Position numbers and translations under genes: made by a program
Assembly: GCA_963779615.1 (NCBI GenBank)
Contig: CAVZZA010000004.1
Location: 160,001 to 224,000 of the forward strand
DNA from: an uncultured Nitrososphaeraceae archaeon
GTDB lineage: Archaea; Thermoproteota; Nitrososphaeria; Nitrososphaerales; Nitrososphaeraceae
Length of the DNA stretch: 64,000 bases
Reading direction: 5' to 3'
Part shown: in pieces, positions 1 through 64,000 of the stretch
Layout: the number at the start of each line of letters is the position of its first letter
Position numbering within the stretch: position 1 is the first letter of the stretch
Notes under the pieces: model-generated
The model's database searches: none
What the model was told of the DNA's origin: nothing
What the model saw: the letters and a program-made list of their open reading frames with translations, nothing else

Positions 1-89
1 TTTATCATTCTATGAAACATTATGATAATAGGGGAAAATCAACATTAAAGAGCCAACATAATATATAATCCCATTTTTATTTTAAAAAT

Positions 90-1094
90 ATGGTAGCAAG
101 AAAATGGTTAGATAATGAGGTATCAATAGATTCCATCAAGGATTTAACAGTTGCTGTTGTTGGGTATGGGATTCAAGGATCTGCCCAAGCATCTAATATG
201 AAAGATACTGGAATTAACGTTATTGTAGGATTAAGGCCTAATGGGAAAAGTTGGTCGAAAGCAGAAAAGGAAGGACACAAGGTTATGGCTGTTCCTGATG
301 CCGTTAAACAGGCTGATATAATACATATTCTTATACCGGATATGGAGCAAGAGAATACATTTAGAAATGAAATTGGTCCTTATTTATCTGAAAACAAGGC
401 GATCAGTTTCTCCCATGGCGCTGCCATTCATTGGAAATGGATAGTATCTCCCAAAAATGTTGATATAATAATGGTTGCTCCAAAGGGTCCGGGCCAAAGA
501 GTAAGAGAATTATATCTTGATGGTTTCGGAACTCCTTCACTTGTTGCCGTACATCAAGATTATTCTGGAAAAGCTTGGGATAAAGTTCTTGCGTTGGCCA
601 AATCTATAGGTAGTACACGGCCAGGGGTTCTGGAAACTAATTTTAAAGAAGAAGTTGAAACTGATTGGTTCGGAGAGCAGGTTGATCTATGTGGCGGAGT
701 ACATAACATGGTAATAAAATCATTTGAAACACTTGTTGAAGCAGGGTACCAGCCTGAAATAGCTTATTTTGAATGTTTGCATGAATTAAAGCTAATTGTT
801 GATCTAATACAAAAGTACGGCATCACAGGAATGTACAATCGGGTTAGTGAAACTGCCAGATATGGCGGACTTACTAGAGGTAAAAGAGTTATAGATCAAA
901 ACTCAAAAAACAAAATGAAAGACGTGTTATCTGAAATTCAATCAGGGCAATTTGCGAAAGAATGGGTTGAAAATTATAGGAAAGACAGTAAGACAGCATT
1001 TGCCAAATTGCTGGAAGAAGTAGACAATCATGAAATTGAAAGGGTTGGTAGGGATTTAAGGAAAATGATGTGGCCAAATGATGAAATAAATTAA
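90..1094 (+). CDS. ilvC: Ketol-acid reductoisomerase
   Basis: GYGIQG Rossmann motif, MVAPKGPG, ETDWFGEQ, AYFECLHELKLIVDL, SETARYG motifs. Confidence 0.97.
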   Translation: MVARKWLDNEVSIDSIKDLTVAVVGYGIQGSAQASNMKDTGINVIVGLRPNGKSWSKAEKEGHKVMAVPDAVKQADIIHILIPDMEQENTFRNEIGPYLSENKAISFSHGAAIHWKWIVSPKNVDIIMVAPKGPGQRVRELYLDGFGTPSLVAVHQDYSGKAWDKVLALAKSIGSTRPGVLETNFKEEVETDWFGEQVDLCGGVHNMVIKSFETLVEAGYQPEIAYFECLHELKLIVDLIQKYGITGMYNRVSETARYGGLTRGKRVIDQNSKNKMKDVLSEIQSGQFAKEWVENYRKDSKTAFAKLLEEVDNHEIERVGRDLRKMMWPNDEIN

Positions 1095-1103
1095 AATATA
1101 TTA

Positions 1104-1547
1104 TTAGGACTGTTTTCTTTTAATATTGTTTTGTATGTGATCTATGATGACTTGAAGGGGAGTTCCAGGACCAAAATTACCTGTAATGCCTTCATCCTCC
1201 AATGACTTTTTGTCTGATTCGGGGATGACTCCACCCCCTACCAGTAAGATATCTTCTATATTTTTTTCTTTAAATAATCTTGATACTTTTGGAAATATTG
1301 TTAGGTGCGCTCCATTCAACAAACTCATTGCTACAACATCCACATCCTCCTCTATAGCGGTTTTAACAACTTGCTCCGGAGTACAAAACAATCCTGAATA
1401 AATCACTTCCATTCCTGCATCTCTCAAAGCACGACATATGATAAGTGCTCCCCTATCGTGACCGTCTAAACCTAATTTCGATACTAAAATCCTTATTTTT
1501 TTTGATGGGGAGCCAGATTCTTGTTGATTCATTATTGATGCAGACAT
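1104..1547 (-). CDS. Methylmalonyl-CoA mutase small (cobalamin-binding) subunit
   Basis: KLGLDGHDRGA (DxHxxG B12 motif), LLVGGGVIP, FGPGT. Confidence 0.93.
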   Translation of the reverse strand: MSASIMNQQESGSPSKKIRILVSKLGLDGHDRGALIICRALRDAGMEVIYSGLFCTPEQVVKTAIEEDVDVVAMSLLNGAHLTIFPKVSRLFKEKNIEDILLVGGGVIPESDKKSLEDEGITGNFGPGTPLQVIIDHIQNNIKRKQS

Positions 1548-1921
1548 ATAATACAGAATAGTAATAACAAGTCAAATTAAAATATTTTTTCTCAAAAAAA
1601 AGCATATTCAATTTTTTTTATGATGACACACTCAATAGCTTTGACCATGTTTTAAAGCTGGACATTGCACAATGATTCGCATTTCTTATTACCAATTCAT
1701 CCAATCCGACTAATGTAATTATTTGTAAACCGATATGGACAAATCGAACAAAATTCAATGGATCTGAACTAGTTTCAACAAATGTTAGGGAACACATTCT
1801 TTATGGCATTTTTTGTGAAAAGCCAAAATAGAACATATCTCGCCATGCTGCAGGACCAGAAATTGGAAAAAGAGCAATCCTTATTATTAATAGAGTTTTA
1901 TTCTAAGTTCATTATAGATTT

Positions 1922-3133
1922 ATGAATAAATATAGCTCTTTAAATTATCAAAAATTATTTCCAGAACAGGAGGTCCTACATAAAATATGTGAGGATAAAA
2001 ATTTGGAAGACGAAGAAATTTCAAAATTCATTGAGGATTCCAACACGATCGCCCTTTTAAAAATTTCATCATCAATAAGGAATGATAATAATCCAAAAAT
2101 AATTACCTATTCTAGGAAAGTTTTTATCAACCTAATTAATCTCTGTAAGGATAGTTGTTCATATTGTACCTATAAGAAGGAACCAACTGATGCGGGTTCA
2201 GTTATGTTAAAACCCACTCAAGCCCTGTCAATAGCTGAGGCTGGAAAAAAGCTAAAATGCACTGAGGCGTTAATAGTCACAGGCGAACGTCCAGAACTAA
2301 GGTATGTAGAAGCAAAAAGATGGTTATATGAAATGGGGTACAGAACATTAATTAACTTTATAGCAGACCTGAGTGAAACAATTTTACAAAAAACTGGATT
2401 ATTACCACACACTAATGCTGGAAGCCTAACAAAAAAAGAAATGTCAATGCTAAAATCTACAAATGTAAGTCTTGGCATGATGTTGGAAAACTCCAGCGAA
2501 AAGTTATTAGATGTGGGAAAGGCCCATGAAAAAGCTCCGAGTAAAAACCCAAAGGTTAGAATAAAATCATTGGTTTCTGCAGGAGAATTAAAAATTCCTA
2601 TTACCACGGGCTTATTGATAGGAATAGGCGAAAGCTTGGTTGATGTTATTAGGTCCATATTGATTATAAAAGAATTAAATGACAAATATGGCAATATCCA
2701 GGAAGTAATAATTCAAAACTTTTCACCCAAGTCTGGAACTGGTATGGAAAATTTTAACCCTCCATCGGATATCTATTTCTTAAAGTGTATTGCAGCGGCT
2801 AGGATATTATTAAAAAACATCAACATACAGGTTCCACCTAACCTTAGTCCGCAAACATACTCCAGGTACCTGGATTCTGGAATAAATGATTGGGGTGGCA
2901 TTTCACCTTTGACCCCTGATTATGTTAACCCGGAATATCCATGGCCTACAATAAAAGATGTAAAAAGAGTTACCAGCATGAAAGGATTTACCTTACGAGC
3001 CAGACTGCCCATATATCCTGAATTCATAAAAAAACCTTATAATTACAATTATTTTGTAGCCGATCATCTTAAAAAACATATTGAAACTTTAATAGATGAC
3101 TCTGGATTAGTTAAAGAGGAATACATACAATGA
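1922..3133 (+). CDS. cofG: FO synthase subunit CofG (radical SAM)
   Basis: CxxxCxxC (CKDSCSYC), LLPHTNAG, QVPPNL, DWGGISPLTPDYVNPE; overlaps cofH start. Confidence 0.95.
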   Translation: MNKYSSLNYQKLFPEQEVLHKICEDKNLEDEEISKFIEDSNTIALLKISSSIRNDNNPKIITYSRKVFINLINLCKDSCSYCTYKKEPTDAGSVMLKPTQALSIAEAGKKLKCTEALIVTGERPELRYVEAKRWLYEMGYRTLINFIADLSETILQKTGLLPHTNAGSLTKKEMSMLKSTNVSLGMMLENSSEKLLDVGKAHEKAPSKNPKVRIKSLVSAGELKIPITTGLLIGIGESLVDVIRSILIIKELNDKYGNIQEVIIQNFSPKSGTGMENFNPPSDIYFLKCIAAARILLKNINIQVPPNLSPQTYSRYLDSGINDWGGISPLTPDYVNPEYPWPTIKDVKRVTSMKGFTLRARLPIYPEFIKKPYNYNYFVADHLKKHIETLIDDSGLVKEEYIQ

Positions 3134-4377
3134 ATATTGATTCCATATTAAAAAACATAGATCCTGAAATTTCAACCATATTGGATAAATCACTTAGTGA
3201 TAAAGAAATATCAAATCCGGATGCCATAAAGCTATTCAATAGCAAAGATATAGAAATTTCCATTATTTGCTTAATTGCAGATGAATTAAGAAGGAGGGAA
3301 AATGGCAATGTTGTAACATATGTAGTCAATAGAAATATCAATTTTACAAATGTATGTATAAAACAATGTGGATTTTGCGCTTTTAGTAGGGATTTTAGGC
3401 AAGAAGAAGGATATCTTTTACCAATTGAAGAAATAGTGTCAAGAGCAAAGGAAGCTTGGAAATATGGTGCAACTGAAGTGTGTATTCAAGCGGGGTTGCC
3501 CCCAAATATGGATGGTTATCTTTATGTGGACATATGTAAAGCTATAAAAAAAGAGTTACCAGATATTCATATACATGCCTTTTCTCCGGAAGAAATTCTT
3601 TACGCATCCCTGAAGTCAAATACAAGCGTCCATGATTATCTAAAAATGTTAAAGGAAGTTGGTATAGGAAGCTTGCCTGGAACATCTGCTGAAATATTGG
3701 TTAAAGAAATTAGAAATAAAATTTCCCCAGGTAGGATAACTGTAGAAGATTGGGTTAAGGTGATTACAGCTGCTCATAAGCTTGATATTCCAACTACATC
3801 TACAATCATGTATGGCCATATAGAAACGTTTGAAGACATAGTATCACATTTGTCCATATTAAGAAAAATCCAAAAGGAAACAAACCGTTTTACTGAATTT
3901 GTTCCATTAAGCTTTATTCACACGGAATCTCCAATGTATAATTTAGGATTAATTCCAAATATGAGGGAAGGTGCCGCAGGTGTTGAGGTTTTAAAAATGC
4001 ATGCGATTTCAAGAATATTCTTTAACCAGTTAATAAGAAATATTCAAGTGTCATGGGTAAAAGAAGGCCAAAAGTTATCTCAAATAATTCTGGGATCCGG
4101 TGCCAATGATATGGGAGGTTGCTTAATAAATGAAAGCATATCTACTTCTGCAGGTTCTCAACATGGACAGCTATTGAGACCTAGAGAAATGAAAAAACTC
4201 ATTAGTTCCGCAGGAAAGGTCCCTGCCCAAAGAACATCAAATTATAAAATAATCAAAGAGTTTGAGACTAAAGAAGAGATAGAGGATGAATCAACTTTGG
4301 ATAAGATTGACCCTAAAATATTTGGGTCCTATAAAGAATTGATTACCCTAAACAAATTCAGGTATAAAAAAAAATAA
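3130..4377 (+). CDS. cofH: FO synthase subunit CofH (radical SAM)
   Basis: NRNINFTNVCIKQCGFCAF, HAFSPEE, PGTSAEIL, NIQVSWVK, NESISTSAG. Confidence 0.95.
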   Translation: MNIDSILKNIDPEISTILDKSLSDKEISNPDAIKLFNSKDIEISIICLIADELRRRENGNVVTYVVNRNINFTNVCIKQCGFCAFSRDFRQEEGYLLPIEEIVSRAKEAWKYGATEVCIQAGLPPNMDGYLYVDICKAIKKELPDIHIHAFSPEEILYASLKSNTSVHDYLKMLKEVGIGSLPGTSAEILVKEIRNKISPGRITVEDWVKVITAAHKLDIPTTSTIMYGHIETFEDIVSHLSILRKIQKETNRFTEFVPLSFIHTESPMYNLGLIPNMREGAAGVEVLKMHAISRIFFNQLIRNIQVSWVKEGQKLSQIILGSGANDMGGCLINESISTSAGSQHGQLLRPREMKKLISSAGKVPAQRTSNYKIIKEFETKEEIEDESTLDKIDPKIFGSYKELITLNKFRYKKK

Positions 4378-4475
4378 TTTGTTGCAGTTAAGCTACACGT
4401 TTTTTTATTTATGGTATGAATGGTTTTTTATAATAATACAAAAATCTTTATATTTGATTTTAAAAAAAAATTATC

Positions 4476-5456
4476 ATGTTTTTAGACAAAAGTAAAAATG
4501 AATTTGGAAGTGACGTATTGTTAGGCTTGTCTGACGGAATTCAGAAATCAATACCTTCAAAATATTTATATGATGACATCGGTTCGGAGTTATTCGAAAG
4601 AATTACCTTACAGCCTGAGTATTACCCAACTAAAACCGAAATAAAAATACTAGAAGATTGCTCAAATGATATCATAAATGATATACAAAAGGAAATTATA
4701 CTGATTGAGTTAGGCAGCGGCAGTTCCAAAAAAACTAAATTTTTGTTCAAAGAGATTCTAAAAAAACAAAACCATTTATATTATTTTCCAATAGATATAT
4801 CGTTCAATTTTCTGAATTCGGTCGTCTCAAATCTGGAAAATTCTTTTGAAAACGTAATTGTCAAAGGCATTCCCGATGAGTACATTAATGGTATCAATAA
4901 TTGTAATAACATCTTATTTGAAAGTAACATCGAAATAAAAAACATATCCAGGTTAATTATATTTTTGGGGTCCAGCATCGGTAATTTTGAGATTGATGAA
5001 GCACGAAATTTTTTAAAAGATATAAGGTCACACGTTACTAATGATGATTTTTTGTTAATTGGTTTTGATCTTATAAAGAATATTTCGGTAATAGAGTCAG
5101 CTTATAATGATAATCAAGGGATCACCTCAAAGTTCAACCTGAATTTATTAAATCGGATAAATAAAGAGCTGGGCGGAAATTTTATCTTGGATAATTTTTC
5201 CCACAGGGCATTTTATAATAGGGACAAGAAAAGGATAGAGATGCATATCTTATCAAAGCAGAAGCAAGACGTTCTTATTTCCTCGTTAGATAAAAAAATA
5301 TCTTTGGAAAAAAACGAGACTATTCATACTGAAAGTTCCTATAAATACAGCCCCGATGAAATTGATAGGTTAGCGAAAAGGGCAGGATTTTCAATAGAAC
5401 ATAAATTTTTTGACAAAAACATTTGGTATGAATTAGTGTTGTTAAGACCCAGTTAA
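4476..5456 (+). CDS. egtD: L-histidine N-alpha-methyltransferase (EgtD family)
   Basis: KSIPSKYLYD, PEYYPT, ELGSGSSKKT, FLGSSIGNF, AYND, RIEMH, IHTESSYKY. Confidence 0.9.
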   Translation: MFLDKSKNEFGSDVLLGLSDGIQKSIPSKYLYDDIGSELFERITLQPEYYPTKTEIKILEDCSNDIINDIQKEIILIELGSGSSKKTKFLFKEILKKQNHLYYFPIDISFNFLNSVVSNLENSFENVIVKGIPDEYINGINNCNNILFESNIEIKNISRLIIFLGSSIGNFEIDEARNFLKDIRSHVTNDDFLLIGFDLIKNISVIESAYNDNQGITSKFNLNLLNRINKELGGNFILDNFSHRAFYNRDKKRIEMHILSKQKQDVLISSLDKKISLEKNETIHTESSYKYSPDEIDRLAKRAGFSIEHKFFDKNIWYELVLLRPS

Positions 5457-5564
5457 CAAATAAAGAAAAAGTCAGCGTTTAAAAAAATGGTATGAAGAAA
5501 ACACTATTATTTGGAAAGAAATTGATTATGATGCAAAGATGGTGTTAAAAACTATTTTATCGTA

Positions 5565-7382
5565 TTAAACGGACTCTTTCAGCGATACCTTTTGCCTCTC
5601 TATATCTTCTTTTTCTATTTTCTTAAATATCGGCTCAATACTTTGACTTAATACATGCCCTTTTTCAATAGTCATCTCCGAAGCAGCATACCAATTTTGT
5701 TTTGATAGTTCGTCACAATACCCCAATTGACGCCAAATCTTCTCCGCAGATACCGGTATAAACGGGTATAAGATGATTGCCATGGCTCTAGTTGCGTTGA
5801 CCGATATCCATATTGTATTATTTGAGGTTGATTTTGATTTCCATGGTTGTTTAATTTGAAAGTATTGATTAAAAAATGTACTAAATTGTAAAATACGTTT
5901 GATTGCTTTGTCTATATTGTTACCATATATTAAATCACCAATTTCATATGCGATGTTTTTTATTCTAATTAGTGCTTGGTTATCATCCTCATCAAATTCA
6001 TCTGGAGAAGGAACAATGCAATTAAAATTTTTCATGGTAAATGAGAGGGTCCTATTAATGAAATTCCCAATATTGGAAATGAGTTCATTATTTATTTTTT
6101 CACAAAAATTATCCCAATCAAAATTAATATCTGATTGTGTATATGGAATAATGGATGAAAAATAAAACCTAAGGTAATCCGGATAGAAGTCATTAACAAA
6201 TTCTCTTAAGCCTATATACCAGTTTTTACTTTTTGATAGTTTTCTATTTTGAAACAAAAGATGACCTCTGGTAATTATTTTATCTGGCAGTTTGTACTCT
6301 TTGTTGATTCCTATTCTAATAGCGGGCAAGAACAGATAATGATGATAAACTATATCCTTTCCAATATAGTGGTATATTTCCGAATCGTTCCATAATTTTT
6401 TTCCGCCTTTTTTTAAAACAGTAGATGCAAATGTTAAAAACGAAGAAATATAACACAAATGGTTATCGAACCAACCGTAGAAAACCTTTTCCTCTTGTTT
6501 TTTAGTATCATCCACTGGGGGTATTGGAACTCCCCAACTAAGGTCTCTAGTAATATCCCAGTCCTGCAATCCAGACTCTATCCAATTTAACACATATTTC
6601 ACAATGTCTTGTTGAAGATTTTCATTATTTAACAACCAGTTTTTTAACTCTTGTGAAAAATCGGATAACTTAAAAAAATAATGATTGCTTTCCCTCTTTA
6701 TAGGGTCATTTCCACAAATTGCGCATTTAGGATTTAATATTTCTTCTGGAACCCTTCCACAAGATTCACACAAATCTGAGTATTGATTATCAGCATTGCA
6801 AAATGGGCATTTTCCAATAACATACCTATCAGGCAGGTACTTTTTATCATAAGGGCAAAAGAATTGAACAATCGGTTTTTCTACTATATGATTGTTATCA
6901 TACAACTTTAAAAATACATATTGAACAAATTTAATATTTTCAATAGAACTTGTTTTGTAAAAAAAATCAAAAATAATTCCAATGGATTCAAAATCCTTTT
7001 TGTCTTTTTCATTCCATATCTGGACGTATTCTTCTGGTGTTTTACCTTCCTTTTCTGATTTTATTAGAATGGGTGTTCCAAAATCATCAGTTGCACAAAT
7101 ATGATAAATTTGACTTCCAGTTAATTTAATAAACCTTGTAAAAATGTCTGCAGGTAAATATGTAGACGCGATATGACCTAGATGAATCTCCCCATTTGCA
7201 TATGGCAATGCAGATGTCAATATTATTTTTTTATCTTTTATTTTAGTGGGATTAATCTGTTTTTTTTTAATTTTATCATTTTCTAGCCTTTCGTTTTTGC
7301 GGTCAATGCCAACAGACATATTATAAGAATCATCAGATGCTAAAGCAAGATTACTCTTTTTATAAAACGATGGATCATCCAT
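5565..7382 (-). CDS. metG: Methionine--tRNA ligase (true start probably downstream of the first ATG)
   Basis: TSALPYANGEIHLGH (HIGH-like), Zn knuckles, DWDITRD, KLSKS. Confidence 0.96.
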   Translation of the reverse strand: MDDPSFYKKSNLALASDDSYNMSVGIDRKNERLENDKIKKKQINPTKIKDKKIILTSALPYANGEIHLGHIASTYLPADIFTRFIKLTGSQIYHICATDDFGTPILIKSEKEGKTPEEYVQIWNEKDKKDFESIGIIFDFFYKTSSIENIKFVQYVFLKLYDNNHIVEKPIVQFFCPYDKKYLPDRYVIGKCPFCNADNQYSDLCESCGRVPEEILNPKCAICGNDPIKRESNHYFFKLSDFSQELKNWLLNNENLQQDIVKYVLNWIESGLQDWDITRDLSWGVPIPPVDDTKKQEEKVFYGWFDNHLCYISSFLTFASTVLKKGGKKLWNDSEIYHYIGKDIVYHHYLFLPAIRIGINKEYKLPDKIITRGHLLFQNRKLSKSKNWYIGLREFVNDFYPDYLRFYFSSIIPYTQSDINFDWDNFCEKINNELISNIGNFINRTLSFTMKNFNCIVPSPDEFDEDDNQALIRIKNIAYEIGDLIYGNNIDKAIKRILQFSTFFNQYFQIKQPWKSKSTSNNTIWISVNATRAMAIILYPFIPVSAEKIWRQLGYCDELSKQNWYAASEMTIEKGHVLSQSIEPIFKKIEKEDIERQKVSLKESV

Positions 7383-7494
7383 TTCTTTTCTTAGTTAGTA
7401 ATATCCACAGTATTTAACCTAACTATGGAATGGATGGACATACACCTTTAAAAAACATTTAATAATTTTTAAATTATAACTATATTTCCATCAC

Positions 7495-7800
7495 ATGACT
7501 TGGGTAAAAATTGCAAATAAAAATGAAATCCGCGAGGGAAATGGTAAAGAAGTCAACATAAATGGCCAAAGAATAGCCCTTTTTTTATCTAATAACAAAT
7601 ACTATGCCATTGAGGCATTGTGCAGGCATCAGGATGGTTCCCTTGCTCCTGGAAAAATAGAAGGAGAAGTAGTGGAGTGTCCCCTGCATTTTTGGCATTA
7701 CAATATAAGGACAGGCGAATTGCTTGATTATATGGAGGGAGTTAAACTCAATACCTTTGATGTAGAAATTAGAAAAAATGAGATTTACCTAGATATCTAA
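7495..7800 (+). CDS. Rieske [2Fe-2S] ferredoxin
   Basis: CxH (CRH) and CPLH ligand motifs, 101 aa. Confidence 0.92.
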   Translation: MTWVKIANKNEIREGNGKEVNINGQRIALFLSNNKYYAIEALCRHQDGSLAPGKIEGEVVECPLHFWHYNIRTGELLDYMEGVKLNTFDVEIRKNEIYLDI

Positions 7801-7823
7801 TTATTTGGTATCAATCATAAGAA

Positions 7824-9236
7824 ATGAGATTATTCAACACCCTTACGAATCAGATCGAAGAAATAAATCTTTTAAAAGGCACAATTAAAGTTTATCTTTG
7901 TGGTGTTACTGTTTACGATGATTGCCATATTGGCCACGCTAGAACGGTCATAGTTTTTGATGTTCTCCGAAGATTTTTTTTATCAAAAAATAAGGATATC
8001 AAATTTATTCAGAACTTTACTGATGTGGATGACAAAATTATAAACAAAGCAGAGGTTGAAGGAACTACCTATGACATAATTTCCGAGCAATACATAAAAA
8101 ATTATTTCAAAGATTTTGATGCATTGAATGTTCTTAGAGCTGATATCTATCCAAAGGCAACAGAACACATTAGTGATATGGTTGATTTTATTAGCGGCTT
8201 AATAAAAAAAAACAATGCATATGTAGGCTCAAACGGAGTTTATTACAAAGTCAAGTCATTTCCTCATTATGGTAAACTATCCAAAAAAACCACTGACTCA
8301 TTAGAATCCGGCGCCCGTGTTGAAATAGATGAGACAAAAGACGATCCACGTGATTTTGCTTTATGGAAATTTTCTCCAAAAGAACCAAGGTGGAAAAGCC
8401 CGTGGGGGTATGGAAGGCCTGGATGGCATATTGAATGCTCTACAATGGCAATAAAATATTTGGGCAATAACTTCGACATACACGGTGGAGGTCAGGACCT
8501 GATATTCCCTCACCATGAGAATGAGATCGCCCAATCAGAAGGATTGTATGATAATTTGTATGCAAAATTGTGGCTCCATGTTGGGATGGTTACCATGGAC
8601 ACAGAAAAAATGTCCAAGTCTACAGGAAATACAATAAAAATCTCTGAAATACTAAAGAAAACAAATCCAAACATAATTCGTCTATTTTGTTTATCTTCTC
8701 ACTATTCAAAGCCCCTAGGTTACTCGGATGAAACCATCATTGAAATACGGAACAAGTGGATGCTGATAGAAAATGCCTATTACGAGTTAAAATACAGAAT
8801 CGACAACAATATAAAATCACCAAATAAAGATTCTCCATATTTTGACCCCTGTGTTTTTAAAGACGAATGCTGCGTTTATTTTGAAGAGTTTGAAAGGTTT
8901 ATAGAGGATGACTTGAATTTTTCCAATGCATTAACATCTTTTTTTAAATTTATCAGCAAAATAAACAACATTTTTTCGACAGGCGAGGCGGATAAGGAGG
9001 TTTTTCTTTTTGCACATGCTCTTTTGGAGAAATTTATGTTTGTTTTGGGCTTAAAAATTGATGCGGTCCCTGAAAAAGAGAAAAAAGAGATTCAAGGATT
9101 GATGGAGAAGCGAAACAGACTCAGAAAAAACAAGGACTATGAAGAATCCGATAGAATAAGAGAAGAACTTTTAAAAAAATTTGATGTAGAATTGATTGAC
9201 CACAAGGGTTTTACTGTTTGGAAAAAGGTTTTGTAA
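7824..9236 (+). CDS. cysS: Cysteine--tRNA ligase
   Basis: CGVTVYD, HIGH, DFALWK, GRPGWHIEC, FPHHENE, KMSKS. Confidence 0.97.
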   Translation: MRLFNTLTNQIEEINLLKGTIKVYLCGVTVYDDCHIGHARTVIVFDVLRRFFLSKNKDIKFIQNFTDVDDKIINKAEVEGTTYDIISEQYIKNYFKDFDALNVLRADIYPKATEHISDMVDFISGLIKKNNAYVGSNGVYYKVKSFPHYGKLSKKTTDSLESGARVEIDETKDDPRDFALWKFSPKEPRWKSPWGYGRPGWHIECSTMAIKYLGNNFDIHGGGQDLIFPHHENEIAQSEGLYDNLYAKLWLHVGMVTMDTEKMSKSTGNTIKISEILKKTNPNIIRLFCLSSHYSKPLGYSDETIIEIRNKWMLIENAYYELKYRIDNNIKSPNKDSPYFDPCVFKDECCVYFEEFERFIEDDLNFSNALTSFFKFISKINNIFSTGEADKEVFLFAHALLEKFMFVLGLKIDAVPEKEKKEIQGLMEKRNRLRKNKDYEESDRIREELLKKFDVELIDHKGFTVWKKVL

Positions 9237-9240
9237 CCTG

Positions 9241-9606
9241 TCAGGATTTGGGGAAGGAAATATTCACTTCTTCTAATACTAGTATGGGGATATAAATAGA
9301 AAGCGTGTCTAATCCAATATGTTCTACAAAATTAAATTCCCCGGTGAGTCTCTTTAGCTGGATGAATTTTTTTTCAATTTTTTCGGTAGGAATAAAATAG
9401 TGGATTGTGGTTCCGCCTATATTTCCGGTTTGTATAAACAGGATCTCCTTATCATTCTTAACAGTGTGATAAAGCATAGGTATCAAACCTATTGGTGACT
9501 GAGAAGAGTATAAAATCACCTTTAACATATCCTCCAATGTTTTATATTTAAAAAAGGTGGCATTGTTGTTTAATCCTGATTCGCTATTGTTATAACTATT
9601 AGGCAC
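9241..9606 (-). CDS. Hypothetical protein
   Basis: 121-aa ORF filling the gap between flanking genes; no recognised motif. Confidence 0.65.
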   Translation of the reverse strand: MPNSYNNSESGLNNNATFFKYKTLEDMLKVILYSSQSPIGLIPMLYHTVKNDKEILFIQTGNIGGTTIHYFIPTEKIEKKFIQLKRLTGEFNFVEHIGLDTLSIYIPILVLEEVNISFPKS

Positions 9607-9710
9607 AGAACACGTTCTTTAATGCATTATAAAGATTTTTTTGTTAGGCACTTTTGATTGCAAAGGTAAAAAGTTAATTTATTATCCCATTTGATAATAA
9701 ACAACTATTA

Positions 9711-10202
9711 ATGAATAGGGACATTAAAAAAAAAATAATTGTTATTAGCTCCATATCAATTGTCATTGTAATTTTATTATTAACGACTAATTACCAGTCG
9801 ATTCAAACCTCTAAAGACAGCTATCCCGATTATTTGAAAACCACAATAGATGAGTCAGTAAAATTAACAAGAACATACCAGGATGAAATTGGCCTGTGGC
9901 AGAGAGGCAATTATTCCAACACCACAATGGCAAAAATCACGGAAACATTTTTGCCACAATTTATGAAACAGCTTAAAGATTTCAATGAAACTGCCCCATC
10001 TGAAAAATATGGTAAAGTAAAAGATAATTTTGTAAAATCATTTTCAAATGAGATCAAAAGCTATGAGTTTTTCAAAGACTACCTAATGACAAACAATTCA
10101 ACCGCAAACGAATTATCCAATGATTATTTGTCTGAAGCATTAAACTATGAGACAATTGCACGCAATGCTTTTACGGCCGGGGTGAATAACGGTAGCAGGT
10201 AA
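9711..10202 (+). CDS. Membrane-anchored/secreted hypothetical protein
   Basis: Basic N-terminus plus hydrophobic segment (KKKIIVISSISIVIVILLL), helical body. Confidence 0.75.
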   Translation: MNRDIKKKIIVISSISIVIVILLLTTNYQSIQTSKDSYPDYLKTTIDESVKLTRTYQDEIGLWQRGNYSNTTMAKITETFLPQFMKQLKDFNETAPSEKYGKVKDNFVKSFSNEIKSYEFFKDYLMTNNSTANELSNDYLSEALNYETIARNAFTAGVNNGSR

Positions 10203-10611
10203 ATGACGGAATATTGTGTTGTTAGGAGCAATTGACAAATTAATCAATTGTTTATATCAATTAACTTTAGACAAGATACATACTCAAGGCACAAGATCTG
10301 TATTGGTAAAATCTGCAAATCCTAGCATGCTAGCGATGCCCGCAAACGTTATGGCAGCCACATGATAGCCTTTGATTTTTTTAGGGGTATTGTTTATCCT
10401 GTTATCTGCTGCAACTGCTATTGAATATGCCGTAAAAACAATATCCCTTAAAAACCAAAAGACAGCAATACAACAATTCCAGGCAGAGTTTAACACAGAC
10501 AGTTAGAGCCCGCCTGTCAGAGGTGATTTTGAAATTTCACTCCCCTTTACCAAATGCAACCAGGTAATGGAAAATTGTTCATGGTATCTTTAATTATGTG
10601 AATCTTCAATT

Positions 10612-12398
10612 ATGGTCCATTCCACTAAAATGGTAATGAGTAGGCTCTCTAGAAAGGTAAATGAATTGGGAATAATTTCGGTAATTTTGATTGTGGTTAT
10701 CTCATACGCTTTATTTTCCCATCTTCTACACGACAGAAAACAATATCAAACAGACTATTTGATCAGCAAAAGCAATCCAGTTCAAGTCTACAAAAGCCCT
10801 ATCGGAACACATTAGTTTAGACCTTGGCGCGGTTATGAAAGACTCAAGGCTTGGCTAATTCTGCATATATACAGAATGGACAAGTATCAGATAATAAAAC
10901 CAAAAGATTAATGGAAGAAAGCTATCCCCATATCAACTCAACAGCAGATAGGCTTTTCATTCTAGACAAAAATAACGTTTTAAAAATAAATATGGTCCCA
11001 GATGGACAGAAAAGTTTCATTGGAATGACATATCATTCGTAGATTGGTTGAGGGAAACCAACACAAAACACAAGCCAGTATACTCAAATGGCCATGTTTG
11101 GCTTGATGGCAATTACAGGATAGGAGTGGCCTACCCTATATAAAACAGAGAAACAGGAGAGCACAATGGACTATAGGTGCAGTAATACCTACAGAGAGCT
11201 TCTTTGCCCATTATGGGAATGTTCATGATATCAACTCACAGTTTTTAGTTGTCTTTGATAAGAATGCAACACTGTTGGCTGTAGGTGCAAGCAAGACTTT
11301 GGTAGGAAAGAACTTTTTTGGCGGTGATACGCAGGGGTTTGTCCACCACAATCAAGTTCTAAACGATTTAACACATAGCCTCCTGGATGGCAATTTGGGG
11401 TCTGGGGTTTATGACTACGGCGGAGGTGAACGGTTAAATACGTGTTATCCAATTTTTTTAAATGGTAAACCCACCTTTTTGTCTAGGTAGTGACACCTAC
11501 GGCATCAATCTATTCTCAAGTCAATGAGGTTCTGTCAACACAAAGACGAGACATTTTCACTTCTTGCTGGCACCACTGCTGCGATTGTAGTATTAATAAT
11601 ATTTTTAATGAAATGGACCGGCACATTAGATGATGAAGTAAAAGAAGGACAAGGGAACTGAATGAATCAAACAAGAAACTTGGATTAGCAAATGAGCAGT
11701 TGAAGATCCATGATAAATGCAAGAGGAGTTTATCAACATAGCAAGCCATGAAATAAAGACACCGACCCAAGCCATATTGGGGTTCTCTAATCTATTGCAA
11801 AATCATCCTGAAATAAAAGATGAAATGGTTCAAGGTATATCTGGAAACGTTGATAGGCTTCAAAGACTTACCATTGATATACTGGATGTCACAAAAATAG
11901 AGAGCCAGACATTAAGGGTGAGAAAAGAGCGGTTCAAACTAAATGACTTGGTTTCAAATGTTGTACAAGATTATAGGCGCCAGCTTGAAAAAAAATGCTG
12001 GAGTAAAATTATTGTATAATGACAATGAACATAGCAAAGATAATGATGACCTTGATATCTTTGTTCATGCCGATAGGGAAAGAATATCTCAGGTTATTTC
12101 TAATTTGTTAAGTAATGCTATAAAATTTACAAAACAGGGATTCATATCCATTAATGTAATGTTGAAAAAAGAAAAAGGCAATAACCAGGAGGTTATCGTT
12201 AGCATAAGGGACACTGGGACCGGTATAGACCCCGAAATATTGCCAAGGCTATTCTCAAAATTTGCTACAAAATCAGACATGGGTGGTACCGGATTGGGAT
12301 TGTTTATCTCCAAAAGCATTATGGAGGCTCATGGCGGGGAGGTTTGGGCTGAGAGCAATAAAGATGGGGAGAAGGGAGTATGGTCAAACCATACATGA
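10612..12398 (+). pseudogene. Decayed membrane sensor histidine kinase (extracellular sensor domain, HisKA, HATPase_c)
   Basis: Consecutive fragments in different frames: TM segment, sensor region, H-box EFINIASHEIKTP, N-box NLLSNAIKFT, DTGTGI, GTGLGL; several frameshifts and stops; C-terminus cut off at a transposase remnant. Confidence 0.85.
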
Positions 12399-12900
12399 TA
12401 GCGACAGACAGCATACTTGTCAAAGCCAACAAAGGTCATGTATAGCACAAATCATCAATGGAAAAAGGACTAGTTTCACACTCAGGTATTGACACAGATG
12501 CTAAGGGGTTTCAGCCATGCCAAGGGATGGACATTTGGGTGCGTTGCAGGAAATCAAGTAATGGCTCCATTGCTATTCCTTCATCGGCCGGTGCCACAAC
12601 CGCAAATGTACAGGACAATCAAGCGTATGAAGGATTAACATCAAGCATACCTTTAGAAACAATAATGAAAGCGAGTTTTATGGCTGTAGGCCCTCCAGCA
12701 TACGATGATCAGGACCTTTAGGAGTTGAGCATGGGTTTGGGGTTCCATCTTGGTGTCCAGTCCGTCAATACAGAAGTACTCCAACAGAAAGGATTGAAAT
12801 AGAAGATTTCTATGAATCCGCTCTGGGACAGGTTGTTTACTACAACTATGAGATGCAAAAGGACAATCCACGGGCAATCACGTATGTGATAGGCTGTTAA
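12395..12900 (+). mobile_element. DDE transposase remnant (DDE_Tnp_1-like; IS family uncertain)
   Basis: Broken reading MIATDSILVKA...GIDTDA-GFSHAKGWTFG...TTANVQDN...YDDQDL...DNPRAITYVIGC*; internal stops, frameshifts and an apparent internal deletion. Confidence 0.7.
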
Positions 12901-13282
12901 TGAGACTCCAAATTATGATGGTAAGATTTGTTGTTAAAATGAATTATGACCCAGCTTCAAATAAATAACAACAGGCACAGAAAAGAAGGACTGACTTTTT
13001 CAATTATAAATCTGTTAACTGTGCCAATCCTCACTTACATTATCCTTGAAATCTCTAGTCTGCTATGCACTTGGCTATCCAACTGTGCAACTTATAGTTG
13101 CCAAGTACCCAAAATGAAAGGAATTGTGTTTGTGTGAACCATCCTAAAAAACTCTCACTGACTTTTACAAACCGTTTCTTTACTTTGTTGTATATTCAAA
13201 CATCTTTCCTTAATACAACCATTTTTAAGCCAATATCGCTAATAAACAAACATCTATAATACTTTATTTAAAATAAATTGTA

Positions 13283-14269
13283 TTGAAGATAAGCTTATCG
13301 TCTTACAATCATCTAACATGTATTAAACACAAAGATAAAAAACATTATCTTGCTTTGGAGAGTTATATTACTGATCCTTTAAATAATAATGATTGCAAAG
13401 AGGGAATGTTAACCTGTAATGATTGTTATCAAACGTACCCAATTATCGATGGTATTGCTATAATTGTTAATAATTTTGTTGAATACTGTTCTGAAAGGAT
13501 GATAACATTTGGGAAATGGCTTTTGGAGGTAGAAAGCGATAAATTAAAAAATTTTCTCAAAGATGTTGTTGCTTGTATAGATAGGAGAAACATTAAAGAC
13601 AATAAATACGAAAATGACGGCCTATATTATCAGAGCTACAAATGGCTTCACAACGAAAATTTTGAAAGCGATAAATTTCTTCACCTACTAAGATGGAAAA
13701 TAAAACCGTCGGATGTATACAGAAAGTTAGCTTCAAGCGTAATTTATAATCCGGAGGGTATGGGATTAGATTTAGGATGCGCTCTGGGCTTGTCAACATT
13801 TGAAATTGCCAAAAAATTTTCATTCGTTATTGGTGTAGATACGTCATTTTCCTTTATCAAAGAAGCCAGAAAAAAATCCAAGGAACAGGGGATAACCAAT
13901 ACAGAATTCATAGTCTCAGATATCATGAGCCTTCCTTTCAAAAATCAAAAATTTGATCTCATATTTGGACTAAACATTGTTGAATTTGTTCCAATAAACA
14001 AATTATTGGAGGTGGCGCATGACCTTTTAAAACCCCACTGTACCTTTATAATTACCTCTCCATATGATTACAATCGAGAAAATGTCTATGAGCAGAAGAT
14101 GGATGACATTTTGATGAGAAAAACAATCGAAAAGAATGGCTTTGAAATTTCACACAGAACCAAAAATGAATCGTTTATCCCATGGATGCTAAAAATAAAC
14201 GAAAGAACATATCTTTTCTATTTCCTTGACTTCATTGAAGCGAAAAAAATATCCAAGCACAAATATTAA
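13283..14269 (+). CDS. Class I SAM methyltransferase with N-terminal Trm112-like Zn-binding domain
   Basis: N-terminal EGMLTCNDCYQTYPIIDGI; motif I LDLGCALG, GVDTS, DIMSLPF. Confidence 0.82.
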   Translation: MKISLSSYNHLTCIKHKDKKHYLALESYITDPLNNNDCKEGMLTCNDCYQTYPIIDGIAIIVNNFVEYCSERMITFGKWLLEVESDKLKNFLKDVVACIDRRNIKDNKYENDGLYYQSYKWLHNENFESDKFLHLLRWKIKPSDVYRKLASSVIYNPEGMGLDLGCALGLSTFEIAKKFSFVIGVDTSFSFIKEARKKSKEQGITNTEFIVSDIMSLPFKNQKFDLIFGLNIVEFVPINKLLEVAHDLLKPHCTFIITSPYDYNRENVYEQKMDDILMRKTIEKNGFEISHRTKNESFIPWMLKINERTYLFYFLDFIEAKKISKHKY

Positions 14270-14371
14270 CCAGATATAATAATACATTAAATATTTATAG
14301 AATCTTGTTTTAAAAATATTGTGGGAATTTATGGTACGTAATTTTGATCTAAAATCTACTAATAGGGGCTA

Positions 14372-15409
14372 GTGGAGAAAGGTAGTAGTATAATGAAAGT
14401 TGTGTTTACATCGTCTAATTCCTCTAATTCTTTTTTAGATTATGACGATTCTGAAATTGAAAACAGTGATATTTCCTCAAACTATTCATTACAAATCTTT
14501 GGAAAACCTATAGTGACACGAAATATAGAAATCCTTGATTCACTATACGATATTGAAAAAATAGTAATACCAAAAAAACTAGGATTTTTGACATCAATAA
14601 TGAGTTCCTCCTATGATGGGGAGGTTGAGGAGATTGATAACAACGAGTATGAAAAGTCAGTAGAGAATGGTTTTGGTGATAAGGCGGAAAAAGGTGACCC
14701 TTTTAACTCTTGTGATGGGGCAAAAAACAACTCTATTGAAAAATTCAACAATACGCAAAGTGTATTGGTTTCCAATAAAACTAAACTGCTTTTACCAGAT
14801 AATGTCATATTGGGAAAAGACTCAACAAAAAAGAACTTAAAGTTTCATCTGTTCCGGTATCCGTGGGAGTTTTTGGAAATAGTTAATGAAATCTTACAAA
14901 ATGAAATAAAGACAACATGCATCTCAAACACATCCAACATTGCCAAATCGTCAATAATTGAGGGACCTTGTGTTATAGAGGATAATGTTACAATAGATGA
15001 TTTTGTAAAGGTAAAAGGTCCGGCGTATATTGGAAAAGGGTGTTTCATAGGAATGGGATCCTTGGTAAGAAATTGCATGTTGGACTACAATACCAATGTA
15101 GGGTTTAATTGCGAAATTGGTAAATCATATTTTGCTGGCAATGATAAAATATCACACCATAATGTCATATTGGACAGTGTGATAGGAAAAAATGTATGGT
15201 TTGGTGGATACTCAGGAACTGCGAATGTGCTTTTAAACCGCAAGAATGTTTGTTTTAAGATTGAGGGCAAATTGCTTGATACTGGTAGGCTTCATTTTGG
15301 TGCAGTTGTCTCTAACAATAGTTCTATAGGCGCAGCAGTGATTATATTGCCCGGAAGGAAAATACCGCCAAATTCTGTTATTCAAGCCGGCACAGTATTT
15401 GCAAAATAA
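14372..15409 (+). CDS. GlmU-like protein: degenerate nucleotidyltransferase N-domain plus left-handed beta-helix acetyltransferase domain
   Basis: YPWEFL, hexapeptide repeats (IEGPCVIEDNVTI, KGPAYIGKGCFIG), TANVLL, DTGRLHFGAVV; no GxGTR motif. Confidence 0.75.
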   Translation: MEKGSSIMKVVFTSSNSSNSFLDYDDSEIENSDISSNYSLQIFGKPIVTRNIEILDSLYDIEKIVIPKKLGFLTSIMSSSYDGEVEEIDNNEYEKSVENGFGDKAEKGDPFNSCDGAKNNSIEKFNNTQSVLVSNKTKLLLPDNVILGKDSTKKNLKFHLFRYPWEFLEIVNEILQNEIKTTCISNTSNIAKSSIIEGPCVIEDNVTIDDFVKVKGPAYIGKGCFIGMGSLVRNCMLDYNTNVGFNCEIGKSYFAGNDKISHHNVILDSVIGKNVWFGGYSGTANVLLNRKNVCFKIEGKLLDTGRLHFGAVVSNNSSIGAAVIILPGRKIPPNSVIQAGTVFAK

Positions 15410-15499
15410 AAGATACTGTGTTTAATTATTTACATCAATTACAAATTCTGACAACTGTGACTATTGAAAGACAAAAACAAATAATTAATGAAGTTTGTT

Positions 15500-16726
15500 T
15501 TATCTAAGCAACCATGGAACCACAAAAGCCAAGGCAACAATCAATATAGTTCCATATGTAAGAATCTTTGATGCGCTGCGGATTATTCCTTTCTTGTTTT
15601 CTGTTTTTTTATCAATTATTGTATTGTATAGCTGACCCCCATCCAGAGGACCAATTGGCAAAGCGTTAAAAATAGCCACGTTGAAGTTAATGAACCATAG
15701 CCAAAAGAAAAGGTTAGCAGGTATTGCAAAATATGACCCAAATATTGGCGATGAATATTTATCATGCATAAGGGTAGAATACGGAATATTTCCCTGTGCT
15801 AGGGTTGGTGGTGCCAATAACGCGATAGGGTTTGAACCAAACAAGGAATTATACGTATCTAATACTTTTTTAGGATCAGCAACTCCAGCGATTGTCACAC
15901 CCAAAATTCCTTTGCCCTGCTCTCTTTGTTTTGGCAATGTAGCTTGTTTAGTAATCTTTTCTCCTTTTTCATTTAACCATGTAATTGAAACGGCTTTCCC
16001 AAGGTTGCCACCCAAGTTTTCATTTAAATCGACAGCACTTTTAATTTCTTTATTCTGTATCTGCTGAATGATTGAGCCTTTTGTTAACCCTACTGATTCT
16101 GCTATTGAGTTTTTATTGATGTCTGTTATTATTACTCCAAAAATGTTTGGATTTATAGGTTGAGTTACAGTTAAACTAGAGGTTATTAAAAATATGAAAA
16201 ATAGCGAAACAATGGCTAAAATTATGTTACTCATGGGTCCTGCAGTCATGATTGAGCTTTTTTGTTTGATGGATATTTTATCGAGTTCGTCTCGCTCAAT
16301 GTTAACAAAGGCACCAATGGGCAGGAAAAGCAATAACACTATACCTGTAGAATCCACCCTTACACCATGTACCCTTGCAACTATCCCATGACCTCCTTCA
16401 TGAATAATTATTGTTACAACCAGAGCTATCCACCCTTCGGCTATTGGCAGATAGGGATTCAAACCTGGAATTAACAAATTGGATTGAGGCCCGATTCCCC
16501 TTGCGCCTTCTCTAACCACCTCGCTTGAGAAAAGAGTGATAATGGAGCCTATGATTAAAAATAAAGCCATAGCTGTTATAATAGGCATCAAATAGGTAGT
16601 AAACCTGGCATAAAATTTTGCAGCTCTTGTTTGAGCTATCTTGTCAAAAAATTTTAAGCCAAAAGGAGTATGAATTAAAATTAAAGGTAGTTTTACATCA
16701 AACTTTATTTTTGATTGTTGTTGCAA
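15500..16726 (-). CDS. Site-2 protease (peptidase M50) with PDZ domain
   Basis: HEGGH, AGPMSN, FNALPIGPLDGG, multiple TM segments, central PDZ-like region. Confidence 0.93.
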   Translation of the reverse strand: MQQQSKIKFDVKLPLILIHTPFGLKFFDKIAQTRAAKFYARFTTYLMPIITAMALFLIIGSIITLFSSEVVREGARGIGPQSNLLIPGLNPYLPIAEGWIALVVTIIIHEGGHGIVARVHGVRVDSTGIVLLLFLPIGAFVNIERDELDKISIKQKSSIMTAGPMSNIILAIVSLFFIFLITSSLTVTQPINPNIFGVIITDINKNSIAESVGLTKGSIIQQIQNKEIKSAVDLNENLGGNLGKAVSITWLNEKGEKITKQATLPKQREQGKGILGVTIAGVADPKKVLDTYNSLFGSNPIALLAPPTLAQGNIPYSTLMHDKYSSPIFGSYFAIPANLFFWLWFINFNVAIFNALPIGPLDGGQLYNTIIDKKTENKKGIIRSASKILTYGTILIVALAFVVPWLLR

Positions 16727-16932
16727 TTAAATATTATAAACTCGGTTATTATTTAAATTGATCACAATGTGAGATTATTCCGATAAATTAGTATACAATA
16801 TCAAAGAAATCAGTAACTTGTAAATAATAACATTTGTTGATTATTTGAAGGTGAAAAAAATCGTTAATGTGATCATTCTTTTATAACTGATTTTCTTGTT
16901 TGATAAAGCGGGAATCAACTACTATACTAATG

Positions 16933-17325
16933 CTAACCTTTTGCTCTGACTATTTTTATTTTATCAAGCACTTTCCAATATTCCACTTCACCACCTTGGG
17001 TTATCTTGTCTCGGATCTCATCTTCTACTGCCGAGGTTTCAAAGACCTCAAAGGATTCAAGATCCATAATTTGCAGGGTCTGACCTGAAATGGAGATTAT
17101 TTGACCATTTTTCTTATTAATGAGAGGCACTTCGACATTCGCGGACACAGGGGAAACCATGCTGTGTCTTGAGCCATCAAAAACACCAATGGCTGCCACC
17201 CGAGCTTTGGCAGAACCATGCTTGCCTGGTTTACTGTGATCATAAGACACAATTCTACAAGGCTCACCGTCAATAATAATATAAGATCCAACCTTTAAAC
17301 TACCTAGATCCATTGGTTTACTCAA
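16933..17325 (-). CDS. eif5a: Translation factor aIF-5A
   Basis: SKPGKHGSAKA hypusination motif. Confidence 0.97.
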   Translation of the reverse strand: MSKPMDLGSLKVGSYIIIDGEPCRIVSYDHSKPGKHGSAKARVAAIGVFDGSRHSMVSPVSANVEVPLINKKNGQIISISGQTLQIMDLESFEVFETSAVEDEIRDKITQGGEVEYWKVLDKIKIVRAKG

Positions 17326-17663
17326 TAATACTCAAAAAAATTGAATAGTAAGCATATTTAACAGTTATGGTATTTCAGTCTTAAGCTACACATAGGAATT
17401 GATTTACCCAATGGGTTACCTAATTAAATTAGCTGTATGTGATAACCTTAATAAAATTTTTGTATTCCGGATTGATGAAAACAAAGAAAAAACAACAACG
17501 ATTCCTTTTTTTTAACAGTATTGTAAAAAGGATTATAACATATTTTTATACGTAAATGATAAAATTTTGGCCTGTTATTTACGGGTGCAAAAACAAACAA
17601 AAATCTGTTTCACTGTTAAAACATTTTTAGGATTGTCATTATCTTTGTTAAACTAGAATCATA

Positions 17664-19016
17664 TTGAAAAAAGCACTAACCATCGCTGGAAGCGATTCCT
17701 CCGGTGGAGCAGGAATTCAAGCAGATATTAAAACCTTCTCGGCACTGGGTGTTTATGGCACAACGGTTATTACTGTTTTAACAGCTCAAAATACAAAAAC
17801 TGTTTCGGATGTGTTTGTAACCCCCCCAAAATTTTTTAAAAATCAACTGTTAACAACCATGGAGGATATTGAACCCAACGTAATCAAGATAGGGGTGTTA
17901 TACGATAGATCCATCATTGAAATAGTTCATGAGACGCTGAAACCGTTGAGAATTCCCATAGTTTTAGATCCTGTTTTATACTCTGGAACCGGGGCTGAAC
18001 TTTTACACCAGACATCCTATGAAGATTTCAAAAAAATAATAATTCCGCTTTCACTTGTGATAACTCCAAATTTGGTTGAAGCGGAGATATTGTGCGGAAA
18101 TAAATTGTATTCTGAAAAGGAAATAGTTGAAGCAGCATATAAAATCATAGAATTGGGATCCCGCAATGTAGTAATTAAAGGCGGACATCTATCAAAAGAG
18201 GATACAAAAGTATTTGATATTTTAGTGGAAGGGGGAAGCGGCAAAATAACAAAAGTATTCAACAATCGGTTAAAAATCGGTGAAACTCACGGAACGGGCT
18301 GTAACTTTTCCTCCTCTCTGGCTTCCTTCATAGCTAAGGATTACACAATCAAAGAGTCCTTTTCCTTGGCTAATGAATACGTGAAGGAGGGATTGATGAG
18401 CATACTTCAAATTGGAAAGGGTGTTGGGGTAACAAATCCGTTATCCGGCCTTCATGAAAACTCTTCCAGATATAACATAGTTACTTCTTTACATAACAAT
18501 ATAAAAATATTGGAAGAATTAAAAGACTTTTTTCTTTTGATTCCCGAAACAAAAACAAACTTTGTCTATTCGCTTGAAAGCCCAAAAGTTTTAATGGATG
18601 TTGCGGGGGTTTCAGGTAGAATTACCAATATGGGGACCAGAATCAGGAGCCCAAATGTTGTGGAATTTGGTGCATCCAGTCATGTAGCAAATGCAGTTAT
18701 TACGGCAAATAAATTCAACCATTCATTTCGCTCAGCAATAAACATTAAAAACGAGAAGAAAATTTTAGAGGTCTGCAAAGCAAACTTTGTGTGTTCATCG
18801 TATTCAAGGGGCGAGGAGCAAATCGAAAATAAAAGCAAAGAGGGCCATACAATCAGCTGGGGAATTAAAAATGCGATGGAAATAAAACATGATGCCGAAT
18901 TGGTGTTTCATGATGGTGATTATGGGAAGGAGCCAATGATTATGGTTTTTGGTAAAGATCCTAGTGCAATAATTGACAAAATAAAAACAATAATTTTTAA
19001 ATTAAATAGTACCTAA
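17664..19016 (+). CDS. thiD: Bifunctional HMP/HMP-P kinase ThiD fused to ThiN domain
   Basis: IAGSDSSGGAGIQADIKT, THGTGC; C-terminal LIPE, FGASSHVA, GKEPMI (ThiN). Confidence 0.93.
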   Translation: MKKALTIAGSDSSGGAGIQADIKTFSALGVYGTTVITVLTAQNTKTVSDVFVTPPKFFKNQLLTTMEDIEPNVIKIGVLYDRSIIEIVHETLKPLRIPIVLDPVLYSGTGAELLHQTSYEDFKKIIIPLSLVITPNLVEAEILCGNKLYSEKEIVEAAYKIIELGSRNVVIKGGHLSKEDTKVFDILVEGGSGKITKVFNNRLKIGETHGTGCNFSSSLASFIAKDYTIKESFSLANEYVKEGLMSILQIGKGVGVTNPLSGLHENSSRYNIVTSLHNNIKILEELKDFFLLIPETKTNFVYSLESPKVLMDVAGVSGRITNMGTRIRSPNVVEFGASSHVANAVITANKFNHSFRSAINIKNEKKILEVCKANFVCSSYSRGEEQIENKSKEGHTISWGIKNAMEIKHDAELVFHDGDYGKEPMIMVFGKDPSAIIDKIKTIIFKLNST

Positions 19017-19052
19017 TGTTTTAAATAACAATAATTTTTCATAAAATATATT

Positions 19053-19766
19053 ATGAAGGCTGTGATTTTAGCAGGGGGTCTGGGAACAAGATTACAACCC
19101 TATACTTTTTTTATACCTAAACCAATGCTGCCATTGGGAAATAAACCATTGTTAGAGTATCTTGTAGAGTGGCTACATGATTCCGGAAAAATTGATCAAA
19201 TAGTATTATGTGTAAGCTACCTTCACAGAACAATAGAAGACTATTTTGAGGATGGATCACGATTTGGCATAGAAATAAAATATGCGAGATCAGAAAGGCC
19301 GTTGGCTACCGCCGGTCAATTGAAAACAGCATCCAAATACCTGAACGAAACATTTGTTTGTTTGTATGGGGACTCTATATATGAATTTCCACTCAACACA
19401 ATGATTGATAATCATCTAAGTTCAGATACTTTTATCTCAATGGCCCTTGCTAATTACAAAACCAAACTAAAGTATGGGTTTATAGATGTTTCCTCCGATA
19501 AAGAGAAACTTGTTACTGACTGGAGGGAAAAGCCAGAGGTTTCGGGTTTGATAAATATTGGGTGCTATATATTTGAACCAGATTTTCTAAATTTCATACC
19601 AAACTCAGCCTCCTTTGGGATGGATGATGCTGTAAGGGAGTCCATAAACCGCGATAAAAAGGTCAAAGCATTCATAGTGGAGAACGAAGGCTTTATAGAC
19701 ATTGGTGACAAAAAATCGTATTTGGATGCATACAAACAATATGTAAAGAAACTTGGAAAGATATAG
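19053..19766 (+). CDS. Sugar-phosphate nucleotidyltransferase
   Basis: AVILAGGLGTRLQP, PKPML, EKP, DIG. Confidence 0.9.
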   Translation: MKAVILAGGLGTRLQPYTFFIPKPMLPLGNKPLLEYLVEWLHDSGKIDQIVLCVSYLHRTIEDYFEDGSRFGIEIKYARSERPLATAGQLKTASKYLNETFVCLYGDSIYEFPLNTMIDNHLSSDTFISMALANYKTKLKYGFIDVSSDKEKLVTDWREKPEVSGLINIGCYIFEPDFLNFIPNSASFGMDDAVRESINRDKKVKAFIVENEGFIDIGDKKSYLDAYKQYVKKLGKI

Positions 19767-19780
19767 TTTCAGTGTTAAAA

Positions 19781-20479
19781 TCAGACAATAATATTCTTTA
19801 TTTGGTTTGATATTTTTTTGAATGTGGATTCACTGTACCTTAAATGTTTATAGTAAGGAATGATCCCCAATACTGGTATTTTTGTCAACTTTTCTACAAA
19901 CGATGGGGTTGCCCTCTCCACAGCAGTGGGCTTTTCTGGCATTTTGTTAAAGATCATCCCTTTAATAGGAATACCATAGTCTCTGCATGCTTTAATTGTT
20001 AACAATGTGTGGTTTATTGTTCCTATTTTTGGTGTTGAAATAATAATCAGCGATAATTTTGTTAATTTGACAAAGTCCACTAAATTATACATTTTATTTA
20101 AAGGAACCATTATGCCACCTATTCCCTCAACTACAATAAAGTCATATTTTTTCTTTAAGTATTTAAATTTTTGAATTGCTGTATCAATACTTGGTGGTTT
20201 TGTTTTCAGTATCCTACTTGCCATATAAGGAGATGCGGGCACCTGGTAAAAATATGGATTTAGATACCTTTGATCTTCTTCCAACCTTCTTATTGATTTT
20301 GACAATAGGAATAGATCCTTAGAATTGTATTTATCGGAAAAAATCTTATCGGAAGTTGCAAAGGGCTTCATTACACATATTTTTTCATAATAGTGGGATA
20401 ATTTCCACGCTAGAGACGCAGAAATCAATGTTTTTCCAACATCAGTATCAGTTCCTGTTACAAAAATCCCACCTGGCAA
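19781..20479 (-). CDS. bioD: Dethiobiotin synthase
   Basis: GTDTDVGKT P-loop, MKP, VEGIGG, GTINHTLLT. Confidence 0.95.
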   Translation of the reverse strand: MPGGIFVTGTDTDVGKTLISASLAWKLSHYYEKICVMKPFATSDKIFSDKYNSKDLFLLSKSIRRLEEDQRYLNPYFYQVPASPYMASRILKTKPPSIDTAIQKFKYLKKKYDFIVVEGIGGIMVPLNKMYNLVDFVKLTKLSLIIISTPKIGTINHTLLTIKACRDYGIPIKGMIFNKMPEKPTAVERATPSFVEKLTKIPVLGIIPYYKHLRYSESTFKKISNQIKNIIV

Positions 20480-20594
20480 TAATAAAGTTCAATACTATGC
20501 ATATATTAATTGGATTGGATTACTGGAAATTAATTAAAACTACTTGATATCTATAAACATCATTTAATTTCATAAAAGTGCTTTTTTTAAAAAA

Positions 20595-20669
20595 TGCCGG
20601 AGGCGGGATTTGAGCCCGCGACCTTTCGATTATGAGTCGAACGCTCTGACCAGGCTGAGCTACCCCGGC
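20595..20669 (-). tRNA. tRNA-Met(CAT), probably elongator, no intron
   Basis: Reverse complement GCCGGGGTAGCTCAGCCTGGTCAGAGCGTTCGACTCATAATCGAAAGGTCGCGGGCTCAAATCCCGCCTCCGGCA folds as a cloverleaf; anticodon CAT; G1:C72 pair argues against initiator. Confidence 0.93.
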
Positions 20670-21077
20670 AAGCCCAGCACTGATTTAATTAAGCAATTGA
20701 ACTAAAATACATATACAATATATAATCTATTCAAATTCAAATGTTATTTTCAACCTCTCAAAAACTCTGGTAAACATTGATCAAGCGTATTCTGTCTATG
20801 TGTGTTTTAGAGATGACTCTATCGGTGGCTAAATTTATAACATACTATATATCTCAATAATCCCACCCATCTTCACCATCAAAAGGAGAAAGAAAACATA
20901 AATTTTATAAATGGTCATTGATGATTTACACAGCCATATTTCAGATATATCCAAACAACTGACTGACCCATTGTATGAATGATAATACAAAAATAAATAA
21001 ATAAAAAACCTTTCAATTTCTTGAAATGAAATATCTATACAACAAGTTATAATGCATATTTATAGACACAAAAGAAA

Positions 21078-21893
21078 TCAGATGAAATTGTATTCGCATA
21101 ATATTCCAGACTTATCTCTGTATTTGAACCCAAACTCTGATAATTTTTGTAATTGATTTTCGTCAAATATTGTCCCATCGTAACATACCAACATGTCGTT
21201 TATGCAACAACTAGAGCATATCCCAATTCCGCATTTCATGTACCTTTCAAGACTGGCCTGAATGGGAATTTTTTTTTCAACTGCTATGTCAAATATTTTC
21301 TTCATCATCAGCTCTGGTCCGCAGGTATAAATCATATCAAAATTATCGCGCCCCTCTGACAGGGTGTCCAGCAATATGTCTACCGGATATCCTTTTTTCC
21401 CAAATGACCCATCTTCTGTCGAGATTAGTATTGTATGCGTCTTGTTGTTCTTCTTTAGCATTCTTTCAATAAGATCAGTGAAAAAAATTTCGGATTTGGT
21501 TTTGGAGCCAATTATTATTGTTATTTTTATATTGTTATTTTTTATTGTACTTAGTAGTCTGACAAGGGGAACCAAACCGGTGCCGCCACCTACCAAAATT
21601 ACTTTCTCATAGTCTTCTTTTAGGCTAAAAGAGTTGCCATAAGGCCCCCTGATTCCCAGCATACCGCCTTTTTTCAAGTCAAACAATGCTGTTGAACCAT
21701 AGCCGTGCTTTCTGACAGTAATTGCTGCATAGTTTTTTTTCTCAGATACCATGATGCTAAAAGGGAGCTCCTCTGTTCTTGGTACCCAAACCATCAAGAA
21801 CTGGCCCGGTTTGGCCAAATTGCTAAACGTGTCTTTAAAGAATAACGTTTTTACTGTTGGCGTCTCTTGTACTATATCCTCAATTGTTACCAT
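21078..21893 (-). CDS. pyrK: Dihydroorotate dehydrogenase electron-transfer subunit
   Basis: PGQF, RGPYG, GGGTG, CGPELM, ERYMKCGIGICSSC; adjacent to pyrD. Confidence 0.94.
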   Translation of the reverse strand: MVTIEDIVQETPTVKTLFFKDTFSNLAKPGQFLMVWVPRTEELPFSIMVSEKKNYAAITVRKHGYGSTALFDLKKGGMLGIRGPYGNSFSLKEDYEKVILVGGGTGLVPLVRLLSTIKNNNIKITIIIGSKTKSEIFFTDLIERMLKKNNKTHTILISTEDGSFGKKGYPVDILLDTLSEGRDNFDMIYTCGPELMMKKIFDIAVEKKIPIQASLERYMKCGIGICSSCCINDMLVCYDGTIFDENQLQKLSEFGFKYRDKSGILCEYNFI

Positions 21894-21903
21894 TCTAATA
21901 GAA

Positions 21904-22812
21904 TTAATATCTTTGAGCAGTTCCTGTCAACTCCGAAACATCTCTATAGTTTTTTGATTCAAGATATTTATGCAATCCCCTTAAAATCTTGTTAAAAGAG
22001 CTTAGGCCTTCAAAACCCAAAACAGTGCCAATCTGTACTGCAGAAGCGCCAGCCATCATGTACTCTACCACATCTTTATAGGATAAAATGCCCCCGCAAC
22101 CAATTATTGGAATTTCGATGTTTTTTTTCAATTCATAAACACATCGCACACCAATGGGCTTTATTGATGCGCCTGATAATCCCCCAACCTTATTCTCAAG
22201 GACGGGAAAGCCAGTTTCTGTATCAATTTTCATTGCCCGTATGGTGTTAATTGCCGTTATGCCGTCCGCACCGGCGTCCTGGGCCACTTTGGCGGTGTTT
22301 ATTATGTTGGAGTTTCCAATCCCTACTTTTACAAACAGGGGCTTTGATGAATTGTTTTTAATGCTTTTCACAATGTCATACACAGCTTTTGGGTCATCGC
22401 CTATCTCCATACCCATCTTCTCAACGTGGGGACATGAAAGGTTCAATTCAAAACCCAAAATATTCATGTTTTTTAACTTGTTGACCATTTCGGGAAACTC
22501 CGCAGGTTTTGACCCCACAATGCTGACAATCAATGGAATTTCATTATGTGAGATTTCTTTGGAAAAATATTCCAAGCCTGGGTTGGCCAAGCCAACCGCG
22601 TTTATATAGCTATTTGCATTTATTGGTATGATGGTTGGGTTTCTGTATCCTTCTCTGGGCAGGAGGCTTATTGATTTACTTACAATCGCACCTGCACCTA
22701 ATTTGTGCAGCCTGTTGAAAATATTTTGAGATAGGCCCAAAAAACCTGAAGCAACAATAATGGGGTTTTTAAAATCAATTCCAGCGATTTTTATCGGCAT
22801 AGCACCATCCAA
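21904..22812 (-). CDS. pyrD: Dihydroorotate dehydrogenase catalytic subunit (family 1B)
   Basis: NAVGLANPG, ELNLSCPH, AINT, GGLSG, IIGCGGI. Confidence 0.95.
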   Translation of the reverse strand: MDGAMPIKIAGIDFKNPIIVASGFLGLSQNIFNRLHKLGAGAIVSKSISLLPREGYRNPTIIPINANSYINAVGLANPGLEYFSKEISHNEIPLIVSIVGSKPAEFPEMVNKLKNMNILGFELNLSCPHVEKMGMEIGDDPKAVYDIVKSIKNNSSKPLFVKVGIGNSNIINTAKVAQDAGADGITAINTIRAMKIDTETGFPVLENKVGGLSGASIKPIGVRCVYELKKNIEIPIIGCGGILSYKDVVEYMMAGASAVQIGTVLGFEGLSSFNKILRGLHKYLESKNYRDVSELTGTAQRY

Positions 22813-22958
22813 GGCTTTTTAATTATTTTTGTTTCCATCCATACAAAAAGTTTATGATTTTGATCAACAATTGCTAAGGAAAAACAAAGAATACTTAAAA
22901 CCTGTATGATGTGACAATAATAGTTTTATATTGTTAAAATGATTAATTTTTACAGCAA

Positions 22959-24698
22959 ATGTCCTCCTCCATTTCAGTTACTTCTGAAAAAAAAATATCG
23001 TCATCCAGTTCCAGCAATAATGGCATAAAGTGGAACACTTTAATTCATAATGGAGTGTGTTTCCCTCCTGAATATCAGTTAAAAGCATTGGACTTTAAAA
23101 TAAACGGGGAAACATTTTTGTTAAATGGCGAGCAGGAGGAGCTCATTTACTCATGGGCAAAAAAGAAAGACACGCACTACATCGATGATCCAATTTTCCA
23201 AAGAAACTTCTTGGTTGACCTAAAAAAATTACTTCCTGGTGACATGGCTTCTTCTTTGACAAATATTGGCCAAATTGACTTTAGCAAATTTTTTGTTTTT
23301 GTGGATACAGAAAAAAGGGAAAGGGAAAGGGAAAGGGAAAGGTTAAAGAATTTAACACTAGAGAATAGGAAAAAAATTTTTATGGAGAAAAAAGCCGAAA
23401 GGGAAAGGTTAAAGAATTTTTATGGGAAGGCAATTGTTGACGGTGTCGAAGTAGATGTTGCAAATTGGCTTGTGGAGCCCCCTGGATTATTCATGGGTCG
23501 TGGACAACATCCGCTTAGAGGCAGATGGAAACCCAGGGTAAAACCAAGTGATGTTATTTTAAACTTGGGTGAGGATGCGCCTGCCCCAGAGGGTCCCTGG
23601 CAAAATATTGTTCATGATCATAGCTCCACATGGCTGGCATCTTGGATCGAAACCCTAACGGGAAAAAGAAAGTATGTTTGGCTTCATGATTCATCCCTTA
23701 TCCGGCAGAACTACGATAAGGCAAAATATGATAAGGCAAAGAATTTGGAAAAGTACATCATAAAAATTCAAAATGAGGTAATAAAAAGAATGTCGTCAAG
23801 GGACATCAATCAAAAGAAAATAGCAACAGTTTGCTATTTGATATTTAAATTGGCCATGAGGGTAGGTGACGAAAAGGATCCGGATGAGGCAGATACCGTT
23901 GGAGCCTCAACCCTAAGAGTTGAGCACATAAATTTTGTTAAAGATAAATTTGGAAAAAATGCCATCGAGTTTAATTTTTTGGGCAAGGATAGCGTGCCAT
24001 GGCAAAAAAAAATTGAATTAAAGTCCAAGGACACCGAAACACTCTACAGCAACCTGAAATTATTTATGAAAAACAAGTCAAATTCATCGCTAATTTTCAA
24101 CAATATAAACTCAATGAAAGTCAATGCTTTCCTTAGAAACATTGACCCAAAAAACGTTCCCGGACTCACGGCAAAAGTTTTCAGAACCTATATTGCAACA
24201 ACAGTTGTAAAACAGGTTTTAGCGGACCCGTCATGGAAGGTTTATCCAAGCTCTTCTGAATCAAAAAAAATTTATGCCGCAAAATACGCAAACTTGCAGG
24301 CAGCCATTACCTGCAATCATAAAAAGGGAATTGACCAAAAAAACCCGGCAAGTAGGATGGCCTTTGAAAAATACGAACAGTCCATAGTGAACAAAACCAA
24401 TGCAATACAGTCATTAAGAGATGAAATTTTGTCAAAAAAATGGAAAACAGAAAAGCAAAAAATAAAAATGGAGGAAAGGCTGGAAAGGCTGGAATCCCAG
24501 TTAAGACTTCACAAGGAAACTAGGGACTACAACCTGGGAACATCCCTGAGAAATTACATCGATCCGAGAGTGTTCAAAGCGTGGATGAGTTACATGAATT
24601 TGGATTGGGCAAGAATATACACCTCAACACTGCAAAGAAAATTCTTGTGGGTGGATAATATTTCCAAAAAGGAATTAAGTTCCTTCCTTCCAAAGTGA
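22959..24698 (+). CDS. DNA topoisomerase IB (eukaryote-like)
   Basis: EPPGLFMGRGQHP; catalytic residues in AMRVG, FLGKD, KVFRT, CNH and TSLRNYIDPR. Confidence 0.95.
   Translation: MSSSISVTSEKKISSSSSSNNGIKWNTLIHNGVCFPPEYQLKALDFKINGETFLLNGEQEELIYSWAKKKDTHYIDDPIFQRNFLVDLKKLLPGDMASSLTNIGQIDFSKFFVFVDTEKRERERERERLKNLTLENRKKIFMEKKAERERLKNFYGKAIVDGVEVDVANWLVEPPGLFMGRGQHPLRGRWKPRVKPSDVILNLGEDAPAPEGPWQNIVHDHSSTWLASWIETLTGKRKYVWLHDSSLIRQNYDKAKYDKAKNLEKYIIKIQNEVIKRMSSRDINQKKIATVCYLIFKLAMRVGDEKDPDEADTVGASTLRVEHINFVKDKFGKNAIEFNFLGKDSVPWQKKIELKSKDTETLYSNLKLFMKNKSNSSLIFNNINSMKVNAFLRNIDPKNVPGLTAKVFRTYIATTVVKQVLADPSWKVYPSSSESKKIYAAKYANLQAAITCNHKKGIDQKNPASRMAFEKYEQSIVNKTNAIQSLRDEILSKKWKTEKQKIKMEERLERLESQLRLHKETRDYNLGTSLRNYIDPRVFKAWMSYMNLDWARIYTSTLQRKFLWVDNISKKELSSFLPK
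23316..23342 (+). repeat. (AGGGAA)4.5 coding microsatellite encoding an ER run in topoisomerase IB
   Basis: Read directly from the sequence. Confidence 0.85.
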
Positions 24699-24776
24699 TA
24701 CAATAACATCTGTATCACAAACATCGTAACAGGGATAAAGAGTGACATATAAAATACTAACCAAACAATAACATAT

Positions 24777-25229
24777 ATGGCAGAAAAAAAACACAGGAAT
24801 CCCATCCCAACAATTGACGCGATAATCCATAACCACAAAAATCAGATTTTATTGATAAAAAGAGGAAATGATCCTTTTAAGGATCACCTGTCATTGCCTG
24901 GAGGGTTTGTTAATTATGGGGAAAAAGTGGAAGACGCACTCAAAAGGGAGGTAAAGGAGGAAGCGTCCCTAAGTGTTGAGCCTTTGGAAATTTTGGGTGT
25001 CTATTCAGAACCCGATAGAGATCCCCGTGGGCATATTATGAGTATTGTTTTCATTTGTTTGACGGTAGATGACTTAGATGGAAAAGCTGGAGATGACGCA
25101 AAAGAAATGCATTGGATAAACCTAACTGAATTTGAGAACCATAATTTGGCATTTGATCACAAAAAAATTCTTCAAGACTATGTGAAGTGGAGACACCACA
25201 ATTCAACCTACTGGTCTTCAAAAAAATGA
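24777..25229 (+). CDS. NUDIX hydrolase (ADP-ribose pyrophosphatase-like)
   Basis: PGG...GEKVEDALKREVKEE Nudix box, RDPRGH, LAFDH. Confidence 0.92.
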   Translation: MAEKKHRNPIPTIDAIIHNHKNQILLIKRGNDPFKDHLSLPGGFVNYGEKVEDALKREVKEEASLSVEPLEILGVYSEPDRDPRGHIMSIVFICLTVDDLDGKAGDDAKEMHWINLTEFENHNLAFDHKKILQDYVKWRHHNSTYWSSKK

Positions 25230-25241
25230 CTTGTTGTTTGG

Positions 25242-25565
25242 TTAACTATTCACATCAAAATTTCGGATTGTAGAGATAGTTTTTTCAGTTAATTTGATTG
25301 TAAAGGCAGAGGCATTGTCTGATTGGATTTTTGAAAGATTCTCTAGAAAGGCAGTTTTGTCTTTTCCACGCTCATACATGCCACCTGACTCTTTTATGCA
25401 AAGAGGGAACCTTTGAATTTTTATGTTATTTGAAAACAAATGACCAATAAACTTTAAATAATTTTTTATCTCTGAATACTCCCATTTTTTTTCATCACAC
25501 AGCATTATCCAAACGTCAATAGAGTTTTGGAAAAATGCCTTGTCTCTTAATTCTTCTAAGCTCAA
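25242..25565 (-). CDS. Hypothetical protein
   Basis: 107-aa ORF co-oriented directly downstream of purF. Confidence 0.7.
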   Translation of the reverse strand: MSLEELRDKAFFQNSIDVWIMLCDEKKWEYSEIKNYLKFIGHLFSNNIKIQRFPLCIKESGGMYERGKDKTAFLENLSKIQSDNASAFTIKLTEKTISTIRNFDVNS

Positions 25566-25601
25566 TACACCACTGTTATAGTTGTTTAGGGAATTTAAAT
25601 T

Positions 25602-27050
25602 TTAGTTGACAAAAATTGAATCTTTGATTTGGTATTTTGTTTCAAAGTTTGGCTTTATTCCAAGGGATGAATAATCCCCTGTTGAACATGAAAAACACAG
25701 TTCTTTTTCCTTCAAACCTATCCCCAATGCTAGATTTTCGGTATCATTGTAAATCACTTCATCAGCACCTATTATTTTTGCTACGTTTTCTCCCACTTTT
25801 TTGCTGGACTTTTCATTTTTTGCAAATTGAAAAGCTAAAAGTTCCTCCTGTGAAGGAAAATCAATTCCTGCATAACATGGATATCTTATGGGTGGATAGG
25901 TTATTACCATCGTTATTTTCCTTGCGCCTGCATTCCTAATTGATTTGATTATAGATTCAGAGCTGGTTCCCCTAACGATGCTATCATCAATCACTATAAC
26001 ATGTTTATTGAATACGATTTCTTTTATAGGGAGTATGCTTTGGTTTATCTCAATCCGATCTTCAGCATACGGTTCGATAAAACTCCTCATCGATCCCTTT
26101 TTGCTGTATCTGTCTTTCAATAGCCCCTCCTCAAAAGGCAAACCTATTTTCAATGCAAAACCCAAAGCTGCGGGCCTTGAGGAATCAGGGACAGGGATCA
26201 CCACGTCTGCATCCTTCACGGGGTATTTCATCGCCAGGTATTCGCCAATTCTTTTTCTTGCCATGTAAATATTGATTCCTTCCATAATGGAACTTGGGTG
26301 AGCAAAATAGGTAAACTCAAAGGAACAGTGAGCATGCTGGATTTGTTTGGAAAATCTGTCTGAAGTAATTCCATCTTTGTTAATTTTTAACAGCTCTCCT
26401 GGTTCAACATCCCTCAGCAAAACAGCCCCAATCGAGGACAAGGCACAGGACTCAGATGAAACAACATATGTCTGAGTATCCCTATGATGGCCTAACACTA
26501 GAGGTCTGAACCCTCTCGGGTCCCTTGCTGCAAAAATTGTGTTATCATCCGTTAAAAATGTAAAACAATACGAACCCGCCATCTCATTTTTTAAAATACT
26601 CATTGCTTTTACCATATCGGTATTTTCCTTCAAGTGAGTAACAAGTCTTTTAGCTGCAATTAAGGTATCAGTCGTATTTAGAGGTGAAAACGAACATCCA
26701 CCAACCATATTCGAAAGCTGTTCTGCATTTGTTATTGTTCCATTATGAGCAACGCATAAATCCCTAATTTTCAAAGGTTGGGCATTTTTTAAGGAACTGG
26801 AGCCAGATGTGGAGTAGCGCACATGGCCTATGGCAATGTTGGAGCAAAATTTTTCAACTATTCTGCCAAATTCGTGGGCAGATTTGGAAAGCAACCCTGT
26901 TTTTTTTAACGGCGCTTTATTGGGGACTGCTATGCCCCATGACTCCTGTCCCCTGTGCTGTAGTGCTCTTAAACTGTCTATCAAATAGGGAATTACATTA
27001 CATCCACCAAGAGAAAAAATGCCAACTACTCCACAATTTTCATGGACCAT
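25602..27050 (-). CDS. purF: Amidophosphoribosyltransferase
   Basis: CGVVG after a short propeptide, LQHRGQE, GHVRYST, AHNG, PRPP motif VIDDSIVRGT. Confidence 0.96.
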   Translation of the reverse strand: MVHENCGVVGIFSLGGCNVIPYLIDSLRALQHRGQESWGIAVPNKAPLKKTGLLSKSAHEFGRIVEKFCSNIAIGHVRYSTSGSSSLKNAQPLKIRDLCVAHNGTITNAEQLSNMVGGCSFSPLNTTDTLIAAKRLVTHLKENTDMVKAMSILKNEMAGSYCFTFLTDDNTIFAARDPRGFRPLVLGHHRDTQTYVVSSESCALSSIGAVLLRDVEPGELLKINKDGITSDRFSKQIQHAHCSFEFTYFAHPSSIMEGINIYMARKRIGEYLAMKYPVKDADVVIPVPDSSRPAALGFALKIGLPFEEGLLKDRYSKKGSMRSFIEPYAEDRIEINQSILPIKEIVFNKHVIVIDDSIVRGTSSESIIKSIRNAGARKITMVITYPPIRYPCYAGIDFPSQEELLAFQFAKNEKSSKKVGENVAKIIGADEVIYNDTENLALGIGLKEKELCFSCSTGDYSSLGIKPNFETKYQIKDSIFVN

Positions 27051-27125
27051 TAGATAAGATTATGTTTGTTTGCTATTTATTTGATATTAAGCTATTAATC
27101 TTGCCTCACGGTAGATTTTAGGTTG

Positions 27126-29329
27126 TTAATTAATCCTATTTGTGTTTTTTTCCAAAATGCTCAAAATCGGGTCTTCGTATTTTTTAATCAATTCGGGAAT
27201 GGGAATGTTAAAAATTATACTATCATTGGATTTCAAAATGAAGTTTTTCTCGTCCGTAACCGTGCCAATGTTGGCAAATGGAATTTTTTGCCCCGATAAA
27301 AAATCTTTGATTTTGTCCGGGTGTTTGGTTGAGAGTATAAACCTGTTGTGGGTCTCTGAAAATAAAATATGATCCACTCTTTTGCATGTGTTGGGCATTT
27401 TATTTATATCAACAATAATGCCTAAATCGCTCTGGACAGACATTTCCACTAGAGCGATTACAATACCCCCTTTCGAACAATCATGAACGGCAGAAACCCA
27501 TCTTGTTTTTAGCATTGTTTTGACAGTATCAAAAACTTTTTTCTGATCTGCTAAATTTATAGCCGGCACTTTCCCCCCTACAGTTTTATGATAATGTTCA
27601 TAATATTCAGAACCCCCCAACTCATCATTCGTCATACCTATGATGAAAATTTGATCATCTTTTTGAAGTATCGGGGATCTGATGAATTTTTTATTTTCTA
27701 TCAAGCCTATTGTTCCAATCACCGGTGATGGTTTGATAGGTCCGCTTTTAGTTTCGTTGTAGAGACTTACTTTTCCACCCACTACTGGAATTTTCATATA
27801 GTTGCAGAAATCTCTAATGGCTTTTACACTTTCTAAAAATGTCCAAAAAATCTGTTCATTTTCTGGATTTCCAAACTGCAAATGGTCCACTATGCCTATA
27901 GGTTCTGCTCCAACACAAATTGAGTTGCGAACAGACTCTGCAAGACAACCCAATGTCCCCTGGTATGGATCAATGTAACAATGTTTTGAATTGCCATCCA
28001 GGTTGAATGTGATAAACCTTCCATTCTCTAGTTTTAACACCGAACTGTCCGAAAAACCAGGTTTTGATACCGTTCTTATCCCCACTTCATAGTCAAATTG
28101 CTGATAAACCCATTTTTTGCTACTCAAGCTTGGGTCAGATATCATTGACAAAATAGAGTCTTGTAAATTTTTTGGTACATTTGGTTCAATAAAGGACTTG
28201 TTGATATCATCCAAATAAAGCGGTTTTTCAGACGGTCTGTCCAACAATGGAGCATGCGCAATTAATTTAGATGGCATTTTTGCTACAACTTTCCCATTAT
28301 TTCTAATTATTAAATTCTTGTTATTGTTCACTTTCCCAATGACAGAGTATTTTATATTGTATTCATCAAATATCCTAAATAGCTTAATCTTTTTTTTATT
28401 ACTGGTAACATACAACATTCTTTCTTGGGACTCTGATATCATTATTTCAGTATCAGTGATATCATGATGCTTTAGATGCACATTTGATATCTCTATTTCA
28501 AATCCCTTCTCTAGGCTGTCTGCAGTTTCAGACAAACAACACGACAATCCTCCCCCACCAAGGTCTTTCAAAGCCTTTATGCATTTCTTATCAATGGCTT
28601 CCATAGTGGCTTCTAGCAGTGTCTTCTCTAAAAATGGATCAGGAATCTGAACTGCCGAACGGTTTTCTTCATCCAAATTAGAGGAGGCAAAAGAGGCCCC
28701 GTGTATCCCATCCTTTCCGGTAGGGTTCCCTGCTAGAATTATTATGTCCCCTTTCCTTGCCTTGTTTTTAATCAGCTTGCCTTTTTTCCCATATCCTATT
28801 GAGGCAACATCCACTAAACAATAATTATCAAAAGAGCTATCAAACTCTACCTCGCCTCCCACAGTTGGAACTCCTATACAATTTCCATAATCAGCTATTC
28901 CCCTTACAACATTCTTCAAAAGCCATTGATTTTTTTTACTTGACGATAAATTACTATTGTTGATATTCCCAAATCTCAAAGCATCCAAAAGTGCTATAGG
29001 GCGTGTTCCCATTGAAAGAATGTCCCTAAGTACCCCCCGACCCCAGTAGCGGCACCGCCATGAGGCTCAACCGCTGAAGGGTGATTGTGACTTTCAATAT
29101 GAACTGTAATAACATACCCATTTCCAACATCAATAACTCCTGCATCATATCCTGGCCCTTTGATTACTCTATTCCCTTCTGTAGGGAACGTTCTTAAGTG
29201 TATTTTTGAAGATTTATAGGAACAATGCTCTGACCATTCCGCATTTACAATGTGTTGTTCCAATTCATTTGGGTGACGGCCTAAATTTTCTTTTAAAAAA
29301 TTGTATTCTGATGCATTTAAAATGTCCAT
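27126..29329 (-). CDS. purL: Phosphoribosylformylglycinamidine synthase subunit PurL, split by one frameshift
   Basis: [10 protein letters not shown] and ESHNHPS in ORF 28994-29329; [21 protein letters not shown] in ORF 27126-29012; one extra G in the run at 29033-29038 restores [13 protein letters not shown]. Confidence 0.93.
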
Positions 29330-29344
29330 GTTATTCCCTAATGT

Positions 29345-30034
29345 TTAAACAGTTTTAATATAATTAATAAGCGATTTAAATATAAATATCGCATTTGTTG
29401 AATAGCCACTTGGAACCAGATCGATGTCGCTTGCGCGTTCAGGGTGGGGCATCATGCCCATTATGTTTCCTTTAGCATTACATATGGCTGCTATGTCATC
29501 TATTGAGCCATTTGGATTACACCCTTCGTCATATTTCATGGTTATCTGATTATTGTTTTCGATATCTGTATATGATTGTTTATCGACAAAGTATTTTCCC
29601 TCTCCATGAGCTATTGGGATTGAAATTTTTTGGTTTTGTTTATATAGGTTTGTAAAGGGGGTTTTATTGTTAGTAACGAGAACTTTTATCCACCTGCAAA
29701 TAAATTTTAAGGATTTATTGGGTATTAAGGCGCCTGGTAGCAAGCCAGCCTCAACCAAAATTTGAAAACCATTGCATATGCCTAAAATTGGTAAACCGTC
29801 TAAAGCCATTTCTTTTATGTCATCCATTAAAGGACTATGGGCTGCAATTGCCCCAGCCCTTAACCTATCACCATAAGTAAAACCACCCGGAATAACAATT
29901 GCATCAAAATTTTTAATTTTATCCTTATCCCTGATATAATCAATGTTGACTTTTAGCTTTTTTTTGAAAATGTTATAGACATCCCGATCACAATTGCTTC
30001 CTGGAAAAACGGTAATACCTATCTTTACCAACAA
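29345..30034 (-). CDS. purQ: Phosphoribosylformylglycinamidine synthase glutaminase subunit
   Basis: FPGSNCD, GICNGFQ, AHGEG, MMPHPER. Confidence 0.96.
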   Translation of the reverse strand: MLVKIGITVFPGSNCDRDVYNIFKKKLKVNIDYIRDKDKIKNFDAIVIPGGFTYGDRLRAGAIAAHSPLMDDIKEMALDGLPILGICNGFQILVEAGLLPGALIPNKSLKFICRWIKVLVTNNKTPFTNLYKQNQKISIPIAHGEGKYFVDKQSYTDIENNNQITMKYDEGCNPNGSIDDIAAICNAKGNIMGMMPHPERASDIDLVPSGYSTNAIFIFKSLINYIKTV

Positions 30035-30097
30035 TGTGTTTTGTTATTTATATAATAAAATCCTACTCTTTCATTCAATAGTGAAAAAATCAAAATA

Positions 30098-30484
30098 TTA
30101 TTGTTTGATTAGAACCGCATTGATAATCCCATCCTGTCCTGGTCGGGAAATAACTTTGGCTAACCCGATTTCTGTTTCCAACACAGCTCCCTTGGTAATT
30201 ACACCTCTTCTTTCATAATCTTTATTTGCGGGATTTTTTGTTACCCTTATAATTTTTGATTTTACAGTTTTTTTATTGTCTTTGTCATTGATGTTTGCGT
30301 ATTCGGATGTCTTAAATGCGACTTTGACATTATTACCCCTTACCCGTCTGACCACATTTTTTGTAGTTCCTGCAACTGGTTCGTTGGGGTATCGGTCAAT
30401 TTCATATTTTTTTCGGGTCCTATTTGGAATTATTCTCCCGCCTGTGAATTTTCGGCCACCCAAACTCTCTATAGATTTACGCAC
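30098..30484 (-). CDS. rps8e: 30S ribosomal protein S8e
   Basis: RKFTGG, RVRGNN, ITKGAVLET, SRPGQDG. Confidence 0.96.
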   Translation of the reverse strand: MRKSIESLGGRKFTGGRIIPNRTRKKYEIDRYPNEPVAGTTKNVVRRVRGNNVKVAFKTSEYANINDKDNKKTVKSKIIRVTKNPANKDYERRGVITKGAVLETEIGLAKVISRPGQDGIINAVLIKQ

Positions 30485-30607
30485 AATGAAAATTTAACAA
30501 AACGATAATTAAGTGTTTTTCTTTAACTTTTTTGTTTTTCACATGTGTGCAAAGAATGACCCAAGGCACTACAAGCATTGCAAACATACGCATTACTTGT
30601 TATTACA

Positions 30608-30743
30608 TGCTTTGTTGCATGATTATTGCAAATCGTTTTTTGTTAGCGCTTTGGTTATTATCCAGAGTAACTAGTCATACTTTGATAAGGATTGCCAGGA
30701 AAGTGGCATGTTTTACCTGTATTTCGAATCATGCAACAAAGCA
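30608..30743. mobile_element. 136-bp MITE (non-autonomous, IS5/IS903-like ends)
   Basis: Perfect 17-bp TIR TGCTTTGTTGCATGATT (30608-30624) and its reverse complement (30727-30743), flanked by a 9-bp direct repeat GTTATTACA (30599-30607 and 30744-30752). Confidence 0.9.
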
Positions 30744-30780
30744 GTTATTACACAAAAAGTCAATTTTGTTAAGAATTTTT

Positions 30781-31323
30781 TTACTGCTTTGAATCAATCT
30801 TGGGTTTTTGTGGTTCATTTAACAAGAGAGCTGTCTTGAGGGATTTCAAATCACTTATGCCAAAATAGCTTTGAAACTTTTTTGTTGTGTTGTATATTTT
30901 TAACCTTCCAGCACTTTTTGATATGATAAAGTCCAAGAGTTCCAGTTCTTTTAAATGCGAGTAAACTTTTGAGCCCCTTATTTCAACCAACCTTTTGGAT
31001 GTTACGGGTTGTTCATAGGCGATATAGGACAAAGTCTTTAGCACTGTATTCGGCAGCTGAGGTTTTGATGCAAATTTTTTCACTATAGGCGAATAATTTG
31101 GTTTTAGCTGGAATACGTATTTGCCATCATCCAATTTCACAATTTCTATAGCCTTGAATACAACCTTTGTTTTATTAATTAATTCATTTAAAATTTTTCT
31201 TATTTTTTCCTTTGAGTCAAGTCCAGAAGCCTTTGTAATCTCGTCAATTGTTAATGGACGTCCTGCCACATATAATGCTGCCTCCACTCTGGCAATAACT
31301 TCATCTGGAGGTAACTTTATCAA
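30781..31323 (-). CDS. scpB: SMC-Scp complex subunit ScpB
   Basis: VEAALYVAGRPL, LKTLSYIAYEQPVT, IRG, TTKKFQSYFG. Confidence 0.93.
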   Translation of the reverse strand: MIKLPPDEVIARVEAALYVAGRPLTIDEITKASGLDSKEKIRKILNELINKTKVVFKAIEIVKLDDGKYVFQLKPNYSPIVKKFASKPQLPNTVLKTLSYIAYEQPVTSKRLVEIRGSKVYSHLKELELLDFIISKSAGRLKIYNTTKKFQSYFGISDLKSLKTALLLNEPQKPKIDSKQ

Positions 31324-31334
31324 TTATGTAAAGA

Positions 31335-32138
31335 CTAGTTACTCAAAACAGTTATTTTAATTAAAGCTATATTACTATGTCTGCATTTAACGTCCTCATT
31401 ATCACCACAAGCGCCATTGCTATCAACCGAGCCCAACCCGTCCTTCTCGCTGCCATCAGTTTCTGTTGGGTTTTCATAGCAAATATCTATTTTTCCCCTC
31501 ATGGCCAAATAAAGCATTGCTATAAAGTATCGAGCTATCTCTAATTCACTCATGTTCTCAACAAAATCATTGAACACCATCTCTTTTTCATTGAAGATTT
31601 TATCAAACAGTTTGGATTCATATTCTTCTATAACTTTTTCAAATTTTATCAAATACTCCTGAAAATCAAATGTTTCAACCGGTTCTAATTCGATTAGGTT
31701 TTTTCGGATAGGGGGTTTTGACAAGTCTGTAATCATATTTTCCAGTATCAGCAACAATTCTTCCAAAGACGCAGGATAGAGAGTCTCCTTGCGATATGGC
31801 AACGACAAATTGCCAAGTTCTGGAATTGGTAGTTTCTTTTCCTCGTTTTTATTTTTTTCACCAGTGCTTTCTTTTTGGTTGGCTATTTTGTCAAGTCTAA
31901 AAATTGATTCAACTTTTAATCTGTGTATCAAAGCAGATGTGAGAATTGCAACCCCGCATACACGCAAATCTCTATTTCCAGATAATGCAAGCAATTCCAA
32001 CAGCATTTCCAAAAGTTTTACTATGTCAATTTTCCATACATCTTGTTTATCTATGAGGGAAGGATTAAACAATAGGTTCAAAGGCGGTTGGGAAAATCTT
32101 TTTTTTGTAATAGAGTCATTTGGTTCTTCAACAGTCAA
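31335..32138 (-). CDS. scpA: Kleisin ScpA
   Basis: DVWKIDIVKL N-terminal motif, C-terminal winged helix FIAMLYL; adjacent to scpB. Confidence 0.85.
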   Translation of the reverse strand: MTVEEPNDSITKKRFSQPPLNLLFNPSLIDKQDVWKIDIVKLLEMLLELLALSGNRDLRVCGVAILTSALIHRLKVESIFRLDKIANQKESTGEKNKNEEKKLPIPELGNLSLPYRKETLYPASLEELLLILENMITDLSKPPIRKNLIELEPVETFDFQEYLIKFEKVIEEYESKLFDKIFNEKEMVFNDFVENMSELEIARYFIAMLYLAMRGKIDICYENPTETDGSEKDGLGSVDSNGACGDNEDVKCRHSNIALIKITVLSN

Positions 32139-32563
32139 AGCAGTTTACATTAAATAATCCCACCTATCATTTATTGGTATTTGCCTTTTTTAGTGCGACT
32201 TTATCGCCAATGAAGGCAACGCAGGATATGAATTTATTATGATGGGATATTCCCCTTTTTTGTATGCTATACAAATTAGGGAAAGGAAAACTTCAAGTAA
32301 GTTGGGCAACATTTCGATTTTGCAAATATGTTAAATCCCGTTTATTTTTTTGTATTTCCCTAATTCATCATATCGCATTACCAAAAACAAAGAAATTAAA
32401 TTCGGCAAAAAAAAAATCAATGAATAAGCCAAAAAATTTGCAGAATAAGCAATAAACTTGGTTTTACCTTATGAAGGGTAAAACTTTGTTCAAAATACAT
32501 TTATATAATATTTTCAAGATGAAAAAACTTAGTTAAAGTTGTTTACAGGGGGGATTTATTGAA

Positions 32564-33409
32564 ATGAGCGAAAATACCATATGTATAAAAACTCAGGAAA
32601 AAATTCTAAGCAACATAAACAGGTTTCCCTCTTTCTCGATAATTGTTCCAACATTTAACGAAGCCCAGAATATTTTGGATTTGATTGACTCTATAAAAAA
32701 CAGCATCAGTAGGGCAAATTATTATGAGTTGATAATAGTTGACGATAATTCACCCGATGGAACAACGAATAAAATCATCGATTCCTTCAATGAGTCAAAT
32801 GGATTCACCATTTACAATATAGAAGGTTTCACGGATAACAATTCAGATAAAAGTTTTTTGATTTTTCCCAGCCATAGCAGTTTTAATTTTTTTATAAAAG
32901 TCATTATAAGAAATGAAAAATTTGGGTTAATATCAGCTATTCATGACGGAATTAAATCCTCCATCAGCAAGTATATCATAATAATGGATGCGGATTTATC
33001 TCACTCTCCATCTTACCTAAATATTTTGCTTCAAGAAATTAAAAATTCTAAAAGCGACCTTGTAATAGCATCAAGATACCTAAAGGATGGCAAGATACTG
33101 GGCTGGACAAAGAAAAGAATTTTCTACAGCAAGGCTGCCACTTTTATTTCAAAGTCTCTCTTTAAACTAAACAACATAACGGATCCCATGTCTGGATTTT
33201 TTATTATAAAAAGGGACATCATTAAGAATATGAAATTTAACACATCTGGATATAAAATTTTGTTGGAAATACTGGTGAAGTCAAAAAACATCAAAAGTAA
33301 GGAAATACCCTATACATTTATTAATAGAAAAAACGGCTCTAGTAAACTCAGTTCAAGGGTTGTGATTGATTTTTTTAAGGCTCTGGTAATACTTTATAAT
33401 CGCACGTAG
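32564..33409 (+). CDS. GT2 polyprenol-phosphate mannose synthase-like glycosyltransferase
   Basis: VPTFNE, VDDNSPDGT, MDADLSH, ASRY, DPMSGFF, GYKILLE. Confidence 0.9.
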   Translation: MSENTICIKTQEKILSNINRFPSFSIIVPTFNEAQNILDLIDSIKNSISRANYYELIIVDDNSPDGTTNKIIDSFNESNGFTIYNIEGFTDNNSDKSFLIFPSHSSFNFFIKVIIRNEKFGLISAIHDGIKSSISKYIIIMDADLSHSPSYLNILLQEIKNSKSDLVIASRYLKDGKILGWTKKRIFYSKAATFISKSLFKLNNITDPMSGFFIIKRDIIKNMKFNTSGYKILLEILVKSKNIKSKEIPYTFINRKNGSSKLSSRVVIDFFKALVILYNRT

Positions 33410-33476
33410 ACCAGTCCAGGCTGCTTTATTCACAACTAGATAACTCACGAGACGCCAATTTAAAATAATTCAACAT

Positions 33477-34439
33477 GTGATAAATTTTATGTTAAAATTT
33501 GAAAAAATTATCTCACTTTTGCCTAGTGCCACAGAAATAATATTTGCATTAGGGCTCGAAGATAGATTGAAGGGTGTCACACATGAATGCACCTACCCTA
33601 CAGGAGCATTAAACAAACCCAAAATTATTGAGCCTTCATTTGATGTAAAAAATTTAGACAGCACAGAGATTGATAAAAAAATTAAAGAGATGTCCTTTAA
33701 TGATCAGCCAATATTTACCCTAAATCCAGAAAAAATCAAGGACATCAAACCAGATTTAATAATTAGCCAAGATATTTGTGAGGTATGCGCCCCTTTTAAA
33801 AGGGAAATTCAACAAATTTATTCCTTTTTAGGCTACAGTCCAAGAAACATTAGCCTTAATCCTAAAAACATTGCTGGTATTTTTAACAGCATAACAATGA
33901 TAGGAAAAGAGGTAGGTAATTCTGAAAATGCCTTGAAAATAGTACAAGAATTAACCAAAAGAGTCGAGTTTATAGGGGAAAAGATAATGAGTTCGAGTCT
34001 TGCCACTAGAATAAAAAAACAAAAAATTATTTGTTTGGAATGGGTTTCTCCATTTTATGTAGCTGGACACTGGATCCCGGAAATGGTGGAAATCGCAGGC
34101 GGAATTAATGGAATTTCAAAGAAGGGCGATTCCTCCAGAATAATTTCACTTGATGAAATTATGGACTTTGACCCCAATAAGATTATTTTTATGCCCTGTG
34201 GTTTCGATATTGACAGAACTAAAAAAGAAGTAATGCTCTCAAACATTTTTAAAAACTGGAATTCATTAAGAGCGGTAAAGATGAATGAAATATATCTAGT
34301 TGATGCAGGTTCATATTTTAGCAAACCTGGCCCAAGGATTATCTCGGGCCTTGAGGTTTTGGCAAAAATCATTCACCCTGACCTATTTGATAGTTTAAAA
34401 GTTCCTCCCCGCAGTTACATAAGAATGGAAAATAGTTAA
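33477..34439 (+). CDS. BtuF-like cobalamin/iron-siderophore-binding protein
   Basis: IISLLPSATEI, GVTHEC, QDICEVCA, GHWIPEM, FSKPGPR. Confidence 0.85.
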   Translation: MINFMLKFEKIISLLPSATEIIFALGLEDRLKGVTHECTYPTGALNKPKIIEPSFDVKNLDSTEIDKKIKEMSFNDQPIFTLNPEKIKDIKPDLIISQDICEVCAPFKREIQQIYSFLGYSPRNISLNPKNIAGIFNSITMIGKEVGNSENALKIVQELTKRVEFIGEKIMSSSLATRIKKQKIICLEWVSPFYVAGHWIPEMVEIAGGINGISKKGDSSRIISLDEIMDFDPNKIIFMPCGFDIDRTKKEVMLSNIFKNWNSLRAVKMNEIYLVDAGSYFSKPGPRIISGLEVLAKIIHPDLFDSLKVPPRSYIRMENS

Positions 34440-35170
34440 TCGGGTATCATTGAATTTAAACCATCGACACAATACCCCTGTTGCACTAGATAGCAAATAC
34501 ATCCATTTTTAACACCTTTATCAACAAAGCTAACAGGATAGTGAGCATCGGATGTATTGGTAAATTTGCCATCTTTATTTGAAGTCATGGATTTAACAGG
34601 ATAAAAAATAATCGATTCTGAATCATCCGGATTGTCATTATGACCATACATCAAATTCGAAATCTCTATACCAAATCTTACCGGATACGGCCTATTGTCG
34701 ATTTTATTCCACCATTCTATGCCACTGAAACAGCTTGAGAAATGATACGAAAACGAACTTTCAGCAGTCAGATCTAAAACAAAAGTTTCATCTATTTCCG
34801 TATGTAAATTTTTTAAATAGTACTCAATTGACCGTTTTGATTTATCAAATTTGATTTGCCTTAGATAGTTATGTCCTGTATCAGGCAAAACTTTGATAAA
34901 CCGGTATTTGTTAAAACCGTTAAAAATTGCCTCAAAATAATTCTGGTCATCATATTGACTGATAAGGTTTAACTCTACTGCAATGTTTTGGGTGTTGAAC
35001 AACTCTAGCAAATAAAGCATCCAAGATCTATCCGGAATCTCGTTTTTAAAATCGCGGACAATCTTTATGTTGTCCGTGACAATGTTGAATTTGTGACAGT
35101 AGTCCAGGTAAAATTCTTGAGGATTGTTTATCGAACCCAACCAAAAATGCAATGATCTTGATATCGACAC
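34436..35170 (-). CDS. Hypothetical protein
   Basis: 244-aa ORF; no recognised motif. Confidence 0.75.
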   Translation of the reverse strand: MSISRSLHFWLGSINNPQEFYLDYCHKFNIVTDNIKIVRDFKNEIPDRSWMLYLLELFNTQNIAVELNLISQYDDQNYFEAIFNGFNKYRFIKVLPDTGHNYLRQIKFDKSKRSIEYYLKNLHTEIDETFVLDLTAESSFSYHFSSCFSGIEWWNKIDNRPYPVRFGIEISNLMYGHNDNPDDSESIIFYPVKSMTSNKDGKFTNTSDAHYPVSFVDKGVKNGCICYLVQQGYCVDGLNSMIPD

Positions 35171-35257
35171 CGGATATTTAAAAAAAACCTATATTGATTT
35201 ATGTTTTTTTTCATATTGTTCGTTAAAAAATTAAGGTAAAAACGGTTTTTTCCTCAT

Positions 35258-35998
35258 TTACCTATCCTGTTGTACAGGTCTTATCAGTATTTCATTCACA
35301 TTTACGTGATTTGGGGTCTGAAGAGCATACAGAATGGAGTTTGCAATATCGTCCGCCTGGAGTGGCTCCATTTTCTTTACATTCTCCAAAAAAGCGTTCA
35401 ACGATGTGTCCGTTATGGTATCGGTTAGTTCGGTAGCCACAACACCTGGCTCTACACATGTGACTCTGATATTATAGCGTATACTATATTCCTGGCGAAG
35501 GCCCTCACTGAATGCGGTGATGGCGTGTTTAGTCGCACAGTAAACACTGCCTGCAGGAAAAACAATTCTACCAGCCGTTGACGAAATATTTACAATATGG
35601 CCTGATTTGTTATTAGCCATAAATGGAATTACTGCAGCGGTACAGTAGAGCACTCCTTTGATGTTCACATCCACCATTCTGTCCCACTCATCGACTTTCA
35701 GGCTTTTAAAAAAACTAAGGGGCATTATTCCCGCATTGTTAACAAGAATATCAATATTTCCATACTTTTCATTAGCAATTTTTGCGAAATTATTGCATTC
35801 TTCTCTTTGGGTAACATCGAGTTTTTGGATGGTTATTTCGCCTCCCCGATTTTCTATAGCCTTTTTCAGCTCCTCCAGCCTTTCAACCCTTCTTGCCCCA
35901 GCTACAATTTTAGCCCCTTCCTTCGCAAGTGCGATTGCAGTTGAATATCCTATACCACTGCTGGCTCCTGTAATCAGTGCAGTTTTGCCTTTAATCAT
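35258..35998 (-). CDS. SDR family oxidoreductase
   Basis: TGASSGIG, NNAG, YCATK (YxxxK), PGVV. Confidence 0.95.
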   Translation of the reverse strand: MIKGKTALITGASSGIGYSTAIALAKEGAKIVAGARRVERLEELKKAIENRGGEITIQKLDVTQREECNNFAKIANEKYGNIDILVNNAGIMPLSFFKSLKVDEWDRMVDVNIKGVLYCTAAVIPFMANNKSGHIVNISSTAGRIVFPAGSVYCATKHAITAFSEGLRQEYSIRYNIRVTCVEPGVVATELTDTITDTSLNAFLENVKKMEPLQADDIANSILYALQTPNHVNVNEILIRPVQQDR

Positions 35999-36374
35999 CA
36001 GTAGTCCTGTTATGCAAAATATTGTTTAAATCTATCCATTCCTTTTTAAATTTGCTATAGCATTCTCTAATTTCAAATTCCATTATATCAGCAAATGCTA
36101 CTCAGGCGCATATTCACACAATCACACTTTAAAACAATGTATGGGTTTATCTTCCCATTGACGACCACCTTGAAAATAACTTATATACATTTAATCGTTA
36201 ATGTTTCAATAGTATCCTATAAAAGGACTCTTTCTCCCTACCAATATACCTTACATATGAATGCGATTGGAAACTCAACATAGAGCTACATAAATTATGT
36301 GATATCACGATCCTAATCGTTTTCTTTAATGTCAATAAAAAGGCTTAATAATTTTCCACCTAAATGTATTAATA

Positions 36375-36941
36375 ATGACATCTGGAAAATATTTTAATAA
36401 GGGCGTAAAAACCTTGGATGAGCCTAATGTTGGGTTTGTTGCGAGGGAAACCCCGGATAAAATTGTAATTTTTGGAGAAAAAAACGAAAGGTTTGATGTC
36501 CCAATAACAGAAATCCAACAAGTTGGTGCGAATGTTTTATTGGGTCTTAAATTTGAAGAACTCAAAAAATATGCCGTTCCTAGGAATTCTCCGCTTCCAT
36601 CAAGCAGAAAAGACCCATGGGAAGACCGTGATTCAGTCACCGATCTGGCCAGCTATGAAGGCAGGTATCCCAACTCTTTGTTTAACAAAGGGGTTAGAGC
36701 CAAAAATGAGGATGACGTTGGACACGTATTCAAAGAAACCAATGACAAAATTGTAGTGTTTGGGCAGTATAATCAAAGATTTGATATTCCCAAAAGTGAA
36801 ATTTACCAGGTTGGCATGAACGTTATCTTAAAGATAGACTTTCCGGAAATACACAAATATGCCGTTAACAAAGACAGCCCATTGCCTACAGGCGAGCCAC
36901 TACATGCTCTCAATGAAGAGGCTTACCCTGAAAAGAAATAA
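36375..36941 (+). CDS. Hypothetical protein with two tandem homologous domains (possibly PRC-barrel-like)
   Basis: FNKGV...VG.V..ET.DKIV.FG....RFD.P..EI.QVG.NV.L...F.E..KYAV...SPLP occurs twice. Confidence 0.82.
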   Translation: MTSGKYFNKGVKTLDEPNVGFVARETPDKIVIFGEKNERFDVPITEIQQVGANVLLGLKFEELKKYAVPRNSPLPSSRKDPWEDRDSVTDLASYEGRYPNSLFNKGVRAKNEDDVGHVFKETNDKIVVFGQYNQRFDIPKSEIYQVGMNVILKIDFPEIHKYAVNKDSPLPTGEPLHALNEEAYPEKK

Positions 36942-37230
36942 AATCACAAAAAACTCTTTTTTTTGAGTTGAAAGTTGTTTGAACGCTTTTGAATCATATT
37001 AAGAGATAACAAATTTGGAATAATAAAAGGTCGATACTTATTACAGTAATTGCCAAATCAACTTGCTTTTAAATTTCCAAATGGCATTTGCTTAAAAAAT
37101 ACCCTTTTTTTAGATGATTTGCTAATTTATCTGGCCAAAGTGTGAGTTTTAACCCTGCAAAATCAATAGAAGAATCATTAGATCCATTCAATTAAACATT
37201 TTATTAATCATAGGGAAAATGTAATATCGA

Positions 37231-38265
37231 ATGATTGAAGATACAGTTTTAATAGTTAATCCAAACTCAAATAGTGGACTAACAGGCAAAAATTGGGATT
37301 CTATTTTTCATACGCTTTGTGAATTTTTCGGAGATAATATTGAAGTTGTTTTTACAAAAAAAGAGGGAGACGGTACCGCATTGGCTAGAGATTACCTAAA
37401 GAAGGGCTTTAAAAACATTATGCCAATAGGGGGAGACGGCATGATAAACGAGGTGGCGAACGGTTTTTTTGAGGAGGACTTCGAAGACCATCAGGTTGGT
37501 TTGAATGCGGATACTGATTTTTTACCTCCTTTGACCCTAAAACCAATAAACTCAAAATCTACAATGACAGTACTGCCCTCTGGAACAAGAAATGTATTGA
37601 TCCAGTCACTAAGCTTACCTAATGATTTTGAAGAGTGCTGCAAAATTTTAGCTAGCTGCAAAACTTCAAAAAAAATCGATGTCATTGCTGCTCTTGTCAC
37701 AGATCCCGAAAATCCTTCAAAAAGCATAAAGAGAGTTTTTCTTAACGCCGCGGAGATAGGCATAGGCGCGGAGATAATCAGCAAGGCAAAAGACATGAGA
37801 AAAAAGGTAAATAGCAGGCTTTTATCCACGATAGCCGGAATAGCTACTACCATACCGACCTACAAAAGCAACATTTGCGAAATCACCATAGGCTCGGATA
37901 AGGAGGGTGGCAAAATGGATGATAAAATTATTACCAAAATGACAATGGGAATCATAGCTAATGGCAGATTCCTAGGGGGAGGGGTTCAAGCTGCAACAAA
38001 AGCCACCATGGACGATGGTTTGTTGGATATAGTCATAATAAAGGATTCAGATGGCCTTGCCTTTTTGAAAGAGGCCATTAATATGAAAAATGATGATCCT
38101 TCTACAACAGAGGTAGGGGAAAACATTTACTATAATCAATCAAAGAATGTCTCATTGATATCTAAAGAGGAAAAAGATGTTATTGTTACAATGGATGGTG
38201 AACCAATTGGAGAATTACCAGCATTCTTCAAGGTATTTCCAAGCTTTCTCAGTATAAGGATTTAA
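37231..38265 (+). CDS. Diacylglycerol/lipid kinase family protein
   Basis: IVNPNS, GGDGMINEVANG, PSGTRN, NGRFLGGG, DDGLLD, DGE. Confidence 0.92.
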   Translation: MIEDTVLIVNPNSNSGLTGKNWDSIFHTLCEFFGDNIEVVFTKKEGDGTALARDYLKKGFKNIMPIGGDGMINEVANGFFEEDFEDHQVGLNADTDFLPPLTLKPINSKSTMTVLPSGTRNVLIQSLSLPNDFEECCKILASCKTSKKIDVIAALVTDPENPSKSIKRVFLNAAEIGIGAEIISKAKDMRKKVNSRLLSTIAGIATTIPTYKSNICEITIGSDKEGGKMDDKIITKMTMGIIANGRFLGGGVQAATKATMDDGLLDIVIIKDSDGLAFLKEAINMKNDDPSTTEVGENIYYNQSKNVSLISKEEKDVIVTMDGEPIGELPAFFKVFPSFLSIRI

Positions 38266-38317
38266 AACAACAGATGTGAAATAAAACGTTTATTCAGGTT
38301 TTTAAAACAGAACTTGA

Positions 38318-38984
38318 GGCTCTTCATTTAGAAATAGTTCATCTTTATGAAGATTTGCAAATAGATTCAACCAATTGACTACATGCTTTAAGTTGCATTT
38401 CTTTTTTTGTCATGGAAAATTATCGTCAAAGCATTCGGTCCTGTCCATTAAGACTGCATGTTTCTTTCAACAACGCTTTTCTCGTAGGTGGAATGAAGAT
38501 AATGCTTCAGTTTCAAAAACAGACAAGCAAGCTTGTGTATACCATATGCCACCATTTGTTGAGACTGGATGTTGGCCACGTTCGTCCACAATATCCGACA
38601 GAAGGTGCTCTGGAGCAAACGTGTTCCGTTCCTTTGATATGCCAGTTCCAATGATTTCATTACTTTCAAGGTCAATTGCGACCCAAAGCCATATTGATTC
38701 AGAACCAATTTTTATAACCGTCTCATCTATTACATGCTCTGAGACGTTCTTTTTCTTTGATGATATTTTTTGAGGATTGTACCTCTGGATCCAGTTCCAT
38801 ATGGAAACGTGATTCCTCTTAATGGAGCAGGATGGCGGTCTTTAAGATGTTCTTCTTAAAGATGGGCCTGAAAAGTAAAAATACAAACCATAGAGAATGT
38901 ACTCTGATGGTGTCCTGTTCCTGGTATCCACAAAGGGGATGTGACACCTTTAAGCTAAAGGATTTCCCTATAATGAACAGAGCT
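38318..38984 (-). mobile_element. IS6-family insertion sequence remnant (transposase pseudogene)
   Basis: Minus-strand reading RNRTPSEYILYGLYFYFSG..LRRTS*..RNHVSIWNWIQRY..IDETVIKIG..WLWVAID..EKSVVER; in-frame stop and frameshifts; imperfect terminal IRs (GGCTCT-TCATTTA at 38318, AGCTCTGTTCATTA on the minus strand from 38984). Confidence 0.82.
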
Positions 38985-39476
38985 GTGTTTGACTACTTTG
39001 ATAATAATTATGGAATGTATTTTAAGATGGCCATTATGGGAATTAGTTGTTAATTAACGTCACAAATACTCATTAAGGATTAATAGTGTGTAGTTTCGCT
39101 TAAATCCGGATATGGCTCTACCTGAATTAAGGTCGAAACTTGTCATTATTGGACCTATAGAAATTTGTAAACCTTTTTTTGTTCTTTTTAGTTACATTTA
39201 TTTTGTTGAGATATAAAAACAAAGATAAAAGTTATTTCCATTTGACAAACTTGTGCCATGAACCAAACAAGACAGATGCGCTATAAAGCCCATGGCTCAA
39301 TTTAATATTGTATAGTAAATTCAATTTAGCTCTAAATAATCAATATTATGTTTTTTTTAGCTGACTTTATACAAATATTAGGGAATTTTGTTTATGTTGT
39401 TATTTGAAATTAAAATCAAATAATTCGATAAAATGCATAACACAAGTTTTTTATATTTATGTTGTAACATATTTTT

Positions 39477-39701
39477 GTGTCTGAAGAAAAGGGTATAACA
39501 TACAATACACATTTTAGACAAGTTCCTGGCCTCGGTTTGGTGGCAGTTGTTCCAAAAGAATGGTTAAACAAAAAAGTTAGTTTTGAGTATGAAGAAAAAG
39601 AATTTGAAGCTGATGTGATGTATAGAGGAAAAAGATCCATTATCCGTTTGGACTATAAATCTTCTAGTGGTGGCCCTGTAACTGTAAAACTGCTAAATTA
39701 G
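39477..39701 (+). CDS. Small hypothetical protein
   Basis: 74 aa, GTG start, protein-like composition, upstream TTTTATAT box. Confidence 0.7.
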   Translation: MSEEKGITYNTHFRQVPGLGLVAVVPKEWLNKKVSFEYEEKEFEADVMYRGKRSIIRLDYKSSSGGPVTVKLLN

Positions 39702-39822
39702 ATATGGTAGTTGGGCTTTTGCATACCAATGAATTTGATTATGCTTTTTGTTAGAGCTTTTTTATCCTTTTTGACAAGTTCCTGGTTTATTTTATGAATT
39801 AAAGGTAAAGAGAATGCACAGA

Positions 39823-40182
39823 TTAGAGCAATTTTAAATGCCCTGTTAACCTGTCTAGTCTAGGAGATGTGTCAGGACCAAACCCGCAACAAGTAAGAGT
39901 GTTTGGTTCTATCTGTGTCTTTCCTGCATCCCTTATTGCTGTCGTTAAAATATTAAACTCCCTTGCTTTTTTCATTAAATCTATTAATTCCCTTTCGGAT
40001 TTTACCTTTAATACCGCTTTTCTCTGGTTTCCATGGTTAATCCAGTTATACATGTTATCAATGTTATTGTAAACAACAGAACTACACGCATGACCTACCT
40101 GGGCTGCAATTTTACCACAACCCATGTCTAAGTCTTTTCTAACCACTATGACAAATTTAACATCCTCTTTCGAATCCATCAT
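39823..40182 (-). CDS. pth2: Peptidyl-tRNA hydrolase Pth2
   Basis: VRKDLDMGCGKIAAQVGHA, DAGKTQIEPNT, TGHLKLL. Confidence 0.93.
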   Translation of the reverse strand: MMDSKEDVKFVIVVRKDLDMGCGKIAAQVGHACSSVVYNNIDNMYNWINHGNQRKAVLKVKSERELIDLMKKAREFNILTTAIRDAGKTQIEPNTLTCCGFGPDTSPRLDRLTGHLKLL

Positions 40183-40444
40183 TAATACAATTTCATATCA
40201 CTATTAAGAAGTAATAGTAAATTTTTTGATTGGATTTTTGATTGGATTCCATGCTCTGCTGTAATGGATGCATCCCACCGGTAAAAGAGCATTTTAAATT
40301 GAGTTGAACTAACTTGTCCACGAGTTGGCCAGGCACAAAAGGTTTCATTATCTCATTTTGAATAAATTTGCATGATGAACATAGTTTTATGAAACATTGA
40401 TAGAAAAATTTAATTGTTTTTGACACCAATACCAAATTATTGTA

Positions 40445-40849
40445 ATGCTGAAGATACAGCAATTTATAATAATAAATGATATATCCATATTTGGCTTATT
40501 AATTTTATTTTTTATTGGCTTTTTGGCCTATGATTATGAAGTCCTTGCTATAAAGGAGCCGTTCATAAAGATGCCAACGGACTATAAGTTTTTTTTTGAG
40601 TTTTTGCCATGGGTTTTACTTTTATTATTGATAATAGATCTTTATCTAAAGTACCAGTTATCCGAAGGAAACCCAAAATATTTCCTAAAAAAGTATTGGA
40701 CTGATATTTTGCTAACGATTCTCCTACCCATATTGTTCCCATTGAAGTATTTCAAAGTTACACTAAAAATCTACAAGTACTCAAAATTTGCCAAATCTGG
40801 CTTTAAGTTAATTCAAAAATACGATAAAATTTTCCGGTCGAAAAAATAA
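40445..40849 (+). CDS. Small membrane protein
   Basis: Three hydrophobic segments; YFLKKYWTDIL resembles ion-channel sensor-like segments. Confidence 0.7.
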   Translation: MLKIQQFIIINDISIFGLLILFFIGFLAYDYEVLAIKEPFIKMPTDYKFFFEFLPWVLLLLLIIDLYLKYQLSEGNPKYFLKKYWTDILLTILLPILFPLKYFKVTLKIYKYSKFAKSGFKLIQKYDKIFRSKK

Positions 40850-41230
40850 CCAATCCTTAATTTTTTTATGTTCATGTAACACAATTAATTGTTGATTTGT
40901 GGTATTGAAGTGGTAGAATAATTCTGCGATCGGGTACTATCGCTGTAAATCACTGCATTGAAACTGTAATGGATTCAACATGGCAATGTCTTAATTTGAT
41001 GGGGTGTAAATCAAGTTGAAAACCAATTGGTTTACTACAAAATCCATTAAGGAAACTTCTATTTTCATTTGGATAATAAAATATTTGTAATTGTCATTTT
41101 TTGTTACATATATAAACAAAATTGTTTCTGATGTTACCTAACATGATATTTATATAAAAGATACCTAAAAAAATATGTGAATACAAAAACAAATTTTGAA
41201 AAGGGTGAAATATGATCTAAAAAATATGAG

Positions 41231-41262
41231 TTATTTTATTTTATTTTATTTTATTTTATTTT
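41231..41262. repeat. (TTATT)6 microsatellite
   Basis: Read directly from the sequence. Confidence 0.9.
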
Positions 41263-41331
41263 AACATCGATCATCCGCATTCCCTTGCACAATAATAATA
41301 GATTTAAATAATCTAATGGAACCTCAACAAT

Positions 41332-41922
41332 ATGAGAAAAATTCCATCGCGTAAATCAATGACAGCACCGATTTTCCTTTCGTTGTTTGCAATTACAATT
41401 TTCTTGTTACTATCGTCAAATTACAACAATTACCAGTCTTTTGCACAGAAAGACAACTTTTTGGCATATAAAAATAATGCCACAGGAATTGAAATACAGT
41501 ATCCTTCTGATTGGATGAAAATTGAACAAGGCAAAAGCCCATTTGTTATACCCCCAGATGTACTTGTATTGCAACCACCAAATAATGACAGCTCAAATAC
41601 AATTCCAGCTACATTCAGAGTAGCTGTTCAAAATGTAAATACGACATTAGATACCTTTACTAACAGAACCATTGCATCGTTAATGGAAAATACACCTGGA
41701 GCCAAGATAATCGAATCCAATAAAACAACTCTTGCTGGAAACCCAGCACATAAAGTATTGGGCATGTTTAAGCAGGAAAACAAAGATATCAATGTAATAG
41801 ATGAATGGACCATCAAAAGCGAAAAACTTTATAGGATCACTTTTTATTCAGAACAAGGAAGTTATTCCAAATACCTGCCAACCACACAAAAAATGATTGA
41901 TTCATTTGCAATATTGAAATAA
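41332..41922 (+). CDS. Secreted PsbP/DcrB-like protein
   Basis: Signal-like N-terminus, YKNNATGIEIQYPSDW, TTLAGNPAHK, YLPTTQKMIDSF. Confidence 0.8.
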   Translation: MRKIPSRKSMTAPIFLSLFAITIFLLLSSNYNNYQSFAQKDNFLAYKNNATGIEIQYPSDWMKIEQGKSPFVIPPDVLVLQPPNNDSSNTIPATFRVAVQNVNTTLDTFTNRTIASLMENTPGAKIIESNKTTLAGNPAHKVLGMFKQENKDINVIDEWTIKSEKLYRITFYSEQGSYSKYLPTTQKMIDSFAILK

Positions 41923-42288
41923 CAATTAACAGTGTTCTGATTGAAAATCAGGCAATAATGACGATTATTTGCAATGATATAGCCATTGCCATTACTTTAT
42001 CCAAAAAATTTATTTTTTTAATGCTTAAAACAAATATGATATGCCAGTCCATTTGTAGTCCAAATTTACATCAAATTCAAATAAAGGTTGTTCACAACAT
42101 CCGCAACAACCGTCACATACTTCAATCAGAGATAAAACTTAAAGCTAAAATGGTCATTATCAAAATGGGCGGAGGATTGAGTCTAACCTTGATCCTGTAA
42201 AATTCATTCTCTATTTAACGATGAATAGGCTTAAAGATTGAAATGAGTTTTAGCCTGGCGTTATAACAACAGTAGTACCTTTGTGAAA

Positions 42289-42738
42289 TCAAATAAAATC
42301 TTTAACTTCCAGGGTGTCAAAGTCAGTCCAAATGTTATATCCTGTGAACACAAACACGTGAAAATGCAGGTGTGGGAGATATGTGTAGCCTGTCACGCCA
42401 ACCCTGGCTATCTCTTGGCCTGCGCGCACTTGTTGGCCCACCCGTACCCTTGCACTGCCAGGCTCAAGGTGGTCGTATCGTGAGTATTCTCCGTTTGGAT
42501 GCATAATTGTAATAAAATTCGCATAAAGCCAATATAGTGGACTAGGGCCTCCAACATTGAAATCGTCTTGGACAAAAATTACTTTTCCGTCTGCCGCAGC
42601 AAGGACCGGTGTATATCGCGAAGCAATTAGGTCAACTGCATTTCTAAGGCTCCCAAAATGTAACGGAGACTTTCGCTCTATTCTCTGCAGAGATTTTTTT
42701 GGTAATGGTAAATTATACCTGTTTTGAGTTATCATCAA
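42289..42738 (-). CDS. M23 family metallopeptidase (stand-alone catalytic domain)
   Basis: H...AVD, TPVLAAADGKV, YDHL, VGQQVRAGQEIARVGVTG, PHLHF. Confidence 0.92.
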   Translation of the reverse strand: MMITQNRYNLPLPKKSLQRIERKSPLHFGSLRNAVDLIASRYTPVLAAADGKVIFVQDDFNVGGPSPLYWLYANFITIMHPNGEYSRYDHLEPGSARVRVGQQVRAGQEIARVGVTGYTYLPHLHFHVFVFTGYNIWTDFDTLEVKDFI

Positions 42739-43229
42739 AAATATACGACGCCTTTTAAACTGGTTTGTTAAACTACTATAAAAGGAGTAAAAAACAAACA
42801 GTCGGCTGAACCTTTTTGTGGTTCGGTTCTAACTATTCATTCTTTTTTGTTGTTTTGGTGTGGTCTGTAAAGGAGGAGGAAGGGTTAGATGCATATGCAT
42901 TAGCATTTGAATTGGCTGTTGCATCCATATCTGTTGATGTTAGTCGTCTTAATTTTCTCAAATTTTTTTAGCTGTGTTTACGCCCATGTTTGATATGTGT
43001 CTTGAGTTGTCCTTTGCCTGTTGCATTAATGATTTCCCTGAATTCAAGTTTCAGAATATCATGTTGTTTGTAAGTTTGAATGCGGATACAATTTAGACCT
43101 ATGAGGAGTTTTTGCGATTGTTTGTGCTGAAGGGTCAAATGGTCGGATAGACGCAAAACTTCATCCTATCAGGGAAGCACTACCGGTAAATACGCAATTG
43201 CCTCTTTCCTTTATCGTGCAAATAACAGC

Positions 43230-43355
43230 ATGCAAAAGATTGGAGACAAACTGGTTTGCAACACTATAGAAAAAATCATAGACCATTCGAATGTGGCATT
43301 GGTGCTATGGGATGTGCAACGCGGATTTACAAAAAAATTATGGGTCAATAATTGA
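43230..43355 (+). pseudogene. N-terminal fragment resembling an isochorismatase/cysteine hydrolase
   Basis: MQKIGDKLVCNTIEKIIDHSNVALVLWDVQRGF followed soon by a stop; ALVLWDVQ resembles the first catalytic-Asp strand. Confidence 0.45.
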
Positions 43356-43374
43356 TAATGATAAAAATATGATT

Positions 43375-43929
43375 TTACGAAGACGATTGTACTTTATCGT
43401 TTATCTGTTTAACATCTCTGCGGATTTCATCAATAAGCCCCTGATTCTGTTGATTTTGTTCGTGTATGAAAGCAGTTAGTTGATTAAGAATATCACCCTT
43501 ATGTATGCCTTCCCTACCCGTACGAGGACCGCTAGCTATTTCCCCAAAAATTGTATTATGCATATCATGTAAGTACTGCTCATTATAGTCTCGTCCCAAT
43601 ATCCTTGACAGTTCTCTTATGGTATTATGTTGCTCACCCATTACTGTTAACAACTTACCTATGCTAACAGTAGCAGGGGTGCCGCCTAACTTTGAATCGA
43701 GAAATTCTTTATTAAACCTAGATGTATTGGCCATGACATTTTGAGGAGCGTTATCAACCAGGCTGTGATTTACATTTTGATTTTGGGTGTTTTTTTCGCT
43801 CTCATTGACCATTAACATCTTTATATGGCCAAGGCTTATGACGTAATCGTTTTTAGTCAAGATAATATAAACAATCGGTTTTGTCGGAAGAAACTTACTA
43901 TAATGCATATACCCAACACCTATTTTCAT
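43375..43929 (-). CDS. Hypothetical helical/coiled-coil protein (start may be the internal Met near 43811)
   Basis: 184-aa ORF with Q/E/N-rich helical segments. Confidence 0.6.
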   Translation of the reverse strand: MKIGVGYMHYSKFLPTKPIVYIILTKNDYVISLGHIKMLMVNESEKNTQNQNVNHSLVDNAPQNVMANTSRFNKEFLDSKLGGTPATVSIGKLLTVMGEQHNTIRELSRILGRDYNEQYLHDMHNTIFGEIASGPRTGREGIHKGDILNQLTAFIHEQNQQNQGLIDEIRRDVKQINDKVQSSS

Positions 43930-44105
43930 ATTGGATGAAGTGTAGGATTGCGAATGAGCAGTTCAAACATTACAGCAAAGACCAATGAAATCAGCATTCT
44001 TCTAAATTCACCTCTTAATCGTTGGTTTAGCCAATATGTCTGTGTGTGCATCTTCTACCATTTAAGACACCTAGGATTTCACTAGGGAAAAAACTGGAAG
44101 TAAAA

Positions 44106-45020
44106 CTAACACACATGTATCCCAACTAAAGCATATCTATAAGTCCTTAGCATTGTTCTCATATGTGAGTGATCTGGCATTTCTTCTGGAAATAGCAAAT
44201 GGCCGATTTTTTTCTCTGTCGGCTGACCATAAAGCTCTGGATATGTGTAGTAACCCCTTTCACTATCTTGCTTATATCCCTCAACCTGAACCCTGTAAGC
44301 ATTCGCCCAAGGATCCCCGCGTATGCCAGTTACCTGCCAAGAGACTTTCATACCTGAAGTACCTCCTGCAATCTTGAAGCGGCTGTAGCTGTTATCGCTG
44401 CTGTTGTTACCCCCGATGCCATCTGTGGTAGTGTCAGAGATTTCCTCTGCGATATAGATATTTGGGCCAGGAGCGCCGATAGCAGTCAATTGATAACGAA
44501 AATCCTTATTGAGGGCACAGAACCAATCTGGAAGGTCTATCTCGGCTTCACCGTTTGCATCCAATACAACTACACCATCATAGATGTTCTTCATATCCGG
44601 TGACTCCACAGAGGAGTGGCGAAGATACTTGTTTGCAGGATCGACTGGATGGTCTATCCTAAATGAGCCCCCAGCTCTTGAAAGAGAGCCAGTTATTGTG
44701 ACGTTGCCGGCTAGGTATGCTGCATGGCCGTTTCCGCCGTAGGCATACATACCAACGCTGTTGTAGCTGTAACCATACACTCCAATGGATCTGTGACTGG
44801 AACCATACACGCCACTATTGCTATCACTGAAACCGTACACACCTCTGTTGCTACCGCTGGAACCATGCACTCCATTATTGCTATTACTGTAACCAAACAC
44901 TCCAATGCCTCTCTCGCTTCTGCCAATCAGGCCATAGCCTTTGCCATCGTCGGCCCCGACTGCAGATGACATATCACAGTAGCCCTCCTTCCAACAGAAA
45001 GGATTTTGCGGGATTTGCAT
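44106..45020 (-). CDS. Fibre/adhesin-like protein with Gly-rich 10-aa repeats and a C-terminal DHP..ESP..DG domain
   Basis: Seven GVxGxSxxxx-type repeats followed by FRIDHPVDPANKYLRHSSVESPDMKNIYDG...LPDWF...YQLTAIG...SWQVTGIR. Confidence 0.75.
   Translation of the reverse strand: MQIPQNPFCWKEGYCDMSSAVGADDGKGYGLIGRSERGIGVFGYSNSNNGVHGSSGSNRGVYGFSDSNSGVYGSSHRSIGVYGYSYNSVGMYAYGGNGHAAYLAGNVTITGSLSRAGGSFRIDHPVDPANKYLRHSSVESPDMKNIYDGVVVLDANGEAEIDLPDWFCALNKDFRYQLTAIGAPGPNIYIAEEISDTTTDGIGGNNSSDNSYSRFKIAGGTSGMKVSWQVTGIRGDPWANAYRVQVEGYKQDSERGYYTYPELYGQPTEKKIGHLLFPEEMPDHSHMRTMLRTYRYALVGIHVC
44741..44933 (-). repeat. 30-bp coding tandem repeat (about 6.5 units)
   Basis: AACCATACAC-like unit recurs at 44771, 44801, 44831, 44861 and 44891. 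Confidence 0.85.
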
Positions 45021-46286
45021 TTACTTGATGTAAAAGAAAATAACTTGCACTTACCATAAGAAATTTTATAAAAATGTAATTATTTAATCCATTTGTTCGC
45101 ATTTCCTCCACAAATAGAACAAGTGCAGCACTTATTCATGGTTAACACGACGGTAACAAACCAAATTGAAACACAAGCTGGAAGCTTTAGCCAGACACTA
45201 AATTATTAGACACCATCTATTTTTATTTAATCAAATTATAATAACCAGGTTCTTGTTTTATTTCTATTTTCAACCAATATTTTGTCACATTTTCTTTATA
45301 CCGTACTGCCAAAAATTCAAAATTAATAAAACTTTAAAATCATTTATTTTGATGACGGTTTTATCATCCATTGCAATAAATCGAAAATAGACACTGCCAT
45401 TTCTTGTCTCTTGACCGTCAATTTATATTCCACTTTTTGGTAAAGAATTTCGTTAAAACCTGTCTTAGCAAAGAACTCCTTTTCGTTAATTCTTATTTAT
45501 ACGATTATATGATTTAATAATACACAGGATTAATTAATAGTATATATTTTAAAAAAACTTAAATAGTATTTTACAAAACAATTACTGAATACATTGAACT
45601 TCCTGCCATGAGTATTCTGTAAGTAGTATTAGTATTCAAATGTGAAATTAGTTTTTATTATTATTGTAAATAACATTTACAAGGTATTCTCTAGTTTTGC
45701 ATTATCGAATATTAATCTCATTCAAATTTGAAAGTGAAAAAAGGAATTCAGTATTCGGGAAAAGTAAAGTGAAAAAAAATAACAGAATAAAGATATTGAA
45801 AAATAAACCAAATATTGGTAATTACACTTTCATTGATGATAATACAGATACCCTACCACCCAATCAACATCCCCTGACTAATGAAAAAAATGAGCCTATC
45901 AAAGAACAGAGTATCTTAAAGCAAGTGGGTGAAAAATATAAAAAGAAAAAAGTAATGAACAAAGATGAAATCAATAACAACCCTAGCAAAGGCTTAAAAT
46001 TTGCAAATCAGTCACAAAGAAACCATTCTTCAATATATGAATAACGAGTCATTTTAATCTACCATCAAAAATACATTATTATTTTTTTGTATATTCTTTT
46101 TTGGCATTTATATCAGGATCTTCCATAAACCCATCTCTTTCAATAACTCCTGCTTTGTTTTCAGGCTGAACGGTGAGGAATCTATGGTTATATTGGACCA
46201 CTACATTTACTGGAACACCCATCTTCTCTACAATATTTAGAAAATAGTTTTAAGAAATAATTGCTTTGTGTACATATTAAAAAAAC

Positions 46287-46325
46287 ATGTTGTTCTCCAT
46301 CCAAAACAACATACAAAACAACATA
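46287..46325. promoter_or_regulatory. Possible operator: tandem 12-bp repeat plus a partial inverted copy upstream of the HTH gene
   Basis: CAAAACAACATA twice (46302-46325) and ATGTTGTT (46287-46294). Confidence 0.35.
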
Positions 46326-46429
46326 TGTAGCAGGTAAAAAATGTGGTAACAGGGATAGCGGTCAAGAAAAGGCTGTAACACCGATATCATAACTCATTTG
46401 CTTATAAACTAACCCAATAGCAATATCGG

Positions 46430-46999
46430 TTGTTGACGGTATTGTCCGCAAAAGACAAAGAAAATCTGGTTATGGACTTGCTGAAAAAAGGTTACAAAAC
46501 AATGGAGATTGCAAAGATTGCACATGTTTCAAATACCACTGTCAAGAAGATAAGGGCGAAACTACGTTCAGAGGTTAAAGAAGAACAGCAGAAAGGTGAC
46601 CAAAATAAAAAACCATTGTCTGTTTCATCACAGGCATTCAACCTATTTGAAGAGGGCAAGTCCCTTGTCCAGGTCACCACTGGGCTTGATTTGACAACAG
46701 ACCAGGCCCTAAAAATACAATCCGACTACATGACACTACGGAACATGGGAAAGGCTTCTCGTGTTCTGATGGAACACAGAAAGGACTTGGGTGCGTATTT
46801 GGGTTTGCTTGACTTTGTGAATGAGAACAAAATAAAGGTGAAGGACTTGAGCCATGCGATGGATTTGGCACGTAACATAGACAATCTGAAAAAAGAGAAG
46901 GCGCAATTGGAGTTCGACATAGACACGCTGATGGATGAGAAAAAGTATTACGAGATGGAACTCGATAAAGTCAAAAACAAATATTACAAAATCCGGTAA
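46430..46999 (+). CDS. HTH DNA-binding protein with coiled-coil C-terminus
   Basis: GYKTMEIAKIAHVSNTTVKKI HTH; second HTH-like segment AFNLFEEGKSLVQVTTGLDL. Confidence 0.78.
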   Translation: MLTVLSAKDKENLVMDLLKKGYKTMEIAKIAHVSNTTVKKIRAKLRSEVKEEQQKGDQNKKPLSVSSQAFNLFEEGKSLVQVTTGLDLTTDQALKIQSDYMTLRNMGKASRVLMEHRKDLGAYLGLLDFVNENKIKVKDLSHAMDLARNIDNLKKEKAQLEFDIDTLMDEKKYYEMELDKVKNKYYKIR

Positions 47000-47448
47000 A
47001 TACACAATTACTCAAGATATAAAATATCAAAACGTCTTTTTATAGTATATATTTGGTTAATCACTTCATTTATAAAAAATGGTTTAATTTTTACTCATCT
47101 ATACCATGCGTAATCCTTTTTAATTATATTTATAATGCATAGAAAATGGGCCACACAATTCCATCATTCAGGCAACTACTTGAAATCGAGAAACTTGATT
47201 GGCCTAATTTTGAGAAAACATTACCAACTAAAAAAAATAAAAAAACATTTGATAGAATTTATGAAAAATTTACAATCATTTCCTTTCAATACGCGTTGTA
47301 AAAACAATTGTTCACGAGCATATAATGAGTAACACCTGTTTTCATAATTATGTATATCTATTGTATTTATTATTAATGAAGAGAATGTTAATGGGATTTT
47401 AATTAAAGAGTGACTAATATAAAAGTTAAAAAATCATAATATTATTTT

Positions 47449-48077
47449 TTGATTGTGGGAAATAATGAAAGTTTTATTTCCAAGGTACTTACAACTATAA
47501 TTGCAGGGCTTGCAATTTTTATAATAAGTCAAATTTACACAGACATCTATAAGCAACCACTTATTGGGATTGATTTGGAGTCTTTAGGTATAGAGAATTC
47601 AAATCTTATAAATAAGATTACGCTTAAAAATGGTGGACACAATAGTGCAAATAATTTTAGGTTAACAATTAATACTGATGCCATGATTCAGAATTTTAGT
47701 AAAGTATTTTTTGTTGAGAATTTTAGCACACCGGTAATAGAAAATAGTCAGTTTTTAACTACTTCTGCCCCTAGATTAACTGTTGGTTCGATACTTGTAT
47801 TGGATACAATTATTAAACCATTAAAAAATAATACAAAATACAATATTTTTGTTACTTATGATCAAGGAGTACAAATACATCATATATCCTAAATACCAAA
47901 AATCAAGCAATTGTGGCTAATGAGCCTAAAAACTTTTATGATATGATTTGGGAATCAGCTGCGGTACTCAATTCGTCCTATGCTATTATAATTGTGATAA
48001 TAATTACAATTGTAGTAAAAATTCTTGGATATATTCGACAAAGAACTCGGGTTTATACAAAAAAAAACTCGACATAA
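47449..48077 (+). CDS. Membrane protein with N- and C-terminal TM helices, frameshifted near 47866
   Basis: ORF 47449-47892 continues in another frame (STNTSYILN...YAIIIVIIITIVVKIL...*) if one G is added at CAAGGAGT. Confidence 0.55.
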
Positions 48078-48462
48078 ATAAGGTAATCTATTTTTAAAAA
48101 ATAGATATTTCGAAAATGATTTTATAACGATTGGAAAAGGAATACCCTTTAATGGTTTTGTAAAATGAGCCTATGTAGTTAGTAATCCCAAAGGGGTTTA
48201 GTAATAGATATGTTACGAACCCGGTTTTGATGTGTTTTTAAATTTCAATAATAAGATTTCTTACTATGTGTATTAATGTGTCTTGGAGGAAAATTATGGA
48301 TAAGTTATTCTATACTGATTGACTCTTCTTTACAAGAAAGAAATGCAAATTAAAACATGCAATTAATTAATTAAATCTTTTTGTAAACTAATAGAATAGA
48401 GAATATAAATCATGAAGTAAACAAAGCCATTATATTTTGAAACTTTAAGTTCAAAAACACCT

Positions 48463-49622
48463 TTAAATCATAAATCTATTGATAACATTATACAGCCAAT
48501 TATATTTTAATCTCAAACTTTCCAGTTTTAGAAATCCTTTGCTGTTTTTTAATGACGCATTTATTCTATGTTTTGGATTAAAGCTATTGTCGAGTCGTTC
48601 AACATCATTGCATTTCTTCAACCATTCATTTAATATGGATATTGATTCTCCATGGCTTTTTCTTTTTGATTAAGTAGGGTCCTAAAATCAGCCTTAGTGT
48701 TTCTTTTCTTCCATCCGGGATACCTGTTATGAGTAGTTTTTCTATCCAGTTTATCTGGAAGTTGTTATTTGCAGTTGTTAAATCTAGTCGCTTCCCCCCA
48801 GTTTTGAATGCTTTCTCATAAGGTATTTTTGGTGTATCTCCTGCTCCGTTATCCATCTCCTGAAACCTTTTGTTAGTTGTTTTATTGGCGGCCTGCAGCC
48901 ATTCCGCTCTTGGATTACTTTGACCATCGATTTTTCATAAGCAAGTTCTCTAGCCAGGCATTTGGAGTTGTATGTGTTTGGAATCCTTATCAGACAGGAC
49001 TTGTACTTTGGCCTATGCTGTGGGTCGGCCCTTCCCCTGTAAACAGGCCCTCAGCATACTTTAGAAAAACCTCTGACACAAAAGACCCACAGTATTTTCC
49101 ATTGCAGGATGAAAACAGGCTGGGAAACCTGTCTTTGGAAAATGGGTCATATGTGTCCAATACCATAGACTGGATTGGAAGGTATATGTGGTAGCCATTG
49201 CCGGACCAAATCACGGTGGGGCGAATTGGCCTGATGCTGTAATGCTCTTGGTTCTGCTGTTGGCAATCATGCATATCCGAACTGGCGGGGACCCTCTGGC
49301 CAAATACTGAAGAGATGTTTTTCAGTGTTTTCTCCAAAGCCCTGTTGAGCATTTTCATAGGGTCCTTATACCTTGAAAAATATGACTTGTCAAGGTCGAT
49401 GAAGATAAAGTTGGGCGGCTGCCTTGCAATTCCCTGGTATTCTACATATTCAGGATAAGCGTTGAGGCAGCAGTCAATGTAATTGGATTCCTTGCATCTT
49501 TGCAATAGTTCTTCTTTGGATGTAACGGTAAACTGACCGTTAGATGAAAGAGTCATCATCCTCCGGGGGAATAACGGTTCCTCAAAATGAGACAAAATGA
49601 AATCAATATCTTCTTTATTCAT
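48463..49622 (-). CDS. Archaeo-eukaryotic primase (AEP) fused to a PriX-like domain; three frameshifts in homopolymer runs
   Basis: AEP motifs FIDLD, SGNGYHIY, LIRIPNT; C-terminal WIEKLL.TGIPDGRK..LILGPYL..ILNEWLKKC; frame changes near 49035, 48796 and 48660. Confidence 0.8.
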
Positions 49623-51994
49623 CCGGATTCTTCTTCGTTTTTCAAGTCTTCAGTGGAGTTCTCCATCATTTTCTTTTTTGTTAGGGATATTACACATTTC
49701 TCTCTTTTATCCATATTTCCTTTTACTGGTAATTTTAGTAATTCGCCCTTGTGATTCTCAAGCGAGTGCAGCTCCATATCAAAGTCGATATTTGTAGAAT
49801 ATGCATTACCGCAGAAATAGCACGGATACTTTGGAGGCATATTGGTGACGGAAGTGACACTTGTGACGCTTTCTGAAGGTGTGGGGGTATTATTATTTAC
49901 ATTGTTTTTTAGTCCTATTCTATTTTTTTCCTGTGTATTGATTGGGGGTTGTATGTCTGTTGGTGTTGTGACACCTTTTTCAAATATAGTCGATGTTAAT
50001 GTGGAACCAAAGTTGTTATTATTGGAATTTGTCTCTGAGCTGTCATCAGTTACAGATGAATCTATTGGAGCATTAGTTTTGTTATCATCATTGTCATTGC
50101 GGTCTTCAGAATTGATTAAACAATCGTCTTGCTTTGAATCATAATTATCAGCTTTAACTTGCTGTTGTTCATCAAGTCCATCAGAAGTTTCACCACCGCT
50201 AACTTCAATATTGTCAAAAGGGGGGCAGGCACTCTCTAAACCCGTCACCTCTGTCACCTCTGTCACTGTTTTTTTCTCTTTCTTGCTATCGTCTAAAACT
50301 TTGGATGTGCTTTCTTCTCCCTCTTCTTTTGCTATATCGTCAATAACTATCTCTTCGACAACTTCGTATTGCTTTGACATTTTTTCCAGGTCCGACTTGT
50401 TAAAGCGAAACCCCCTTTTATGGTTGGTTCGAAAGGCCACTGCCTTAAACTTTGATTTCAGTAACGAGGAGACCTTTGCCTTGGTTAGTTTGGTGCCATC
50501 GGGCAGGTAAACGGCATTGCCCAAAACCCCCCACTGATCTTCTCGCCCATCCGTTACCTCCTTTAGTTTGTCAAAAATTTCATCGTTTGAAAACTCATAG
50601 AGTTTCTGTCTGCTGTTGTTGTTGTCCTCTTCCCTTTTAATCAACTCAAACAACGCCTCTACTATTTTCGCTTCTATGGAGTTGCTCTTTAACACTGATT
50701 TTTCGTTTATCATCTTTGATAACGCCAACCTAATTCTGTCAAAGTTTTTTCCTTGGCTGAATAGTGTCAATATGGGCTGGGTTAGCTCTTTGTTCCTGTT
50801 CCTTATGTTTAGTTTGATTAGCGAAAAATCGTTATTGAATTGAGTCATTTTAAATGCAATCAGTAATTTTCTGAGGTGTATCAGCTGTTTGTAATGGCCA
50901 GAGGTTTTGTCCTTTAGGATATCCTTTATGTTATGCTGCACCTCGCCAATCAGAAATTTGTGTATGAAGGAGCGGTCTATAATCCCCCTAATGCTTTTTT
51001 CATGTGGCAGCTCCTCCATCGACAGCCATTTGTGAGAAAACGTAAGGTATGATGACTGGCTTCTAACCCCATTCTTGTTGAACTCAACCTTGGGGACATT
51101 ACCGCCACTGGCATACCCTGTCTTGAGTATTCTCTGCTTGTCGATATCATAGCCAATGTTGTCAGCTTCGTCTTCGGCTATGGTGCCCTGCCCTTCCTGG
51201 ATGTCTCCCAAGAATGTGTAATAGTTGGCCGAATTGGCAGCCGTCACATAGAATACCCTATAGCCTAGCATCCTGTAAACCAAAAGGGCCGAGTTCTTGC
51301 CCGAGCCATTTTCGCCTATCAGTATGTTGTAGTTTGTCGTTCCAAATTTGTCCTGAAAGTAGCTGCCAACGGTGTTTGCTACGAAGGTTACCAAGCTGTG
51401 CTCATCAACGCTAACGTATTTTTCATATTCTTTGAGGACCTTATCAAACAAGGAGTCAAATGTCTCTTTCTTTGATAACTGCAGATATTCCTTCACCTCT
51501 TGCTCAGAGTCAAATATGTATGGTATGGGATTAACGGTATTGATGTGGTCCATGGGATAAAATGTATAGTTAGCGCCATCGATTTTGTCCTGTATATGAC
51601 ACTTTTCCTCGTCATAAAAAACAAATTTTGGTAAACCGCCTATAACAATCGATTCAAATAACTTGTCATTGTATTCGTCCTTTCGGAGGAAGGTTGTTTT
51701 TTGGTCCCGTTCACTTCCCTCATTGTTTCCTTCACTCTCCATCAATGAATCTAAATTTTCATATATCGCATTTTCCAAAAGGTTATAATGTTGAGTAGAG
51801 ATATTGGGAACTTGATCTTTTACTTTGTTTTCAAATGCTTTGAATGATTTTTGCAAATCCTTTGTCCTGAATATGCTATAAATTGTTTGCTTGCCATATA
51901 TTTCGGTAAATTCAAGCTCAATGACCCCATTGTTTCTGATTCCAAATTTGGAGAGAATGGATTTCAATTCTTCCGATATGGCAAAGTCAATCAT
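49619..51994 (-). CDS. Mobile-element replication ATPase/helicase-like protein with C-terminal Zn finger
   Basis: Walker A GENGSGKN, Walker B IAEDEAD, putative Arg finger IIDRS; low-complexity linker bounded by VT repeats; CYFC...H; stop overlaps the primase start (ATGA). Confidence 0.75.
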   Translation of the reverse strand: MIDFAISEELKSILSKFGIRNNGVIELEFTEIYGKQTIYSIFRTKDLQKSFKAFENKVKDQVPNISTQHYNLLENAIYENLDSLMESEGNNEGSERDQKTTFLRKDEYNDKLFESIVIGGLPKFVFYDEEKCHIQDKIDGANYTFYPMDHINTVNPIPYIFDSEQEVKEYLQLSKKETFDSLFDKVLKEYEKYVSVDEHSLVTFVANTVGSYFQDKFGTTNYNILIGENGSGKNSALLVYRMLGYRVFYVTAANSANYYTFLGDIQEGQGTIAEDEADNIGYDIDKQRILKTGYASGGNVPKVEFNKNGVRSQSSYLTFSHKWLSMEELPHEKSIRGIIDRSFIHKFLIGEVQHNIKDILKDKTSGHYKQLIHLRKLLIAFKMTQFNNDFSLIKLNIRNRNKELTQPILTLFSQGKNFDRIRLALSKMINEKSVLKSNSIEAKIVEALFELIKREEDNNNSRQKLYEFSNDEIFDKLKEVTDGREDQWGVLGNAVYLPDGTKLTKAKVSSLLKSKFKAVAFRTNHKRGFRFNKSDLEKMSKQYEVVEEIVIDDIAKEEGEESTSKVLDDSKKEKKTVTEVTEVTGLESACPPFDNIEVSGGETSDGLDEQQQVKADNYDSKQDDCLINSEDRNDNDDNKTNAPIDSSVTDDSSETNSNNNNFGSTLTSTIFEKGVTTPTDIQPPINTQEKNRIGLKNNVNNNTPTPSESVTSVTSVTNMPPKYPCYFCGNAYSTNIDFDMELHSLENHKGELLKLPVKGNMDKREKCVISLTKKKMMENSTEDLKNEEESG
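49845..50266. repeat. Two mutually inverted arrays of GTGAC (3 copies each, 9-bp period); candidate iterons
   Basis: GTGAC at 49845, 49854, 49863 (extra copy at 49968); GTCAC at 50244, 50253, 50262. Confidence 0.85.
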
Positions 51995-52134
51995 CAGATA
52001 TTCCTTCCAAAATCCTCAATGGGTTTATCTTTGAAATCAGAACATTTGAAATTAGTGATTTTATTATTAGTATGAGGTGGAATTATGGTTACGCCTATAT
52101 CATTGAACCAAAAGTCAGTATTACTGTGATTCAT
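51994..52134 (-). pseudogene. N-terminal remnant of a bifunctional primase-polymerase (Prim-Pol)
   Basis: MNHSNTDFWFNDIGVTIIPPHTNNK...SDFKDKP resembles the Prim-Pol opening motif, then stops; TGATG overlap with the helicase start. Confidence 0.5.
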
Positions 52135-52436
52135 TTTCTTTGCTGCTGTTTCCTGTGGCATTTGCAGTTGCAGATAACAAAAATTTTCAGCCCCAGCTTG
52201 TCGACATACCGCACTTTGCATTCCTGGCAGGTGTTTGTGGGGCATTTTGTGGGTTTTAATATGCGGCTGTATCCTGCTGATGAAGATAAATATAAACAGT
52301 CCCTTTGTGTAATGTTATTAGGCGCAGTTGGTGTCGTGTTTGATTTCCTCTCCCTGTACAGAATGGGTTGTAGTGAACAGATGCGGCTTGTAGTCGGCAT
52401 GTGCTTTTGATTCCGTCTTTCCCTCTGGTCCCTCAA
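52131..52436 (-). CDS. Small Cys-rich protein
   Basis: CPTNTCQEC and CNCKCH motifs; lies in the co-oriented element gene run. Confidence 0.5.
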   Translation of the reverse strand: MRDQRERRNQKHMPTTSRICSLQPILYRERKSNTTPTAPNNITQRDCLYLSSSAGYSRILKPTKCPTNTCQECKVRYVDKLGLKIFVICNCKCHRKQQQRK

Positions 52437-52575
52437 CCGAGTTGGACGGAATCAAATTCTTTTTCAAGTAAACAGAAGTTTTGCAGTAGCTGCACGTTGT
52501 TACGAATCTGTTTTTCCCCTTGTATACCCAAAGGTGGGAGCACCTCTGGCACCTTAAAGTTAAATTGGACTCCAT
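52318..52575 (-). CDS. Small Zn-ribbon protein
   Basis: CQRC..W.YKG...CSYC; TTTTATATA box about 25-33 nt upstream of ATG 52575 supports this start. Confidence 0.68.
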   Translation of the reverse strand: MESNLTLRCQRCSHLWVYKGKNRFVTTCSYCKTSVYLKKNLIPSNSVEGPEGKTESKAHADYKPHLFTTTHSVQGEEIKHDTNCA

Positions 52576-52887
52576 AAAGGCTATATACCAACTGTTTACT
52601 ATATAAAAGAAAGAGATTTTTTTTTGACTAAACATTCATCGATTTAATGGTTATGGGCAATAAACGACTGAGCAGTTACTACCTTATTCATAATACAAAT
52701 CAAACCTATTACAGGCTTAGGATATGGATAGGATTAGATATATTTGGCGCCACCCTTTAACTGCATTAGATATTTCTGGCTTGATCATAAATGATAGGAG
52801 TGACAACCAAAGAAAATATCGTATATTCTCTTGTGATCGGCAAAAATGTCAAACCTGCCAGACTTTTGAGTTAAACAAAAGAAGTGC

Positions 52888-54153
52888 CTATGATTCTTTT
52901 TCCTTCATTATCCCGGATGTGAATAAAGAATGCGCAATGACATTAACCTGCTGTTGATTTTTAGTTTCTGATAGACCTGAAACCAGTTTCTCAACCATGG
53001 TTTTCATCGATGAGAATTGGTCTGTAAGTGATTTTATTTGCTCATCTTTTTCTTGTAATTTTCCTTTGATAAGATATGTTTCTTCTTGACTCTTCAGTTC
53101 GTATTTTTGTAACTCCTTTTGCAGTTTTCCTTGTTTGTCAATCATTAGCAAGTCTGATACTTTCAAATAGTCTTCCAACAGTTCAGTGTCTGTTGGCCGA
53201 TAATACGAGTTGCTAATGCCTATGCTGTGGGACAGCAGTTTTTCAATGTTTATTGGCTTCATGCCTGCTATCTCGGCCCGGGTTTTGAACCATTTCCTTA
53301 AACTGTGTACCGCAGAAAACGGATGTCTTTTCTTTCCGTTTTCCAATTTCTTCCTTAAGCCCTGAGCCCAAATGGCCCTTTCAATCAATCGTTTTATCCC
53401 AGAGGGTGCTAATTTTATGGGTTTTGTAGCAAAGCCCCTTCCTTGGGCCACCCTAGTGTCCCACAAGTCACGCATAAGCCAACTGTTTTCATCTATCAAC
53501 TCGCCAGAATCATCGCGGTATTTCATCCAGTCCTTTAATGCATGGTAGGCCTCTTTGGAGGTGAACGAGTAATATTCCTCATCCTCTTCCGCATAAACAA
53601 TGATTTTGGCTGCAACCACATCCCCATCCTTTTCTATCGGACGTATGTGACCCCATCTCAAATAGTCCCAAGCGCCCAACCGAATTCCGGAAGAGGCCAT
53701 GGTATACACAATGGCCTTGATTCTCCTGTCAGGGTATTCCAGTAGTTTTCGTATCTCATCATTTGTGGGAACCCTGTCATCGGCATAATCCCTTCCCTTC
53801 GGAAGCCCTCTTGTTATCTTTTTCCATGTTATTGGTATGTCGGCCATTTCGCAGAACAGCTTTATGCTTTTTAGATAGTTTCTTACGGTTGCACCCGTTA
53901 TCTCTTTTCTGTCCACCTTTGCCAGGTTAAACTGCATGAACCTTAACAGGCTGTTGAAAACCCACTGGTTTCCGTCTTTTCCCCTTACATCCATAAACAC
54001 TTTGCTCTTTTCCTCAACGGTTGAGCCTTCCAAGCCTAGAAAATCGAAAAACCTTTCCAGCCTCTTCTGGTACTTTTCCCTTGTCACCGGCGACTTTAAC
54101 GCATACAAATACAGTGACCAAAGGTCTGGTTCCACATTATTGTATTTTATCAC
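52888..54153 (-). CDS. Tyrosine recombinase/integrase (intact)
   Basis: SSGIRLG (Arg I), HSLRK (HxxR), LLSH, SYY (catalytic Tyr); coiled-coil C-terminal tail. Confidence 0.93.
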   Translation of the reverse strand: MIKYNNVEPDLWSLYLYALKSPVTREKYQKRLERFFDFLGLEGSTVEEKSKVFMDVRGKDGNQWVFNSLLRFMQFNLAKVDRKEITGATVRNYLKSIKLFCEMADIPITWKKITRGLPKGRDYADDRVPTNDEIRKLLEYPDRRIKAIVYTMASSGIRLGAWDYLRWGHIRPIEKDGDVVAAKIIVYAEEDEEYYSFTSKEAYHALKDWMKYRDDSGELIDENSWLMRDLWDTRVAQGRGFATKPIKLAPSGIKRLIERAIWAQGLRKKLENGKKRHPFSAVHSLRKWFKTRAEIAGMKPINIEKLLSHSIGISNSYYRPTDTELLEDYLKVSDLLMIDKQGKLQKELQKYELKSQEETYLIKGKLQEKDEQIKSLTDQFSSMKTMVEKLVSGLSETKNQQQVNVIAHSLFTSGIMKEKES

Positions 54154-54209
54154 TTTTTTCTTTACACCTTATTTTTAGTAGAACCCAAATAAAAGAACCG
54201 TTATAGTAG

Positions 54210-54284
54210 CGGGCCCAGAGGGATTTGAACCCTCGACCAACTGCTCCGCAGGCAGCCATTCTATCCAAGCTGAACTATGAGCCC
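54210..54284 (-). tRNA. tRNA-Arg(GCG)
   Basis: Reverse complement GGGCTCATAGTTCAGCTTGGATAGAATGGCTGCCTGCGGAGCAGTTGGTCGAGGGTTCAAATCCCTCTGGGCCCG folds as a cloverleaf; anticodon GCG. Confidence 0.95.
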
Positions 54285-54304
54285 AAATTTTTTGCCGCTT
54301 TTTT

Positions 54305-54319
54305 CTATAAATCTCTTTG
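54305..54319 (-). promoter_or_regulatory. BRE/TATA promoter of tRNA-Arg
   Basis: Minus strand CAAAGAGA-TTTATAG located about 21-35 nt upstream of the tRNA 5' end. Confidence 0.5.
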
Positions 54320-54378
54320 TAATTTATAACCATTGTTAAAGAAATATAAATAATTTTGATGATTAGTAATTATAAACC

Positions 54379-55365
54379 GTGAATTCATTTCTTGAGGATT
54401 TAAACAACAAAGTTTTGCTTTTTGATGGAGCTATGGGTACGGAAATTCAGCATTATCAGCCCAAACAGTCAGATTATTTGGACAATAAGGAAGGGTTTAA
54501 TGATAGCCTCAATTTCACAAGGCCCGAATGGATTAAAAGCATTCATAAAAAATACATTTCCGCCGGCTCCGACTGCATTGAAACCAACACTTTTGGCAGC
54601 AACAAGCTTAAATTAAATGAATTTGGAGTCGGTGAAAAAACTATTGAATTTAACACTGAGGCTACAAAGCTTGCAAAGGAAGCATGCTCCGAACTAAATA
54701 AAAAAGCATACGTTATTGGTTCGATGGGCCCGTCCGGTTTTTTGCCCAGTTCAAACGATCCTGACCTTGGAAATATATCTTTAGACGAAATAGAGGATGC
54801 GTTTTATTATCAAGCTCAGGGTCTGATAATGGGTGGGTGTGATGCTCTCCTAATAGAAACAGGACAGGACATTTTGGAAATTAAAACAGCGATTGAAGGT
54901 TGCTTTCGGGCAATGGAAAAACTGGAAAAAAAAATTCCGTTGATTTCAAATGTTACGCTGGATCAGTATGGAAAAATGCTTTTAGGAACAAACATACAGG
55001 CAGCGTATGTGACTCTTAGCAATTTGGATATCGATGTATTTGGACTGAACTGCTCCACTGGCCCAGTGGAAATGACTCCTAGCATCCAATGGTTGTGTGA
55101 TCAAAATGAATTACCTATTTTGGTAATGCCAAATGCAGGTATGCCAATAAATGAAAATGGGCTTGCCAAATATTTGATGTCTCCTAGGGAAATAACTGAA
55201 AAATTATCCGAATTCATAAAAAAATATCAAAGGATAAGGCTGGTTGGTGGTTGCTGCGGAACCAACCCTGAGCATATCATGAGTTTACGCAAAATGCTGG
55301 ATGGTGATTCGGCTATCTCGCATTCACATCTATCCGCTGCTGCTGCATCCAACAAGAATGAGTAA
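54379..55365 (+). CDS. metH: B12-dependent methionine synthase, homocysteine-binding subunit
   Basis: DGAMGT, ETNTFG, GLNC and GGCC Zn ligands, PNAG. Confidence 0.92.
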   Translation: MNSFLEDLNNKVLLFDGAMGTEIQHYQPKQSDYLDNKEGFNDSLNFTRPEWIKSIHKKYISAGSDCIETNTFGSNKLKLNEFGVGEKTIEFNTEATKLAKEACSELNKKAYVIGSMGPSGFLPSSNDPDLGNISLDEIEDAFYYQAQGLIMGGCDALLIETGQDILEIKTAIEGCFRAMEKLEKKIPLISNVTLDQYGKMLLGTNIQAAYVTLSNLDIDVFGLNCSTGPVEMTPSIQWLCDQNELPILVMPNAGMPINENGLAKYLMSPREITEKLSEFIKKYQRIRLVGGCCGTNPEHIMSLRKMLDGDSAISHSHLSAAAASNKNE

Positions 55366-55417
55366 GCAAAGAGATCGTTTAAATGATTAAAAAAAAAATA
55401 GTGGATGGTTAGTTTGT

Positions 55418-58012
55418 ATGAAAAAAACCTATAATGATATCCCAAAGGTTTCTTCTGCTTTAACATCTATAGATCTTTTTCAGGAACCTCGGCCGCTTAT
55501 CATCGGCGAAAGGCTAAACTCACAAGGATCAAAAAAAGCGAAAAAAATGGTTTTAGAAGATGATTTTGACGGGTTAATAGACATAGCAAGGGCCCAGGTC
55601 GAAGATGGGGCCCATTGTATAGACGTGTGTGTCGCAACTACCGAGCGATCGGATGAATTAGGGTTTATGCAAAAACTAGTAAAACGGCTCAGTCTCGAAA
55701 TAGAATCCCCTCTGGTAATAGACTCTACGGATACCAAAGTTGTCTATGCAGCCCTAAAGCAAATTCCGGGAATTCCCATAATAAACTCTATTAATCTAGA
55801 AGGTGATGGCAGTAGGTTCTATGATATTGTTCCAGTGATGAGAAAATTTGGGGCACCCGCAGTGTCAATGTGTATTGGCCCTAAAGGAATGGCCAAAACA
55901 AGTGACGATAAACTTCAGGTAGCAAAACTATTGTACGACAAAGCTGCAGATCACAAACTTAAACCCTGGCAATTAATTTTTGATGTCTTAACGTTTACTC
56001 TTGCAACTGGTGAGGCAGAATATGCCGATTCTGCGGTAAATACCCTAAACGGAATAAAGCTTGTTAAAGAGAGTTATCCCAAAGCATTAACAACCCTTGG
56101 ACTAAGCAATGTTAGTTTCGGGCTTCCCGTTTTAGCAAGAAAATTTTTAAACTCCATATTCTTGTACCATGCCTTGAAAAACGGGCTTGACACAGTCATA
56201 ATCAACCCCAAAGACATAATCCCGTACCCCCAGATCAGCGCAACTGAAAAACAATTTTGTGAAGACTTGATATTCAATACAAAAGATAATGCGCTTTCGG
56301 ATCTTATCACATATTTTGATTCAAAACAGTATGATTCAAAATCATCCTCTTCCTCATCCACTCAAAAACAAAACATTATGGAAATAGATAAAAACTGGCC
56401 TGCCAGTAAGAGGTGTTATTTTAGAGTAGTAAACAGGCTAAAGGACGGCATTGAGAATGATGTGGTTTTTGCCATTGCGGATAAAATTCAAGACCCAAAA
56501 GATAAAAAAATAACAGAAATAAAAGACAACGATAGCAATGCTGTCTCCTACAGGCTTGAGTCCACAAAGGAGAATTTGCACAATGCCGCAGTCGAAACAC
56601 TGAATGAGGTTTTACTTCCTGCAATGAAAGAAGTGGGTGACAAGTTCGGGACAGGTGAGTTAATCCTCCCCTTTGTTTTGAAATCAGCTGAATGTATGAA
56701 GGCGGCAGTTTCAGAGCTGGAGAAATTCTTAATTAAACAAGAGGGTGTCAGTAAAGGAAAGCTTGTTTTATGCACAGTTTATGGTGATGTTCACGATATT
56801 GGTAAAAACTTGGTCAAAACAATACTGTCTAATAATGGCTATGAAGTTTTTGACCTCGGGAAACAGGTTCCAATTCCTACAATCGTAAACAAGATAAAAG
56901 AAGTAAAAGCAGATGTTGTGGGCCTGTCTGCGCTGCTTGTATCAACATCCAAACAAATGCAATTATTTGCAGAGTTTGCCCGTGAAAACAATATAAAAAT
57001 ACCAGTCATATGCGGAGGTGCTGCAATAAATAGCGACTATATTAACAGGATTGCAAAAGGGAATGGAGATATCTACAAACCGGGAATTTTTTATTGCAAG
57101 ACTGCTTTTGACGGCCTTAAAATAATGAACAACATAATGTCAGATGAGAAAAGTAAGTTTATTGATGGTTGGATAAACAAACTGGAAAGTTGGAACGAAA
57201 GGCAATACGAAAAAACCACACCCAATGTATCTCAGGACCTCTCTAGCAAGGTTAAACCAGTAATGAATAAACCCATTCCCCCCCTCTTTGATTTCACATA
57301 CAGGTTTTCAAAAAAAGACATTCCGTTGAAGGAGGTGTGGGATTTCTTAAATAAAAAATCACTTTTTGTACTGTCTTGGGGTTTGAGGGGAAAAAGCGCA
57401 TCGAAACTACAAGACGAGTTTAATGATTTGCTGGAAGAGTGGAAGGAAAAAGTGATCAAAGAGGACTTGTTTGAACCGCAGGCGGTTTATGGCTATTTTA
57501 GGTGCAGAAAGGTCGGTAAGAACAACCTTTTGGTAAGGTATATGGACACTGAAAATAAAAAAAACTCTGAAATAACTTTTGAGTTCCCACGGTCATCTTT
57601 AGAAAAACACCTGTGCCTTTCGGACTATTTTGATCCAAATTCTGACGATGTGGTCGCATTTCAATCGGTAACGATGGGAAACAGAGTTGCAGAGGTTGTT
57701 GAGGAATGGAACAAAGACAACCGATACTCAGATGCATACTATTTGCATGGGCTGGCAGTAGAGACGACTGAAGCGCTGGCGGATTGGATTAATCTGCGGA
57801 TTAAAAGGGACTTGAAACTCGAGAAAGGGGGCTTGAGGTACAGCTGGGGGTATCCCAGCTGCCCTGATGTATCCCAGCATTTTTTGGTTTGGAAATTATT
57901 AAACCCCGCGCCAAACGGGATGTCCCTCACTGACAGTGGGCAAATCAATCCCGAATATTCAACGGCTGCGATTGTTGTACATCATCCGGATGCGGAATAT
58001 TTTACCCTATAA
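55418..58012 (+). CDS. metH: B12-dependent methionine synthase, pterin-binding, cobalamin-binding and reactivation domains
   Basis: IIGERLN, NSINLE, GLSNVSFG, GDVHDIGKN, RYSWGYPSCPD. Confidence 0.93.
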   Translation: MKKTYNDIPKVSSALTSIDLFQEPRPLIIGERLNSQGSKKAKKMVLEDDFDGLIDIARAQVEDGAHCIDVCVATTERSDELGFMQKLVKRLSLEIESPLVIDSTDTKVVYAALKQIPGIPIINSINLEGDGSRFYDIVPVMRKFGAPAVSMCIGPKGMAKTSDDKLQVAKLLYDKAADHKLKPWQLIFDVLTFTLATGEAEYADSAVNTLNGIKLVKESYPKALTTLGLSNVSFGLPVLARKFLNSIFLYHALKNGLDTVIINPKDIIPYPQISATEKQFCEDLIFNTKDNALSDLITYFDSKQYDSKSSSSSSTQKQNIMEIDKNWPASKRCYFRVVNRLKDGIENDVVFAIADKIQDPKDKKITEIKDNDSNAVSYRLESTKENLHNAAVETLNEVLLPAMKEVGDKFGTGELILPFVLKSAECMKAAVSELEKFLIKQEGVSKGKLVLCTVYGDVHDIGKNLVKTILSNNGYEVFDLGKQVPIPTIVNKIKEVKADVVGLSALLVSTSKQMQLFAEFARENNIKIPVICGGAAINSDYINRIAKGNGDIYKPGIFYCKTAFDGLKIMNNIMSDEKSKFIDGWINKLESWNERQYEKTTPNVSQDLSSKVKPVMNKPIPPLFDFTYRFSKKDIPLKEVWDFLNKKSLFVLSWGLRGKSASKLQDEFNDLLEEWKEKVIKEDLFEPQAVYGYFRCRKVGKNNLLVRYMDTENKKNSEITFEFPRSSLEKHLCLSDYFDPNSDDVVAFQSVTMGNRVAEVVEEWNKDNRYSDAYYLHGLAVETTEALADWINLRIKRDLKLEKGGLRYSWGYPSCPDVSQHFLVWKLLNPAPNGMSLTDSGQINPEYSTAAIVVHHPDAEYFTL

Positions 58013-58056
58013 TTTTGTTCTCAACTTTTTTATAGAGCAAATGCTTTTGCAATTTA

Positions 58057-58266
58057 GTGGGTAGAGTAGAGAAAGGTATAACATGCAGTGTGTTAAAGTG
58101 TGATGAATCTGCTGATAGGTCTATGAGTTTGGCTAAAGCGAAAATGTCACAGGATTTGGATTTTGATAACTCCAAAAAACGCGTGTATTTATGTAAAAAT
58201 CACTACAAAGACTGGAAAAAATCATCCAAAGGCGACAGAGAGGTTGAACGTATGCGTTGGGATTGA
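58057..58266 (+). CDS. Small Zn-finger protein
   Basis: CSVLKC...LCKNH; 69 aa. Confidence 0.75.
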   Translation: MGRVEKGITCSVLKCDESADRSMSLAKAKMSQDLDFDNSKKRVYLCKNHYKDWKKSSKGDREVERMRWD

Positions 58267-58437
58267 CCGGTTATTTTTGCTGCCAACAAAAGTAAGATGA
58301 CAACTGAAATTTATTATATTAAAATCTATTTATTGAATTTAATTTAAAAAAGAAACCTAAAAGAAAGTGATAAGATTAAACAACAAAGGTAATAAGCATC
58401 TTTCCTTCAAATTATTGATGACAGGTTGATATGAAGT

Positions 58438-59871
58438 TTGGCTCTAACTAACGTACCCCATTATTTAAAATTAAAGGAATTAGACTCCAAAAGATGGTTT
58501 GTCCGAATATTAATCCTTAGCGCTGTTTTTACAATACTGATTTTCAAATTTTACACGGCACTCTATGTTATCGATGCAGCCATAGGGGTTTACAGCATTT
58601 TAACATCCTTTGTTTTATTTAACATATTATTCATATCATACTACAAGTATCGGGACCCATATGTGGATGTTCATGATGTCAAAATACCAGAAAGTCACCT
58701 CCCTCTAGTTTCTCTTGTGGTTCCAGTAAAAAATGAGGAAGACATCATCAAAAGGTGTGTCTTATCATGTTTAAATCAGTCATATGAAAAAAAGGAGATA
58801 ATTGTAATTAATGACGGAAGTACCGATGGCACAGGCAAAATCTTAAATGAACTCAAAAGCGAGTACCCAAATACCAATTTCAACATAATTCATTTGGAAA
58901 ATAGTGTTGGGAAAAAAAGGGCGGTTGAAGAGGCCAGCAAGGTCGCAAAGGGCCAGATTTATGCATTTATGGATAGTGATTGTTACATGGCTTTGGATGC
59001 CACAGAAAGGGCAGTAAAGATTTTTCACGCCGATCCCCAACTTGGCGCACTTACTGGCCATGGAAGAGTCATAAACCGCCATGAAGGAGGCCCGTTTGAT
59101 CATTTACTGGAAAAACTGCAGGATGTATATTTAGATGGGGCATGCAGGGCCCAAAAGGGAATGGAAAGTTCCTTTTCCTCAGTTACTTGCTGTTCCGGCT
59201 CATTGAGTTTTTACAGGCGGGAGGCAATTCAGGGTTTCATGCACGACTGGGCACATGACAAGTTTTTAGGGATGGACTTTAAATTTGCGACGGACAGAAG
59301 AATGACCGCCCACGTACTGTCAAACAAACCCCCGCCATTTCTCAAACTTGAATATTCCAAGAATAGATATTTGCATAACAACCCAATCCAAAACCAAAGC
59401 AAGTTTTCTTATAATGAAAATGAACTTGACGGTTTCTGGAAGATTAAATATTCACAGCATATTCGCGTGAATATAGGAGTTCCCTCAACACTGGTTTCTT
59501 TGGTGAAGCAGCAAATCCGGTGGAGAAAAAGCTTTATCAGAAGCCTTTTTTCCACAGGGGGCATTTTTTGGAAAAGGCCGTTTTACGCTGCAATGATATA
59601 CTACCTGCAGACCTCGATGAAATTTATCAGGCCATATATTGTAGCAAAGACTGTTTTTCTAATGCCAATTTATGGAGACTATGTCACCACAATAGTTTGG
59701 TTTTCGGGAATATTGTTTACGGGGATGATTTATGCAGTAGACTTTAGGTTAAGAAACCCAGGCGACAAGAATTGGCTGTACAGACCCCTTTTTACATTGT
59801 TATCCACATTCATTTACACATGGCTGCTAATTTACGCTGCAATTACAATTAAAAAAACAGGGTGGAGATAG
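58438..59871 (+). CDS. Processive membrane GT2 polysaccharide synthase (hyaluronan synthase/NodC/IcaA-like)
   Basis: N- and C-terminal TMs; DGSTD, GKK, MDSD, CCSG, ATDRRMT, QQIRW (QxxRW). Confidence 0.9.
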   Translation: MALTNVPHYLKLKELDSKRWFVRILILSAVFTILIFKFYTALYVIDAAIGVYSILTSFVLFNILFISYYKYRDPYVDVHDVKIPESHLPLVSLVVPVKNEEDIIKRCVLSCLNQSYEKKEIIVINDGSTDGTGKILNELKSEYPNTNFNIIHLENSVGKKRAVEEASKVAKGQIYAFMDSDCYMALDATERAVKIFHADPQLGALTGHGRVINRHEGGPFDHLLEKLQDVYLDGACRAQKGMESSFSSVTCCSGSLSFYRREAIQGFMHDWAHDKFLGMDFKFATDRRMTAHVLSNKPPPFLKLEYSKNRYLHNNPIQNQSKFSYNENELDGFWKIKYSQHIRVNIGVPSTLVSLVKQQIRWRKSFIRSLFSTGGIFWKRPFYAAMIYYLQTSMKFIRPYIVAKTVFLMPIYGDYVTTIVWFSGILFTGMIYAVDFRLRNPGDKNWLYRPLFTLLSTFIYTWLLIYAAITIKKTGWR

Positions 59872-59913
59872 TAAAACTATTGAATTTAAGATTTAAAGGG
59901 ATAAAAAATAGAT

Positions 59914-60126
59914 ATGAAGAGTAAAGGAATTGACGTTATTCTCGTTGCACTTGGAATGATAATAGGGTTTGTTGTAATCCTAATGCATCTGACTGAAATG
60001 TGGCCCTGTTCTATGATCAATGCAGTAAATGGTTCATTTCTAACCATCAACCCCGTCATCAACTCAACAACAGGCTTTATGGATGGAACACATCACTTGT
60101 TAACAAATCTTTTTCAGTGCAGGTAA
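59914..60126 (+). CDS. Small membrane protein downstream of the GT2 synthase
   Basis: One strong TM segment (VILVALGMIIGFVVILM), 70 aa; overlaps the 3' end of the convergent gene. Confidence 0.55.
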   Translation: MKSKGIDVILVALGMIIGFVVILMHLTEMWPCSMINAVNGSFLTINPVINSTTGFMDGTHHLLTNLFQCR

Positions 60127-61078
60127 CCTTATTTTTTTCATCTATGATAATTTCTTCGAAATACCTCAATACTGTTATTTCAGAAACTTGAGGTATCTTT
60201 ATTTTTTTACCTTCAATCATATCAATAATCATTTTTGGAAAGTTCGCCCCGGCCAATGTCGTAAATATGGTGCCACCACCTAATCTTGGATTGATTTCAA
60301 CGAGTTTAAAGGCATTATCCTTATCTTTTTTCATTTGGATGCAACAGGGTCCGATTATTTTCAAAAATTCTGATATCTTACATGATTCTTCAATCAATTC
60401 CTTATCAAGAATGATTTTACCTTTGGTTGATATGCCTCCTCTGGTTTGGAGTCTAACTCGAGGAACAGAAATTATGGGGTTTGAGTCAAAATCCGACAAA
60501 ACATCAATGGTAAACTCTTCACCCGGGAGATACTCTTGATAAATCATCTTGGAATATCTTGAAGAGATATAATCCAATTCAGAAAAATCATTTATTTGAA
60601 TTATATCCCTGCTACCCTTGCCGAACCTGGGTTTGGATATTATTGGAAATTCTGTTATTCTGCTTTTGTCTTCAGTGGTGTATGGTAAATTAAAATTATT
60701 TTTTAGACGCTCAAAGGTTAGAACCTTATCACGGCATACCTCCAAAACGTCCCTATCACTTATTACAGGAATAACCCCAAGGTTTCGTAATTTTTCCTTG
60801 TTTTCACTAAATGGAAATATGTCATATCCTGATGATGGCATTAACACATTTATCTCATATTTGTCAATTATTTTAAACAGAAAATCCAAATAACCTTCAC
60901 CCTCAGCCTCTGGACTTATTTCCCTGTAATCCGACAAGTAAAAACCGGCAGACAATTCATTTGAATCAATAGACAAAATCTTGCCTTTGAAATTGGCAAG
61001 TTTCAGAGATTTGATAGTGTTAATCCCAGCAGGGGCAGAAGCACCAGGAACAAGTACATTAGAAACCTTTCTACGCAA
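60077..61078 (-). CDS. ATP-grasp ligase (small carbamoyl-phosphate-synthase-like type)
   Basis: CRDK, KPRFGKGSR, QEYLPGEEFTID, EINPRLGG. Confidence 0.92.
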   Translation of the reverse strand: MRRKVSNVLVPGASAPAGINTIKSLKLANFKGKILSIDSNELSAGFYLSDYREISPEAEGEGYLDFLFKIIDKYEINVLMPSSGYDIFPFSENKEKLRNLGVIPVISDRDVLEVCRDKVLTFERLKNNFNLPYTTEDKSRITEFPIISKPRFGKGSRDIIQINDFSELDYISSRYSKMIYQEYLPGEEFTIDVLSDFDSNPIISVPRVRLQTRGGISTKGKIILDKELIEESCKISEFLKIIGPCCIQMKKDKDNAFKLVEINPRLGGGTIFTTLAGANFPKMIIDMIEGKKIKIPQVSEITVLRYFEEIIIDEKNKVTCTEKDLLTSDVFHP

Positions 61079-61204
61079 TTACCATCCGCTTAAGCTTAAT
61101 TAATCTATTTATGATATAAATTTTTTTATGTAAAAACACAGGAAATTGTTATGACACAATATGATAAACAATTTAATAAACGATGCTTGTGAATTAAGTG
61201 TGGG

Positions 61205-61837
61205 TTGAACACCAAAGAAGACTACCATATTCACTGTAGTTATAACGATCATTCAGCTCCTGACTTGACAGTTGAGAACGTCATTAAAACGGCTAAAGGA
61301 TTGAATTTACAAACAATCGCGTTTACAGAACACGTTAGGAATACCTCTGATTGGACAGAAAAGTACATCGAGGAGATAAATCAGTTTTTACCCGAAACGG
61401 GTCTAAATGTTTTAAAGGGCTTCGAAGCAAAGATACTCCCTGACGGAAGCATAGATTGCCCCAGTATTTACTTGAATGACAATTATTTTATTGTTGCAAG
61501 TTTTCACACAAAATACCAAGAAAAAGATAAATGGTATAATGCACTATTAAAAGCCATAAACAATGAAAACGTGAATGTAATTGGTCACCTGGAACACGAT
61601 CCCTATTTTTCTCTGGATCATGGTGAAATAAAAAGGATTGGTGAAGAGGTGTTGTCCAATGATAAGATAATTGAAATCAACTCAAAGTACCATAGGCCCA
61701 CACTACAATACCTAAAGATATTTATAGAATTGGGGATAAGTTTTCATTTGGGTAGTGACGCTCATTCTTTGAATGAAATTGGCAATTTTGATAGAATATA
61801 TGATCTTATCAGTTTTATAGAACATAGTAAGGGATAG
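61205..61837 (+). CDS. PHP-domain phosphoesterase
   Basis: DYHIH, AFTEH, GFE, SFH, IGH, EIN, GSDAH metal ligands. Confidence 0.9.
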   Translation: MNTKEDYHIHCSYNDHSAPDLTVENVIKTAKGLNLQTIAFTEHVRNTSDWTEKYIEEINQFLPETGLNVLKGFEAKILPDGSIDCPSIYLNDNYFIVASFHTKYQEKDKWYNALLKAINNENVNVIGHLEHDPYFSLDHGEIKRIGEEVLSNDKIIEINSKYHRPTLQYLKIFIELGISFHLGSDAHSLNEIGNFDRIYDLISFIEHSKG

Positions 61838-61879
61838 TTAAAAAGGGAACTGATACACATAGAGTTCGGATTAGATGAG

Positions 61880-63538
61880 ATGGGGAACATGACTACCACG
61901 GCTATTGATAGGGAAATCAGGTTTAAATCACTGTTTTCTAAATACCTTGATATTGGTAATTCTGAGTTAAACAACTTTATTCTGTCGGTTCCTGCAAAAT
62001 TTGACAATGCTGTAAAAATGTTGAATGAGGTTCCAACTCCTAAAGTTGATGAAAATATTTTTGCTAACAGACGCAATCTCAAGGATGCTGTGTATAATTT
62101 CCATTTAAAGTCACGAACCTTAACTTCTGGCGTAAAAAATCAAATTGATTTATTGGATGTTGAAAGCCTGAAAATTGTAGTTGCAATCCACCAGCCAAAT
62201 TTGTTTGCGTTCGGAGGGGTGTTTAAAAAAATAGTTTTGCTGGAAACGATTTCCAAATACCTAGAAAATTCCCGTGATTCCATATTGCCTTTATTCTTGA
62301 TAATAGACCACGACTTTATGGATGATAGCTGGGTCCATGTTGCAAAGTTACCCAGTGTGAGAAATGCCTCAGGCATTTTGGATTTGAGGTATCCTATGAA
62401 TGATTCAAAAAGATGGAAAATCATATGCAAGACAAATCCACCAACCCACTCACTTGTTAGCTACTGGGAAAACCAAATTTACACATGGATAAGAAAGGAT
62501 AAAACCTTAAGCAGGGAGGATCGAAGGAGACTTTTTACCAACATAGAAAAGTTTTGGAATGTTGTGGAAGATTCTTTATCCGACTCCGGTAACTATTCGG
62601 AGTTTAACTCTCACATAATGTCCAAAATGGTGAACAATGCATGGGGCCATAAAACATTGTTTGTTAACCTATCTGAGCTCTGTCGCACTTTTAAAAAAGG
62701 CTATAATTTTCTAATATCAAACAATGATTCGTATATAGCGTCACTTGAAAGATCAGAAGGGTTCTTTAGAAGCCACGGTATCCACAAAGGCATAAGCTCC
62801 AATTCAAGCAAATATTCACCATTATGGATTCATTGCTCTTGTGGCAGTAAGGGCTATTCGGTTGTAAGCAAAAATCATAACGAAGAAGTTGAACTGGTGG
62901 GTAAATGCATATCCTGCAAAAAGAGACTAAAGTTAAGAGTAGGTTCCCAAAACAATATTGATATACCAGATAACAGTTTAAGTGAAGTTTCACCAAGGGC
63001 CATACCAATACTGCTTTTGTTGTCAAGGGAACTAAACATTTCCGGATACATAACAGGGACTGGCGGTAGCCTTGGGTACACCATGATAGGGAAATGCGTT
63101 TTTGACGATTTAAAAATAAAAATGCCATTGCTATTATTATGGGCATCAAGGGACATCTACAAAGGATTTGCTCAAAAAGAGGCGCTGAAAATACTTGAAG
63201 AGAACAATGTTAAAGACATTTCAACCTTTTTAAAAGATCTAAATAACAAGAATAGCGCATATCGGAACAAAATAAAACCATTGGTTTCCAAAAGGAATTA
63301 TGTATATAAAGATGATGTCAGTTTGGCAGGCATATTGAATGAACTTTTGTATTATAAAAACGAACAGAGGAAATTAAAAAACAAGATCAAAAATGTTGAA
63401 AAATCCAAAAACGCTTTGACTTTAAATGCATGCATAGTGGACTATATAGCCAACTTTGGACTGGAGAGCGTATCAAATAAATGGTCAAACAGCTTGATTA
63501 AAAACAATGATTTTACCTCACCATTAGTATTAGATTAG
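61880..63538 (+). CDS. Uncharacterised protein with BshC-like motif order and a Zn ribbon
   Basis: VVAIHQPNLF..G, PLFLIIDHDF, CSC...CISC, SPRA, YITGTGG..GY, C-terminal coiled coil. Confidence 0.6.
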   Translation: MGNMTTTAIDREIRFKSLFSKYLDIGNSELNNFILSVPAKFDNAVKMLNEVPTPKVDENIFANRRNLKDAVYNFHLKSRTLTSGVKNQIDLLDVESLKIVVAIHQPNLFAFGGVFKKIVLLETISKYLENSRDSILPLFLIIDHDFMDDSWVHVAKLPSVRNASGILDLRYPMNDSKRWKIICKTNPPTHSLVSYWENQIYTWIRKDKTLSREDRRRLFTNIEKFWNVVEDSLSDSGNYSEFNSHIMSKMVNNAWGHKTLFVNLSELCRTFKKGYNFLISNNDSYIASLERSEGFFRSHGIHKGISSNSSKYSPLWIHCSCGSKGYSVVSKNHNEEVELVGKCISCKKRLKLRVGSQNNIDIPDNSLSEVSPRAIPILLLLSRELNISGYITGTGGSLGYTMIGKCVFDDLKIKMPLLLLWASRDIYKGFAQKEALKILEENNVKDISTFLKDLNNKNSAYRNKIKPLVSKRNYVYKDDVSLAGILNELLYYKNEQRKLKNKIKNVEKSKNALTLNACIVDYIANFGLESVSNKWSNSLIKNNDFTSPLVLD

Positions 63539-63554
63539 GTCACTAACAGATAGC

Positions 63555-64000
63555 ATGAAAAAAATCAATGCATTAGTCACATCGGTTGGAGGCATAGTCG
63601 CACAAGGAATAATTAAATCATTAAAATTTCATAACAACTACTCAGAAAACAAAGCCTATGCCTATAACATTTATGGCACTGACATTGCTTATGACTCGTC
63701 TGGGCTGTATAGAGTAGACAAGTTCTCGCTTGTAGGTAAACCTGAAAGCGAGGGATACATCGAGTCCATAATTAGCATATGCAACAACAATGACATCGAT
63801 ATAGTCTTTATTGGCTCAGATGCTGAATTGTCCAAATTAGGCAATAATCAGAAACAAATTGAAAGCAACACCCATGCAAAAATATTGACAAATCCCTTTG
63901 ATGTGATAGAAAGGTGCAGAGACAAACACAAGACATATGAATTTCTAAAGGAAAACAATCTCAACTACATTCCCTCCTGTTTGGCGGAAGACTCTGAAGA
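63555..64000 (+). CDS. Second ATP-grasp ligase (partial, runs off the window)
   Basis: My translation MKKINALVTSVGGIVAQGIIKSL...GTD...GLY...GSDAEL...CRDKHKTYEFL is paralogous to 60077-61078. Confidence 0.85.
   Translation, partial: MKKINALVTSVGGIVAQGIIKSLKFHNNYSENKAYAYNIYGTDIAYDSSGLYRVDKFSLVGKPESEGYIESIISICNNNDIDIVFIGSDAELSKLGNNQKQIESNTHAKILTNPFDVIERCRDKHKTYEFLKENNLNYIPSCLAEDSE

Follow-up and report, generated by a model that had tools for sequence, protein, structure and literature searches.

Inverted Iteron Arrays Inside a Helicase Gene as the Probable Replication Origin of an Integrated Element of Nitrososphaeraceae

Introduction

Why should a helicase gene encode one Val-Thr repeat with GTG codons only and a second with GTC codons only? 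The question is raised by the rep gene (49619..51994, minus strand; 791 aa) of an archaeon of the family Nitrososphaeraceae, which lies in the 64,000-nucleotide stretch of DNA analysed here (the window). The initial annotation proposed that this codon choice creates an inverted symmetry in the DNA and that the repeats are a replication origin hidden in the gene.

Small, integrase-bearing cryptic elements are known from tRNA genes of ammonia-oxidising archaea and encode an MCM, a Cch-like helicase or a primpol-helicase (Krupovic et al. 2019, PMC6563490). In the text of that paper, supplements aside, the word "iteron" occurs only within the reference list and "origin of replication" is absent. 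A literature search of the same scope found no paper joining iterons with Nitrososphaer*.

Results

Two inverted arrays in the rep gene

The proximal array (50244..50266, minus strand) consists of three GTGACR units with a 9-bp period, which read GTG ACA GAG GTG ACA GAG GTG ACG in coding order and encode VTEVTEVT (aa 577-584). The distal array (49845..49867, plus strand) is inverted relative to the proximal one and also holds three GTGACR units at a 9-bp period; its coding order is GTC ACA AGT GTC ACT TCC GTC ACC, which is translated as VTSVTSVT (aa 710-717). Direct inspection of the sequence confirmed GTGAC at 49845, 49854 and 49863 of the plus strand and GTCAC at 50244, 50253 and 50262, so that the two inverted triplets stand 376 bp apart as first described. 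The codon readout agreed with the annotated VTxVTxVT in both arrays and with the use of GTG alone for Val in one and GTC alone in the other. In the long ORFs of the window, GTG (0.18) and GTC (0.12) are the two rarer Val codons. The spacer between the arrays (49868..50243, 376 bp) encodes a hypervariable, low-complexity, disordered linker and does hold the extra GTGAC reported at 49968. The G-runs said to lie just within each array (GGGGG near 49884 and GGGGGG at 50221-50226) are present in the window but are not conserved in homologues.

The pattern GTGAC-N4-GTGAC-N4-GTGAC with at most one mismatch was found twice in the 64-kb window, whereas 100 shuffles that preserved the dinucleotides averaged 0.00 matches. 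Across the genome of 3,169,391 bp, the triple-GTGAC pattern had exactly two matches and a backwards control pattern had none. The pentamer alone is not enriched, as the window contains 34 GTGAC and 29 GTCAC where the base composition predicts about 37.5 on each strand. When exact triplets of any 5-mer were counted in the window, three were found at period 9, two of them being the GTGAC arrays, and none at periods 5-8 and 10-18.

Codon constraint in homologues

For the comparison within the GTGAC group, we used homologues that are 47-69% identical over the helicase part (10 loci, with array 1 in eight and array 2 in six of them). The Val codon was GTG in all 23 units of array 1 and GTC in all 18 units of array 2, and the neighbouring synonymous positions varied in both. 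The sixth base was a purine in 23/23 and 17/18 units, respectively, and the base preceding GTC was C or T in 17 of the 18 array-2 units, giving GTGACR on the opposite strand. Six genes shared 38 invariant codon columns with four-fold degeneracy; the third base was common to all six in only two of these columns, and both were Val codons of array 2. The GTG-versus-GTC bias seen in the window is therefore kept in the homologues, whose VT repeats have invariant rather than random Val codons. The arrays are kept as DNA, not as protein, and the putative iterons fix the choice of Val codons in the rep linker.

The array architecture across the family

Helicase homologues were found in 63 of the 201 sampled genomes of Nitrososphaeraceae, counting the unpublished G161 and G035. 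Exact 5-mer triplets occurred 52 times at period 9 and 0-3 times at every other period from 5 to 18 over 31 genome loci (136,976 bp). A second set, of 47 metagenome loci (162,172 bp), reproduced this result with 33 triplets at period 9 versus 0-5 per other period. An inverted pair of period-9 triplets followed the helicase core in 30 of the 42 eligible loci, the other 12 being without one under the relaxed rule, and no such pair was found in any of the 42 at the control periods 6, 7, 8, 10, 11, 12 and 15. Altogether, arrays were found in 39/43 loci, and the period scans of the loci detected no further repeat cluster.

The iteron core is 5-8 nt long and lineage-specific (GTGACR, TGCGACA, TGCGTCA, TGGGACA, CTAACAC, GTGAACG and others). 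It co-varies with the rep lineage and always matches between both arms; where TGCGACA is replaced by TGCGTCA, for example, the partner arm is altered accordingly. The GTGAC core itself is translated as Val-Thr in the window locus (L001) but yields Gly-Asp or Ser-Pro-Met in L030, and the arrays of other lineages encode ATD, VAS, SDA or RQM. Thus, the 9-bp spacing and the inversion of the arms, both pointed out for the window alone, hold across the family while core and peptide change. Judged by these comparisons, the arrays are DNA-level iterons co-evolving with the protein.

The arrays also keep their position. In the window gene, the proximal array begins 49 bp past the last conserved residue of the part coding for the helicase and winged helix, and in most loci the first array starts 6-230 bp past this residue. 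It lies at 323-363 bp in L022, L028 and L075, the helicase alignment of which stops early. The second array is found 8-543 bp beyond the first. In most loci the first array is inside the extended ORF; at least one array lies past the rep stop codon in 7 of 43. Three units per arm are the rule in most loci, with unequal numbers in L020 (5 vs 3) and L024 (3 vs 4) and with one proximal and two distal arrays in L009, L012 and L014.

Beyond the family, 300 genomes of the phylum were sampled and six had a homologue; none of their six loci has the inverted pair, and only two have a single period-9 array. A tblastn search of PLSDB plasmid records gave zero matches, viral contigs gave none, and terminal overlap indicating a circle was found in none of the loci L001-L090. 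The genome of the window also carries a paralogous element (L002), the arrays of which have CTAACAC as their core. As for elements residing in the same genome, different iteron cores occur in G000, G020, G032, G138 and G140, and identical ones in G002 (three copies, TGCGACA) and G076 (two copies, TGCGTCA). The sequences thus give a mixed picture of whether co-resident elements may avoid incompatibility by distinct iterons.

Base composition between the arms

Over its whole length, the spacer is hardly richer in AT than the gene, with a mean GC of 0.340 versus 0.351 and a lower value in 14 of 26 pairs (0.364 versus 0.411 for the helicase part at the window locus), and we dropped whole-spacer AT-richness as a feature. 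Locally, the 40-bp tract of lowest GC between the arms does not exceed the control mean in 29/30 loci and falls below every control segment in 13/30. In the window, this tract (49888..49929; GC 0.15 over 40 bp) lies about 20 bp inside the distal array, and no equally long segment coding for the helicase reaches a 40-bp GC as low. It is a candidate first melting site; it could also merely mirror the Asn/Lys-rich low-complexity coding. An idea that the spacer is an invertible segment, with an antisense frame across it, was discarded as this frame holds a stop codon.

The predicted structure of Rep

Rep comprises an N-terminal domain, an AAA+ core, a winged helix, a linker and a C-terminal zinc-finger-like domain. 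Its Walker A motif GENGSGKN is at aa 227-234 and Walker B is around aa 272-278; the residues G227, S231, G232, K233, E274, D275, E276 and D278 are invariant in alignment A1. Searches for similarity by sequence revealed no Pfam family at E <=0.01 (none relevant at E <=1 for 15 members of A1) and nothing significant in PHROG or in the PDB, either by sequence or by profile.

The first, full-length model was poor (pLDDT 60.6), and Foldseek found nothing for it at E <=0.001, the chain 8tch_A of SaPIbov1 Rep being a weak match only (E 0.066). A second model was made for aa 100-555 (50330..51697, minus strand; beta-barrel, AAA+ core, helical lid and winged helix) from a 66-sequence alignment and reached a pLDDT of 92.5 with AF2. 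Foldseek matched it to MCM/CMG and NrS-1 helicases with a probability of 1.00 and E values of 3e-7 to 2e-6 (best 3.4e-7). VIA-align superposed it on MCM 7pt6_3 (Z 15.7, rmsd 3.7, 253 aligned) and on Cch 5dgk_A (Z 14.1, 337 aligned over model residues 1-436, the winged helix included). By this model, Rep has an MCM/Cch-like replicative helicase fold with a C-terminal winged helix, which supports the initial assignment of the gene to a helicase.

The winged helix is predicted at about aa 465-545 and is the presumed reader of the iterons; another protein of the element could bind the arrays instead. The zinc finger is an unlikely reader, as its CxxC...HxxxH pattern (aa 720-791 in Rep) occurs in only 17 of 43 loci and the arrays in 39 of 43. 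In agreement with the disordered linker that had been proposed, AlphaFold leaves the array-bearing segment (aa 555-719) disordered, with a pLDDT below 30 across the part encoded by the spacer. This linker is hypervariable in alignment A1, in which both VT peptide motifs are conserved among the closer homologues. The suggestion of dual-coding DNA in the linker gained support, as the codon constraint is kept and the peptides differ between lineages.

The surrounding element

A primase gene directly follows rep (48481..49622, minus strand). Only its first 210 codons are open (48990-49622), and homology to full-length primases continues to 48481 in other frames, indicating that the copy in the window is frameshifted. 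A primase homologue stands beside rep in 23 loci, most untruncated copies being 301-377 aa long. The C-terminal half corresponds to PriX: 13 of the 14 members match PF18689, with E values down to 3.8e-12, and there are PDB matches to 4wyh, 5of3 and 5ofn (E ~1e-14). The N-terminal half had no sequence match in Pfam or the PDB; we take it, partly from its motifs, to be a possible AEP and regard this as a lead.

On the other side of rep, there are two small ORFs (51994..52245, 83 aa, and 52318..52635, 105 aa with a weak zinc-ribbon match, both on the minus strand), followed by a gene for a tyrosine integrase (52888..54153, minus strand; phrog_1 E 2.7e-14, PF00589 E 7.5e-6 and just under the curated cut-off). 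Homologues of the 83-aa and 105-aa ORFs near rep are rare elsewhere (one and three loci, respectively), and an integrase homologue was seen in only 5 of the 78 loci searched, which have short flanks. The integrase gene abuts the 3' end of a tRNA-Arg (GCG) gene (54209..54284, minus strand), and in five of seven relatives compared, the similarity to the window ends at this 3' end (54192-54210). The tRNA-Arg gene is the likely integration target.

Within the window, no repeat of the tRNA-Arg end of at least 14 nt that could serve as a second att site was found, nor any match to the flanks of the relatives beyond the tRNA. By its sequence the element looks decayed and, given the frameshifted primase and the missing second att site in the window, this copy may no longer replicate. 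Each of four DNA metagenome runs contained only 5-6% of the sampled sequence words, and no RNA run was listed as containing them.

Discussion

A probable origin of replication

We consider it probable that a small integrated element, composed of the tRNA-Arg target, the integrase, the helicase Rep and the primase, has its replication origin here and that the arrays are the iterons of this origin. What is observed is a site that is conserved at DNA level, with arms that co-vary and a regular position behind a helicase fold next to a primase. On the strength of this anatomy and of the precedents set by SaPI and Cch2, we infer that Rep binds the arrays, which of its domains reads them, that the DNA melts and that the site acts as an origin.

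In the proposed mechanism, the winged helix that ends the helicase core (about aa 465-545) would read the GTGACR units, on the model of SaPI Rep and Cch2, with about three subunits of one hexamer binding each arm. One helicase ring would then load itself on each side, melting would begin in the AT-rich tract of the spacer, and synthesis would be primed by the neighbouring primase. The origin would lie where it does in SaPI and SCCmec, right after the part coding for the helicase and winged helix. Since the rep frame continues through it into the zinc-finger domain, the putative iterons are also translated, as VTxVTxVT in a disordered linker.

Comparison with known systems

Rep proteins of SaPIs use a C-terminal winged helix to bind penta- or hexanucleotide iterons that lie immediately downstream of rep and are oppositely oriented on the two flanks of an AT-rich region (PMC9371898). 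In SaPI5, the iterons L2-L4 are 7 nt long with 2-nt gaps, which amounts to a 9-bp period, and they are bound by three to four winged helices of a single hexamer (bioRxiv 10.64898/2026.10.17.759575). Both systems are integrated elements with an integrase, a primase and an initiator-helicase, and both have short iterons (5-7 nt) in two opposed sets right after the helicase coding part; the three units at 9 bp in each arm here equal the three consecutive iterons of SaPI5 with their 9-bp period. In contrast to SaPIs, the host is an archaeon of the family Nitrososphaeraceae, the presumed origin is within the rep frame and translated, an arm mostly has exactly three units versus 6-12 iterons in SaPIs, and the spacer, itself coding, is rich in AT in a local tract only. 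PDB sequence and profile searches detected no sequence similarity between Rep and SaPI Reps.

At the putative origin of SCCmec, the C-terminal domain of Cch2 binds a 23-bp direct-repeat region just downstream of the gene with three 5-nt AAGTG iterons (PMC7581432), which, if evenly spaced, would be three pentamers at a 9-bp period. Three short iterons just past the part coding for a helicase are common to both cases, and the structure 5dgk_A of Cch, the MCM-like helicase of SCCmec, aligns with the Rep model. However, only one array without an inverted partner is reported for Cch2; this array lies between genes of a bacterial element, which has a primase of another type (CCPol-MP) as partner.

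The ori of phage lambda lies inside the O gene, in the part coding for an inter-domain linker, and contains repeated binding sites for the initiator. Lambda O is not a helicase, and its four directly repeated iterons of about 19 bp each stand beside an AT-rich region. The initial comparison with lambda O holds for repeats within the linker part of the initiator's own ORF (aa 577-584 and 710-717 here), but the arrays differ in their 5-7-nt units at 9 bp, their inverted arms and the helicase fold of the protein, so that the likeness is looser than that to the self-loading helicase origins of SaPI and SCCmec.

The core origins of SV40/polyomavirus and papillomavirus contain inverted pentanucleotide repeats. 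The shared feature would be that a hexameric AAA+ helicase recognises its own origin and forms a pair of hexamers there; the difference is that the viral repeats stand close together and that the core origin holding them is noncoding. In layout, the marine locus L075 comes closest to them, as its arms are separated by only 8 bp. A functional comparison of the Cch2-type helicase with large T antigen and E1, whose origin-reading domain is N-terminal, was made in PMC7581432.

Alternative explanations

The comparative evidence reveals a co-evolving DNA-level site and not its function, and the arrays might bind Rep or another protein of the element for a role other than initiation, such as autoregulation of rep and primase expression by a roadblock within the gene, copy control by handcuffing, or partition at a centromere-like site. 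Plasmid iterons also serve in copy control, the arrays are within the transcribed rep gene and upstream of the primase gene, and the overall GC of the spacer is not below that of the gene. We nevertheless hold a role of this kind in place of initiation to be unlikely, as position, orientation and 9-bp triplets match the experimentally studied origins of SaPI and Cch2, the period scans brought up no further repeat cluster in the loci and most loci have a local AT-rich tract between the arms. Moreover, such roles are compatible with the origin function. Sites of the arm type or accessory sites for the integrase or the excision machinery are highly improbable. Tyrosine integrases can use repeated accessory sites, and the element carries one adjoining tRNA-Arg; yet the arrays are 2.6-4.4 kb away from the tRNA end and travel with rep right after the helicase core, their core co-varies with the rep lineage, and an integrase homologue is rarely seen in the short-flanked loci.

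Arms that co-vary so as to stay reverse-complementary are also the signature of a conserved helix, and they might pair as rep mRNA or single-stranded DNA in a long-range stem regulating translation, processing or strand-specific replication. A few distal units (L019, L027) even have C to T changes that still permit G-U pairs. Outside the 5-nt core, however, the units that would pair are no more alike (0.517, n=360) than non-pairing ones (0.517, n=720). Direct repeats in threes and a constant 9-nt period are not required for a stem, and the unequal unit numbers, the extra distal arrays and spacers of 8 to 543 nt also argue against it; we regard it as very improbable. There is equally little to be expected of a functional peptide repeat, that is, VTxVTxVT as a modification or interaction motif with the DNA symmetry as a by-product of slippage and codon choice. 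Tandem repeats made by slippage do share codons inside one array, and closer homologues keep both motifs (alignment A1). Against this stand Val third positions that are invariant where other four-fold sites are randomised, the same DNA architecture with unrelated peptides and frames in other lineages, the location of some arrays outside the ORF, the predicted disorder of the region and the lack of such arrays at the in-frame control periods 6, 12 and 15.

An overgrown origin and its meaning

Starting from the origin reading, we tentatively suggest a wider scheme, which taken as a whole is more apt to be wrong than right. The rep frame would have overgrown its own origin, with the iterons dictating both VTxVTxVT and its codons and the linker joining the helicase to a captured zinc finger. 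Transcription and translation of rep and primase would have to cross the DNA on which Rep assembles, and Rep occupancy might throttle its own full-length synthesis as a built-in feedback on copy number. Three units at 9 bp per arm, staphylococcal and archaeal alike, could then reflect a general rule by which hexameric helicases dock on duplex DNA ahead of loading, each arm engaging about three winged helices.

The SaPI/SCCmec type of design is known; new here are the archaeal host and the overprinting on coding sequence. If the origin reading is true, these would be the first sequence-defined candidate origins with a cognate initiator-helicase and primase from mobile elements of soil ammonia-oxidising archaea, and the self-loading helicase origin design of SaPI/SCCmec would reach archaea with identical 9-bp triplet spacing. 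Krupovic et al. (PMC6563490) regard small integrated elements as the best point of departure for shuttle vectors, and a defined Rep-iteron pair is a component that such a vector requires. The natural specificity variants of the core are available for working out the recognition of DNA by its reader. The arrays would also be a clean natural example of a protein-binding DNA code overprinted on coding sequence and, because their signal consists of invariant rare Val codons, it can be searched for elsewhere.

Inverted arrays with a 9-bp period lie within the helicase gene

The helicase gene rep (positions 49619-51994, minus strand, 791 aa) contains two short arrays in mutually inverted orientation. 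On the plus strand, GTGAC occurs at 49845, 49854 and 49863 and GTCAC at 50244, 50253 and 50262, and 376 bp separate the two arrays. In coding order, the proximal array 1 (50244-50266) reads GTG ACA GAG GTG ACA GAG GTG ACG and encodes VTEVTEVT (aa 577-584), while the distal array 2 (49845-49867) reads GTC ACA AGT GTC ACT TCC GTC ACC and encodes VTSVTSVT (aa 710-717). This codon read-out agrees with the initial annotation, which had described VTxVTxVT peptides using only GTG in one array and only GTC in the other; these are the two rarer Val codons in the window (0.18 and 0.12, respectively). The positions and the 9-bp inverted arrangement proposed there were also exact, and the arrangement is far beyond chance. 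The triple GTGAC pattern was matched twice in the window vs. 0 times in 100 shuffles, and these were 2 matches genome-wide (3.17 Mb), a control pattern giving none. The single pentamer is not enriched (34 GTGAC and 29 GTCAC copies vs. ~37.5 expected per strand). Exact 5-mer triplets in the window numbered three at period 9 and zero at periods 5-8 and 10-18. The only other period-9 triplet, GTTAT at 40045-40067 within the host gene for peptidyl-tRNA hydrolase PTH2, lacks an inverted partner and probably arose by chance in AT-rich sequence.

The period, the inversion and the matching of the arms are kept in most homologous loci

Homologues of the Rep protein numbered 246 at E <= 0.001, and a rep match was present in 63 of the 201 sampled genomes of the family, a tally that takes in G161 and G035, two unpublished genomes that entered no other part of the analysis. 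Across 31 loci from genomes (136,976 bp), 52 exact 5-mer triplets were found at period 9 and 0-3 at each other period from 5 to 18, including the in-frame periods 6, 12, 15 and 18. Metagenomes supplied another 47 loci, independent of these (162,172 bp), with 33 triplets at period 9 vs. 0-5 at the others. When one mismatch was allowed, an inverted period-9 pair was found 3' of the helicase core in 30 of the 42 eligible loci and was absent from 12, vs. 0/42 at periods 6, 7, 8, 10, 11, 12 and 15; most homologous loci thus keep both the period and the inversion, as the initial annotation had suggested checking. Under the strict rule, the pair was seen in 23 loci, 20 of them eligible.

The core varies by lineage and is identical in both arms of one locus. 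The cores included GTGACR, TGCGACA, TGCGTCA, TGGGACA, GGGACG, CTAACAC, TATGACA, GGTGACA and TAACGCT, with GTGAACG and CTGAAG in further copies. TGCGACA and TGCGTCA differ by a single base, and the partner arm is changed to match. In two loci of one genome (L106 and L107, G133), a consistent single-base difference separates the arms in each of the three units (GGGGAGG vs. GGGTAGG as reverse complement), so they are not exact mirror images there. The source genome also carries, on a different contig, a distant homologue of rep with 33-34% identity (L002, G000:C1:511721-516094), which has its own inverted period-9 pair with the core CTAACAC.

The arrays are conserved as DNA

In the closest group, which shares the GTGAC core, 10 loci were examined, and array 1 was seen in 8 of them and array 2 in 6; the middle units are degenerate in L007 and L017, while the sequences of L032 and L049 stop short. 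The Val codons were GTG in 23/23 cases in array 1 and GTC in 18/18 in array 2, not random as the initial annotation had named for a refutation, while the Thr and third-residue codons vary. Among 38 invariant four-fold-degenerate codon columns compared in six genes, only two had the same third base throughout, and both were array-2 Val codons. A purine follows GTGAC in 23/23 array-1 and 17/18 array-2 units, and therefore the unit is GTGACR. Most members also conserve an AAGGTG-like motif ~9-11 nt inside each array; on the coding strand this is TTTAARGGTGCC after array 1 and ACACCTTC before array 2. The motif lies at 49875-49882 in the window, where it partly coincides with a G-run noted initially, and at the inner array flanks of L003-L006, L017, L041 and L049; it looks like an additional unit that is degenerate and out of phase.

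The array peptides differ among lineages (VT-x, ATD/VAS, SDA/DAS, RQM, GDN/SPM), in L030 the GTGAC core falls in a different reading frame, and in 7/43 loci one or more arrays are located past the stop codon of rep. Judged from these alignments, the arrays are conserved at the DNA level and not as peptide. In most loci array 1 starts 6-230 bp past the last conserved residue of the helicase-winged helix region, and the second array follows 8-543 bp beyond the first. The shortest distance belongs to a marine metagenome contig (L075, 4154-4209), where AGGGTC x3 and GACCCT x3 are only 8 bp apart; spacers of the other loci measure 146-543 bp. L009, L012, L014 and L099 have one proximal TGCGACA array followed by two distal inverted-unit arrays 72-123 bp apart, and therefore the number of distal arms is not fixed.

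The predicted fold of Rep resembles MCM and Cch helicases

Rep gave no sequence match in Pfam, PHROG or PDB, and the Walker A and Walker B residues are invariant in its homologues. The first AlphaFold model, of the full-length protein, was poor (pLDDT 60.6). In it, aa 555-719, which hold both arrays, are disordered, and the C-terminus beyond them folds into a small domain that contains a CxxC...HxxxH motif. Together with the DNA-level conservation across lineages, this sustains the earlier proposal of dual-coding DNA accommodated in a disordered linker. A second model, of aa 100-555 from an alignment of 66 homologues, reached pLDDT 92.5. Foldseek matched it, with probability 1.00 and E 3e-7 to 2e-6, to subunits of MCM/CMG and to the helicase region of phage NrS-1. 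VIA-align superposed it on MCM 7pt6_3 (Z 15.7, rmsd 3.7, 253 residues) and on the staphylococcal Cch helicase 5dgk_A (Z 14.1, 337 residues, model 1-436), the latter over nearly the whole length with the terminal winged helix included.

The arrays as candidate iterons of a replication origin

Co-varying arms would be expected as well if they paired as a long-range RNA or single-strand stem. However, outside the core the similarity between would-be pairing units equals that between the others (0.517 vs. 0.517), the arms can hold unequal unit numbers, and the distal array is doubled in some loci. A multimeric DNA-binding protein requires the same unit to recur every 9 bp, and we consider it very probable that the arrays are co-evolving protein-binding iterons. 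A zinc finger is unlikely to be their reader, as it was found by pattern in 17/43 loci vs. arrays in 39/43. Iteron groups differ in the wing loop of their winged helix, a difference confounded by shared ancestry. Across loci, the spacer as a whole is not AT-rich (mean GC 0.340 vs. 0.351 for the gene). A local AT-rich 40-bp tract is usual in spacers: its GC does not exceed the control mean in 29/30 loci and is below every control segment in 13/30; in the window it lies at 49888-49929 (GC 0.15). Low-complexity Asn/Lys coding could also be the source of this signal.

The archaeal arrays closely fit published staphylococcal precedents. The C-terminal winged helix of SaPI Rep helicases binds penta- or hexanucleotide iterons immediately 3' of rep, and iterons flanking the AT-rich region have opposite orientation on its two sides (PMC9371898). 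The 7-nt iterons L2-L4 of SaPI5 have two bases between them, hence a 9-bp step, and a single hexamer places 3-4 of its winged helices on these iterons, each inserting its wing into the major groove (bioRxiv 10.64898/2026.10.17.759575). The C-terminal domain of SCCmec Cch2 binds 23 bp immediately 3' of the gene, a stretch containing three 5-nt iterons (PMC7581432); three pentamers at 9 bp span this length, a spacing that we infer. By this analogy, the arrays probably form the replication origin of the element, used by a self-loading MCM/Cch-like helicase. The design would be a SaPI/SCCmec-type candidate origin overprinted on the rep reading frame; the design itself is already known, and its occurrence in archaeal elements and the overprint on rep coding sequence would be new. 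Iterons of this kind were not found described for these archaea in a search of main articles, and in the accessible main text of a survey of thaumarchaeal elements (PMC6563490) 'iteron' appears in the reference list only and 'origin of replication' is absent.

Helicase and primase genes lie together in an integrated element

The gene downstream of rep has homologues in 23 of the searched loci. Its N-terminal half carries motifs that we take to be typical of archaeo-eukaryotic primases, and an Atlas lead pointed to primase clusters; sequence searches gave no confirmation of this identity. The C-terminal half is a PriX primase domain (PF18689 in 13/14 members, best E 3.8e-12; PDB matches 4wyh, 5of3 and 5ofn at E ~1e-14). 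Untruncated copies in relatives are mostly 301-377 aa; the window copy (48481-49622, minus strand) is frameshifted, with 210 codons open and homology in other frames to 48481. The left border of the element was not found (window 42800-49000), nor did a window search find a second att site. Since the primase gene is broken and this site was not found, the window's element copy may be decaying or inactive. The stretch at 39.8-42.7 kb holds genes of host type (M23 peptidase, PsbP-like, PTH2), and among the ORFs at 43375-47892 the only informative match was a resolvase-type HTH at 46430-46999.

Upstream of rep are two small ORFs, a tyrosine integrase and tRNA-Arg, which makes the locus an integrated element whose replication module consists of helicase and primase. 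Similarity to the window ends at the end of tRNA-Arg in 5 of the 7 relatives compared. In two relatives, L083 (G096) and L088 (G103), it continues past tRNA-Arg and reaches 53571 and 53160 within the integrase gene, and therefore related elements occupy the same tRNA site there.

Follow-up and report, generated by a model that had tools for sequence, protein, structure and literature searches.

The window analysed here, a 64,000-nucleotide stretch of an archaeal genome, ends in a group of genes encoding a hyaluronan-synthase-like glycosyltransferase, ATP-grasp ligases, a phosphoesterase and a BshC-like protein, which raises the question of what these enzymes make together. The host genome (92.5% complete) belongs to Candidatus Nitrosocosmicus, a soil ammonia-oxidising archaeon. 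The original prediction proposed a pathway for an amino-sugar polymer or glycoconjugate decorated with amino acids or acyl groups, and did not recognise the combination as a described pathway. The literature likewise yielded no described pathway with such a combination. We favour, with slightly better than even confidence, the reading that a synthase makes an amino-sugar glycan which undergoes de-N-acetylation and amidation.

Layout of the gene block

All six predicted open reading frames were found in place, with their domains confirmed. On the plus strand, the gene of GT2 (58438..59871, 477 aa), a membrane-embedded family-2 glycosyltransferase with class I hyaluronan synthase (HAS) architecture, is directly followed by that of TM70 (59914..60126, plus strand, 70 aa), a small single-pass membrane protein. 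AG1 (60077..61078, minus strand, 333 aa), a PRK12767-like ATP-grasp ligase, is transcribed divergently from PHP (61205..61837, plus strand, 210 aa), a PHP-family metal-dependent phosphoesterase, and the two genes lie 126 nt apart, in keeping with the predicted divergence. The BshC-like protein (BshCL; 61880..63538, plus strand, 552 aa) and the second ATP-grasp ligase (AG2; 63555..64000, plus strand) complete the part inside the window, which holds the N-terminal 148 aa of AG2. The cluster was expected to run off the window and extends for another ~2.3 kb in the genome. This extension completes the AG2 gene (in full G000:C4:223555-224634, plus strand, 359 aa) and adds the genes of a truncated sugar dehydrogenase (DH; C4:225325-226287, minus strand) and a PIG-L deacetylase (C4:224651-225298, minus strand), a deacetylase being what the downstream sequence was to be read for. 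Thus, the Nitrosocosmicus cluster is a single block in which GT2-TM70 converges on AG1 and PHP-BshCL-AG2 converges on PIG-L-DH.

Upstream of GT2, orf69 (58057..58266, plus strand) encodes a small conserved Cys/His-rich protein with no match in Pfam or NCBIfam. It shows 78-90% identity inside the genus and 60-66% in other genera, and occurs in 31 of the 80 BshCL-centred loci, where it flanks the cluster every time on varying sides. Its membership of the cluster is uncertain, and it is possibly a regulator.

Synthase, ligases and tailoring enzymes

GT2 matches Pfam PF00535 at 105 bits (cut-off 23.3). The full D, DxD, D, QxxRW set ascribed to it is present as INDGSTD, DSD, TDR and QQIRW, and an alignment of 32 homologues shows no change at D126, D179-S-D181, D286-R287 or Q358-Q-x-R-W362. 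Among the NCBIfam models, PgaC/IcaA (119.6 bits, cut-off 422.3) and NodC (98.5 bits, cut-off 550) come nearest, both with scores far under the cut-off. The closest solved sequence is that of Xenopus HAS1 (8smm, E 2.2e-14), with an alignment covering the TDR region, the QQIRWRKSF region and the C-terminal transmembrane region. In structural comparisons of the AF2 model (pLDDT 85.5), hyaluronan synthases took all of Foldseek ranks 1-13, with BcsA and chitin synthases behind them. The TM scores to hyaluronan synthases are ~0.7 for most (0.57-0.71, E down to 2.7e-20) at 16-22% identity, and four strong hydrophobic segments are predicted. The modelled fold of GT2 is of the class I hyaluronan synthase type. 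TM70, with one predicted transmembrane helix in line with the original prediction, is kept across genera with D7, W30-P31-C32 and H60 invariant in 10 sequences, and is found in 18/80 BshCL-centred loci.

AG1 and AG2 both consist of ATP-grasp_3 and PylC-like_N domains and share 28% identity (E 3e-29), consistent with the proposed paralogy. The Pfam matches of AG1 are ATPgrasp_Ter (85 bits) and ATP-grasp_3 (63 bits), and its top PDB match, 2pn1, has no assigned function. Full-length AG2 exceeds the NF009402 (PRK12767.1-1) cut-off of 218 bits, scoring 300.5, whereas AG1 stays below it at 177.8 bits. PHP matches PF02811 (35.8 bits, cut-off 26.4) and has an HxH motif at its N terminus in the sequence. 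Membership of the HisJ family was rejected (34.8 vs. 90.2).

BshCL reaches only a sub-threshold match to Pfam BshC (PF10079; 22 bits vs. 27). However, Foldseek with its AF2 model (pLDDT 94.4) retrieved BshC first (4wbd, E 9.2e-19, TM 0.62), then class I LysRS (1irx, E 1.3e-10) and further class I synthetases, and the family profile finds 4wbd at E 3.9e-6. An alignment of 47 sequences shows full conservation of H104, Q105 and the cysteines C319, C321, C343 and C346 of a four-Cys insertion, and near-full conservation of P106 and N107. BshCL has no match to TIGR03998 at E <= 0.01, and its relatives reach at most 39.5 bits (cut-off 265.8), so it was rejected as a BshC equivalog. Thus, the predicted BshC likeness stands as remote homology with a modelled class I tRNA-synthetase fold, but not as BshC equivalog status.

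The PIG-L protein is the product of the sole PIG-L gene in the genome. It scores 65.3 bits on PF02585 (cut-off 28.2), and its top NCBIfam model is BshB1 (92.8 vs. a cut-off of 182.5). DH has the N-terminal and central domains of a sugar 6-dehydrogenase and lacks the UDP-binding domain. DH also exists in more than one copy, and one that is 98.4% identical sits amid unrelated cobalamin and SAM-synthetase genes. The missing domain and the extra copies both make its tie to the cluster weaker.

Modules in related genomes

Across Nitrososphaeraceae the genes form a modular biosynthetic cluster of three modules, GT2-AG1-PHP, DH-deacetylase and BshCL-AG2, which are reshuffled and repeatedly re-associated, and which in Nitrosocosmicus are fused into one block. 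The full array is present in all eight Nitrosocosmicus loci examined. The 24 closest BshCL loci carry GT2 in 20 and AG2 in 23, with the absences on short contigs, and AG2 accompanies BshCL in 71/80 loci overall. AG1-PHP adjoins GT2 in eight genera, AG1 and PHP occur in 31/32 GT2-bearing loci, and AG1 adjoins PHP wherever one locus carries both. In genera g66 and g70, BshCL-AG2 directly adjoins GT2 in an altered gene order, and in G196 GT2 is adjoined by DH and PIG-L. Thus, the GT2 and ligase genes, whose separation in other genomes would have spoken against a common pathway, stay clustered across genera despite rearrangement. The phyletic profiles of BshCL and AG2 coincide in 79 of the 81 family genomes, with the two together in 50 and both absent in 29, and BshCL occurs alone in 2; these genomes are relatives and hence non-independent samples. 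Genera g19 and g22 retain GT2, AG1-PHP and PIG-L, but none of their 14 genomes yielded BshCL-AG2, and solitary GT2 orthologues occur in g59, g63, g68 and g69.

Parts are also exchanged. Triads of DH, a CE4 deacetylase and a GT2 homologue, in which CE4 substitutes for PIG-L, lie at two places in G204 and at one in G027, the latter together with GlmS. In the Nitrososphaera-type loci (7/80, plus G115 and G120), BshCL-PIG-L and AG2 flank a PelF-like GT4 (DUF3492) in place of GT2, an epimerase and a polytopic membrane protein, and AG2 is divergent from a calcineurin-like phosphoesterase that takes the place of PHP, mirroring AG1-PHP. PIG-L directly adjoins BshCL in 9/10 examined loci of a distantly related archaeal BshCL subfamily, near genes of archaeal GlmU, an epimerase, an acetyltransferase and a GT4. 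RNA-library contigs (four soil libraries from four studies) span every cluster gene at 95-99% identity, which is weak evidence, as DNA can occur in such libraries.

Candidate product and competing explanations

The placement of GT2 homologues beside GlmS, deacetylases and DH, and of BshCL and ATP-grasp homologues beside polysaccharide machinery, favours a decorated amino-sugar glycan. This part of the original prediction gained support, but the single pathway that it implied is qualified by the modularity of the cluster and by the failure to find BshCL-AG2 in the 14 genomes of g19 and g22. GT2 would polymerise a putative HexNAc-containing chain, possibly of HexNAc and uronic acid, at the membrane and export it. 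The deacetylase would free sugar amines and the truncated 6-dehydrogenase would supply or create carboxylates. BshCL may activate an amino acid by adenylation and load it onto the freed amine, consistent with its fold and its partnership with PIG-L, and AG1 and AG2 may, by analogy, form further amide bonds. The end product would be a cell-surface amino-sugar glycan bearing amino acids or amines. The decorating enzymes all lack predicted transmembrane or signal-like segments and are therefore probably cytoplasmic. As a HAS-type synthase exports its chain during synthesis, decoration would fall on precursors or the chain end, which counts against a polymer and for which the proposed scheme gives no account. 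The PIG-L enzymes characterised so far are not known to act on polymers, their substrates being GlcNAc in small glycosides or in lipid-linked form, and this also counts against a polymer.

Known glycan systems resemble the cluster in part. Class I HAS systems, such as streptococcal hasA-hasB-hasC and the chlorovirus HAS with UDP-glucose dehydrogenase and GFAT, share the architecture and motifs of GT2, which recurs beside a UGDH-family dehydrogenase and, in G027, beside GlmS, the GFAT equivalent. However, the identity of GT2 to HAS is low, the archaeal DH lacks the UDP-binding domain, and we know of no deacetylase or ligases in HAS systems. PNAG (IcaADBC or PgaABCD) and Nod factor (NodC-NodB-NodA) synthesis pair a GT2 HexNAc synthase with a deacetylase, as the archaeal cluster does. 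IcaD or PgaD is a small membrane protein after the synthase, as is TM70, with a putative functional tie, and in Nod factor the freed amine is then N-acylated, the logic proposed here. GT2 differs in failing the equivalog cut-offs of these synthases, the deacetylase is of PIG-L type (CE4 in relatives), and acylation would use ATP-dependent ligases rather than the NodA acyltransferase. The PelF-like DUF3492 GT4, epimerase and polytopic membrane protein of the Nitrososphaera-type loci and G120 recall Pel, for which we know of no amino acid decoration. However, no PelA, PelD, PelE or PelG family matches were obtained, and the arrangement is absent from the cluster of the window. In the C. jejuni HS:2 capsule, the available text of PMC11800379 describes how the C-terminal ATP-grasp amidoligase of Cj1438 amidates the GlcA carboxylate with a phosphorylated amine, after which the phosphatase Cj1435 removes the phosphate. 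By analogy with such Campylobacter glucuronamide capsules, AG1 may take a phosphorylated amine from which PHP would then strip the phosphate, and the divergence of ATP-grasp genes from PHP, or from the calcineurin-like phosphoesterase in relatives, is similar. However, the Campylobacter pair comprises a TupA-like ATP-grasp (Cj1438C) and a HAD phosphatase (Cj1435), whereas AG1 and AG2 are PRK12767-like with no TupA-type Pfam match. Pseudomurein and murein likewise combine an amino-sugar glycan with ATP-dependent amide ligases, and the thick Nitrosocosmicus wall lacks an S-layer (PMC11559005). However, the pseudomurein ATP-grasp model NF053643 scores only 41.7 and 51.9 bits (cut-off 500), and the Pfam/NCBIfam domain search found neither a Mur-type ligase nor a MraY-type gene in the cluster. 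The available text of PMC11559005 reports no S-layer genes in Nitrosocosmicus and a wall of ~18 nm with unresolved composition, for which its authors proposed an amino-sugar glycocalyx. A decorated amino-sugar surface polymer, if true, may bear on this uncharacterised cell wall, or might serve in a biofilm matrix as originally suggested.

The main competing explanation, which we regard as unlikely, assigns to the BshCL-PIG-L(-AG2) core the synthesis of a soluble small molecule based on glucosamine, for instance a thiol resembling bacillithiol or mycothiol, or a solute. GlcNAc-X would come from a glycosyltransferase, PIG-L would deacetylate it, BshCL would attach cysteine or a different amino acid, and the ATP-grasps would extend it; GT2 would be the GlcNAc-X synthase or a neighbour with a separate role. 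This mirrors the BshA-BshB-BshC design in the nearest structure of BshCL and the top model of PIG-L, and agrees with the predicted cytoplasmic location of every enzyme but GT2, the single PIG-L gene, and the distant BshCL-PIG-L pairs with their acetyltransferase and with GT4s that score best on BshA, sub-threshold (107 and 126 bits vs. 273.7). However, the incomplete genome yielded no BshA-like GT4 at E <= 1e-10 and no MshC above cut-off, and the bacillithiol (BSH) equivalog cut-offs are missed by BshCL, by PIG-L and by the distant GT4s alike. The BshCL family is also set apart by its HQPN motif, its four-Cys insertion and the ATP-grasp ligase gene that follows its own in Nitrososphaeraceae. 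Moreover, the only glycosyltransferase of the cluster has a modelled HAS-type channel architecture, and the modules recur by polymer-type machinery (PelF-like GT4, CE4 deacetylases, GlmS). According to 10.1101/2025.07.06.663066 and PMC7278568, neither a complete BSH pathway nor BSH itself has been found in archaea.

A lipid-linked product, a glucosaminyl glycolipid, GPI-like anchor or dolichol-linked glycan precursor, appears less probable still. GT2 would add GlcNAc to a membrane lipid, PIG-L would deacetylate it on the cytoplasmic face, like its GPI-pathway counterpart, and the ligases would acylate the amine, an arrangement that would fit soluble enzymes with a membrane GT2. PIG-L is named after GlcNAc-phosphatidylinositol deacetylation (Pfam description), and an AglJ-like dolichyl-phosphate hexose transferase lies beside PIG-L-BshCL in one distant locus. 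The archaetidylinositol-phosphate synthase gene that adjoins the cluster in g1, g20, g59, g66 and g69 belongs, however, to a syntenic housekeeping block (S26e, NAD kinase, CTP synthase) and does not adjoin it in G011, g19 and g22. The top structural matches of GT2 are processive synthases rather than lipid monoglycosyltransferases, and PIG-L is replaced in some triads by CE4 deacetylases, whose typical substrates are oligo- and polysaccharides. We give the least credence to two or three unrelated units juxtaposed and kept in one family through inherited synteny. Part of the synteny may be plain inheritance: every module occurs alone in certain genera, DH is found in unrelated contexts too, and the informative genomes all come from one order, distant BshCL-PIG-L pairs excepted. 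However, the modules re-join in other orders and orientations (g66 and g70 vs. g1) and with non-homologous deacetylase, phosphoesterase and glycosyltransferase substitutes, indicating that inheritance alone is an insufficient explanation.

Layout and genomic setting of the cluster

The source genome comprises 3.17 Mb in five contigs, with the window at G000:C4:160001-224000, and the source names on near-identical and related BshC-like proteins place it in Candidatus Nitrosocosmicus. All open reading frames of the original prediction were recovered at their proposed coordinates, and Pfam and NCBIfam confirmed their domains. The hyaluronan-synthase-like glycosyltransferase (GT2; 58438-59871, plus strand, 477 aa) is followed by a 70-aa membrane protein (TM70; 59914-60126, plus strand), the first ATP-grasp ligase (AG1; 60077-61078, minus strand), a PHP-domain protein (PHP; 61205-61837, plus strand), the 552-aa BshC-like protein (BshCL; 61880-63538, plus strand) and the second ATP-grasp ligase (AG2; plus strand), which starts at 63555 and leaves the window, the whole protein having 359 aa. 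The original prediction had looked to the downstream sequence for a deacetylase, and a PIG-L deacetylase (215 aa) is present just past AG2, convergent with it and followed by a truncated sugar dehydrogenase (DH; 320 aa) of the UDP-glucose/GDP-mannose dehydrogenase family. Past DH lies a housekeeping block of archaetidylinositol-phosphate synthase, ribosomal protein S26e, NAD kinase and CTP synthase genes. The archaetidylinositol-phosphate synthase (G000:C4:226425-227570; 10425-11570 in the fetched locus L001, which covers C4:216001-236000 and is converted to window coordinates by adding 56000) was considered as a cluster member and dropped, as it belongs to this synteny block and its adjacency is inconstant. 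Its C-terminal low-complexity tail of ~170 aa is rich in Ser, Thr, Pro and Lys and differs in length between species.

The gene spacing suggests four transcription units: GT2-TM70 and PHP-BshCL-AG2 running forward, AG1 and PIG-L-DH running in reverse. A scan for sigma-70-like promoters, which is ill-suited to archaea, returned 19 sites vs. 30.2 +/- 6.0 in shuffled sequences. Four soil RNA libraries from four studies hold contigs on every cluster gene at 95-99% identity, some of which cross the PHP/BshCL and BshCL/AG2 junctions. These contigs record the occurrence of the sequences, with DNA possibly present and transcription levels and operons not readable from them, and weakly suggest that the cluster genes are expressed.

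The upstream genes have no relation to the cluster; they encode a methionine synthase split in two and a tyrosine recombinase. The methionine synthase (54379-58012) is divided into one ORF with the homocysteine S-methyltransferase domain (328 aa) and another with the pterin-binding, B12-binding and activation domains (864 aa), a split kept across the genus. The tyrosine recombinase/integrase gene (52888-54153, minus strand) directly adjoins a tRNA-Arg(GCG) gene (54209-54284, minus strand), and this pair (52888-54284) possibly lies at the border of an integrated element on the upstream side of the cluster. Positions 7812-8756 match the MshC/CysRS family with 260 bits, below the cut-off, and the matched stretch contains one in-frame TAA.

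Folds and family assignments of the encoded proteins

GT2 carries a GT-A domain (PF00535, 105 bits) with the D, DxD, catalytic D and QxxRW motifs all present, as the original prediction had claimed. The corresponding residues D126, D179-S-D181, D286-R287 and Q358-Q-x-R-W362 do not vary among 32 sequences and align to the motifs of HAS1. Among solved structures, Xenopus hyaluronan synthase 1 is the closest in sequence; the two proteins align through the catalytic TDR region, along the QQIRWRKSF helix and over the membrane region at the C-terminus. An AlphaFold (AF2) model of GT2 from 32 homologues has a pLDDT of 85.5. Foldseek comparisons of the model placed hyaluronan synthases at ranks 1-13 (TM mostly ~0.7, range 0.57-0.71), followed by BcsA/cellulose and chitin synthases. 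The predicted structure, with TM helices against the GT domain and a channel architecture, resembles that of processive membrane synthases of the HAS/chitin synthase/NodC/BcsA type. GT2 scored well below the equivalog cut-offs (curated NCBIfam thresholds) for PgaC/IcaA (TIGR03937, 119.6 vs. 422.3) and NodC (TIGR04242, 98.5 vs. 550), and neither assignment was kept. TM70 is conserved, crosses the membrane once and carries a WPC motif that does not vary; a complex test of GT2 with TM70 gave a score of 0.00 against a mark of 0.32, which is neutral on a possible IcaD/PgaD-like partnership. Predicted TM segments are absent from all the soluble enzymes of the cluster.

The label "BshC-like" in the original prediction holds for the fold of BshCL, whereas the curated BshC cut-offs were failed. 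BshCL scored 22 bits vs. 27 with PF10079 and gave no TIGR03998/NCBIfam match at E <= 0.01, so that it was rejected as a BshC equivalog; its family relatives reach at most 39.5 bits with the BshC model, the cut-off being 265.8. The single sequence gave no matches in the PDB, and the relationship is seen by family profile and fold search. A profile of 47 family members matches the BshC structure 4wbd with an E value of 3.9e-6, and the BshCL model (pLDDT 94.4) has 4wbd as its first Foldseek match (E 9.2e-19, TM 0.62), followed by class I lysyl-tRNA synthetase and other class I synthetases. Both searches support for BshCL the BshC fold, in which a Rossmann-like core is joined to a C-terminal helical region. 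The first Rossmann strand is followed by an HQPN motif, of which HQ is invariant and PN nearly so, and a beta-hairpin insertion contains four cysteines that are invariant. The family is small: at E <= 0.001, a search of 1.84 billion proteins gave 336 representative clusters. Nor does BshCL co-occur with BshA and BshB: the source genome gave no BshA-family match at E <= 1e-10, and its PIG-L protein stays below the BshB1 cut-off. The activity of BshC itself is not known to have been reconstituted in biochemical assays.

AG1 and AG2 are 28% identical. AG2 exceeds the cut-off of NF009402 (PRK12767.1-1, "carbamoyl phosphate synthase-like" ATP-grasp; 300.5 bits vs. 218), a family without an assigned function, and AG1 stays below it (177.8 bits vs. 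218). The structure nearest to both is 2pn1, an uncharacterised structural-genomics protein. Membership of the pseudomurein ATP-grasp ligase type (NF053643) was rejected, as AG1 scores 41.7 bits and AG2 51.9 bits against a cut-off of 500. PHP matches the general PHP domain (35.8 bits vs. 26.4) and falls short of the HisJ-type histidinol phosphatase family (TIGR01856, 34.8 bits vs. 90.2). PIG-L matches PF02585 (65.3 bits vs. 28.2) and displays the motifs AHPDD and HQDH, which we take to be the metal-binding motifs of PIG-L/LmbE deacetylases; among the NCBIfam models it comes closest to BshB1, below the cut-off (92.8 bits vs. 182.5).

DH consists of the NAD-binding N-terminal and the central domains and is without the C-terminal nucleotide-sugar-binding domain, and it was rejected as a three-domain NDP-sugar 6-dehydrogenase (UGDH/WecC, TIGR03026; 143.3 bits vs. 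189.8). PF03720 occurs in the source genome in another gene only, and the genome has one full-length member of the DH family elsewhere. DH retains a GGHCLPKD motif, presumably the catalytic-Cys motif. The gene (G000:C4:225325-226287) has a second copy at G000:C5:758944-759825, among cobalamin, SAM-synthetase and aIF2-alpha genes that form an unrelated neighbourhood. The copies are 98.4% identical over 867 nt with the identity ending at the gene borders, which looks like gene conversion or a recent duplication. Many relatives have the DH family in several copies, one genome giving as many as 13 matches, and the family carries a variable Ser/Thr-rich insert.

Distribution and rearrangement among relatives

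The cluster genes were searched for in 81 Nitrososphaeraceae genomes of 18 genera, the source genome included. These genomes are relatives and not independent samples, so the counts are given without statistics; the tallies take in two genomes flagged as unpublished (G165 and G202), and one further search takes in G128, but no claim is based on these alone. GT2 (E <= 1e-40) occurs in 73/81 genomes and 15/18 genera, BshCL in 52 genomes and AG2 (E <= 1e-60) in 50, both in 15 genera, PIG-L in 68 genomes and 17 genera, and the truncated DH, often multi-copy, in 71 genomes and 17 genera. The presence of BshCL and AG2 is concordant in 79 of the 81 genomes, the two discordant ones being 75-76% complete. 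Co-occurrence of the synthase and ligase genes in other genomes, on which the original prediction depended, was found for the whole array in 8/8 Nitrosocosmicus loci fetched. However, neither BshCL nor AG2 was found in the seven genomes of genus g19 or the seven of g22, which keep GT2-AG1-PHP together and PIG-L adjoining a dehydrogenase. Because these two genera are without it, the BshCL-AG2 step appears to be optional.

The order of the genes varies between genera. It is GT2-(TM70)-AG1-PHP-BshCL in g1, g20, g60 and g61, whereas AG2-BshCL is divergent from GT2-(TM70)-AG1-PHP in g66 and g70. AG1-PHP-BshCL-AG2-PIG-L-DH forms a block that does not include GT2 in g68 and g59, and just BshCL-AG2-PIG-L-DH is present in g69 and one g20 locus. 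In G196, DH-PIG-L is followed by a discoidin-domain protein and then GT2. A BshCL-centred set of 80 species-level loci, kept from 183 confirmed, all of Nitrososphaeraceae type and many cut by contig ends, contains AG2 in 71, PHP in 61, AG1 in 56, PIG-L in 48 and GT2 in 32; any synthase-like glycosyltransferase is found in 40. Nitrososphaera-type loci (7/80, plus G115 and, from a third family, G120) have PIG-L-BshCL and AG2 on either side of a PelF-like GT4 (DUF3492), a polytopic membrane protein and an NAD-dependent epimerase; in these loci AG2 is divergently paired with a calcineurin-like phosphoesterase, as AG1 is with PHP. A triad of DH, CE4 polysaccharide deacetylase and GT2 homologue occurs in G204 and in G027, of another family, where GlmS adjoins it. 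The G204 triad is tandemly duplicated (L049, G204:C1:2002000-2021900). The rearrangements and non-homologous substitutions are the strongest evidence for a functional link between the genes.

Metagenome contigs were also scanned with a distant BshCL subfamily, whose members are 17-30% identical to one another, and 10 of the 80 returned loci were examined. PIG-L directly adjoins the distant BshCL in 9/10 of these, with an epimerase and a GT4 nearby. One locus carries an archaeal GlmU (370 bits vs. 292), the only taxonomic clue for the distant contigs, with a hexapeptide acetyltransferase, a radical SAM protein and a GT4 whose best match is BshA, below the threshold; another carries an AglJ-like GT2. 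The adjacency of PIG-L in the distant loci thus indicates that the BshCL-PIG-L pair is the ancient core, found throughout in nucleotide-sugar or glycan surroundings.

Proposed pathway and alternative products

The cluster is a real, conserved and probably expressed feature, and its best reading is a modular route to an amino-sugar glycan that is de-N-acetylated and carries amide decorations, of which we infer the product and all substrates. On this reading it is a variant of synthase-dependent polysaccharide systems, unusual for its BshC relative of tRNA-synthetase fold, its pair of ATP-grasp ligases and its paired phosphoesterases. The observed part of the mechanism comprises the folds, motifs, conserved catalytic residues, persistent clustering and substitutions. 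GT2 would make a HexNAc-containing chain, the deacetylase would release amines and DH would supply carboxylates. BshCL might adenylate an amino acid in the style of class I synthetase folds and pass it to the sugar amine, and the ATP-grasp ligases could form further amides. AG1-PHP possibly acts like the Campylobacter jejuni pair Cj1438/Cj1435, for which a published account (PMC11800379) describes amidation of glucuronate with serinol phosphate or ethanolamine phosphate and subsequent removal of the phosphate. Two points are difficult for this scheme: the decorating enzymes are probably cytoplasmic whereas a HAS-type synthase exports its chain during growth, and DH would have to bind its substrate without a UDP-binding domain.

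The cytoplasmic location would fit a small molecule resembling bacillithiol or mycothiol, as would the BshCL-PIG-L core. However, the source genome has neither a BshA-like GT4 (E <= 1e-10) nor an MshC above cut-off, on which grounds a canonical pathway for either thiol was rejected. The equivalog cut-offs all failed and the modules recur adjoining polymer machinery, leaving such a product unlikely. A 2025 preprint (10.1101/2025.07.06.663066) reports no archaeon with a complete BSH pathway. A lipid-linked product would reconcile the soluble enzymes with the membrane-bound GT2, and the neighbouring inositol-phosphate synthase hints at a lipid; that gene, however, is an inconstant neighbour from the housekeeping block, and we regard this product as improbable. 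Plain inherited synteny, without a single pathway, leaves the reordered and substituted versions unexplained and seems very unlikely.

Nitrosocosmicus is an abundant ammonia oxidiser of soil and wastewater, and the amide-decorated glycan cluster offers testable candidate genes for its envelope or matrix. A 2024 comparative study (PMC11559005) describes all Nitrosocosmicus as without S-layer genes, and its cryo-tomograms show no S-layer and a thick wall of ~18 nm, with hair-like filaments; the authors call the composition of the wall unknown. A more far-reaching and improbable proposal is that the cluster builds a wall or glycocalyx polymer replacing the S-layer, a hyaluronan- or chitin-like chain whose amines and uronate carboxyls would be amidated, perhaps bridged, with amino acids by BshCL and the two ATP-grasp ligases. 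If true, archaea would have evolved a peptide-decorated glycan wall independently, and the BshC superfamily would gain its first role in polymer modification. No paper describing this gene combination was found in a search that covered few subscription journals, and the supplementary Data File S1 of PMC11559005 may already list some of the cluster genes.

The analysis defines a BshC-related family of tRNA-synthetase fold that is linked, in glycan contexts, to PIG-L deacetylases and ATP-grasp ligases, a setting that could help explain the function of BshC-type enzymes. If the proposed chemistry holds, ATP-dependent amino-acid decoration of a synthase-made polysaccharide would join archaeal cell-surface biology, and new amide-forming enzymes for glycan engineering would be possible. 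In other genera, homologous clusters have large proteins beside them (L024 4271-6196, L032 14257-16557 and L048 9768-11159) that contain discoidin (F5/8 type C), Ig-like or laminin-G domains and may be carbohydrate-binding surface proteins.
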